From Ranitomeya imitator (taxonomy: Eukaryota), in NCBI RefSeq assembly GCF_032444005.1, contig NC_091282.1, positions 659,680,001 to 659,744,000 of the forward strand: a stretch of DNA of 64,000 nucleotides, written 5' to 3'. The notes below the pieces were generated by a model. It saw nothing but the letters and a program-made list of their open reading frames with translations, was not told the origin of the DNA and searched no databases. The translations under genes were made by a program, and so were the position numbers. Within the stretch, counting starts at the first letter, position 1. Each line of letters starts with the position of its first letter. This document shows positions 1-64,000 of the stretch, piece after piece.

Positions 1-1880
1 CATTATACTATATGGAGCACTATGTGGGGCCATTATACCGTATGGAGCACTATGTGGGGCTCATTATACCGTATGGAGCACTATGTGGGGCTCATTATAC
101 CGTATGGAGCACTATGTGGGGCCATTATACTGTATGGAGGACTATGCAGGGTCATTATATTGTATGGAGCGCTATGTGGGTCCATTATATGGTATGGAGC
201 ACTGTGTGGGGCTATTAGACGGTATGGAGAAAGTTGTGTGGGGCTATTATAAGGTATGGAGCACTATGTGGGACCATTATACCATATGGAGCACTATGTG
301 GGGCCATTATACTATATGGAGCACTATGTGGGGCCATTACACCGTATGGAGCACTATGTGGGACCCATTATACCGTCTTGAGCACTATGTGGGGCCATTA
401 TACTATATGGAGCACTATGTGGGGCCATTATACTATATGGAGCACTATGTGGGGCCATTATACCATATGGAGCACTATGTGGGGCCATTATACCATATGG
501 ACCACTATGTAGGGCAATTATACAGAATGGAGCACTATGTGGGGCCATTGTACTGTATGGAGCATCATGTGGGATCATTATACAGTATGGAGCACTGTGT
601 GGGGCCATTATACCGTATGGAGCACTACGTGGGGCAATTATACTGTATGAAGCACTATGTGGGGCCATTGTACTGTATGGAGCATCATGTGGGATCATTG
701 TACAGTATGAAGCACTATGTGGGGCCATTATACCATATGGAGCACTATGTAGGGCAATTATACTGTATGGAGCGCTATGTGGGGCCATTGTACTGTATGG
801 AGCATCATGTGGGATCATTACAGTATGGAGCACTGTGTGGGGCCATTATACCATATGGAGCACTATGTAGGGCAATTATACTGTATGGAGCACTATGTGG
901 GGCCATTGTACTGTATGGAGCATCATGTGGGATCATTATACAGTATGGAGCACTGTGTGGGGCCATTATACCATATGGAGCACTATGTAGGGCAATTATA
1001 CAGAATGGAGCACTATGTGGGGCCATTGTACTGTATGGAGTATCATGTGGGATCATTGTACAGTATGAAGCACTATGTGGGGCCATTATACCATATGGAG
1101 CACTATGTAGGGCAATTATACAGAATGGAGCACTATGTGGGGCCATTGTACTGTATGGAGCATCATGTGGGATCATTATACAGTATGGAGCACTGTGTGG
1201 GGCCATTATACCGTATGGAGCACTACGTGGGGCAATTATACTGTATGAAGCACTATGTGGGGCCATTGTACTGTATGGAGCATCATGTGGGATCATTATA
1301 CAGTATGGAGCACTGTGTGGGGCCATTATACCATATGGAGCACTATGTAGGGCAATTATACAGAATGGAGCACTATGTGGGGCCATTATACTATATGGAG
1401 CATCATGTGGGATCATTATACAGTATGAAGCACTATGTGGGGCCATTATACCATATGGAGCACTATGTAGGGCAATTATACTGTATGGAGCACTATGTGG
1501 GGCCATTGTACTGTATGGAGCATCATGTGGGATCATTATACAGTATGGAGCACTGTGTGGGGCCATTATACCATATGGAGCACTATGTAGGGCAATTATA
1601 CAGAATGGAGCACTATGTGGGGCCATTATACTGTATGGAGCATCATGTGGGATCATTATACAGTATGAAGCACTATGTGGGGCCATTATACCATATGGAG
1701 CACTATGTAGGGCAATTATAGTGTATGGAGCACTATGTAGGGCAATTATAGTGTATGGAGCACTATGTGGGGCCATTGTACTGTATGGAGCATCATGTGG
1801 GATCATTATACAGTATGGAGCACTATGTGGGGCCATTATACCATATGGAGCACTATGTAGGGCAATTATACTGTATGGAG
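1..1880. repeat. 30-bp minisatellite (ATGGAGCACTATGTGGGGCCATTATACCGT) with 120-bp higher-order period
   Basis: Direct tandem copies; from about 840 the same four monomer variants recur every 120 bp. Confidence 0.95.
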
Positions 1881-2167
1881 GGCTTTGTGGCATCATACTG
1901 TGTGTGTGAAGGAATCACAGTAGGGGTATCATACTGTTTCGGAGAGACATTTTTGATGGCATCATACTTTATGGGGGCAATGAAAGGGAAATCTACGTTT
2001 TTTAATAGGAGAAAAATTACTTTGCATGGCTATAAAGTTGTGAGATATACTCTTCTGTAATCCTGCAGAATATTACGTTTTTGCTTTGGGGGGAGGAGTG
2101 TAGTAATTAGAACTTCTGCTCTGGGGCCCCATGATGTGTATGTACTGCTCTGAGTCGGTGTCGGTAC

Positions 2168-2194
2168 CTGGTTGGCGCTGTAGGCGGCGGCCAT
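2168..2194 (-). CDS. cfap126: First coding exon (MAAAYSANQ) of probable Flattop/CFAP126; rest of gene lies left of the window
   Basis: Minus strand reads ATG GCC GCC GCC TAC AGC GCC AAC CAG then donor GTACCG; peptide resembles the recalled human CFAP126 N-terminus MATNYSANQ; RFX-type X-box just upstream; human CFAP126 lies near PPOX at 1q23.3. Only 9 codons are visible. Confidence 0.75.
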
Positions 2195-2384
2195 GATGCT
2201 CCTGGCTCCAGTCTGTGTACACCGGCGTCTCCTAGCAACTGTTACCATGAGGGCCGGGGCAGTATGGCTACAGCTAGCGCGTGATCATCACCTCAGCCAA
2301 TCAGGGCGCGGCATGTTCCGCGGCCAATGAGCGGTGAATGTGAGCAGTGGTGTCCGCCTCGCCCCTCCTTTCTCTCCTACGGTG
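2195..2384. promoter_or_regulatory. CpG-rich bidirectional promoter with X-box and two CCAAT boxes
   Basis: GTCTCCTAGCAAC (2227-2239) fits the RYYNYY-N-RRNRAC X-box; half-site GTTACCATG at 2241; CCAAT at 2297-2301 and 2324-2328; lies between divergent ATGs at 2194 and 2385. Confidence 0.7.
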
Positions 2385-10601
<8,217 letters not shown>

Positions 10602-10788
10602 GACCCCGCACTGCCCCCTAGAGCCTGGATTATCCATGTTTGGACTTTTTTTCACTTTTTTTTTTTTTTGTGTTTTGTGCCTGCTGGGTCAGTGCAGCTT
10701 ATCCTGACCAGACACAGTGACTCCATAAATGACCCGACAATTATCGGGGGAGCCCCGTTGCTACTCGCAGGTGTAAGTCCTCACTGTT

Positions 10789-10794
10789 AATAAA
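10789..10794 (+). terminator. Polyadenylation signal of eif3f
   Basis: AATAAA about 190 nt after the stop codon. Confidence 0.75.
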
Positions 10795-12131
10795 GCTTTA
10801 TTATTCTGTCGCTCACTGTGGACCTCTGTTTCTGCTTGCTGCCAGTGAATGGACACATTTACAGCCAGAGTAATCTATACTCCCAGCTGAGGGTTTGTTA
10901 CAGTATCTCCAGTCTATTAGTTCCTCTGTGAGAAGGATGAGGACTCATTGTAACAAAGTATCAGAAGTGAGGTGTGTGTGGTCGTACTGATGCCGCTGCG
11001 GTGTCTCTTCTCACCAGCCAGGCATTGTTTCCTTAGCTTTACTTCCTGTTAGCACTCAGGATTGTCGCACAGGACCCTGCAGAGTGGGCTCAGCTGCCGC
11101 TATGGTGGGAGTTTACATACTGGCGTATATGTGGCTTTCCATGGCTGTTTTCCTGGTTCTATACATAGGAGGTTCCCAAAAAATGACTTATTTATCTTAA
11201 AAAAAATTTGATTCAAGAAACGCTTTCCATTTTAGGTTTTTCTTTATTCTTGGGAGTAAGTTGTCACAGTGGGTGACAAACCGCTATCATACTCATGTTC
11301 AATCCGTACGTAGGCGGAGATAGTGACGGCACCGCTGATTGGGCGCCAGGGTCACATGTCACAACCTGGCACGAGAGCTCCGAGACCGCGAGTGCAGGAG
11401 TGGAGCCGACACAGGAGGGGGAGTATGGGTTTATTTTTTCAAAGATTAACATTTAGTTCAAGAAGGGGTTGTCCTAGTATTGGACCTCGTAACCGCGTCA
11501 GTTTTGAAGAATATAAAATGTTTCCGACCGAGAAGCCGTTGGGCCAAGAGCAGATCATCTAATGATGGATTGTGAAGGGGAAGAAGGCTTTCCAAACAGC
11601 ATTTAAACTTTTTTTTTTTTTCCAACTAATTCTTGTTTGTTTTTTGGGGTAGCCGATATTCCTGGCCGCCTCCCTGCAGATAAGTTCCCTGTACGTGCAG
11701 CTGCACGGTGACGCATCCCAAGGAGGAGACGAGACTTCTCCTTCCTGTCCCGGCTTCTGCCTCAGCCCGTGTGAACCCAATAGTCCCCGATACCAGGTGT
11801 CCTCAGGGCAGGGGCCAGTGTATAAATGCAGCCAATCGGCAGCCAGTACTCATCCTGTAACTCCACCTACATCCTAAAAGCAAGCAATTGATTGGATGCA
11901 GGTATATATCTTAAACTGTTGTATGGGGAGATGTCTGAATGTGAGGCCTGGACCCCATCTGTGGAGGTCTCTTTTATCTCGTAGCACTGAAAACCACATG
12001 TCCTACCCTGATCTGCAACAACCCTTGTGGCGAAGCTCGTGGTTGTCTTTCTTAACGTCAATTTAGGCGGCCTCTACTAGCCCCCAACATTAGGACCCCT
12101 CTACATCAGCTGGTCCTAGTAATGGAGATCC

Positions 12132-15100
12132 CACACAGGAGAGGATTAGAGACACAGCTCATCAGACTGTATCACACAGGATAGGATTAGATACACAGCT
12201 CAGGAGTCAGTATCACACAGGATAGGATTAGATACACAGCTCAGCAGACAGTATCACACAGGATAGGATTAGATACACGGCTCAGCAGACAGTATCACAC
12301 AGGATAGGATTAGATACATGGCTCAGGAGTCTATCACACAGGATAGGATTAGATACACAGCTCAGCAGACAGTATCACACAGGATAGGATTAGATACACA
12401 GCTCAGGAGTCAGTATCACACAGGATAGGATTAGATACACAGCTCAGCAGACAGTATCACACAGGATTGGATTTGATACACAGCTCAGCAGACAGTATCA
12501 CACAGGATAGGATTAGATACACGGCTCAGCAGACAGTATCACACAGGATAGGATTAGATACACAGCTCAGGAGTCAGTATCACACAGGATAGGATTAGAT
12601 ACACGGCTCAGCAGACAGTATCACACAGGATAGGATTAGATACACGGCTCAGGAGTCAGTATCACACAGGATAGGATTAGATACACGGCTCAGCAGACAG
12701 TATCACACAGGATAGGATTAGATACACAGCTCAGCAGACAGTATCACACAGGATAGGATTAGATACACAGCTCAGCAGACAGTATCACACAGGATAGGAT
12801 TAGATACACGGCTCAGCAGTCAGTATCACACAGGATAGGATTAGATACACGGCTCAGCAGTCAGTATCACACAGGATAGGATTAGATAAACGGCTCAGCA
12901 GACAGTATCACACAGGATAGGATTAGATACACGGCTCAGCAGTCAGTATCACACAGGATAGGATTAGATACACGGCTCAGGAGTCAGTATCACACAGGAT
13001 AGGATTAGATAAACGGCTCAGCAGACAGTATCACACAGGATAGGATTAGATACACAGCTCAGCAGACAGTATCACACAGGATAGGATTAGATACACAGCT
13101 CAGCAGACAGTATCACACAGGATAGGATTAGATACATGGCTCATCAGACTGTATCACACAGGATAGGATTAGATACACGGCTCAGCAGACAGTATCACAC
13201 AGGATTGGATTTGATACACAGCTCAGCAGACAGTATCACACAGGATAGGATTAGATACACAGCTCATCAGACTCACACAGGATAGGATTAGATACACGGC
13301 TCAGGAGTCAGTATCACACAGGATAGGATTAGATAAACGGCTCAGCAGACAGTATCACACAGGATAGGATTAGATACACGGCTCAGCAGTCAGTATCACA
13401 CAGGATAGGATTAGATACACAGCTCAGGAGTCAGTATCACACAGGAGAGGATTAGATACACGGCTCAGCAGACAGTATCACACAGGATAGGATTAGATAC
13501 ACGGCTCAGCAGACAGTATCACACAGGATAGGATTAGATACACAGCTCAGCAGACAGTATCACACAGGATAGGATTAGATACACAGCTCAGCAGACAGTA
13601 TCACACAGGATAGGATTAGATACATGGCTCATCAGACTGTATCACACAGGATAGGATTAGATACACGGCTCAGCAGTCAGTATCACACAGGATAGGATTA
13701 GATACACATCTCAGCAGACTATCACAGGATAGGATTAGATACACAGCTCATCAGACTGTATCACACGGGATAGGATTAGATACACGGCTCAGTAGTCAGT
13801 ATCACACAGGATAGGATTAGATACACATCTCAGCAGACAGTATCACACAGGATAGGATTAGATACACATCTCAGCAGACAGTATCACACAGGATAGAATT
13901 AGATACACGGCTCAGCAGACAGTATCACACAGGATAGGATTAGATACACAGCTCAGCAGACAGTATCACACAGGATAGAATTAGATACACGGCTCAGCAG
14001 ACAGTATCACACAGGATAGGATTAGATACACAGCTCAGCAGACAGTATCACCCAGGATAGGATTAGATATACAGCTCAGCAGACAGTATCACCCAGGATA
14101 GGATTAGATACACAGCTCAGCAGACAGTATCACACAGGATAGGATTAGATACACAGCTCAGACAGTATCACAGGATAGAATTAGCTACACGGCTCAGCAG
14201 ACCGTATCACACGGGATAGGATTAGATACACAGCTCAGACAGTATCACAGGATAGGATTAGATACACGACTCAGAAGACCGTATCACACATGATAGCATT
14301 AGATACACAGCTCAGCAGACAGTATCACACAGGATAGAATTAGATTCCCAGCTCAGCATACAGTATCACACAGGAGAGGATTAGATACATGGCTCAGCAG
14401 ACAGTATCACACAGGATAGGATTAGATACACAGCTCAGGAGTCAGTATCACACAGGATAGGATTAGATACACGGCTCAGCAGACAGTATCACACAGGATA
14501 GGATTAGATACATGGCTCAGGAGTCAGTATCACACAGGATAGGATTAGATACACAGCTCAGCAGACAGTATCACACAGGATAGGATTAGATACATGGCTC
14601 ATCAGACTGTATCACACAGGATAGGATTAGATACACGGCTCAGCAGTCAGTATCACACAGGATAGGATTAGATACACAGCTCAGGAGTCAGTATCACACA
14701 GGATAGGATTAGATACACGGCTCAGCAGACAGTATCACACAGGATAGGATTAGATACACGGCTCAGGAGTCAGTATCACACAGGATAGGATTAGATACAC
14801 GGCTCAGCAGACAGTATCACACAGGATAGGATTAGATACACGGCTCAGCAGACAGTATCACACAGGATAGGATTAGATACACAGCTCAGCAGACAGTATC
14901 ACACAGGATAGGATTAGATACACAGCTCAGCAGACAGTATCACACAGGATAGGATTAGATGCATGGCTCATCAGACTGTATCACACAGGATAGGATTAGA
15001 TACATGGCTCATCAGACAGTATCACACAGGATAGGATTAGATACACGGCTCAGCAGTCAGTATCACACAGGATAGGATTAGATGCACATCTCAGCAGACT

Positions 15101-18100
15101 ATCACACAGGATAGGATTAGATACACAGCTCATCAGACTGTATCACACGGGATAGGATTAGATACACGGCTCAGCAGTCAGTATCACACAGGATAGGATT
15201 AGATACACATCTCAGCAGACAGTATCACCCAGGATAGAATTAGATACACGGCTCAGCAGACAGTATCACACAGGATAGGATTAGATACACAGCTCAGCAG
15301 ACAGTATCACCCAGGATAGGATTAGATACACATCTCAGCAGACAGTATCACACAGGATAGAATTAGATACACAGCTCAGCAGACAGTATCACACAGGAGA
15401 GGATTAGATACACAGCTCAGCAGACAGTATCACACAGGAGAGGATTAGATACACAGCTCAGCAGACAGTATCACACAGGATAGGATTAGATACACAGCTC
15501 AGCAGTCAGTATCACACAGGATAGGATTAGATACACGGCTCAGCAGACAGTATCACACAGGATAGGATTAGATACACAGCTCAGCAGACAGTATCACACA
15601 GGATAGGATTAGATATACAGCTCAGCAGACAGTATCACCCAGGATAGGATTAGATACACAGCTCAGCAGACAGTATCACCCAGGATAGGATTAGATACAC
15701 AGCTCAGCAGACAGTATCACACAGGATAGGATTAGATATACAGCTCAGCAGACAGTATCACCCAGGATAGGATTAGATACACAGCTCAGCAGACAGTATC
15801 ACACAGGATAGGATTAGATACACAGCTCAGACAGTATCACATGATAGAATTAGCTACACGGCTCAGCAGACCGTATTACACGGGATAGGATTAGATACAC
15901 AGCTCAGACAGTATCACAGGATAGGATTAGATACACGGCTCAGCAGACAGTATCACACAGGATAGAATTAGATTCCCAGCTCAGCATACAGTATCACACA
16001 GGAGAGGATTAGATACACGGCTCAGCAGACAGTATCACACAGGATAGGATTAGATACACGGCTCAGCAGACAGTATCACACAGGATAGGATTAGATACAC
16101 GGCTCAGCAGACTGTATCACACAGGAGAGGATTAGATACACGGCTCAGCAGACAGTATCACACAGGATAGGATTAGATACAGGACTCAGCAGACAGTATC
16201 ACACATGATAGGATTAGATACACGGCTCAGCAGTCGGTATCACACAGGATAGGATTAGATACACGGCTCAGCAGACAGTATCACACAGGATAGGATTAGA
16301 TACAGGACTCAGCAGACCGTATCACACAGGATAGGATTAGATACACGGCTCAGCAGACAGTATCACACAGGATAGGATTAGATACACGGCTCAGCAGACA
16401 GTATCACACAGGATAGGATTAGATACACGGCTCAGCAGACAGTATCACACAGGATAGGATTAGATACACGGCTCAGCAGACAGTATCACACAGGATAGGA
16501 TTAGATACACGGCTCAGCAGACCGTATCACACAGTATAGGATTAGACACACAGCTCAGCAGACAGTATCACACAGGATATGATTAGATACACGGCTCAGC
16601 AGACAGTATCACACAGTATAGGATTAGACACATGGCTCAGCAGACAGTATCACACAGGATAGGATTAGATACACAGCTCAGCAGACAGTATCACACAGGA
16701 GAGGATTAGATACATGGCTCAGCAGACAGTATCACACAGGATAGGATTAGATACACGGCTCAGCAGACAGTATCACACAGGATAGGATTAGACACACAGC
16801 TCAGCAGACTGTATCACACAGGATAGGATTAGATACAGGACTCAGCAGACAGTATCACACATGATAGAATTAGATACACGGCTCAGCAGTCGGTATCACA
16901 CAGGATAGGATTAGATACACGGCTCAGCAGTCGGTATCACACAGGATAGGATTAGATACACGGCTCAGCAGTCAGTATCACACAGGATAGAATTAGATTC
17001 CCAGCTCAGCAGACAGTATCACACAGGATAGGATTAGATACACAGCTCAGCAGACAATATCACACAGGATAGGATTAGATACACAGCTCAGCAGTCAGTA
17101 TCACACAGGATAGGATTAGATACACGGCTCAGCAGACAGTATCACACAGGATAGGATTAGATACACGGCTCAACAGACAGTATCACACAGGATAGGATTA
17201 GATACAGGACTCAGCAGACAGTATCACACATGATAGAATTAGATACACGGCTCAGCAGTCGGTATCACACAGGATAGGATTAGATACACAGCTCAGCAGA
17301 CACTATCACACAGGATAGGATTAGATACACAGCTCAGCAGACAATATCACACAGGATAGGATTAGATACACGGCTCAGCAGACAGTATCACACAGGAGAG
17401 GATTAGATACACGGCTCAGCAGACAGTATCACACAGGATAGGATTAGATACACAGCTCAGCAGACTGTATCACACAGGATAGGATTAGATACAGGACTCA
17501 GCAGACAGTATCACACATGATAGAATTAGATACACGGCTCAGCAGTCTGTATCACACAGGATAGGATTAGATACACGGCTCAGCAGTCAGTATCACACAG
17601 GATAGAATTAGATTCCCAGCTCAGCAGACAGTATCACACAGGATAGGATTAGATACACAGCTCAGCAGACAATATCACACAGGATAGGATTAGATACACA
17701 GCTCAGCAGTCAGTATCACACAGGATAGGATTAGATACACAGCTCAGCAGACAGTATCACACAGGATAGGATTAGATACACAGCTCAGCAGACAGTATCA
17801 CACAGGATAGGATTAGATACAGGACTCAGCAGACAGTATCACACATGATAGAATTAGATACACGGCTCAGCAGTCGGTATCACACAGGATAGGATTAGAT
17901 ACACAGCTCAGCAGACAGTATCACACAGGATAGGATTAGATACACAGCTCAGCAGACAATATCACACAGGATAGGATTAGATACACAGCTCAGCAGACAG
18001 TATCACACAGGATAGGATTAGATACACAGCTCAGCAGACAGTATCACACAGGATAGGATTAGATACACAGCTCAGCAGACAGTATCACACAGGATAGGAT

Positions 18101-18366
18101 TAGATACAGGACTCAGCAGACAGTATCACACATGATAGAATTAGATACACGGCTCAGCAGTCGGTATCACACAGGATAGGATTAGATACACAGCTCAGCA
18201 GACAGTATCACACAGGATAGGATTAGATACACAGCTCAGCAGACAATATCACACAGGATAGGATTAGATACACAGCTCAGCAGACAGTATCACACAGGAT
18301 AGGATTAGATACACGGCTCAGCAGACAGTATCACACAGGAGAGAATTAGATCTAAGGCTCAGTAGG
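12132..18366. repeat. 41-bp minisatellite (GGATAGGATTAGATACACAGCTCAGCAGACAGTATCACACA)
   Basis: About 150 tandem copies with recurring variant blocks. Confidence 0.97.
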
Positions 18367-18821
18367 CAGTATATAAACCAATAATTGGAAATAAAGACCC
18401 ATATCTCATAAAAAAAAAACTTGGATGTACCCAAAATACTGCATATTAAACCTATTGCCACCGAGTAGCACGGTAATAATGTCTATGAAATCAAATAAAT
18501 TTTTATAATCTGAAACATCATCAAACCAATTAATCACAACGCTACAAACGATGAAAAATCCCATTAAAAACCGAGAGGGAAGGGCAGTGTGGTTATATAT
18601 AATTACGGGCACATCAGTAATCCATAAATCGCCAATTAACTATTAGGAGGCGCAGAAGTGTGTATATATCTCGTATCACTCATTAGGCAAGCAATATTCC
18701 ATACAGCAAGGATAACTACTGCTCAGCGAGGGTTAACAACCACCCGAATACAATGTAACAGGCTCCTGATATCAGCAGATTCCTGTATAACAACCAAAGG
18801 TCAGAATTACACCAGTACATA

Positions 18822-20427
18822 CAGTGGGGCAAAAAAGTATTTAGTCAGTCAGCAATAGTGCAAGTTCCACCACTTAAAAAGATGAGAGGCGTCTGTAATT
18901 TACATCATAGGTAGACCTCAACTATGGGAGACAAACTGAGAAAAAAAAATCCAGAAAATCACATTGTCTGTTTTTTTAATATTTTATTTGCATATTATGG
19001 TGGAAAATAAGTATTTGGTCAGAAACAAACAATCAAGATTTCTGGCTCTCACAGACCTGTAACTTCTTCTTTAAGAGTCTCCTCTTTCCTCCACTCATTA
19101 CCTGTAGTAATGGCACCTGTTTAAACTTGTTATCAGTATAAAAAGACACCTATGCACACCCTCAAACAGTCTGACTCCAAACTCCACTATGGTGAAGACC
19201 AAAGAGCTGTCAAAGGACACCAGAAACAAAATTGTAGCCCTGCACCAGGCTGGGAAGACTGAATCTGCAATAGCCAACCAGCTTGGAGTGAAGAAATCAA
19301 CAGTGGGAGCAATAATTAGAAAATGGAAGACAACCAAGACCACTGATAATCTCCCTCGATCTGGGGCTCCACGCAAAATCCCACCCCGTGGGGTCAGAAT
19401 GATCACAAGAACGGTGAGCAAAAATCCCAGAACCACGCGGGGGGACCTAGTGAATGAACTGCAGAGAGCTGGGACCAATGTAACAAGGCCTACCATAAGT
19501 AACACACTACGCCACCATGGACTCAGATCCTGCAGTGCCAGACGTGTCCCACTGCTTAAGCCAGTACATGTCCGGGCCCGTCTGAAGTTTGCTAGAGACC
19601 ATTTGGATGATCCAGAGGAGTTTTGGGAGAATGTCCTATGGTCTGATGAAACCAAACTGGAACTGTTTGGTAGAAACACAACTTGTCGTGTTTGGAGGAA
19701 AAAGAATACTGAGTTGCATCCATCAAACACCATACCTACTGTAACGCATGGTGGTGGAAACATCATGCTTTGGGGCTGTTTCTCTGCAAAGGGGCCAGGA
19801 CGACTGATCCGGGTACATGAAAGAATGAATGGGGCCATGTATCGTGAGATTTTGAGTGCAAACCTCCTTCCATCAGCAAGGGCATTGAAGATGAAACGTG
19901 GCTGGGTCTTTCAACATGACAATGATCCAAAGCACACCGCCAGGGCAACGAAGGAGTGGCTTCGTAAGAAGCATTTCAAGGTCCTGGAGTGGCCTAGCCA
20001 GTCTCCAAATCTCAACCCTATAGAAAACCTTTGGAGGGAGTTGAAAGTCCGTGTTGCCAAGCGAAAAGCCAAAAACATCACTGCTCTAGAGGAGATGTGC
20101 ATGGAGGAATGGGCCAACATACCAACAACAGTATATGGCAACCTTGTGAAGACTTACAGAAAACGTTTGACCTCTGTCATTGCCAACAAAGGATATATTA
20201 CAAAGTATTGAGATGAAATTTTGTTTCTGACCAAATACTTATTTTCCACCATAATATGCAAATAAAATGTTAAAAAAACAGACAATGTGATTTTCTGGAT
20301 TTTTTTTTCTCAGTTTGTCTCCCATAGTTGAGGTCTACCTATGATGTAAATTACAGACGCCTCTCATCTTTTTAAGTGGTGGAACTTGCACTATTGCTGA
20401 CTGACTAAATACTTTTTTGCCCCACTG
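18822..20427 (+). mobile_element. Full-length Tc1-family DNA transposon (IR/DR type)
   Basis: TA target duplication (18820-21, 20428-29); about 208-bp TIRs (18822-19029, 20220-20427) starting CAGTGGGG, one mismatch seen; inner and outer AAGTATTT(A/G)GTCA direct repeats. Confidence 0.97.
19189..20211 (+). CDS. Tc1 transposase, 340 aa, DD34E
   Basis: Open ORF; paired-like HTH N-terminus, GAPRK linker, [21 protein letters not shown]; 34 residues counted between second D and E. Confidence 0.95.
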
Positions 20428-20997
20428 TATCATAAATATCTCCTCCTATAGAAGCATCCATGCTGTGGGAGACCAATCTATACACACCGTGTGCCATTGT
20501 GTAATCAGACCACCCTGCCCAGTACCCCTATTGGTGTAGGGGGATATTCATGTACTATAGGTGAGTTTGATATGTACTGGTGTCATTCTGCCTTTTGGTT
20601 GTTATACAGGAATCTGCTGATATCAGGAGCCCGTTACATTGTATGCGGGTGGTTGTTAACCCTCGCTGAGCAGTATTTATACATGCTGTATGGAATATTG
20701 TTTGGCTAATGAGGGATATGCGATATATCTACACTTCTGCGCTTTATATTAGTTTACGTGTGATATATAAAACACCGATGTGCCCGTAATTATATATAAC
20801 CACATTTCTCTCTCTGTTTTAAGAGGTTTTTTAAATGGGGTTTTTCATCGTTAGTAGCGTTGTAGTTAATTGATTTAATAATGTTTCAGATTATAAAAAT
20901 GAAATAGATTTGGTAGACATTATTACTGTACTACTCAGTAGGCAGATCACATTACAAGCTTAGATACACTGTATCGGTCTTAGGTTTGTGCACTGGT

Positions 20998-21003
20998 TTT
21001 ATT
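20998..21003 (-). terminator. Putative polyadenylation signal of the XCR1-like gene
   Basis: TTTATT on plus (AATAAA on minus) about 240 nt past the stop. Confidence 0.45.
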
Positions 21004-21241
21004 CAGTATGTGACCAGTGATGAGGGATATGTGATACATGCGTTACAATCTATATTATTAATAATGGTACACGTGTTCTCTACTCGGATACGTTCTTGGC
21101 TGTTGCATCTATACTCGGTGATGCATAAGACTTGGGAGCCACAGTACTGAGCTGCTCCTGTAAGTGTCCCTGGTCCATCTTGTCCCATCTGCTGTTATCT
21201 ACATGTAGCGTTGTACTGACAGACAATCTGCTGGGTCTGCG

Positions 21242-22303
21242 TCATTCGTAGATGGTCTGCGGGGAGTATTCGCTCGTCCTGCTGCTGAGGCTGGACTGCC
21301 TGTACCTGGTCCCACACATAACCCACCTACCCATCATCTGGGACAGGTGTTTACGGAACTTGGTTCCCACAAACGTGTAGAAGAAAGGGTTAATGCAGCA
21401 ATGGAAGTAGGCGATGTTACGGCAAATGAAAAAGGCATAGTCTATGGTTTCACTGCAGTTGTCTTCCCAGAGATCCGTGGAGATCTGCCTCGCCCTGATG
21501 AAAATGATGATGTTATAGGGGGTCCAGCAGACGAAGAAGGCCAGAAGAATGAGGAAGATCAGCTTAATGGCCCTGTCCTTGTTGTGCATCTTTGTAGAGT
21601 TCAGCTTGACGACGATCAGTGTGTAACAGTACAAGATGATGAAAAGCGGCACCAAGAAGAACATGACCACCTGCTGATAGAATCCCACCAGCTTCCAGTT
21701 ATTTATCTTATCTATGATGAAGCCTGTCTCCTCACACAATATCCCGTAAAATACGTTTTCTCTGGTCCCATACAGAATGAACTTGGGGATGGCCGAGAAA
21801 AAGCTGATGACCCAAACCAAGCCGGTGACAATGTAGACATATAGCATCTTCCTGGTCCTGGTGGCATAGATGGCATGAACAACCGCCATGTATCGATCCA
21901 CTGTCATTACAGTCAAAAACAAGATGGAGCTGTAAAACCCAATGTAGAACATGGAGGCCAACATCTTGCAAGACGTCTTCCCAAATATCCACTGGTCGTG
22001 GTGGTAGTAACCCCAGAAGGGGAGTGGGAGGGTGAACAACAAGTCGGAGAACACCAGGTTGAGGATGAAGAAGTTTGTCACCGTCTTAATGTTCTCAAAC
22101 TTCAGTAGAAGAAATAAGATGAGGCCGTTGCCTACAAGACTGACAATGAAGACCACATAGAAGAAGGCAGGCACCACCAAAGCCCCAAAATTGTGGCTGT
22201 TCTCCTTTGGGCACAAGGTCACGAGTTCGTCATCATAGTTGATGGTCGTGTAAGTGGTGGTCACCAGAGGATTGTCCATCTGTGCCTCGTCCCCGAGTGA
22301 CAT
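21242..22303 (-). CDS. xcr1: XCR1-like chemokine receptor (class A GPCR), 353 aa, single coding exon
   Basis: Seven hydrophobic segments, GN in TM1, NLVFSDLLF, TVDRY, CWTPYN, ICRNIAYFHCCINPFFYTFVGTKFRKHL closely resembling recalled XCR1 TM7. First ATG is 22303 (track start 22321 is TTG); 22279 is an alternative. Orthology versus paralogy unresolved. Confidence 0.8.
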   Translation of the reverse strand: MSLGDEAQMDNPLVTTTYTTINYDDELVTLCPKENSHNFGALVVPAFFYVVFIVSLVGNGLILFLLLKFENIKTVTNFFILNLVFSDLLFTLPLPFWGYYHHDQWIFGKTSCKMLASMFYIGFYSSILFLTVMTVDRYMAVVHAIYATRTRKMLYVYIVTGLVWVISFFSAIPKFILYGTRENVFYGILCEETGFIIDKINNWKLVGFYQQVVMFFLVPLFIILYCYTLIVVKLNSTKMHNKDRAIKLIFLILLAFFVCWTPYNIIIFIRARQISTDLWEDNCSETIDYAFFICRNIAYFHCCINPFFYTFVGTKFRKHLSQMMGRWVMCGTRYRQSSLSSRTSEYSPQTIYE

Positions 22304-23379
22304 TGTAGCTGAGCTCAACAAGACTCTTGGAGAAGCAGAGTGTGTTTTCTGCTTCTACTCAGTCCAAGAAATAAAATCAACCAGTCCACGTTGATGGGTG
22401 ATGATGAGCAATGTAAATTTCGCAATGTACACTGTAAGGTGTAGATCGCTGATTTATCTGGAACTGCAGGAAACACATTGCAAAGCGCCCACAGTTTGTG
22501 CAACGTCCAACCTCTTCTTCCCCCAAAGAAAAAATCACAAAAATAGCTCCAGATAAACAAAGATTTTGCAATCTTGACAGCCTTGGCCGCAGATGGAGCA
22601 GACAAGAACTAAGTAGAGCAAGGGAGACGGAAAGATGAATCTGCGCAAAGACTGAGTATACAGGGGCATAACCCCTAGCCATATAAATTTGCAAGGTACG
22701 TGGACTTTTAGGATCGTCCTACGGCAATACTCAAAATTGACCATTTAGTATCAAAATTAAGATATAGGATGATGATCAATAACCAGTCTTCTATAAAAGG
22801 ATGATTGGTGGTATACTGGGGGTTGGGCGTTTGTTTTTTCCTACTTGCATATCTTACGATGGCACACAGCCTCAGCCAGCCATTTAATAGAGATTGTAAG
22901 TCAGGAATGTGCACCAAAAAAGGCCACTCCTAAGGTTAGTGTTACTTGCGCATTCTCTCACACTTTGCAAAAGTGGATTTTTTATGTTATTATTTCTTGG
23001 CTTCTGTCTTCATTAAGCATGTATAGGATCAGCAGATTTCCCAAGATCTGAATTATTGGAAATTCAGCAGCTGGACACTTTTGCACCTCAAACAAAGCAT
23101 AATGTTGGTAAAAATTGGCAACAGCCACAGCCAAAGGAGTAGGAATTTAATCAAAGCTCTTCATAACAATTCTGGTTTAAGGAACAAAGAGATGAGATCC
23201 TCCTATAAGCCGTTTCTTTCGTAAGGGAAGTAAGAAAATGTCCTCTCCCCAGTCATCAATCGTCTTCTTTTTCAAACTTAAAAACAAATTATTGTTTTAA
23301 CCGACCGACCACAGCCAGATATCATCTGTGGAAGAACCTTTGTTGAAAGAATTTTCTTGGAAAGGTCGTTTGGTCATCT

Positions 23380-24900
23380 CGTAATCAATTGACATATACG
23401 GTCAAGGACAAAATGGAGCTGTAGAACCTGGAGGCCAAATCTAGCTAAATGTCCTTCTAAATATTCACTGATCATAGTGGTTGTGAGTTACTCCAGAAGG
23501 GCGATGGGACGTTGGAAAGCAACAGGTTGACGATGAAGAAGTTGGTTACCATCTTTATAATCTCAAACTTTAGGATAAGGAATGCAGTGTGGCCATTGGT
23601 ACGAAAATTAACCACAAAGCCAGAATAGAAGATGGGCACCACCTCAGAAATATTATTCGACACCTGGTATCAATGGACATGAACAGTCATGAACAAAATG
23701 GAGCTTTAGAAACCAATGTAGAAGCTGAAGGCCAAATGTCCTTTGGAATATCCACTGATCATGGTCGTTGTAACTTCAGAAGGGCAGTGGGAAGCTGAAT
23801 AACAAGTTGGAGAACGTCAGGTTGAAAATGAAGAAGTTGGTCACCATCCTTAAGAATCTCAAATTTTAGGATAATGAATACAATATAGATATTGGTCCAA
23901 AAATTAACAATGAAAATGGAATAGAAGCTGGGCACCACCTCATAAATATCACTTGTCACTTGGTATCAATAGGAATGAATGGTTAAGAGAAACATGAAGA
24001 CCAACATTTTACAAAATGTCCTTTCGAATATTCACCGATTTTGGTGGTTGTAGCTCCAGAAGGGAGATGGGAGAGTGAATAACAAGTTGGAGAGCAACAG
24101 GTTGAGGTAGAAGATGTTGTTCTCCATTTTAAAAATCTTGAACTTTAGGAGAAGGAATACAATGTGTATATTGGTAAAAAAAATTGAATAGAGAATAGAT
24201 GGTGGGCACCACCTCGAAAATATAATTCATCACCTTGTATCAATGGATATGTGCGGTCAAGAACAACATGAAGCTGTAGAACCTTGAGCTCACAAATATG
24301 CACTGGTCATGGTGGGTGTAACCCCAGAAAGGCAGTGTGATGGTGAATAACAAGTTGGAGAGCACTAGGTTGAGGATGAAGAAGTTGATCACTATATTAT
24401 TGATCTCGAACTTCAAAAGCAGAAATATAATGTGGGTCAGAAACCTAACCATGAAGATGAGATTGAAGAAAGTGGGCACTACTTCAGACAGATTGTTGGG
24501 TCGTCTGGTATTATTGAACAGGTACAGTCAAAAACAAGATGGAGAACCTGGAGGATGACATTTTGGATGTTGTCCTTCTATATATGCACTGGTCATGGTG
24601 GTTGTAACCCCAGAATGGCAGTGGGAGAGTGAATAACAAGTTGGAGAGCAGCAAGTTGAGGATGAAAAAATTGATCACCATCTTAATGATCTCGAACTTC
24701 AGGAGCAAGAATATGATTTGACCATTGGTCAGTGACAATAAAGATGGACCATAAGAAGGTGGGCACCACCTTAGACATGTGCGCTTGCCACCCGGTATCG
24801 CATAGCATACACGGCCAGGGTGGGCGTCTTCTTTGGTCTGGATGGTCTATGGTTGTGTCATGTAATGATGGTTCACCACTCCCTCAATGGTTCTTCACCC
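23380..24900 (-). pseudogene. Five tandem degenerate copies (270-296 bp period) of the TM1-TM3/DRY coding segment of the adjacent receptor
   Basis: Recurring GGCACCACC (TM1 VVP) at about 23631, 23927, 24201, 24471, 24759 and NFFI/LNL-type anchors; short ORFs such as IINFFILNLLLSNLLFTLPLPFWGYNHHDQ; frameshifts and stops. Confidence 0.85.
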
Positions 24901-25374
24901 TTCTATGCCATGGTCATGGCCGCCTTCTTCTTCAGTGGATTGTGATGGCTGCTTGTTTACACCAGATATTGAATTTGTCCCTTGTTACCCCTGCGGACCC
25001 CCTGGGACGGCTCATCTGCTTCAGAACAAAAGGGTGAAGTGAGTAAATACAACCAGCTCAGTCCTTATCCCCCGACCTCAGGGGAGCATTGGGGGCCTTG
25101 TGCAGATTAGATATTCACTGCTCAGCCCTGGTCTGTGGGTTTGGCTGACTTTTATCTAATTCCTATGGCAGACTGAGGAGCACTGTGGAAACTGATAAGG
25201 ACAGCTGATCGAGGACAAAAGCTCTGTGCCAATATTTACTGATAAGTATGCGAACCCTCAAATTCTGAATTTTAGGGAACTTATTATTCCACCTTCTCAC
25301 CCACCATCCCTATAGTGAAAATTTTAGACCTAGAAAGAGCAAATCCAGGCACATTAATGAAACTCAGCTTCTCA

Positions 25375-25460
25375 TAGATAGCAACCAATCACAGAGCAGC
25401 TTTCATTATTTAAGAGCTGGATTTGAAATGAAAGCTGCATAGTGATTTGCTGCTATGGGT
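25375..25460. repeat. Short MITE-like inverted repeat
   Basis: AGCAACCAATCACAGAGCAGCTTTCATT versus AATGAAAGCTGCATAGTGATTTGCTGCT, imperfect reverse complements. Confidence 0.5.
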
Positions 25461-25519
25461 AACGATGACAGTCACGCCTACCAATCGCTTAAGCACCAAA
25501 CTATCATCATCCACGCTGT

Positions 25520-25720
25520 GTGAAGATCACGTGATATGTGCTCTCCTATCAGATCATCCCAAATACTTCCTGCTTACTGAAGTCACTCACTCCAAGCTAA
25601 ACGTGTGATAGGCTGACATATGACAATCCCGCCCACTGTGGCTCCGTCTCCTGAGCATGTGGTGGGAGGAGCTTCTGAATGTCACTCACTGAGTAGCCGC
25701 AACACAAACGGACGGTGAGT
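25520..25720 (+). promoter_or_regulatory. Putative ppox promoter and non-coding exon 1 ending at 25714
   Basis: TCACGTGA E-box (25527-34), CCCGCCC GC box near 25628, strong donor ACG/GTGAGT at 25715; first coding exon has an acceptor upstream of its ATG; human PPOX has a non-coding exon 1. Confidence 0.55.
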
Positions 25721-28547
25721 CTCCCCCAATATTTCCGAGTGACCCCGAATCTCCCCGAACCCTCAACCCACTGCCTGTGTGCTCTATATTATTACACCCC
25801 CTGTATACTACAGTGTGATGTATATTATTACCCCCTGTGTACCACTGTGTGCTGTACATTATTACCCCCTCCTGTATACCAGTGTGTGCGGTATATTATT
25901 ACCCCCTCATGTATACCACTGTCCTGTACATTATTACACCTCCCCTGTATACCACCGTGTGCTGTATATTATTACCACACGTGTATACCTCTGTATCCTG
26001 TACATTACCCCCTCCTGTATACCTCTGTGTGCTGTACGTTATTACACCCCTGCTGTATACCACTGTGTGCTGTATATTATTACACCCCTTCTGTATACCA
26101 CTGTATCCTGTACATTATTACATCCTCTATCTATCTCTGTGTGCTGTACATTTACACACCCCTGTATATCACTGTGTGCTGTACATTACCCCCTCCTGTA
26201 TACCTCTGTGTGCTGTACGTTATTACACCACTCCTGTATACCTGTGTGCTGTATGTTATTACACCACTCCTGTATACCACTGTGTGCTGTACATTTAGAC
26301 CTCTCTTGTAAACCACTGTGTGCTGTATATTATTACCCCCTCCTGTATATCACTGTATCCTGTACATTACACCCCTCCTGTATACCTCTGTGTGCTGTAC
26401 ATTATTACACTCATCCTGTATGCCTGTGTCCTGTACATTACCCCCTCCTGTGTACCTCTGTGCCCTGTACTTTATTACACCACCCCTGTATACCTCTGTG
26501 TCCTGTACATTATTACACCCCTCCTGGATACCTGTGTGTGCTGTACATTATTACACCCCTTCTGTATACCACTGTATCCTGTACATTATTACACCCTCTA
26601 TCTATCTCTGTGTGCTATACATTTACACACCCCTGTATATCACTGTGTGCTGTACATTACCCCCTCCTGTATACCTCTGTGTGCTGTACGTTATTACACC
26701 ACTCCTGTATACCTGTGTGCTGTACGTTATTACACCACTCCTGTATACCTGTGTGCTGTACGTTATTACACCACTCCTGTATACCTGTGTGCTGTATGTT
26801 ATTACACCACTCTTGTATACCTGTGTGCTGTACGTTATTACACCACTCCTGTATACCACTGTGTGCTGTACATTATTAGACCCACCTGTATACCACTGTG
26901 TGCTGTACATTTAGACCTCTCTTGTATACCACTGTGTGCTGTATATTATTACCCCCTCCTGTATACCACTGTGTCCTGTACATTACACCCCTCCTGCATA
27001 CCTCTGTGTGCTGTACATTATTACACTCATCCTGTATGCCTGTGTCCTGTACATTACTCCCTCCTGTGTACCTCTGTGCCCTGTACTTTATTACACCACC
27101 CCTGTATACATCTGTGTCCTGTACATTATTACATCCCTCCTGGATACCTGTGTGTGCTGTACATTATTACACCCCTGCTGTATACCACTGTATCCTGTAC
27201 ATTATTACACCCTCTATCTATCTCTGTGTGCTGTACATTTACACACCCCTGTATATCACTGTGGTGTACATTACCCCCTCCTGTATACCTCTGTGTGCTG
27301 CACGTTATTACACCCCTCCTGTATACCTCTGTGTGCTGCACGTTATTACACCACTCCTGTATACCTGTGTGCTGTACGTTATTACACCACTCCTGTATAC
27401 CTGTGTGCTGTACATTATTACACCACTCCTGTATACCACTGTGTGCTGTACATTATTAGACCCTCCTGTATACCACTGTGTGCTGTACATTTAGACCTCC
27501 TGTATACCACTGTGTGCTGTATATTATTACCCCCTCCTGTATACCACTGTGTCCTGTACATTACACCCCTCCTGTATACCTCTGTGTGCTGTACATTATT
27601 ACACTCTTCCTGTATGCCTGTGTCCTGTACATTACTCCCTCCTGTGTACCTCTGTGCCCTGTACTTTATTACACCACCCCTTTATACCACTGTGTCCTGT
27701 ACATTATTACACCCCTCCTGGATACCTCTGTGCCCTGTACATTATTACACCCCCCGTATACCACTGTGTGCTGTACATTATTACACCCCTATATACTTCT
27801 GTGTTCTGTACATTATTACACCCCCTGTATACCTCTGTGTTCTGTACATTATTACACCCCTCCTGTATACCTGTGTGCTGTACATTAAACCCCACTCTAT
27901 GCTTCTGTGTGCTGTACATTATTACACTCTTCCTGTATGCCTGTGTCCTGTACATTATTACCCCCTCCTGTGTTCCTCTGTGCCCTGTACATTATTACAC
28001 CAACCCTGTATACCTCTGTGTCCTGTACATTATTACACCCCTCCTGGATACCTGTGTGTGCTGTACATTATTACACCCCTCCTGTATACCACTGTGTCCT
28101 TTACATTATTACACCCCCTATCTACCTTTGTGTGCTGTACATTATTACACCCCCTGTATACCTCTGTGTGCCGTACATTATTACACCCACCTGTATACCA
28201 CTGTGTGCTGTACATTATTACACCCCCTGTATACCACTGTGTCCTGTGCATTATTACGCCCCCCTTGTATACCTGTGTGCCCTGTACATTATTACACCTC
28301 CCCTGTATACCACTGTGAGCTGTATATTATTACACCCTCCTGTATACCTCTGTGTCCTGTACATTATTACACTCCTCCTGTATACTATTGTGAGCTGTAT
28401 ATTATTACACCCTCCTGTATACCTCTGTGTCCTGTACATTATTACACCTCTCCTGTATACCACTGTGTGCTGTATATTATTACTCCTCCTGTATACCACT
28501 ATGTCCTGTACAGTACCCCTCCTGTATACCTCTGTGTCCTGTACATT

Positions 28548-28903
28548 GAAAAAGGAGGAAAGGTATGCAAAAAAATGGGATCACCTGAGTAGAGGTGGCG
28601 GGTCCACAAAACAACTTTATACAAACACTATATTGCACAAAAATATTTTTGTGCAATATAGTGTTTGTATAAAGTTGTATTGTGGACCCGCCACCTCTAC
28701 TCATGTGGTGGAGGCCTTTTAAGTGTTTTTAAATGTGCTTTGTGTGCTGTTCTTAATAAATTGAATATTTTGTATATCATTATTGTACTGGTGATCCCAT
28801 TTTTTTTTGCATACCTTTCCTCTTTTTTCTGTGTTCTACGTGAGTATGCAACAGGTGATCCCATAACTTAATATTGGATGGTGCCCACTCTAACATATAA
28901 TTG
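28548..28903. repeat. Foldback insertion with nested inverted repeats, copy 1
   Basis: 118-bp near-perfect hairpin 28586-28703 inside an outer IR 28548-28585 / 28790-28829. Confidence 0.85.
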
Positions 28904-31900
28904 TCTGTGTCCTGTACATTATTACACCTCTCCTGTATACAACTGTGAGCTGTACATTATTACACTCTCCTGTATACTACTGCGTCCTGTACATTATTAC
29001 CCACTCCTGGATACCTCTGTGTCCTGTACATTATTACCCCTTCCTGTACATCTGTGTCTTATACATTATTACACCCCCTCCTGTATACCTCTGAGTGCTG
29101 TACATTATTAAACCCCTCTTTATACATCTGTGTCCTTTTATGTTATTACCCCCCTCCTGTGTACCTCTGTGTCTTGTGCATTACACCCTTCTTGTATGCC
29201 TGTTACCTGCACATTATTACCCCTTCCTGTGTACCTCTGTGCCCTGTACATTACACCCCCTGTATACCTCTGTGTGATGTACATTATTACACCCCTCCTG
29301 TATACAACTGTGTGCTGTACGTTATTACACCCCCTGTATACCTCTGTGTGCTGTCCATTATTACACCCCCTGTATCTCTGTGTGCTGCACATTACACCCC
29401 CCTCTATACCTCTGTGTGCTGTACATTATTACACCCTTCCTGTATGCCTGTTTCCTGTACATTATTACCCCTTCCTGTGTATCTGTGCCCTGTACATTAT
29501 TACACCCCTCCTGGATACCTGTGTGTGCTGTACATTATTACACCCCTCCTGTATACCACTGTGACCTGTACATTATTACACCCCCCTGTATATCACTGTG
29601 TGCTGTACATTAATACACCCTCTGTATACCTCTGTGTCCTGTACATTATTACACCCCTCCTGTATACCTCTGTGTGCTGTTCATTATTACCTCCTCTTGT
29701 ATTCCTCTGTGTGCTGTACATTATTACACCACTCCTGTATACCACTGTGTGCTGTACATTATTACCCCCTCCTGTATACCACTGTGTGCGGTAAATTATT
29801 AAACCTCTCCTGTATACCACTGTGTGCTGTATATTATTAGCCCCTGCTGTATACCACTGTGTCCTGTACATTACCCCCTCCCGTATACCTCTGTGTCCTG
29901 TACATTATTACACCCCTCCTGTATACCTCTGTGTCCTGTACATTATTACACCTTGTCATGATTCACACCTCTGTGTCCTGTACATTATTACACCCCTCAT
30001 GTATACCACTGTCCTGTACATTATTACACCTCCCCTGTATACCACCGTGTGCTGTATATTATTACCACACGTGTATACCTCTGTATCCTGTACATTACCC
30101 CCTCCTGTATACCTCTGTGTGCTGTACGTTATTACACCCCTGCTGTATACCACTGTGTGCTGTATATTATTACACCCCTTCTGTATACCACTGTATCCTG
30201 TACATTATTACATCCTCTATCTATCTCTGTGTGCTGTACATTTACACACCCCTGTATATCACTGTGTGCTGTACATTACCCCCTCCTGTATACCTCTGTG
30301 TGCTGTACGTTATTACACCACTCCTGTATACCTGTGTGCTGTATGTTATTACACCACTCCTGTATACCACTGTGTGCTGTACATTTAGACCTCTCTTGTA
30401 AACCACTGTGTGCTGTATATTATTACCCCCTCCTGTATATCACTGTATCCTGTACATTACACCCCTCCTGTATACCTCTGTGTGCTGTACATGATTACAC
30501 TCTTCCTGTATGCCTGTGTCCTGTACATTACCCCCTCCTGTGTACCTCTGTGCCCTGTACTTTATTACACCACCCCTGTATACCTCTGTGTCCTGTACAT
30601 TATTACACCCCTCCTGGATACCTGTGTGTGCTGTACATTATTACACCCCTTCTGTATACCACTGTATCCTGTACATTATTACACCCTCTATCTATCTCTG
30701 TGTGCTATACATTTACACACCCCTGTATATCACTGTGTGCTGTACATTACCCCCTCCTGTATACCTCTGTGTGCTGTACGTTATTACACCACTCCTGTAT
30801 ACCTGTGTGCTGTACGTTATTACACCACTCCTGTATACCTGTGTGCTGTACGTTATTACACCACTCCTGTATACCTGTGTGCTGTATGTTATTACACCAC
30901 TCCTGTATACCTGTGTGCTGTACGTTATTACACCACTCCTGTATACCACTGTGTGCTGTACATTATTAGACCCACCTGTATACCACTGTGTGCTGTACAT
31001 TTAGACCTCTCTTGTATACCACTGTGTGCTGTATATTATTACCCCCTCCTGTATACCACTGTGTCCTGTACATTACACCCCTCCTGCATACCTCTGTGTG
31101 CTGTACATTATTACACTCATCCTGTATGCCTGTGTCCTGTACATTACTCCCTCCTGTGTACCTCTGTGCCCTGTACTTTATTACACCACCCCTGTATACA
31201 TCTGTGTCCTGTACATTATTACATCCCTCCTGGATACCTGTGTGTGCTGTACATTATTACACCCCTGCTGTATACCACTGTATCCTGTACATTATTACAC
31301 CCTCTATCTATCTCTGTGTGCTGTACATTTACACACCCCTGTATATCACTGTGGTGTACATTACCCCCTCCTGTATACCTCTGTGTGCTGCACGTTATTA
31401 CACCCCTCCTGTATACCTCTGTGTGCTGCACGTTATTACACCACTCCTGTATACCTGTGTGCTGTACGTTATTACACCACTCCTGTATACCTGTGTGCTG
31501 TACATTATTACACCACTCCTGTATACCACTGTGTGCTGTACATTATTAGACCCTCCTGTATACCACTGTGTGCTGTACATTTAGACCTCCTGTATACCAC
31601 TGTGTGCTGTATATTATTACCCCCTCCTGTATACCACTGTGTCCTGTACATTACACCCCTCCTGTATACCTCTGTGTGCTGTACATTATTACACTCTTCC
31701 TGTATGCCTGTGTCCTGTACATTACTCCCTCCTGTGTACCTCTGTGCCCTGTACTTTATTACACCACCCCTTTATACCACTGTGTCCTGTACATTATTAC
31801 ACCCCTCCTGGATACCTCTGTGCCCTGTACATTATTACACCCCCCGTATACCACTGTGTGCTGTACATTATTACACCCCTATATACTTCTGTGTTCTGTA

Positions 31901-32603
31901 CATTATTACACCCCCTGTATACCTCTGTGTTCTGTACATTATTACACCCCTCCTGTATACCTGTGTGCTGTACATTATTACACTCTTCCTGTATGCCTGT
32001 GTCCTGTACATTATTACCCCCTCCTGTGTTCCTCTGTGCCCTGTACATTATTACACCAACCCTGTATACCTCTGTGTCCTGTACATTATTACACCCCTCC
32101 TGGATACCTGTGTGTGCTGTACATTATTACACCCCTCCTGTATACCACTGTGTCCTTTACATTATTACACCCCCTATCTACCTTTGTGTGCTGTACATTA
32201 TTACACCCCCTGTATACCTCTGTGTGCCGTACATTATTACACCCACCTGTATATCACTGTGTGCTGTACATTATTACACCCCCTGTATACCACTGTGTCC
32301 TGTGCATTATTACGCCCCCCTTGTATACCTGTGTGCCCTGTACATTATTACACCTCCCCTGTATACCACTGTGAGCTGTATATTATTACACCCTCCTGTA
32401 TACCTCTGTGTCCTGTACATTATTACACTCCTCCTGTATACTATTGTGAGCTGTATATTATTACACCCTCCTGTATACCTCTGTGTCCTGTACATTATTA
32501 CACCTCTCCTGTATACCACTGTGTGCTGTATATTATTACCCCTCCTGTATACCACTATGTCCTGTACAGTACCCCTCCTGTATACCTCTGTGTCCTGTAC
32601 ATT

Positions 32604-32959
32604 GAAAAAGGAGGAAAGGTATGCAAAAAAATGGGATCACCTGAGTAGAGGTGGCGGGTCCACAAAACAACTTTATACAAACACTATATTGCACAAAAAT
32701 ATTTTTGTGCAATATAGTGTTTGTATAAAGTTGTATTGTGGACCCGCCACCTCTACTCATGTGGTGGAGGCCTTTTAAGTGTTTTTAAATGTGCTTTGTG
32801 TGCTGTTCTTAATAAATTGAATATTTTGTATATCATTATTGTACTGGTGATCCCATTTTTTTTTGCATACCTTTCCTCTTTTTTCTGTGTTCTACGTGAG
32901 TATGCAACAGGTGATCCCATAACTTAATATTGGATGGTGCCCACTCTAACATATAATTG
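32604..32959. repeat. Foldback insertion with nested inverted repeats, copy 2 (from segmental duplication)
   Basis: Same sequence as 28548-28903 at offset 4056. Confidence 0.85.
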
Positions 32960-33928
32960 TCTGTGTCCTGTACATTATTACACCTCTCCTGTATACAACT
33001 GTGAGCTGTACATTATTACACTCTCCTGTATACTACTGCGTCCTGTACATTATTACCCACTCCTGGATACCTCTGTGTCCTGTACATTATTACCCCTTCC
33101 TGTACATCTGTGTCTTATACATTATTACACCCCCTCCTGTATACCTCTGAGTGCTGTACATTATTAAACCCCTCTTTATACATCTGTGTCCTTTTATGTT
33201 ATTACCCCCCCCTGTGTACCTCTGTGTCTTGTGCATTACACCCTTCTTGTATGCCTGTTACCTGCACATTATTACCCCTTCCTGTGTACCTCTGTGCCCT
33301 GTACATTACACCCCCTGTATACCTCTGTGTGATGTACATTACACCCCTCCTGTATACAACTGTGTGCTGTACGTTATTACACCCCCTGTATCTCTGTGTG
33401 CTGCACATTACACCCCCCTCTATACCTCTGTGTGCTGTACATTATTACACCCTTCCTGTATGCCTGTTTCCTGTACATTACCCCTTCCTGTGTATCTGTG
33501 CCCTGTACATTATTACACCCCTCCTGGATACCTGTGTGTGCTGTACATTATTACACCCCTCCTGTATACCACTGTGACCTGTACATTATTACACCCCCCT
33601 GTATATCACTGTGTGCTGTACATTAATACACCCTCTGTATACCTCTGTGTCCTGTACATTATTACACCCCTCCTGTATACCTCTGTGTGCTGTTCATTAT
33701 TACCTCCTCTTGTATTCCTCTGTGTGCTGTACATTATTACACCACTCCTGTATACCACTGTGTGCTGTACATTATTACCCCCTCCTGTATACCACTGTGT
33801 GCTGTATATTATTAGCCCCTGCTGTATACCACTGTGTCCTGTACATTACCCCCTCCCGTATACCTCTGTGTCCTGTACATTATTACACCCCTCCTGTATA
33901 CCTCTGTGTCCTGTACATTATTACACCT

Positions 33929-35362
33929 TGTCATGATTCACACCGTGACCGTCACCCCCACGGGTCGGGGTGACTTTAGGCCAACAGACGGCTATTACAT
34001 GTGCAGGGGGGCTTATCTTAGTTATCCCTCCACTCCACAATGCGATGCAAAAAAAACACACACAAGGCTATTGACCTCTTAGTTTACAGCGGGGCTTATT
34101 CTAGGTATCCCACTGCTCTTCAATATACCACGAACTGCAGGGATTTATGTATATCCCACTTACAGTTCCACTTGAAACTTGCAGCTCTCTGGCGCCCCCC
34201 TTACTCTCAGGTCAGATTAGGTACTGCACCTGGGGTAATTAGTCGCCAGAAAGGCTGCCTGCTATGTACTGGCTATTGGGCACGCTTCAGTGACACGATA
34301 AACTACTCCCACTCAGGCATGAACAATAATTATCAACGCCGCAGTCGCTATAACGACACCCAAAGGCCCGCACACGGTATGCTGCCACCAGCTTCGATTA
34401 AACGGGTCGGAAGCTAACCCAAAACAGTAGCGTGATTCTTTTCAGGAGACTTAGGGTACGTTTTAGAACAGGAAGAACGAACTAGTAATTTATATATTTT
34501 ACTCCGTTAAAATTAAGGCAGTGTTTATAAAAAGTCATATAAAGATGTTACAATATGAGACAATTGTAAATATGTACAAGGTAATTATAAAAATAACAGG
34601 GGTTAAATGAGAAATAACACTTACATGTGTTCAGATCATGTGAGGCAACCAGGCTAGTGGAGTTTCCATCTGTCCCAGTGCATCAGGATACTGGTTAGCA
34701 ACAGCTCTTCAAGTCAGACTCACATAGGCTCCAGCAGACAGACTCACTGCTGGGGTCTGGCCAAAAACTTATAAACTGCCGCCTGTGACATCACAGAAAG
34801 GGCTGGCTTTCCCAGACCCTCCTACCTCTTCAGTTTAACTAAGTTTAACCTAAATTTGTCTAATGCCTGTAACTCCGCTACAGAACATGTCATAGTCATA
34901 ACAAACCCAGCATTCATCTCATATTAACATTGGCATTCTAATGAGATCAAATATGTCCTATTTGTGATGCATAATTACAGAGAAATCCCTACTTTTTATC
35001 TGATGGAGTTAGAAGCTCGTGTTTACAGCGGTTGACAGTTCCGCTGGGGACGTTAAGAGTAGGTATTTTCCTTTTTCTAGCCTAAATCGTTAGCCCAATA
35101 TCTTACAATAATAGAACAAAGACTCTCATGGATTCTGGAAACTTCTATACCAGTTTCTGCTGATGTAGTTGGGAGGGGGACGAGTAACTTTCTTCGAGCC
35201 TGGAATTTATGGCTAGGGCAATAAAACCCTCTTCTACCATACATTCCAACACAGAGACAAAGAGAGCCAGAGAGAGAAGGGGGATGGGGGGGTTTAGCCC
35301 CCCAGCATGGGCTGAAGGACAAAGCTACAACATCATATTATATTTCATACAATATCGTGACA
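33929..35362. mobile_element. Solo LTR-like element, 1434 bp
   Basis: Termini TGTCATGAT...ATCGTGACA; flanks CACCT/CTCCT (5-bp TSD with one mismatch); unique sequence interrupting the minisatellite. Confidence 0.65.
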
Positions 35363-37110
35363 CTCCTCTCCTGTATACCACCGTGTGCTGTATATTATTA
35401 CCCCCCCTGTATACCACTGTGTCCTGTACATTACCCCCTCCTGTATACCTCTGTGTCCTGTACATTATTACACCTCTCCTGTATACCACTATGAGCTGCA
35501 TATTATTACACCCTCCTGTATACCACCGTGTCCTGTACATTATTACCCCCTCCTGTATACCTCTGTGTCTTGTGCATTACACCCTTCCTGTATGCCTGTT
35601 TCCTGTACATTATTACCCCTTCCTGTGTACCTCTGTGCCCTGTACATTATTAAACCTCTCTGTATATCTCTGTGTCCTGTACATTATTACCCCCTCCTGT
35701 ATACCTCTGTGTCTTGTGCGTTACACCCTTCCTGTATGCCTGTTTCTTGTACATTATTACCCCTTCCTGTGTACCTCTTTGCCCTGTACATTATTACACC
35801 CCCTGGATACCACTGCGTGCTGTACATTATTACACCCCCCTGTATACCTCTGTGTTCTGTACATTATTACACCCCCCTGTATACCTCTGTGTTCTGTACA
35901 TTATTACACTCCCCTGTATACCTCTGTGTTCTGTACATTATTACACTCCCCTGTATACCTCTGTGTGCTGTACATTATTACACCCCTCCTGTATACCTGT
36001 GTCCTGTACATTAGTACCCCCTCCTGTGTACCTCTGTGCCCTGTACATTATTACACCACCCCTGTATACCTCTGTGTCCTGTACATTATTAAACCCCTCC
36101 TGGATACCTGTGTGGGCTGTACATTATTACACGCCTCCAGTATACCAATGTGTCCTATACATTATTACACCCCCTATCTACCTGTGTGCTGTACATTTAC
36201 ACCCCCTGTATAGCACTGTGACCTGTACATTATTACACCCCCTGTATACCTCTGTGTGTGCTGTACATTATTACAACCCCCTGTATATCACTGTGACCTG
36301 TACATTACACCCCCTGTATACCTCTGTGTGTGTGTGTTGTACATTATTACACCCCCTGTATACCACTGTGTGTTGTACATTATTACACACCCTTGTATAC
36401 CTCTGTGTGTTATACATTATTACATCCCTCCTGTATACAACTGTGTGCTGTACATCATTTCACCCTCCTGTATATCAGTGTCCTGTACATTACCCCCTCC
36501 TGTATACCTCTATATACTGAACATTATTACACCCCCATGTATACCTCTGTGTCCTGTACATTATTACACCCCCATATACCTTTCTGTCCTGTTCATTATT
36601 ACATCCCTGTATGCCTCTGTGTTCCATACATTACACCTCCTCCTGTATACCTGTGTCCAGTACAATATTACGCCCCTGTATACCTCTGTGCTGTACATTA
36701 TTGCACTTTCCTTGTATACCTGTGTGCTGTACATTATTACACCTCTCCTATATACCTCTGTGTCCTGTACATTATTATACCCTCCTGTATACCTCTGTGT
36801 CCTGTACATTATTACAACACTCCTGTATACATGTGTGTGCTGTACATTATTACACGCTCCTGTATACTTCTGTGTGCTGTACATTATTATACCCCTCCTG
36901 TATACTTGTGTGTGCTGTACTTTATTACACCTCTCTTGTATACCTCTGTGTGCTGTACATTATTACACGCTCCTGTATACCTCTGTCTCCTGTACATTAG
37001 TACACCACTTCTGTATACCTGTGTCTTGCACATTATTACGCCACTCCTGTATACCTCTGTGTCATGTACATTTACAGCCTCCTGTATACCTGTGTATGCT
37101 GTAAATTATT
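35363..37110. repeat. Continuation of ppox intron 1 minisatellite
   Basis: Same CTGTACATTATTACACC unit family. Confidence 0.9.
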
Positions 37111-37145
37111 ACACTTTTTTTGTTACAGGCACATTAGATCTCTGG

Positions 37146-37232
37146 ATGCAGAGGACAGTGGTGGTCGCGGGCGGTGGGATCAGCGGACTGACCGCCTGTT
37201 ACCACCTGGTTAAGGATGGCGGAGTGTCTAAG
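37146..37232 (+). CDS. ppox: ppox coding exon 1
   Basis: Acceptor ttacag/ at 37128, ATG 37146, [15 protein letters not shown], /GTAAGC donor. Confidence 0.93.
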
Positions 37233-40200
37233 GTAAGCAAGGAAAGGGGCGTTTTTATCCTTGATTGTCATCTCCCAGTCGATGACTCTCTAAATTGCGC
37301 CATAGGTGATATTATTGGAGGGCAGCAGCAGACTCGGCGGGTGGATGCGTACCACACGGACTGAAGATGGCGCTGTGTTTGAACATGGACCCCGCGGGAT
37401 GCGGCCAGGAGGAGTGGTGGGGAGAAATACGCTGAGTATGGTGAGAGAATCAATATGCCGGCCACACCAGTCATCAGCCAAATATGCCTCATTGGTACAC
37501 TGTAACGACCCTGAAGCTCTTATAGTGATCCCATGTCTGACATCTTTTTTTCCTGCAGATCTCAGAGCTGGGACTTGAAGCAGATCTTCTTCCCGTGCTA
37601 AGGAGTCAACCGGCCGCCAAAAACCGCTACCTCTACGTCAACAAGTCACTACACAAGCTGCCGTCCAGTATAGGGTGAGTGCCTTCCGATGTCCAAATAT
37701 TACGTCACATCACAGGAAATACTACATTCACCTGCTTGTGTAATTATAGGGGCATCCTGCGTACCATCCCCCCCTTTTCAAGACCTCTATTCTTATGCGG
37801 TCTCCGGGACCTGACAGCCCCTCGAGGAACAAAGGAAGATGAGACCATCCATGATTTCTTCTCACGCCGGTTTGGAAAAGAGGTGACAATCCTATATATA
37901 GAGGGTGGTGTTATAATAGTTATATTCATCTACATAGTATTATAGCAGTTATATTCTTGTACATAGGAGCAGTATTATAGTAGTTATATTCTTGTACATA
38001 GGAGCAGTATTATAGTAGTTATATTCTTGTACATAGGGGCAGTATTATAGTAGTTATATTCTTGTACATAGGGGGCAGTATTATAGTAGTTATATTCTTG
38101 TACATAGGGGGCAGTATTATAATAGTTATATTCTTGTACATAGGGGCAGTATTATAGTAGTTATATTCTTGTACATAGGAGCAGTATTATAGTAGTTATA
38201 TTCTTGTACATAGGGGGCAATATTATAGTAGTTATATTCTTGTACATAGGAGCAGTATTATAGTAGTTATATTTTTGTGCGTAGAGGGCAGTATTATAGT
38301 AGTTATTCTTGTACATAGGGGAAGTATTATAGAAGTAATATTCTTGTACATATGGGCAGTATTATAGTAGTTATATTCTTGTACATAGGAGCAGTATTAA
38401 GCTGCTGTCACACTAGCAATATCTGGTCAGTATTTTACATCAGTATTTGTAAGCCAAAACCATGACTGGGTGATAAATGCAGAAGTGGTGCATATGTTTG
38501 TGTTATACTTTTCCTCTATTTGTTCCACTCCTGGTTTTGGCTTACAAATACTGATGTAAAATACTGACCAAATACTGCTAATGTGACGGCAGCCTTATAG
38601 TAGTTATATTCTTGTACATAGGGGCAGTATTATAGTAGTTATATTCTTGTACATAGGGGCAGTATTATAGTAGTTATATTCTTGTACATAGGGGCAGTAT
38701 TATCATAGTTATATTCTTGTACATAGGAGCAGTATTATAGTAGTCATATTCTTGTACATAGGAGCAGTATTATAGTAGTTATATCCTTGTACATAGGGGC
38801 AGTATTATAGTAGTTATATTCTTGTACATAGGAGCAGTGTTATAGTAGTTATATTCTTGTACATAGGAGCAGTATTATAGTAGTTATATCCTTGTACATA
38901 GGGGCAGTATTATAGTAGTTATATTCTTGTACATAGGAGGCAGTATTATAGTAGTTATATCCTTGTACATAGGGGCAGCATTATAGTAGTTATATTCTTG
39001 TACATAGGAGCAGTGTTATAGTAGTTATATTCTTGTACATAGGAGCAGTATTATAGTAGTTATATTCTTGTACATAGGGGCAGTATTATAGTAGTTACAT
39101 TCTTGTACATAGGAGCAGTATTATAGTAGTTATATTCTTGTACATAGGGGCAGTATTATAGTAGTTATATTCTTGTACATAGGAGCAGTATTATAGTAGT
39201 TATATTCTTGTACATAAGGGCTGTATTATTGTAGTTATATTCTTGTACATAGGAGCAGTATTATAGTAGTTATATTCTTGTACATAGGAGCAGTATTATA
39301 GTAGTTATATTCTTGTACATAGGAGCAGTATTATAGTAGTTATATTCCTGTACATAGGGGCAGTATTATAGTAGTTATATTCTTGTACATAGGAGCAGTA
39401 TTATAGTAGTTATATTCCTGTACATAGGGGCAGTATTATAGTAGGTATATTCTTGTACATAGGAGCAGTATTATTGTAGTTATATTCTTGTACATAGGAG
39501 CAGTATTATAGTAGTTATATTCCTGTACATAGGGGCAGTATTATAGTAGTTATATTCTTGTACATAGGAGCAGTATTATAGTAGTTATATTCTTGTACAT
39601 AAGGGCTGTATTATTGTAGTTATATTCTTGTACATAGGAGCAGTATTATAGTAGTTATATTCTTGTACATAGGAGCAGTATTATAGTAGTTATATTCTTG
39701 TACATAGGAGCAGTATTATAGTAGTTATATTCCTGTACATAGGGGCAGTATTATAGTAGTTATATTCTTGTACATAGGAGCAGTATTATAGTAGTTATAT
39801 TCCTGTACATAGGGGCAGTATTATAGTAGGTATATTCTTGTACATAGGAGCAGTATTATTGTAGTTATATTCTTGTACATAGGAGCAGTATTATAGTAGT
39901 TATATTCCTGTACATAGGGGCAGTATTATAGTAGTTATATTCTTGTACATAGGAGCAGTATTATAGTAGTTATATTCTTGTACATAGGGGCAGTATTATA
40001 GTAGTTATATTCTTGTACATAGGAGCAGTATTATAGTAGTTACATTCTTGTTCATAAGGGCTGTATTATTGTAGTTATATTCTTGTACATAGGGGCAGTA
40101 TTATAGTAGTTATATGCTTGTACATAGGAGCAGTATTATAGTAGTTATATTCTTGTACATTGGGGGCAATATTATAGTAGTTATATTCTTGTACATAGGG

Positions 40201-43200
40201 GCAGTATTATAGTAGTTATATTCTTGTACATAGGGGCAGTATTATAGTAGTTATATGCTTGTACATAGGAGCAGTATTATAGTAGTTATATTGTACATTG
40301 GGGCAATATTATAGTAGTTATATTCTTGTACATAGGAGCAGTATTATAGTAGTTATATTCTTGTACATAGGAGCAGTATTATAGTAGTTATATTTTTGTG
40401 CGTAGAGGGCAGTATTATAGTAGTTATTGTACATAGGGGAAGTATTATAGAAGTAATATTCTTGTACATATGGGCAGTATTATAGTAGTTATATTCTTGT
40501 ACATAGAAGCAGTATTAAGCGGCTGTCACACTAGCAATATTTGGTCAGTATTTTACATCAGTATTTGTAAGCCAAAACCAGGACTGGGTGATAAATGCAG
40601 AAGTGGTGCATATGTTTGTGTTATACTTTTCCTCTATTTGTTCCACTCCTGGTTTTGGCTTACAAATACTGATGTAAAATACTGACCAAATACTGCTAGT
40701 GTGACGGCAGCCTTATAGTAGTTATATTCTTGTACATAGCAGCAGTATTATTGTAGTTATATTCTTGTACATAGGGGGCAGTATTATAGTAGTTATATTC
40801 TTGTACATAGGAGTATTATAGTAGTTATATTCTTGTACATAGGGGCAGTATTATAGTAGTTATATTCTTATACATAGGGGGGCAGTATTATAGTAGTTAT
40901 ATTCTTGTACATAGGGGCAGTATTATAGTAGTTATATTCTTATACATAGGGGGGCAGTATTATAGTAGTTATATTCTTGTACATAGCAGCAGTATTATTG
41001 TAGTTATATTCTTGTACATAGGGGGCAGTATTATAGTAGTTATATTCTTGTACATAGGAGTATTATAGTAGTTATATTCTTGTACATAGGGGCAGTATTA
41101 TAGTAGTTATATTCTTATACATAGGGGGGCAGTATTATAGTAGTTATATTCTTGTACATAGGCGCAGTGTTATAGTAGAAACACCAAATAATATTCCTAC
41201 CAGGGTCATGAAGGAAATCATATAATACTACCGAAAAAGGACCTTCACACAAAGACCAAAATATAAAAACATATATAGTCTTTATTGAAACAAATCATTA
41301 AAAGCATACAATAAATAAATAATGCGACAGTAACCACTGATGCAGGACAGAAACAGTGGGACCCATACAGGAACCAACCTCAAAAAACAACAGTAGTACA
41401 GTGACAATAAACGGCTGGGTATAAGGAAATGGACATATATAATTAGGTAAAATACATCTAAAATGAATACGAGCCCTATAAGAGGAAATAGGCATGTATG
41501 ACAAATAGACCAAAGATCTAAAGTAAACCCAGACACATGATGGAAATACAGACTACTGCAAATAAAGTGATAAAGGCATAGTTACCTAGAGGAGGAACCC
41601 AGGGACCCATCTGTCCTGCATCAGTGGTTACTGTCGCATTATTTATTTATTGTATGCTTTTAATGATTTGTTTCAATAAAGACTATATATGTTTTTATAT
41701 TTTAGTCTTTGTGTGAAGGTCCTTTTTCGGTATTATGCAGTGTTATAGTAGTTATATTCTTGTACATAGAAGCAGTATTATAGTAGTTATATTCTTGTAC
41801 ATAGGGGCAGTATTATAGTAGTTATATTCTTGTACATAGGGGGCAGTATTATAGTAGTTATATTCTTGTACATAGGGGCAGTATTATAGTAGTTATATTC
41901 TTGTACATTGGGGCAGTATTATAGTAGTTATATTCTTGTACATAGGGGCAGTATTATAGTAGTTATATTCTTGTACATAGGAGCAGTATTATAGTAGTTA
42001 TATTATACATAGGGAGCAGTATTATAGTAGTTATATTCTTGTACGTAGGAGCAGTATTATATTAGTTATATTCTTGTACATAGGAGCAGTATTATTGTAG
42101 TTATATTCTTGTACATAGGGGCAGTATTATCTATATATAATTGTCTAAGGAGTACTTTCGTCTATTGGTCTGTCTCTCTGTAACGGAAATCCCGCGTTGC
42201 TGATTGGTCGCGGCCGGCCAGCCGCGACCAATCAGCGACGGGCACAGTCCGGCCGCGAATTTGCCCTTCCCCACTCCCCTCCAGTCAGTGCCCCCTCCCT
42301 ACTCCCCAGTCAGTGCCCCCTCCCTACTCCCCAGTCCGTGCCCCGATAGCATTTTAGCAGTCCGTTAAACCGACTGCGTTACAACGCGGCATAACGCGGT
42401 GTAACGCACTCTGTTAACGCTGCTATTAACCCTATCAAAAACCTCCCAAAAATGGACACAGTACCAAAGTATCAAAAACCACTGTATTAGGGGCGTGGCT
42501 TGCAAGGGACTGGGAGCAGACCTGTGTCACAGGAGCTCCTGCTAAATCCCTTATTATAAGCGGCAATTTGCTTACTTTTCTGGGAAGAAAGTGCTTAAAA
42601 CTTATGCTAAAGAGTCCAGGACTTGGATACATAATGGAAAAATCGGCTTTCAAGAAGGCACAAGCAACTCAGGGACGTGCGGTCCCCAGCCGCGGCCTTG
42701 CTGCAGGACTGCACAGTAGGGAGGACGAGAGGCTGCACTCATCGGTGCTTTCAAGCCCCAGTTCAAGACCCAGACCAAGCTCATCCACGGGTGGACTCCT
42801 GGACAGACTCCCGTCCACAGCGGCTCCCGCTCTGAAAATTACAAGGCCCTCCGGTTTCCCCACAAGAATTGGAGCGACTTGCCTGGATAGGCCCAAAGCC
42901 ACGGTCTCGCCTAAACTGACGAGGCCGGGAAGCAGGAGAGGGGAGGAGACCACGCCCACAGACCTGCCCTCGGCTCCGCCCGCGACACGCAGCGGCGCCG
43001 CCCCTTGAGGACGGAGCCGCAACCAAGCAGCGGCGAAGACATCAGGTGAGCCGATGCCTCACTCACCCAGAGCTGCAGGACTACCGGGACCCTTCGTTCG
43101 CCGCTCACAAGCCAGCGCGACTTCCAGGATCAGACTGCAGGCGCCGGGGAGAAGAGACGGAGCTGGAGCCCCGCCCACAACTCCGCCCACATCTAGCGGC

Positions 43201-46200
43201 GGTACCGCTCCTGGAGAGGAGAGATCTGCCGCAGCTGCAAGTGGAAAGTCAGGTGAGCTCTTAAAGCAAGCGTCACCCACTCTGAAGCCTCTTAGACCCT
43301 CTGCCCCAGCCCCCCAGACCGGCACAACACCTAGGATCATAGCGGCAGCTGCGTCTATGTCGGCGGGGAGGGGGAGCAGGGGAAGGGAGGAAACTCCGCC
43401 CACTAATCGGCACACAGCTTGTAACATGAACATTACATCCAGGGATGCAGGGATAAAAGCTGTCAGCCGAGTACTAAATTATGACGCCCCAGAATTTGTG
43501 CCCCATTCCAGTAACCAGATGATGGAGGGGGCTTAAAACTGTCATCCCAAAAGCATTCACGGCCAAACCGGAAGGTGCATTATATTCAAGTTACAATACA
43601 CTAAATGCACAAGAGCAGAGTCCTAATGACTCTTCCAACAAGAAGGGGGGGAGGATCCCATCTCAAAGTCTTCATGCTCTTCCCCTGTTATGGAGGAGAA
43701 AATAGCTCTCACTATAGCGTCTATAGACAATATGATGAGCGATTTCTGCGACAACTTTAACAAAAAATTGAAGGAACAATTACAATTCCGATTACCAGAT
43801 TCAGTTTTTTTTTTTTAAACCACCAAATTCGGGATCTTCCTATTCGGATACAGCATCAGAGTCATACATAAAAGATGCGTTGACCTCTATTGCGGAAAGC
43901 TTGGGTTCCTCCTCATCTTTATCTTCTTCAAGATCATCTGTCTGCGATCATTATTCTTCATCTACACATGACTCACACGAACCCTCTGTAGTCTCTTCGG
44001 ACAGTAGTGTGGAGGACTTTTCCCCTGAGCGTAGTGATCTTCCCCACTCAGATACCTTTCCAACTCTTAACATGTCCTCTGCCTTACTAGACAGTATGCA
44101 AAGAGACATAGACTCACTCAAACGTAACCTGGCGACTCTCGAGGATCACAGACGTAGAAATAACGTGAAGATTAGGGGCGTCCCGGAATCCATTAAACCC
44201 CCTCATTTGAAAAACTACGTTCACAAAATGATTTCTAAATTCTTTCCTGACCTTAATGATCCCAATATTATAGAAAGAGTCTACAGAATTAAAAGACCTG
44301 TGTACCTCCCATCAGATGTGCCAAGAGACATTATTGTCTCCTTTTTTCCAGCCTGGGTCAGGGGTAAACTGTTTGACCTCTCCTCCGAAAAAAGTTTTCT
44401 GCTCTCCCCTTGTGGCCACCTAACATTTTTCAGAGACTTGTCTAAGGATACCTTGAAAAAACGACGTGATTTTTCATCCATCACTCGGGAACTCCGGAGG
44501 TCCCATTTTGCGTATTCATGGTCGCCCTCCTCCACTATTTTGGTGAAACTTCTGACTGGAACTGAACATATTGCAACTCCGGAGGAGGGTATGATCTTTC
44601 TGCAGAGACATGGTCTGAATCCTCCTAGATTCCCCACCGCTCCTACTTGACCTGGAGTCCTGTCCCATATATAAAATCATTTATTATTACTACGCTTATA
44701 AGTCAAATTTATTTTTCTTCCCAACAATTAGCCTTGATACTGAGCCGGACTTTTTGCCCACATTGTCACGGGACCATCAGGAGGTGTTCCCGAACACGAC
44801 AAGCTACTATCTGCGTTATATTAAGCTTAGAGTCCATGACGGGCACTCTATTTTTATAGCCTACCTTCTAATGTTTATTTGGCGAATCTGTACAAAGCAT
44901 TACTCATGTTAGTTTATAGCCTACCATGTCATTTTATTTTATGCAAAAAAAAAGGGAAGAAGCCAGCACTGCTTATGGTCAGAACGCAATAACTGAAGTG
45001 CAATTGCACATAAATTCTAACTGTATTTCAAATATGAGACATTTAGCAAACAATTGATCAATTCTTTGAGCTACCCCGCCACTTCACGGCAATCTCATAA
45101 TGGGGCAGTCCTAATCTTCGTATTTTATTTACGTTGTGCCATTATGGCTTCCTGAATGTATAAAAAAAAAAAAAAAAAAAAAGGACCACATTAAATGCGA
45201 ACTGTACCTGGAGCATTTTCAGAATCACTCCCTTGGTGCCAGGAAAGGCAAGCGCAGGTAAAGGCCGATCAGGTCCAGTGCGGACATTTCAGATCTGGCA
45301 TCCACACTGCCAAACCCGCACCAAAGATGAAGGGTGAGACAGGCTGAGACACAGGTGCACAACTAACTTGAGCCTGAGGCGGGGCAGGGCTGCTGTGTGT
45401 GTGCACAGCAGCCTATCAATCACAGTGAACACAGAAAGAATGGCGCACATAACCCAGCGTGCGCGGCAACAGTGGTGGTCAGCCACATACCAATGCAAAG
45501 CAAAAAAAAAGGGAAGAAGCCAGCACTGCTTATGGTCAGAACGCAATAACTGAAGTGCAATTGCACATAAATTCTAACTGTATTTCAAATATGAGACATT
45601 TAGCAAACAATTGATCAATTCTTTGAGCTACCCCGCCACTTCACGGCAATCTCATAATGGGGCAGTCCTAATCTTCGTATTTTATTTACGTTGTGCCATT
45701 ATGGCTTCCTGAATGTATAAAAAAAAAAAAAAAAAAAAAAAAAGGACCACATTTTTTTATACATTCAGGAAGCCATAATGGCACAACGTAAATAAAATAC
45801 GAAGATTAGGACTGCCCCATTATGAGATTGCCGTGAAGTGGCGGGGTAGCTCAAAGAATTGATCAATTGTTTGCTAAATGTCTCATATTTGAAATACAGT
45901 TAGAATTTATGTGCAATTGCACTTCAGTTATTGCGTTCTGACCATAAGCAGTGCTGGCTTCTTCCCTTTTTTTTTATTTTATTTTATGACAGAACTAGAT
46001 GTTTACTTAGCGAATCTTCACAAAGCATTACTTATACTATCCTATAGCCTACTATGTACATCATTTAAGCTATTATGTTTACACTAATCTACTATATGTT
46101 TGCCTGTTTCCCCTATTGTTATAGGGGCTTATTTTCCCTACCTCCATATCCCACCCTTCCTCTCCGTCCCTTCCTAGCTTTTCCTGCCCGGTTAAAAAGT

Positions 46201-49200
46201 TATAATTCCAATAAAAATTATTTGAAAAAAAAAACCCACTGTATTAAATAGTTTATTAAATATATTTGAAGATTAAAAAATGGAGAAACTGACAAAATAG
46301 TCCACAATAAATATCACATTACACAAAAAACATCATATAGGGTGCAGATCAAATAAACATACTAGACAATAATCCCCAAAGAGACAGACCTATTGGTCAA
46401 ATGCATATGTCATAAGTGGTCTAACACAAGACCAAATAAAGTACAGAAAAAGTCTCTAAGTCAATATCAGTACCAGTGTAGAGATGATCCGTCGTTCCCC
46501 TGGACTCCAGCTCCAACATACGTTTCGCCACCGTGGCTTTTTCAAGGAGTCCTTACTTTATTTGGTCTTGTGTTAGACCACTTATGACTTATGCATTTGA
46601 CCAATAGGTCTGTTTCTTTGGGGATTATTGTCTAGTATGTTTATTTGATCTGCACACTATTTGATGTTTTTTATGTACTGTGATATTTATTGTGGACTAT
46701 TTTGTCAGTTTCTCCATTTTTTAATCTTCAAATATATTTAATAAACTATTTAATACAGTGTTTTTTGATACTTTGGTACTGTGTCCAATTTTGAGAGGTT
46801 TTTGATATAGTTGTAGGACATTTTGCAATAGTGTGAGCTTCTCTCACGTGGTTGTGTATTGAGCTGCTATTAACCCTGTGTGACCAACTTTTTACTATTG
46901 ATGCTGCCTATGCAGCATCAATAGTAAAAAGATCTAATGTTAAAAATAATAAAAAAAAAAAAAAATCATTATATTCTCACCTTCCAGTGCCTTTCCCGCT
47001 CCTCGCGACGCTCCGATCCCAAGAATGCATTGCGGCAATGACCGGACATGATGTAGCGGTCTCGCGAGATGATGACGTAGCGGTCTCGCGTATTCTTGGG
47101 ACCGGAGCGTCGCGAGAAGCATCGCTAAACACCTGGGCTGGATCCGGGGGCCGCTGGAAGGTGAGTATATAACAATTTTTTATTTTAAGTCTTTTTTTAA
47201 CAGGGATATGGTGCCCACATTGCTATATACTACATGGGCTGTGTTATATACTATGTGGGCTCTGTTATATACTGCATGGGCTGTATTATATACTGCGTGG
47301 CCTGTGTTATATACTACGTCTCTGTGCTATATACTACGTGGCTGTGCAATATACTAAGACAGGCAATTAACAGTAAATAGAAAGCATTTGCACTACTAAA
47401 GCAGGATGGCACCATTGAAGCTCTAAAAAACTATTCACGGTGGAAAATGAAATGCTAGGTGTAATCCCAAGAAACAATGAAAACCCTATATTAAGGGTCA
47501 CCAATCTAACCCAAGAAGAGGTGCGAAACCGGCTAAATAAGATTAAAATAGATAAATCTCCGGGTCCGGATGGCATACACCCACGAGTACTAAGAGAACT
47601 AAGTAATGTAATAGATAAACCATTATTTCTTATTTTTAGGGACTCTATAGCGACAGGGTCTGTTCCGCAGGACTGGCGCATAGCAAATGTGGTGCCAATA
47701 TTCAAAAAGGGCTCTAAAAGTGAACCTGGAAATTATAGGCCAGTAAGTCTAACCTCTATTGTTGGTAAAATATTTGAAGGGTTTCTGAGGGATGTTATTC
47801 TGGATTATCTCAATGAGAATAACTGTTTAACTCCATATCAGCATGGGTTTATGAGAAATCGCTCCTGTCAAACCAATCTAATCAGTTTTTATGAAGAGGT
47901 AAGCTATAGGCTGGACCACGGTGAGTCATTGGATGTGGTATATCTCGATTTTTCCAAAGCGTTTGATACTGTGCCGCACAAGAGGTTGGTACACAAAATG
48001 AGAATGCTTGGTCTGGGGGAAAATGTGTGTAAATGGGTTAGTAACTGGCTTAGTGATAGAAAGCAGAGGGTGGTTATAAATGGTATAGTCTCTAACTGGG
48101 TCGCTGTGACCAGTGGGGTACCGCAGGGGTCGGTATTGGGACCTGTTCTCTTCAACATATTCATTAATGATCTGGTAGAAGGTTTACACAGTAAAATATC
48201 GATATTTGCAGATGATACAAAACTATGTAAAGCAGTTAATACAAGAGAAGATAGTCTTCTGCTACAGATGGATCTGGATAAGTTGGAAACTTGGGCTGAA
48301 AGGTGGCAGATGAGGTTTAACAATGATAAATGTAAGGTTATACACATGGGAAGAAGGAATCAATATCACCATTACACACTGAATGGGAAACCACTGGGTA
48401 AATCTGACAGGGAGAAGGACTTGGGGATCCTAGTTAATGATAAACTTACCTGGAGCAGCCAGTGCCAGACAGCAGCTGCCAAGGCAAACAGGATCATGGG
48501 GTGCATTAAAAGAGGTCTGGATACACATGATGAGAGCATTATACTGCCTCTGTACAAATCCCTAGTTAGACCGCACATGGAGTACTGTGTCCAGTTTTGG
48601 GCACCGGTGCTCAGGAAGGATATAATGGAACTAGAGAGAGTACAAAGGAGGGCAACAAAATTAATAAAGGGGATGGGAGAACTACAATACCCAGATAGAT
48701 TAGCGAAATTAGGATTATTTAGTCTAGAAAAAAGACGACTGAGGGGCGATCTAATAACCATGTATGAGTATATAAGGGGACAATACAAATATCTCGCTGA
48801 GGATCTGTTTATACCAAGGAAGGTGACGGGCACAAGGGGGCATTCTTTGCGTCTGGAGGAGAGAAGGTTTTTCCACCAACATAGAAGAGGATTCTTTACT
48901 GTTAGGGCGGTGAGAATCTGGAATTGCTTGCCTGAGGAGGTGGTGATGGCGAACTCAGTCGAGGGGTTCAAGAGAGGCCTGGATGTCTTCCTGGAGCAGA
49001 ACAATATTGTATCATACAATTATTAGGTTCTGTAGAAGGACGTAGATCTGGGGATTTATTATGATGGAATATAGGCTGAACTGGATGGACAAATGTCTTT
49101 TTTCGGCCTTACTAACTATGTTACTATGTGGCTGTGTTATATACTGCATTGTTATGATGCGGTGGTCTAGGAGCAACATGGAACGAGCTCTGAAGGAAGT

Positions 49201-52200
49201 GGTAACTGTACTGACCGCAGTCTCTAAGCTCTACACAACATTAGAAGTAGCCGTGGAATGCTCCTAACTCTCCCTAGGCATCTCGTCACAGCCTAAGAGC
49301 TAACTACCCCTAAAGACAGAAGCAGGAAAACTATCTTGCCTCAGAGAAAATCCCCAAAGGATAGATTAGCCCCCCACAAATAATGACTGTGAGTGGAGAG
49401 GAAAAAGACATACACAGAATTAAACCAGGATGAGCACAGGAGGCCAGTCTAGCTTGATAGATAGGACAGGATGGCATACTGTGCGGTCAGTAAAAAACAC
49501 TACAAAAATCCACGCAGAGTTTACAAAAAAATCTCCACACCTTAATAAAGGTGTGGAGGGTAAATCTGCTTCCCAGAGCTTCCAGCAAGACAGAATTTAT
49601 TCATACTGATAACGCTGGACAAACATAGAAAGCACTGAACGGATAAGTCCACAATCTGTGAACAGAAAAGCGCAAGCAAAAACTTAGCTTTGCTGAACTG
49701 GTCAGGAAAACAGGGAAATCCAAAGAGATGTGAATCCAACCAGGAACCATTTACAAGTGGCACTGGCTGAAGGAACAGCCAGGCCTAAATAGCCGAGCAG
49801 AAGAGACGATAAGTGGAGGCAGCTGATGACAGCTAACTCCAAGGAGCAGCCATACCACTCGAAACCACAAGACGGAGCCCAAGAGCAGAACTCACAAAAG
49901 TGCCACTTACAACCACCGGAGGGAGCCCAAGAGCGGAATTCACAACACTGCATGGCCTGTGTTATATACTGCGTGGCTTGTGTTATATACTACGTCTCTG
50001 TACTATATACTACATAGGCTATGTTATATACTACGTGGGCTGTGTTATATACTACGTGGCTGTGCTATATACTACGTGGCTGTGTTATATACTACGTGGC
50101 CTGTTATTATATACTACTCTGTACTATATACTACGTGGCTGTGCTATATACTACGTGGGCTGTGCTATATACTACGTGGTTGTGCTATATACTACGTGGG
50201 CTGTGCTATATACTACGTGGGCTGTGTTATATGCTACGTGGCTGGGCAATATACTACGTGGTTGTGCTATATACTATGTGGCTGGGCAATATATTACGTG
50301 GCCTGTGTTATATACTATGTGGCTGTGCTATATACTACGTGGCTGTGCAATATAATACGTGGCTGTGCTATATACTACGTGGCCTGTGTTATATACCAAG
50401 TGGGCTGTGTTATATACTACGTAGGCTGTGTTATATACTGCATGGGCTGTGCTGTATACTAGTATACATATTCTAGAATACCCAATGCGTTAGAATCGGA
50501 CCACCATCTAGTAGTAGTTATATTCTTGTACATAGGGGCAGTATTATAGTAGTTATATTCTTGTACAAAGGAGCAGTATTATAGTAGTTATATTCTTGTA
50601 TATAGGGGCAGTATTATAGTAGTTATATTCTTGTACATAGGGGGCAGTGATTATAGTAGTTACTAGATGGTGGCCCGATTCTAACGCATCGGGTATTCTA
50701 GAATATGTATGTATGTATGTGTATAGCAGCCACATAGTATATAGCACAGGCCACGTAGAATATAGGAGCCATGTAGTATATAGCAGACAAATACTACGTG
50801 GCCTGTGCTATATACTATGTGGCTGCTATATACATACATACATACATATTGTAGAATACCCGATGCGTTAATACTGGCCACGCAATATATAACAGTGGCC
50901 ACGCAGTATTTAACACAGCCCAAACAGTATGTAACACAGCCCACGCATTATATAGCAGGCTCGCAGTATATAACACAGGCTATGTAGTATATAACACAGA
51001 CCATGCAGTATATAACACTGGCCACGTAATATATAGCACAGCCCATGCAGTACATAACACAGCCCACATAGTATCTAACACTGGCCACGTAGTATATAGC
51101 AGCCACGCGGTATATAACGCAGCCCACTCGGTATATAACACTGCCCACGTAGTATATAGCAGTGTGGGCACATATCCCTGTTAGAAAAAAATAATTAAAA
51201 TAAAAAATACTTATATACTCACCCGCCAGGATCCAGCGAAGCTCTGGCGATGCGCGGCTGCTGCCATCTTCCGTTCCCAGGATGCATTGCGAAATGACAC
51301 AGATGACGTAGCGGGTCATTATAGTAGTTATAATCTTGTACATAGGGGCAGTATTATGCTAGTTATATTCTTGTACAAAGGCGCAGCATCATAGTAGTTA
51401 TATTCTTGTACATAGGAGCAGTATTATAGTAGTTATATTCTTGTACATAGAAGCAGTATTATAGTAGTTATATTCTTGTACATAGAAGCAGTATTATAGT
51501 AGTTATATTCTTGTACATAGAAGCAGTATTATAGTAGTTATATTCTTGTACAAAGGGGCAGTATTATAGTAGTTATATTCTTGTTCATAGCAGTATAATA
51601 GTAGTTATATTCTTGTACATGGGGCAGTATTATAGTAGTTATATTCTTGTACATAGGGGGCAGTATTATAGTAGTTATATTATTGTACATAGGAGCAGTA
51701 TTATAGTAGTTTTATTCTTGTACATAGGAGCAGTATTATAATAGTTATATTCTTGTACATAGGAGCAGTATTATAGTAGTTATATTCTTGTACATAGGGG
51801 CAGTATTATAGTAGTTATATTCTTGTACAAAGGGGTAGTATTATAGTAGTTATATTCTTGTACATAGGGGGCAGTACTATAGTAGTTATATTCTTGTACA
51901 TAGAGGCAGTATTATAGTAGTTATATTGTGTACTTTGGAGCAGTATTATAGTATTTATATTGTTGTACATAGTAGCAGTATTATGGTAATTATATTCTTA
52001 TACATAGGAGCAGTATTATAGTAGTTATATTCTTGTACATAGGGGCAGTATTATAGTAGTTATATTCTTGTACATAGGAGCAGTATTATAGTAGTTATAT
52101 TCTTGTACATAGGGGCAGTATTATAGTAGTTATATGCTTGTACATAGGGGCAGTATTATAGTAGTTATATTCTTGCACATAGGGGCAGTATTATAGTAGT

Positions 52201-55200
52201 TATATATTCAGGTACCCGCTTATATTACATAGTCCGTTCCTCCTCTATATGATTCAGTACACACGTGGCTGCAGGCTGTAATCCTTATCTCCTCCTTTCC
52301 TGTCATGTACAGTTAGGTCCATATATATTTGGACAGAGACAACATTTTTCTAATTTTGGTTATAGACATTACCACAATGAATTTTAACCCCTTAGTGACA
52401 GAGCCAATTTGGTACTTAATGACCAGGCCAATTTTTGCAATTCTGACCACTGTCACTTTATGAGGTTATAACTCTGGAACGCTTCAACAGATCCCGCTGA
52501 TTCTGAGATTGTTTTTTCGTGACATATTGTACTTCATGTTAGTGGTAACATTTCTTCGATATTACTTGCGATTATTTATGAAAAAAACGGAAATATGGTG
52601 AAAATTTTTAAAATTTTGCAATTTTCAAACTTTGTATTTTTATGCCCTTAAATCAGAGAGATATGTCATAAAAAATAGTTAATAAATAACATTTCCCACA
52701 TGTCTACTTTACATCAGCACAATTTTGGAAACAAAATTTTTTTTTGTTAGGGAGTTATAAGGGTTAAAAGTTGACCAGCAATTTCTCATTTTTACAACAC
52801 CATTTTTTTTTAGGGACCACATCACATTTGAAGTCATTTTGAGGGGTCTATATGATAGAAAATAATGAAGTGTGACACCATTCTAAAAACTACACCCCTC
52901 AAGGTTCTCAAAACCACATTCAAGAAGTTTATTAACCCTTTACGTGCTTCACAGGAACTGAAACAATGTGGAAGGAAAAAATGAACATTTAACTTTTTTT
53001 TGCAAACATCTTAATTCAGAACCATTTTTTTTATTTTCACAAGTGTAAAAACAGAAATGTAACCATAAATTGTGTTATGCAATTTCTCCTGAATACGCCA
53101 ATACCCCACATGTGGGGGTAAACCACTGTTAGGGCGCACCGCAGAACTTAGAAGTGAAGGAGCGCCGTTTGACTTTTTCAATGCAGAATTGGCTGGAATT
53201 GAGATCGGACACCATGTCACATTTAGAGAGCCCCTGATGTACCTAAACAGTGGAAACTCCCCACAAGTGACACCATTTTGGAAACTAGACCCCTTAAGGA
53301 ACTTATCTAGATGTGTGGTGAGCACTTTGAACCCCCAAGTGCTTCACAGAAGTTTATAACGTAGAGCCGTGAAAATAAAAAATCGCTTTTGTTTACACAA
53401 AAATGATCTTTTTGCCCACAAATTCTTATTTTCACAAGGGTAACAGGAGAAATTAGACCACAAAAGTTGTTGTGCAATTTCTCCTGAGTACGCTGATACC
53501 CAATATGTGGGGGTAAACAACTGTTAGGGCGCACCGCAGAGCTTGGAAGAGAAGGAGTGCCGTTTTACTTTTTCAATGTAGAATTGGCTGGAATTGAGAT
53601 TGGACGCCATGTCGCGTTTGGAGAGCCCCTGATGTGCCTAAACAGTGGAAACCCCCCACAAGTGACACCATTTTGGAAACTAGACCCCTTAAGGAACTTA
53701 TCTAGATGTGTGGCGAGCACTTTGAACCCCCATGTGCTTCACAGAAGTTTATAACGTAGAGCCGTGAAAAAAAAAATTGCATTTTTTCTACAAAAATTAT
53801 CTTTTTGCCCACAAATTTTTATTTTCACAAGGGTAACAGGAGAAATTAGACCACAAAAGTTGTTGTGCAATTTCTCCTGAGTACGTCGATACCCAATATG
53901 TGGGGGTAAACCACTGTTTGGGCGCACCGCAGAGCTTGGAAGAGAAAGAGTGCCGTTTTACTTTTTCAATGTAGAATTGGCTGGAATTGAGATCGGACGC
54001 CATGTCGCGTTTGGAGAGCCCCTGATGTGCCTAAACAGTAGAAATCCCCCACAAGTGACCCCATTTTGGAAACTAGACCCCCCATGGAACTTATCTAGAT
54101 GTGTGGTGAGAACCTTGAATGCCCAAGTGCTTCACAGAAGTTTATAATGCAGAGCCGTGAAAATAAAAAATATTTTTTTTTTCCACAAAAAAGATTTTTT
54201 AGCCACCAAATTTTTATTTTCACAAGGGTAACAAGAGAAACTGGACCCCAAAAGTTGTTGTCCAATTTGTCCTGAGTATGCTGGTACCCCATATGTGGGG
54301 GTAAACCACTGTTTGGGCGCACGGCAGAGCTCGGAAGGAAGGAGCGCCGTTTTGGAATGCAGACTTTGATAGAATGGTCTGCGGGTATTATGTTGCGTTT
54401 GCAGAGCCCCTGATGTACCTAACCAGTAGAAACCCTCCACAAGTGACCCCATTTTGGAAACTAGACCCCCCAAGGAACTTATCTAGATGTGTGGTGAGAA
54501 CTTTGAATGCCCAAGTGCTTCACAGAAGTTTAGAATGCAGAGTCGTGAAAATAAAAAATATTTTTTTTTCCACAAAAAAGATATTGTAGCCCCCAAGTTT
54601 TTATTTTCACAAGGGTAACAGGAGAAATTGGACTGCAATAGTTGTTGTCCAATTTATCCCGAGTACGCTGATGCGCCATATGTGGCGGTAAACCACTGTT
54701 TGGGCGCACGGCAGAGCTCGGAAGGGAAGGAGCGCCTTTTTGGAATGCAGACTTTGATAGAATGGTCTGTGGGCATTATGTTGCGATTGCAGAGCCCCTG
54801 ATGTACCTAAACTGTAGTAACCCCCCACAAGTGACCCCATTTTGGAAACTAGACCCCCCAAGGAACTTATCTAGATGTGTGGTGAGAACTTTGAATGCCC
54901 AAGTGCTTCACAGAAGTTTAGAATGCAGAGTCGTGAAAATAAAAAATATTTTTTTTTTCACAAAAAAGATTTTGTAGCCCCCAAGTTTTTATTTTCACAA
55001 GGGTAACAAGAGAAATTGGACCCCAGAAGTTGTTGTCCAATTTATCCCGAGTACGCTGATGCCCCATATGTGGGGGTAACCCACTGTTTGGGCGCACGGC
55101 AGAGCTCAGAAGGGAGGGAGCACCATTTGACTTTTTGAGCGCAAAATTGGCTGTCGTGTTTGGAGACCCCCTGATGTACCTAAACAGTGGAAACCCCCCA

Positions 55201-58200
55201 ATTCTAGCTCCAACCCTAACCCCAACACACCCCTAACCCTAATCCCAACCTCATCCATAATCCTAATCACTAACCCTAACCATAATCACAACCCTTACCC
55301 CAAAACAACCCTAATGTCAACCCTAACCATAACCCTAATCAAAACCCTAAATCCAACACACCCCTAATCCTAATCTCAACCCTAACCTCAAACCTAACCC
55401 TAATCCCAATACACCCCTAATCACAACCCTAACCTTAACCCTAATCCCAAACCTAACCCTAATCCCAAGCGTAACCCTAATGCCAACCCTAACCCTAATA
55501 CGAACCCTAATCCAAACCCTAACCCTAATCCCAGCTCTAACCCTAACTTTAGCCCCAACCCTAGCCCTAACTTTAGCCCCAACCCTAACCCTAGCCCTAG
55601 GGCTACTTTCACACTTGCGTCGTTTGGCATTCCGTCGCAATCCGTCGTTTTGGACAAGAAACGGATCCTGCAAATGTGCCCGCAGGATGCGTTTTTTGCC
55701 CATAGACTTGTATTGCCGATGGATCGTGACGGATGGCCACACGTCGCGTCCGTCGTGCACTGGATCAGTTGTGTTTTGGCGGAGCGTCGGCACAAAAAAA
55801 CGTTCAATGAAACGTTTTTTTGTACGTCGCATCCGCCATTTCTGACCGCGCATGCGTGGCCGTAACTCCGCCCCCTCCTCCCCAGGACATAGATTGGGCA
55901 GCGGATGTGTTGAAAAACTACAGCTGCTGCCCACGTTGTGCACAATTTTCACAACGTGCGTCGGTATGTCGGGCCGACGTATTGCGACGGCCCCGTACCG
56001 ACGTAAGTGTGAAAGAAGCCTAACCCTAAATTTAGCCCCAACCCTAACCCTAAATTTAGCCCCAACCCTAACCCTAAATTTAGCCCCAACCTTANNNNNN
56101 NNNNNNNNNNNNNNNNNNNNNNNNNNNNNNNNNNNNNNNNNNNNNNNNNNNNNNNNNNNNNNNNNNNNNNNNNNNNNNNNNNNNNNNNNNNNNNNNNNNN
56201 NNNNNNNNNNNNNNNNNNNNNNNNNNNNNNNNNNNNNNNNNNNNNNNNNNNNNNNNNNNNNGCTGTTCTCCTGCCGGCCGGCAGATGGAGACAGATGGCG
56301 GGCGCACTGGGCATGCGTCCGCCATGTTCTGCTGCCGGCGGCCAGGAGGAGCAGCAAGAGGATCCAGGGACCTAGGTGAGTATGCTAGGGTCCCCGAATC
56401 CCCCTATTTCTCTGTCCTCTGATGTGCGATCACATCAGAGGACAGAGAATTACACTTTACTTTTTTTTTTTTTTGCGGTCGCCGGTAAACAGTTAATTAC
56501 CGGCGATCGCAAAACAGGGGTCGGTAATACCGACCCCGATCGTGCTCTTTGGGGTCTCGGCTACCCCCGGCAGCCGAGACCCCAAAGATTCTCCCGGTGC
56601 CGGCCGGCGGGCGCACTGCGCATGCGCCCGCCATTTTGAAGATGGCGGCACCCACCGGGAGACACGAGGAGCATCGGGGGAGCTAGGTGAGTATTGGGGG
56701 GCCACCTGGGACCCCTTTTCTCTGTCCTCCGATGTGCGATCACATCGGAGGACAGAGAAATTAAAAAGAGATCGCTTTTTTTTTTTTTGCGATCGCCGGT
56801 AAACGGTTAATTACCGGCGATCGCAAATGCGGGGTGGGTTAAAAACCCCCCAAATCATGTTCTCTGGGGTCTCGGCTACCCTCGGCAGCCGAGACCCCGG
56901 AGAAAATCGGCCTCTGGGGGGCGCTATGGACTTTTTCCACAGCGCCGTTAATTAACGGCGCTGTGGTTTAAGTACCCTTAGCGGCCGCCGTTAAAAGGCG
57001 TATCGGCGGTCGCTAAGGGGTTAAACAAAACAATTCAGATGCAGTTGAAGTTCAGACTTTCAGCTTTCATTTGAGGGTATCCAGATTAAAACTGGATGAA
57101 GGGTTTAGGAGTTTACGCTCCTTAACATGTGCAACCCTGCTTTTAAAGAGACCAAAAGTAATTGGACAAGTGACTCCAAGGCTATTTCATGGACAGGTGT
57201 GGGCAATCCCTTTGTTATGTCATTCTCAATTAAGCAGATAAAATGCCTGGAGTTGATTTGAGGTGTGGTGCTTGCATTTGGAAGGTTTTGCTGTGAAGTA
57301 AACATGCGGTCAAAGGAGCTCTCCATGCAGGTGAAACAAGCCATCCTTAGGCTGCGAAAACAGAAAAAACCCATCCGAGAAATTGCTGCAATATTAGGAG
57401 TGGCAAAATCTACAGTTTGGTACATCCTGAGAAAGAAAGAAAGCACTGGTGAACTCATCAATGCAAAAAGACCTGGGAACCCACAGAAGACAACAGTGGT
57501 GGATGATCGCAGAATAATCTCCATGGTGAAGAGAAACCCCTTCACAACAGCCAACCAAGTGAACAACACTCTCCAGGAGGTAGGCCTATCAATATCCAAA
57601 TCTACCATAAAGAGAAGACTGCATGAAAGAAAATACAGAGGGTTCACTGCACGGTGCAAGCCACTCATAAGCATCAAGAATAGAAAGGCTAGACTGGACT
57701 TTGCTAAAAAACATCTAAAAAAGCCAGCACAGTTCTGGAAGAACATTCTTTGGACAGATGAAACCAAGATCAACCTCTACCAGAATGATGGAAAGAGAAA
57801 AGTATGGTGAAGGCGTGGTACAGCTCATGATCCAAAGCATACCACCTCATCTGTAATACACGGCGGAGGCAGTGTGATGGCTTGGGCATGCATGGCTGCC
57901 AGTGGCACTGGGTCACTAGTGTTTATTGATGATGTGACACAGGACAGAAGCAGCCGAATGAATTCTGAGGTATTCAGAGCCGCCATACTGTGCTCAGATC
58001 CAGCCAAATGCAGCCAAACTGATCGTCGTTTCATACTTCTGATGGACAATAACTCAAAACATAAAGCCAAAGCAACCCAGAGGTTTATTAAAGCAAAGAA
58101 GTGGAATATTCTTGAATGGCCAAGTCAGTCACCTGATCTCAACCCAATTGAGCATGCATTTCACTTGTTAAAGACTAAACTTCAGACAGAAAGGCCCACA

Positions 58201-61200
58201 AACAAACAGCAACTGAAAACCACCGCAGTGAAGGCCTAGCAGAGCATCAAAAAGGAGGAAACACAGCGTCTGGTGATGTCCATGAGTTCAAGACTTCAGG
58301 CAGTCATTGCCAACAAAGGGTTTTCAACCAAGTACTAGAAATGAACATTTTATTTAAAATTATTGAATCTGTCCAATTACTTTTGGTCCCTTTAAAAACA
58401 GGGTGGCACATGTTAAGGAGCTGAAACTCCTAAACCCTTCATCCAATTTTAATGTGGATACCCTCAAATGAAAGCTGAAAGTCTGAACTTCAACTGCATC
58501 TGAATTGTTTTGTTTACAATTCATTGTGGCAAAGTCTATAACCAAAATTAGAAAAATGTTGTCTCTGTCCAAATATATATGGACCTAACTGTATGGTGTT
58601 GCTGATATCTCAGTGCAGGGTGTGAGGACTTATGCCCTGACCTCCCTGTTGCTGAATATGACTGCATCTTGCAGTGGGCGTCCTGCAGACAGCGACTTTA
58701 TATCGTACATTGGATTGTGAGCTCTGTGGTCGTCGCTGTCCGTTATCTGTATGTTATTATTCTCCCTTATGATAATCCTTCTGTTATCTTGGGATAAATC
58801 GACAACAGTGCCCCCAGCCCACAATTCTCCTCTCCAGGAGACCCTCTAGATTGCAGTTTATCAAGTGTTTACCTCCTTATCTTCTCTGTGCTGCTTTGCC
58901 ATCGTGTTGTTTCAATTGTATCCATTTTTCATGTGCCGCTACTTTCGGGGTGCAGTAACCCCGCGCCTTTCTTCCCGCAGCTCGCTGATATAGTGATAGA
59001 CAGCCTGTGTCGGGGGGTGTTTGCCGGTGACAGTCGCCAGCTCAGCCTACGCTCCTGCTTCCCTTTCCTATACGAAGCTGAACGTCACAAGAGATCTGTG
59101 GTCCTGGGGATGGTCGCCACTGGAGGTAAGGGCTCACATCGTAGGGGCACCGGACACATCCTACCCTCAGCTTTGCTGCTCATCACGGTCTCTCTATCAT
59201 TGTGACAGATAAGACCCCGCCACTGGACTCGCCACTCATTCATAGGTCGAAGAAGGAGAAGTGGAGCCAGTGGTCGCTCCGAGGGGGCATGCAGACCCTC
59301 TCAGATACCCTCGAGGCCTACATTAAGGATAGAGGTGTGCAGATACACAAGGACACCCCAGTAGAGGCGCTGCATTGGCAGGCGGATGGTGGCTGGCAGG
59401 TATTGGGGTGAAGATGATATCCTGCTTCGCCCCCCGAGGCCTCTGTTTCTCACATCATCTGTAATGTTTCCTTCTAGATCAAGGTTCCTGGTGGCAGCAT
59501 GGCAGCCGATCATGTGATCAGCGCAGTCCCCGCAGCAGGTACCACCTCTCACCACGTAAAAGCAAGGGGGTCCTTGTATCGCAGGTCACATGACTGACTG
59601 TCCCCTATTATGTCTCCTCAGTACTGAGCAAAGTTCTGCCCCTCAATACTGAGCCGATGACAAACACCCTGCGTGAGATGAGCGCCGCCACTGTTGCTGT
59701 GGTAAACCTGGAGTATGACGGAGACGTGCTGCCTGTATCGGTGAGTGACCCAAAAATTGCAGGCTCTGTCCCCCGAGTGTTATTGTTCTTCACCCCTAGT
59801 GTCAGTGTCCTTTATTCTCCGTACTCCCTCCCCTGTGTCAGGATGCTGTATCCTTCAATGTCAGTGTTTGTTATCCTGTACCCCCGAGGGTCATGATGGC
59901 AGACACAGGTGAGACCGCTCACTCATTTCAGCAATGCCAGTTTTTCTCACTAGGATATGGATCCTTTTGCTGTACTCCCAAGGGTCTGAGTTCTTATGTC
60001 CTACCCTTAAGGACCAGATTCCTTCTCTCGTACCCAGGAGGTCCTTCTCTCGGATCTCTGAGGGTCCTGGTCCTTCTGCCTTACTCCCGGTGATCCTTCT
60101 GTACCCCCTGAGCGGCCAGGTCTTTCTTTCTTAGCCCTGAGGGTCCAGGTCCTTCTCTCATAGTTCCGAGGATCCATATCCTTCCCCTGTAGCACCGAGA
60201 ATCCAGGTACTTCTGTTTTACCCCAACTCCTCCGGGGACCATGTCCTTCTCCCTTAGCCCCCACTTCCCCTTCCCAGGGACTGTATCCTTTTACCATAGT
60301 CCCCTAGTGGACAGGTCCTTCTCTCATAGTTCCGAGGATCCGTGTCCTTCCCCCATACCCATGAGGGTCTGGGTCCTTCTCTCATAGTTCCAGGGATCTG
60401 TGTCCTCCTTCCTTAGCCTCGAGGGCCCAGGTCCTTCTCCCATACCGATGCGGGTCTGGGTCTTTCTCTCGCAGTTCTGAGGGTCTGGATCCTATTTCCG
60501 CACCTGGCATCGGCAATACCGGGGCATCGTGAGGATGTGGCATAGAGTTTACTGCAGACTTTGCTTTCAAACCTGAACACAACCCCTTTAACCCTCTGCC
60601 TTTCTCCACTACATTAATTAACCCTTCAGTCTCAATATTGGGGTTCGCTTACTTTCTCTCCCCTCCAGGGTTTCGGACATCTCATTCCCTCCTTTGAAGG
60701 CGACGCCATGTTGGGGATCGTATATGATTCTCTCGCTTTCCCAGAACACAACAGACGAGGCGGCAGCTCCACCAGACTGACGGTAATGGGGGGCAAATCT
60801 CGGGGGGGGGGGGGGGGGGAAGGGATGCGGACACTGCAGAGGACTGTACCCCGAGGCTGACAGTCTAATTACTGCAGTGATAAAACATGGCAGGAAATTG
60901 CAGCCATTACATTATGACCCGACGTCTGGGGGAAAGGGGAGACGTGATCATCAGACAGAGAAGGGCTGTCGTGGAGTGTTTGTTACAGGGTCACAGTACC
61001 TGTTGTCTTCCCTGCAGGTGATGCTTGGGGGTGCCTGGTTTGAGAGCAGCCTGGGTGACCCAGATGCTGTCTCAAAGGAGGTGCTGTTGAGCCTGGCGTC
61101 CACGGCAGCTGCCACCCAGCTGGGAGTGAAGGAGACGCCATGCCGCACCATCGTGACCCTAAACAAGGTAACGGGCCCATTAGATCCTGTCTGTGTACAC

Positions 61201-61569
61201 TAAATCTTCACTGCCCTCTACTTCTCACAGCAGAGCTGCAGTGGCCTTATCACCACTAGGGGGCAGAGCTCCTTTACCATCTGTGGCCTTTTTTCTTCAC
61301 AGAGCTGCATCCCCCAGTACACGCTGGGACACTGGAAGCGAATTGGTAAGGAGTCAAAACTCCCATGTACCCCAATACACCAGTAGGCAGGTTCGTCCTG
61401 CCATCCACTCATTGACCTGTGTCTTCTCTCCTCTGCAGATCATCTCTTCTCCTACATCCGCCAGCACTCTCTGCCCCTCAGTCTTGTTGGCGCGTCCTAC
61501 GAGGGCGTATCGGTTAACGACTGCATCTACAATGCCAGGAAATCCGTCAAGCGCCTGCTGGGATGTTAG
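37146..61569 (+). CDS. ppox: Protoporphyrinogen oxidase, 12 coding exons, 474 aa
   Basis: Exons 37146-37232, 37306-37440, 37559-37674, 37750-37882, 58981-59125, 59209-59399, 59478-59538, 59622-59740, 60669-60782, 61018-61167, 61303-61345, 61439-61569; all GT-AG; 1425 nt in frame; GGGISGL FAD motif, [44 protein letters not shown]. Confidence 0.97.
37306..37440 (+). CDS. ppox: ppox coding exon 2
   Basis: [15 protein letters not shown]...FEHGPRG; /GTGAGA donor. Confidence 0.93.
37559..37674 (+). CDS. ppox: ppox coding exon 3
   Basis: ISELGLE...AAKNRYLYV; /GTGAGT donor. Confidence 0.93.
37750..37882 (+). CDS. ppox: ppox coding exon 4
   Basis: PPFSRPLF...[15 protein letters not shown]; /GTGACA donor. 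Confidence 0.92.
38400..38594. mobile_element. PIF/Harbinger-like MITE, 195 bp
   Basis: TTA TSD; TIR (A/G)GCTGC(T/C)GTCACA / TGTGACGGCAGCC; long internal inverted symmetry. Confidence 0.8.
40518..40712. mobile_element. PIF/Harbinger-like MITE, second copy
   Basis: Near-identical to 38400-38594, TTA TSD, same flanking variant monomers. Confidence 0.8.
41179..41736. mobile_element. Foldback insertion with 15-bp target duplication
   Basis: Arms about 41222-41351 / 41612-41737; GCAGTGTTATAGTAG on both sides (41164-78, 41737-51). Confidence 0.75.
44072..44650 (+). CDS. L1-type ORF1 protein (RRM and CTD), 192 aa from first ATG; frame open from 43880
   Basis: [49 protein letters not shown] motifs typical of L1 ORF1p. 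Confidence 0.75.
   Translation: MSSALLDSMQRDIDSLKRNLATLEDHRRRNNVKIRGVPESIKPPHLKNYVHKMISKFFPDLNDPNIIERVYRIKRPVYLPSDVPRDIIVSFFPAWVRGKLFDLSSEKSFLLSPCGHLTFFRDLSKDTLKKRRDFSSITRELRRSHFAYSWSPSSTILVKLLTGTEHIATPEEGMIFLQRHGLNPPRFPTAPT
44944..45975. mobile_element. Insertion with two direct and one inverted about 240-bp repeat (pseudo-LTR-like architecture)
   Basis: Unit at 44944-45190 and 45501-45750, inverted at 45751-45975; 13-bp TSD ATTTTATTTTATG (44931-43, 45976-88). Confidence 0.75.
46511..46549 (-). ncRNA. Minimal type I hammerhead-ribozyme-like motif with U3-A8 core variant
   Basis: Minus strand: CTCC TTGAAAAA GCCACGGTGGC GAAACGTATGTT GGAG = stem I, core, stem II, GAAAC, short stem III, GUU triplet, stem I. 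Activity untested. Confidence 0.55.
47357..49126 (+). mobile_element. 5'-truncated CR1-clade LINE
   Basis: RT ORF plus 3' UTR ending in ACTATGTT-type tail; inserted in the Helitron minisatellite at TACTA microhomology. Confidence 0.9.
47440..49026 (+). CDS. CR1 ORF2 reverse transcriptase (truncated N-terminus, 528 codons open)
   Basis: [59 protein letters not shown]. Confidence 0.88.
   Translation: MENEMLGVIPRNNENPILRVTNLTQEEVRNRLNKIKIDKSPGPDGIHPRVLRELSNVIDKPLFLIFRDSIATGSVPQDWRIANVVPIFKKGSKSEPGNYRPVSLTSIVGKIFEGFLRDVILDYLNENNCLTPYQHGFMRNRSCQTNLISFYEEVSYRLDHGESLDVVYLDFSKAFDTVPHKRLVHKMRMLGLGENVCKWVSNWLSDRKQRVVINGIVSNWVAVTSGVPQGSVLGPVLFNIFINDLVEGLHSKISIFADDTKLCKAVNTREDSLLLQMDLDKLETWAERWQMRFNNDKCKVIHMGRRNQYHHYTLNGKPLGKSDREKDLGILVNDKLTWSSQCQTAAAKANRIMGCIKRGLDTHDESIILPLYKSLVRPHMEYCVQFWAPVLRKDIMELERVQRRATKLIKGMGELQYPDRLAKLGLFSLEKRRLRGDLITMYEYIRGQYKYLAEDLFIPRKVTGTRGHSLRLEERRFFHQHRRGFFTVRAVRIWNCLPEEVVMANSVEGFKRGLDVFLEQNNIVSYNY
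49150..49947. mobile_element. Solo LTR, 798 bp
   Basis: TGTTATGA...TCACAACA termini; CTGCAT duplicated on both sides (49144-49, 49948-53). Confidence 0.75.
50512..52205. repeat. 35-bp minisatellite, right part (interrupted by second Helitron)
   Basis: Same unit as 37940-42129. Confidence 0.9.
50663..51317 (-). mobile_element. Second Helitron, 5'-truncated, opposite orientation
   Basis: Minus strand 3' end CCCGAT-GCGTTAGA-ATCGGG hairpin then CCACCATCTAG followed by T; internal homology to 46960-47350 and 49954-50511. Confidence 0.78.
52850..55200. repeat. About 390-bp tandem repeat (about 6 copies) inside the piggyBac-like element
   Basis: Anchor CCATTTTGGAAACTAGACCC at about 53274, 53670, 54061, 54450, 54838; ORF offsets 393 and 388. 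Confidence 0.9.
55210..56094. repeat. Degenerate (CCCTAA)n-like tract
   Basis: CCCTAA, CCTAAT and CCCCAA variants, interrupted by a MITE and ending at the gap. Confidence 0.8.
55601..56020. mobile_element. PIF/Harbinger-like MITE, 420 bp
   Basis: TIRs GGCTACTTTCACACTTGCGTCG / CGACGTAAGTGTGAAAGAAGCC; flanks TAG/TAA (imperfect TWA TSD). Confidence 0.75.
56095..56261. other. Assembly gap (167 N)
   Basis: Run of n characters. Confidence 1.
57304..58340 (+). pseudogene. Disrupted Tc1 transposase
   Basis: [11 protein letters not shown]..., [21 protein letters not shown]; in-frame TGA at 57808-10, an apparent frameshift near 57980-58020, TAG at 58237-39. Confidence 0.9.
58981..59125 (+). CDS. ppox: ppox coding exon 5
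   Basis: [22 protein letters not shown]; /GTAAGG donor. Confidence 0.93.
59209..59399 (+). CDS. ppox: ppox coding exon 6
   Basis: [15 protein letters not shown]; /GTATTG donor. Confidence 0.93.
59478..59538 (+). CDS. ppox: ppox coding exon 7
   Basis: [10 protein letters not shown]; /GTACCA donor. Confidence 0.9.
59622..59740 (+). CDS. ppox: ppox coding exon 8
   Basis: [16 protein letters not shown]; /GTGAGT donor. Confidence 0.92.
59950..60500. repeat. Degenerate tandem repeat in ppox intron 9
   Basis: Recurring GAGGGTC(C/T)(A/G)GGTCCTTCTCTCATAGTTCC-like motif; period irregular. Confidence 0.6.
60669..60782 (+). CDS. ppox: ppox coding exon 9
   Basis: GFGHLIPS...[12 protein letters not shown]; /GTAATG donor. 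Confidence 0.92.
61018..61167 (+). CDS. ppox: ppox coding exon 10
   Basis: VMLGGAWF...[10 protein letters not shown]; /GTAACG donor. Confidence 0.92.
61303..61345 (+). CDS. ppox: ppox coding exon 11
   Basis: [14 protein letters not shown]; /GTAAGG donor. Confidence 0.92.
61439..61569 (+). CDS. ppox: ppox coding exon 12 (to TAG)
   Basis: [19 protein letters not shown]...LLGC then TAG. Confidence 0.92.
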
Positions 61570-61637
61570 CGGACTACAACTCTCAGCATGCGCAGACCCT
61601 GTGTGTGTAAATCGAGGATCTTTTTTCTATATGTTTT

Positions 61638-61643
61638 ATTAAA
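61638..61643 (+). terminator. Candidate ppox polyadenylation signal (ATTAAA)
   Basis: Variant hexamer about 70 nt after the stop. Confidence 0.4.
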
Positions 61644-62169
61644 TAATGTATAAAGTTTCCACAACTTTATGAAAGTTTCTGAAAACTTTTTAAATGTGTA
61701 ATATGCAGAAATAGTGATGAACCTGGGGCTCTGAAAGTGTAGTGACACTACAACTCTCAGCATGCACTGACAGCTGTAAGGTGGAGAGAACAGCTTTTAG
61801 GTAGTCTTAACCCATGTATGACAATAGGGGAAAACTGGGCAAAAATTTAAAAAAAAAAAACATCTAGATTTAAGTTTTTGAAACTTTGAAAACATTTTAA
61901 AAAGTTTTTACTAGAGAACCACCAGCCTAGTTTTCCTTCTAATTCCCAGCTCTTTTTGGCTTTGCTCAAAAAACACCTGCACGCGCTGGAGACCACGGCC
62001 GCTTAGGTCACAGGGATGCCCATAGAAAGGCAAATTATAGCTAGAAATCACAGACATTTCCCCTTTAAAAATCAAACAACTATGAGCCTGTATTTTTATT
62101 TCTTAAAAGGAATGGGAGGTTTTTGGTTTTCTATTTCATTATATAGAAAAAATGACAATTGATTTCTTA

Positions 62170-63090
62170 ATTCTAGCTCAGTGGTTAGCACTGACACTTT
62201 ACAGTTGTGGTATCCTGGGTTGTAATCCGATCACGAACATGTGAAAGTAGGTCACATCTATTACAGTAGATTTATAAGTGTTCAATCTTCAATACTGCAT
62301 TTTAGAGAAGCTACCACGGTGGCTCAGTGGTTAACATTGATATTTCCTGAGGTCCTGAGTTCAAGTCTTACTAAGGATGACCTCTAAAAAGAGGTCGTCA
62401 TTTACTTTTTGTATTTTTAATGAAGACTTGAATCTGCAATGATTTTTTTATTTGTTTTCGTGGTAGCTCAGTGGTTAGCATTGATATTTCCTGACATTGA
62501 GGTCCAGGGTTCAAATCTCATCAAAGATGGCAACTAAAAGGAGGTCATGTCATTTAGTTCTTATATTCTTAGGAAAGACTGGAACCTGCAATAATTTGAT
62601 GCTTTGTTTCATGGCAACACAGTGGCTCAGTGGTTAGTGCTTACTATATTACAGTGCTGGGGTCTAGTGTTCTTGTCCAACCAACAAAAACTAAGAAGTT
62701 ATTTCTTGAAACACAGTCTTTGATTTTTGAGCTGCTTTTATATAACAGAAATAACATACACCTCACCTCACTGAGCAACACGTTGGCTCAGTGGTTCATA
62801 CTGATGGTTTGCAGAAGTTAGGTCCTGGGTTTAAAGAACATTGAGAACGAAAGCTTAAAAAGTGCAGTTCTTCCTTTAGCATTTTATAGAAGAAACAAAA
62901 AGCACCTGTTTAGACTAGCATGATGGCTCAGTGGTTAGCACTGTATGATGGCTCGATAGTTAGTACTGTTGCTTTGCAGTTTTTTGAATCCTGGATTCAA
63001 ATCCCACCAAGGACGACAACTGCAAGGAGTTTGGTTGGAGTCCCTGGAAGAAACCCACGCAGACACGGGGAAAAAATTCAGTTTCCTCCC
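62170..63090 (+). repeat. Six tandem decayed tRNA-derived SINE heads
   Basis: (G/A)GCTCAGTGGTTAGCA A-box at about 62177, 62322, 62465, 62625, 62786, 62925 with B-box-like GGTTCAAATC downstream. Confidence 0.7.
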
Positions 63091-63384
63091 ACAGCCCAAA
63101 GACATATACTGTATAGAGCGAGGGAAACCATGGCTCCCTATCTCTTTTCTACAGCAGCATCTGAAGTTACCAGCATGGATAATTCGACACCCAAGGAGGT
63201 TCTGCCAATTAAGAATCTGATGAAAATATACAAATTTACAAGAAACGGTCTAGCTGCTTAAAGGAAATCAGAACAAATAAAGCAGGTTTACAGATGAGAA
63301 AGTGGAGATATGGTTTTATACATAGGGACAGGCAGTTGTGTATATTCATGATCCTCTTCTCATGCACAGAAGACATTGTAGTAG

Positions 63385-64000
63385 GTGTAAGCTGATTATT
63401 ATTATAGCGCCATTTACTCCATGGCAATTTACATGTGAGGAGGGGGTGTACATAAAAACAAGGACAATCATCCTGAACAATACAAGTTACGACTTGGACA
63501 GGAGGAGAGAGGACCCTGCCTGCGAGGGCTCACAATCTACAAGGAATGGGTGAGAATACAGTAGGCGAGGGGAGAGCTGGTTGTGAAGTGGTTTGATGGT
63601 TATTGTAGGTTGCAGGCTTGTCGAAAGATGGTCTTCAGGTTCCTTTTGAAGGTTTCCACGGTAGGCGAGAGTCTGATATGTTGTGGTAGAGAGTTCCATA
63701 GTAGAGGTAATCTACGGGAGAAATCTAGTATGTGATTGTGTAAAGTGGGAAGTAGAGAAGGAGATCTTGTGAGGATCGGAAGTTGCGTGCTGGTAGGTAC
63801 CAGGCGCTGGTAGGTACCAGGCGAGGTGACCGATGTATGGAGATGACAGATTGTGGATGGCTTTGTGTGCCATGGTTAGGGTTTTGAACCGGAGTCTCTG
63901 AGTAATGAGGAGCCAGCGAAGGGATTGATAGAAAGGCCAGGGAATAGCGGAGGGATAAGTGGATTAGTCAGGCAGCAGAGTTTAGAATAGATTGGAGGGG
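63385..64000 (-). mobile_element. 3' end of an L2-clade LINE (continues past the window)
   Basis: Minus strand encodes decayed HKAIHNL...LWNSLPQHIRLSPTVETFKRNLKT, typical of L2 ORF2 C-termini. Confidence 0.7.

What the first reader, a model, noticed from the sequence alone, without database searches (positions are those of the whole stretch)
46511..46549. Minimal hammerhead-ribozyme-like motif with compensatory U3-A8 core in the loop of a foldback element
Seen (minus strand): CTCC | UUGAAAA+A | GCCAC-G-GUGGC | GAAAC-GUAU-GUU | GGAG, with a further GGACTCC/GGAGTCC pairing outside, centred between 253-bp inverted arms. Known: the canonical core is C3 U4 G5 A6 N7 G8 A9; C3-G8 is a Watson-Crick pair and U3-A8 swaps occur naturally; Penelope-like elements and retrozymes carry minimal type I hammerheads with reduced stem III, thought to act as dimers. 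Inference: both changes preserve the 3-8 pair, which suggests selection; predicted cleavage after GUU at 46515. Caveats: one extra A before stem II and only a 2-bp stem III.
Basis: partly seen in the sequence, partly recalled or inferred. Interest (0 to 1): 0.8.

Follow-up and report, generated by a model that had tools for sequence, protein, structure and literature searches.

The report
Penelope-type minimal hammerhead motif in frog
The hammerhead-like RNA motif is really there and is most likely the known "minimal hammerhead" that Penelope-like jumping genes carry, sitting at the start of an old, non-coding 364-base copy in a frog genome; it is an ordinary member of a described class, and whether it cuts itself is untested.

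Summary
The motif is present exactly as read (minus strand, 46549 to 46511). It has an open helix I, a UUGAAAA core plus one extra A, a 4-bp helix II, GAAA, a 2-bp helix III, and GUU before the predicted cut.

The two "caveats" are published traits of Penelope-like-element (PLE) minimal hammerheads: a U3-A8 core, and an unpaired base between A9 and G10.1 (PMC4209133).

The "foldback" is one PLE-style insertion inside an exact 14-bp target duplication. It holds a 364-nt minus-strand copy that begins at the motif, an inverted 5'-truncated 254-nt copy, and a 55-nt tail. A later poly(A) insertion with an 11-bp duplication split one arm. With it removed, the arms are 254 nt and 96.5% identical.

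Contigs from two frog species labels pile up on the motif far more than on the arms. No majority variant shows in the core. At 46518 most copies make helix III palindromic.

Against: no Rfam hammerhead model matches. This copy is old and differs from most copies. The retroposed RNA carried the motif uncut. No copies could be fetched, so covariation is untested, and so is cleavage.

Ten earlier first-reader notes (unchecked) report U3-A8 minimal hammerheads in Penelope-like ends or remnants elsewhere in this genome.

Verdict: a new member of a known kind, of low interest.

The parts
46511..46549 (-). Minimal type I hammerhead-like motif. Helix I: 46549-46546 paired with 46514-46511. Core U3 U4 G5 A6 A7 A8 A9: 46545-46539. 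Extra unpaired A: 46538. Helix II: 46537-46534 paired with 46530-46527, loop 46533-46531. G12 A13 A14: 46526-46524. Helix III: A46523-U46516 and C46522-G46517, loop 46521-46518. U17: 46515. The predicted cut lies between 46515 and 46514.
   Evidence: Direct reading. Only descriptor hit in the window. Helices I and II appear in the minimum-free-energy fold of the 49-nt stretch.
46236..46553 (-). Proximal 318 nt of the longer (364-nt) minus-strand copy. The motif is at its 5' end, followed by 67 nt of unique sequence and then the arm, which carries an AATAAA.
   Evidence: Alignments. A diverged contig (X5 record 19) spans the arm-to-spacer junction, while other contigs lose similarity at 46550/46551.
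42433..42478 (-). Last 46 nt of the same minus-strand copy, separated from the rest by a later insertion.
   Evidence: 57-nt inverted match between 42433-42489 and 46751-46807 at 95%. The joined arm aligns without gaps, 245 of 254 identical.
46554..46807 (+). Inverted, 5'-truncated 254-nt copy, joined head-to-head to the longer copy at 46553/46554.
46808..46862 (+). 55-nt extension ('tail') present at this end of the insertion only. Other genomic copies continue for about 30 nt of it.
   Evidence: It lies between the end of the arm and the target duplication. Contigs X3 records 15 and 16 run on to 46837/46838.
42419..42432 (.). Left copy of the 14-bp target-site duplication GCTGCTATTAACCC.
   Evidence: Exact repeat. 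The flank continues the same abundant repeat that resumes at 46863 (loose ends).
46863..46876 (.). Right copy of the 14-bp target-site duplication.
42490..46235 (+). Later poly(A)-ended 3.7-kb insertion that split the minus-strand arm. It is flanked by an exact 11-bp duplication CCACTGTATTA (42479-42489 and 46236-46246). It is not part of the hammerhead element, but it is needed to read the element.

Best explanation
The motif is a minimal hammerhead of the kind carried by Penelope-like retroelements (PLEs), in the variant where the core pair C3-G8 is replaced by U3-A8. It occupies nt 5-43 of a 364-nt non-coding PLE-derived RNA.

How the DNA got there:
- Shown: the target was cut with a 14-bp stagger.
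- Inferred from the anatomy and from published PLE biochemistry: both DNA ends primed reverse transcription near the RNA's 3' end. One cDNA ran to the RNA's 5' end (364 nt) and the other stopped at 254 nt. They were joined head-to-head, with a tail left at one end.

What the motif does (inferred, not shown): in the parent elements, two such motifs pair through their palindromic helix III. With help from protein or chaperones, they slowly cut multimeric transcripts after GUU.

This copy is old: its arms are 3.6% diverged. It differs from most copies at 46518. It is probably weak or inactive on its own.
For: 1. Motif hallmarks. All four descriptor-independent hallmarks listed for PLE minimal hammerheads are present:
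- an unpaired base between A9 and G10.1;
- the G10.1-C11.1 pair;
- a short helix I;
- a palindromic 15.2-loop3-16.2 in most family copies, where 46518 is G on the + strand in 32 of the X3 contigs and 68 of the X12 contigs.
The U3-A8 core is documented in Schistosoma PLEs. Sources: PMC4209133 read; sequence; contigs.

2. Insertion anatomy. It matches the published PLE pattern (PMC8557442; PMC11167929): an exact 14-bp TSD, an inverted 5'-truncated copy abutting the 5' end of the longer copy, and a tail at one end only.

3. Chance given the context. The relaxed descriptor would fall by chance in the sense strand of a given 364-nt unit about 3e-6 of the time (derived).

4. Conservation. Contig depth peaks on 46510-46551, at about 2,500 against about 150 in the arms, in DNA runs of two species labels. 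No majority variant is listed in the core or in helix II. The flank 46476-46510 shows six common variants.

5. Fold. Helices I and II form in the minimum-free-energy fold.
Against: - No Rfam hammerhead model matches, even at E<=10 on 76 nt.
- The fold is no more stable than shuffled sequences (z = -0.81).
- The predicted dimer pairs through helix II, not helix III.
- Helix II is 4 bp, not the 6-8 bp typical of the published PLE families.
- There is no RT or GIY-YIG ORF in the unit. The nearby RT (47440-49026) is LINE/CR1-type and unrelated.
- This copy and many others start at 46550/46551 with the motif intact, so their RNA templates were not cut at it.
- Covariation in the helices could not be tested: the list of minor variants was truncated and no copies could be fetched.
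- All sequencing runs were contigs, so RNA ends are unknown.
Confidence: 0.75

Rival explanations
1. Chance look-alike: an A-rich stretch next to a short GC hairpin in transposon-derived DNA happens to satisfy a relaxed hammerhead pattern.
For: - The relaxed descriptor is expected 1.2e-3 times per window. That is about one chance hit in the 754 windows read in this genome and hundreds over the whole scan.
- There is no Rfam match.
- There is no thermodynamic signal.
- Three relaxations were needed: U3, A8 and an insertion.
Against: - The motif sits in the sense strand of a unit independently recognised as a Penelope-style insertion.
- It has the G10.1-C11.1 pair and a palindromic helix III in most copies. 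Neither was part of the pattern used to find it.
- It is the most abundantly held segment of the repeat in two species labels.
Confidence: 0.1
2. The motif is a true descendant of the Penelope hammerhead that is kept for something other than cis-cleavage. Possibilities are a 5' structure bound by the element's RT/endonuclease, or part of an internal promoter. Cutting would play no role in retroposition.
For: - Copies begin 2-3 nt before helix I and carry the whole motif, so uncut RNA was the template.
- For the Anolis Poseidon element, hammerhead mutants did not change insertion in vitro, cleavage needed the protein, and no RNA-seq reads ended at the cut site (PMC11167929).
- PLE clades without hammerheads proliferate well (PMC8557442).
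Against: - The features that are kept (core boxes, the compensated 3-8 pair, G10.1-C11.1, palindromic helix III) are the ones that catalysis needs.
- Fungal and plant PLE hammerheads cleave well (PMC4209133).
- No binding or promoter data exist for this element.
Confidence: 0.12
3. The abundant 75-nt segment is the 3' end of a plus-strand LINE-like element with a terminal stem-loop, and the hammerhead reading on the minus strand is incidental.
For: - Depth rises towards 46551 and stops sharply there, as a 5'-truncation gradient towards a plus-strand 3' end would.
- The flanks beyond 46551 are A-rich and diverse.
Against: - A diverged paralogous contig (X5 record 19, about 90% identity) runs from the minus-strand arm into the segment. 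The segment therefore belongs to the minus-strand unit, whose 3' end with AATAAA lies at the other side.
- There is no microsatellite or poly(A) tail at 46551.
Confidence: 0.03

Closest known systems
Minimal hammerheads (min-HHRs) of Penelope-like elements, U3-A8 variant (Cervera & de la Pena 2014, PMC4209133)
   Same: - Type I topology with a short open helix I.
- U3-A8 core.
- One unpaired base between A9 and G10.1.
- G10.1-C11.1 pair.
- Minimal helix III with a palindromic 15.2-loop-16.2 in most family copies.
- Mostly dispersed single motifs in truncated elements.
- Amphibian genomes are known to hold thousands (about 9,000 in Xenopus tropicalis).
   Different: - Helix II is 4 bp with a 3-nt loop, against 6-8 bp.
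- The U3-A8 form was reported for a flatworm PLE (Cercyon); here it is in a frog.
- The cleavage triplet is GUU.
- In this copy the palindrome is weakened to G-U wobbles.
Animal non-LTR retrozymes / newt satellite-2 hammerheads (PMC7229834; bioRxiv 10.64898/2026.07.22.740005)
   Same: - A small (about 300-400 nt) non-coding unit with a type I hammerhead and an unstable helix III.
- Penelope-related.
- The amphibian mean unit length of 316 bp is close to the 364 nt seen here.
   Different: - Retrozymes are tandem arrays with a canonical CUGANGA core and loop-loop contacts in every unit.
- Here there is one motif, no tandem repeat, an open helix I and a variant core.
Penelope-like element insertion architecture (Craig et al. 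2021, PMC8557442; PMC11167929)
   Same: - An inverted 5'-truncated copy abutting the 5' end of the main copy.
- An extension ('tail') at one end only.
- A target duplication.
- Both target strands used as primers.
   Different: - There is no RT/GIY-YIG ORF and no direct pseudo-LTR in this unit.
- The tail is 55 nt, against the usual 30-40 nt.
Canonical hammerhead families of Rfam
   Same: A three-helix junction with GAAA and UH boxes.
   Different: Two invariant core positions are changed, there is one inserted base, and loop 1 is absent. None of the models matches it even at E<=10.

Membership tests
PLE minimal hammerhead (min-HHR) | Type I topology: open helix I, closed helices II and III around the three-way core | tested here: met
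   Helix I is 4 bp (46549-46546 with 46514-46511). Helix II is 4 bp. Helix III is 2 bp.
PLE minimal hammerhead (min-HHR) | Core boxes: C3/U3 U4 G5 A6 N7 G8/A8 A9, G12 A13 A14, A15.1-U16.1, H17 | tested here: met
   UUGAAAA, GAAA, and U16.1 followed by U17. The U3-A8 form is the documented covariant (PMC4209133).
PLE minimal hammerhead (min-HHR) | [quoted passage not shown] | tested here: met
   A at 46538. Listed as a conserved hallmark in PMC4209133.
PLE minimal hammerhead (min-HHR) | G10.1-C11.1 closing pair of helix II | tested here: met
   G46537 pairs with C46527.
PLE minimal hammerhead (min-HHR) | Palindromic 15.2-16.2 and loop 3 (dimer-forming helix III) | tested here: met
   Nearly all contigs in four runs carry G at 46518 (+ strand), which gives ACGUACGU on the RNA strand. 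This copy reads ACGUAUGU, which still self-pairs through two G-U wobbles.
PLE minimal hammerhead (min-HHR) | Residence in the repeats or ends of a Penelope-like element | tested here: inconclusive
   The insertion anatomy is Penelope-style: 14-bp TSD, inverted truncated copy, one-sided tail. No RT/GIY-YIG ORF is attached, and the peptide searches found no PLE protein. Earlier notes placing the same core at Penelope ends are unchecked.
PLE minimal hammerhead (min-HHR) | Consensus families with compensatory changes in the helices | not testable with these tools
   No family copies could be retrieved. One search gives only majority variants: none in the core or helix II, plus a 1-nt insertion in loop 2 in two contigs.
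PLE minimal hammerhead (min-HHR) | Site-specific self-cleavage (as a dimer) | not testable with these tools
   All available runs are contigs, so no RNA ends can be seen. There is no bench test.
Rfam hammerhead families | Covariance-model score at or above the gathering threshold | tested here: not met
   No hammerhead match at the gathering threshold over the whole window, nor at E<=10 on 1 kb or on 76 nt.
Non-LTR retrozyme | Tandem units, each carrying a type I hammerhead | tested here: not met
   There is one motif in the window and no tandem repeat at this locus. The copies are inverted, and only one holds the motif.

The most novel reading that the evidence does not exclude
In this frog lineage the U3-A8 + extra-A minimal hammerhead may be a module shared by otherwise unrelated Penelope families. 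It marks the exact 5' end of the retroposed RNA and is copied uncut. If so, it may work mainly as an uncleaved 5' handle for the element's RT/endonuclease, or only in trans or as a dimer, rather than as a cis-processing ribozyme.
Probability: 0.12. Interest if true: 0.5.

Novelty: new member of a known kind. Interest (0 to 1): 0.22.

Why it matters
It adds a clean frog example of the U3-A8 minimal hammerhead, which was first described in flatworm Penelope elements. The locus keeps every junction of the insertion: the target duplication, the head-to-head joint and the tail.

It also shows that the RNA template carried the ribozyme motif intact at its very 5' end. That bears on the open question of whether Penelope hammerheads are needed for retroposition at all.

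It does not reveal a new kind of ribozyme or element.

Tried and rejected
- Rfam at three scales: no hammerhead match. I treat this as weak evidence against, since the published min-HHRs were themselves found with custom descriptors (PMC4209133), not with the Rfam models.
- Exact-pattern scan of metagenome contigs for the helix II to helix I stretch: 0 hits.
- Word-index protein searches with both open frames across the spacer, meant to reach other copies: no candidates. That tool only admits proteins of similar length, so long PLE ORFs were out of reach.
- Exhaustive HMMER search with the 43-aa minus-frame peptide, testing whether the motif overlaps the start of a PLE ORF as in the Anolis Poseidon element: only three hits, all repetitive proteins unrelated to PLEs. 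Rejected.
- The RT ORF at 47440-49026 as the element's own enzyme: rejected. It is on the other strand, of LINE/CR1 type (FADD, RVT_1), and lies outside the target duplication.
- A target duplication directly flanking the 213-nt arms: none of 7 nt or more. The true ends lie elsewhere.
- DNA-transposon reading of the 57-nt inverted ends: rejected, because of the 14-bp duplication, the one-sided 55-nt extension and the 254-nt arms.
- Supplementary files of PMC4209133, for Xenopus family sequences: not held. Lunse et al. 2017: not held.
- I did not build or fold a majority-rule version of the motif. I only compared copies position by position.

Full report
**Observation**

The minus strand from 46549 to 46511 reads CTCC / TTGAAAA / A / GCCA-CGG-TGGC / GAAA / C-GTAT-G / T / T / GGAG.

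- In hammerhead numbering this is helix I (4 bp), U3 U4 G5 A6 A7 A8 A9 and one extra A. Then come helix II (G10.1-C11.1 plus three more pairs, 3-nt loop), G12 A13 A14 and helix III (A15.1-U16.1 and C15.2-G16.2, loop GUAU). Last is U17, with the predicted cut between 46515 and 46514.
- The open helix is helix I, so the topology is type I.
- A descriptor I wrote finds this stretch and nothing else in the window. A much looser scan (core box, helix II of at least 3 bp, GAAA) also finds only this stretch.

**Chance**

- From the window's own composition, the relaxed descriptor (either core, 0-1 inserted base, helices of at least 4, 4 and 2 bp) is expected 1.2e-3 times per 64-kb window on both strands. 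The strict one is expected 3e-4 times.
- That is rare for one window. But it is close to one expected chance hit over the 754 windows already read in this genome, and hundreds over the whole scan. The match alone proves nothing.
- No Rfam hammerhead model matches it at the gathering threshold on the whole window. None matches at E<=10 on 1 kb or on 76 nt.
- The 66-nt fold is no more stable than shuffles (z = -0.81).
- In a 49-nt fold, helices I and II are part of the minimum-free-energy structure and helix III is not. The full hammerhead fold costs 2.2 kcal/mol more.

**What the literature says about the two 'caveats'**

Cervera and de la Pena (PMC4209133) defined minimal hammerheads of Penelope-like elements (PLEs).

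- They are type I, with helix I of 4-5 bp and a minimal helix III.
- They also report a U3-A8 covariant core in Schistosoma Cercyon PLEs (about 1,300 hits) and about 9,000 minimal hammerheads in Xenopus tropicalis.
- Activity in vitro was nil as monomers and low as dimers.

**The element**

The repeat finder gave 213-nt arms (46231-46443 and 46554-46766) around a 110-nt spacer. A separate 57-nt inverted match links 42433-42489 to 46751-46807. These fit together as follows.

- An exact 14-bp direct repeat, GCTGCTATTAACCC, lies at 42419-42432 and 46863-46876.
- The DNA outside it is one abundant hairpin-bearing repeat, split in two. Its upstream part ends at 42432, and its continuation at 46863 is what other copies show (loose ends).
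- An exact 11-bp repeat, CCACTGTATTA (42479-42489 and 46236-46246), flanks a 3.7-kb poly(A)-ended insertion (42490-46235). That insertion landed later in the left arm.
- With it removed, the insertion consists of three parts: a 364-nt minus-strand copy (46553 to 46236, then 42478 to 42433), an inverted 254-nt plus-strand copy (46554-46807), and 55 further bases (46808-46862) at that end only.
- The arms align without gaps, 245 of 254 identical (Jukes-Cantor distance 0.036).

The 3' ends of both copies, each with an AATAAA, face outward. The copies meet head-to-head at 46553/46554. This is the published Penelope pattern: high 5' truncation, an inverted 5'-truncated copy abutting the 5' end, and a 30-40-bp tail at one end (PMC8557442). 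It fits the finding that a purified Penelope protein cleaves and extends both target strands and starts reverse transcription at two internal sites (PMC11167929).

The motif lies in the sense strand at nt 5-43 of the longer copy. By chance, the relaxed descriptor would fall in the sense strand of a given 364-nt unit about 3e-6 of the time (derived). The co-occurrence of the two independent Penelope traits is the main argument.

**Other copies**

I laid contigs of four runs on 46000-47000 at 80% likeness. The runs were two DNA runs of different species labels and two runs guessed to be RNA.

- Summed contig depth is about 130-200 over the arms. It is 460-1,000 over 46476-46509 and about 2,500 over 46510-46551. 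Similarity ends sharply at 46550/46551: there are 17 loose-ended contigs in X12, and a 372-nt contig in X5 runs on into unlike sequence.
- A diverged contig (X5 record 19, about 90% identity) crosses from the minus-strand arm into the spacer. The spacer therefore belongs to the minus-strand unit. This argues against reading it as the 3' end of a plus-strand element.
- Within the motif, the only majority difference from the window is at 46518. It is G on the + strand in 32 X3 contigs and 68 X12 contigs, which makes the RNA read ACGUACGU, a perfect palindrome. The window's A lies in a former CpG.
- At 46509 and 46510, most organism-A contigs differ from the window. Those letters would extend helix I from 4 to 6 pairs. 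Most organism-E contigs agree with the window.
- Two X12 contigs carry a 1-nt insertion in loop 2.
- The flank 46476-46510 has six common variants.
- The variant list was truncated (52 rows hidden), so minor variants in the motif are unknown. Depth here is a k-mer sum, not a copy number.

**What could not be done**

- No family copies could be fetched: the metagenome pattern scan gave 0 hits, and the two word-index protein searches gave no candidates.
- An exhaustive HMMER search with the minus-frame peptide tested whether the motif overlaps a Penelope ORF start, as in Anolis. It returned only repetitive-protein artefacts.
- Covariation, the decisive computational test, is therefore open.
- All runs were contigs, so RNA ends, strand and cleavage cannot be seen.
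- The RT ORF at 47440-49026 is LINE/CR1-type and lies outside the target duplication.

**Mechanism**

- Shown: the motif, the insertion anatomy, the two target duplications, the relative age, and the enrichment of the motif segment.
- Inferred: target-primed reverse transcription from both strands of a 14-bp staggered cut. The longer cDNA reached the RNA's 5' end, which lies 2-3 nt before helix I.
- The whole motif was copied here, and many copies share that end. So the templates were not cut at this motif.
- This agrees with published data that unprocessed RNA is the main insertion substrate and that cleavage is slow and protein-assisted. It leaves room for a non-catalytic role.

**Verdict**

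- This is a real Penelope-type minimal hammerhead motif of the U3-A8 variant, in an old non-coding copy. It is a new member of a known kind.
- Ten earlier first-reader notes report U3-A8 minimal hammerheads in Penelope-like ends or remnants elsewhere in this genome. They are unchecked and I did not count them as evidence.

Noticed in passing
window 42490-46235: A 3.7-kb poly(A)-ended retroposed insertion with an exact 11-bp target duplication (CCACTGTATTA) splits the left arm of the Penelope-style foldback. Its + strand ORFs of 146-256 aa have no Pfam match.
   Followed up: partly
window 44943-45192, 45500-45753, 45752-45975: Three copies of a roughly 224-254-nt unit: two direct (98% identical) and one inverted. 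The inverted pair (45502-45725 and 45752-45975) is 100% complementary around an A25 spacer. This is either a very young event or an assembly artefact.
   Followed up: no
window 46863-46934: A hairpin-bearing repeat (perfect 20-bp stem 46888-46907 with 46912-46931) that reaches contig depths in the millions in both frog DNA runs. It looks like a MITE-like family of extreme abundance, and it is the host of the Penelope-style insertion.
   Followed up: partly
window 47440-49026 (+): A 528-aa open ORF with an RVT_1 domain and a FADD motif (LINE/CR1-type reverse transcriptase). It lies between two blocks of the same 20/21-bp satellite (47221-47356 and 49947-50461), so it was probably inserted into that satellite.
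   Followed up: partly
window 55212-55599: An interstitial degenerate telomere-like array (AACCCT)n next to a 388-bp tandem repeat (53028-55153, 5.4 copies).
   Followed up: no
window 1-42130 and 50512-52205: Most of the window is satellite DNA with many periods: 30/120, 30, 34, 76, 41, 38/75 and 35 bp. The 35-bp array (37936-42130) resumes at 50512, so everything between is inserted material.
   Followed up: no
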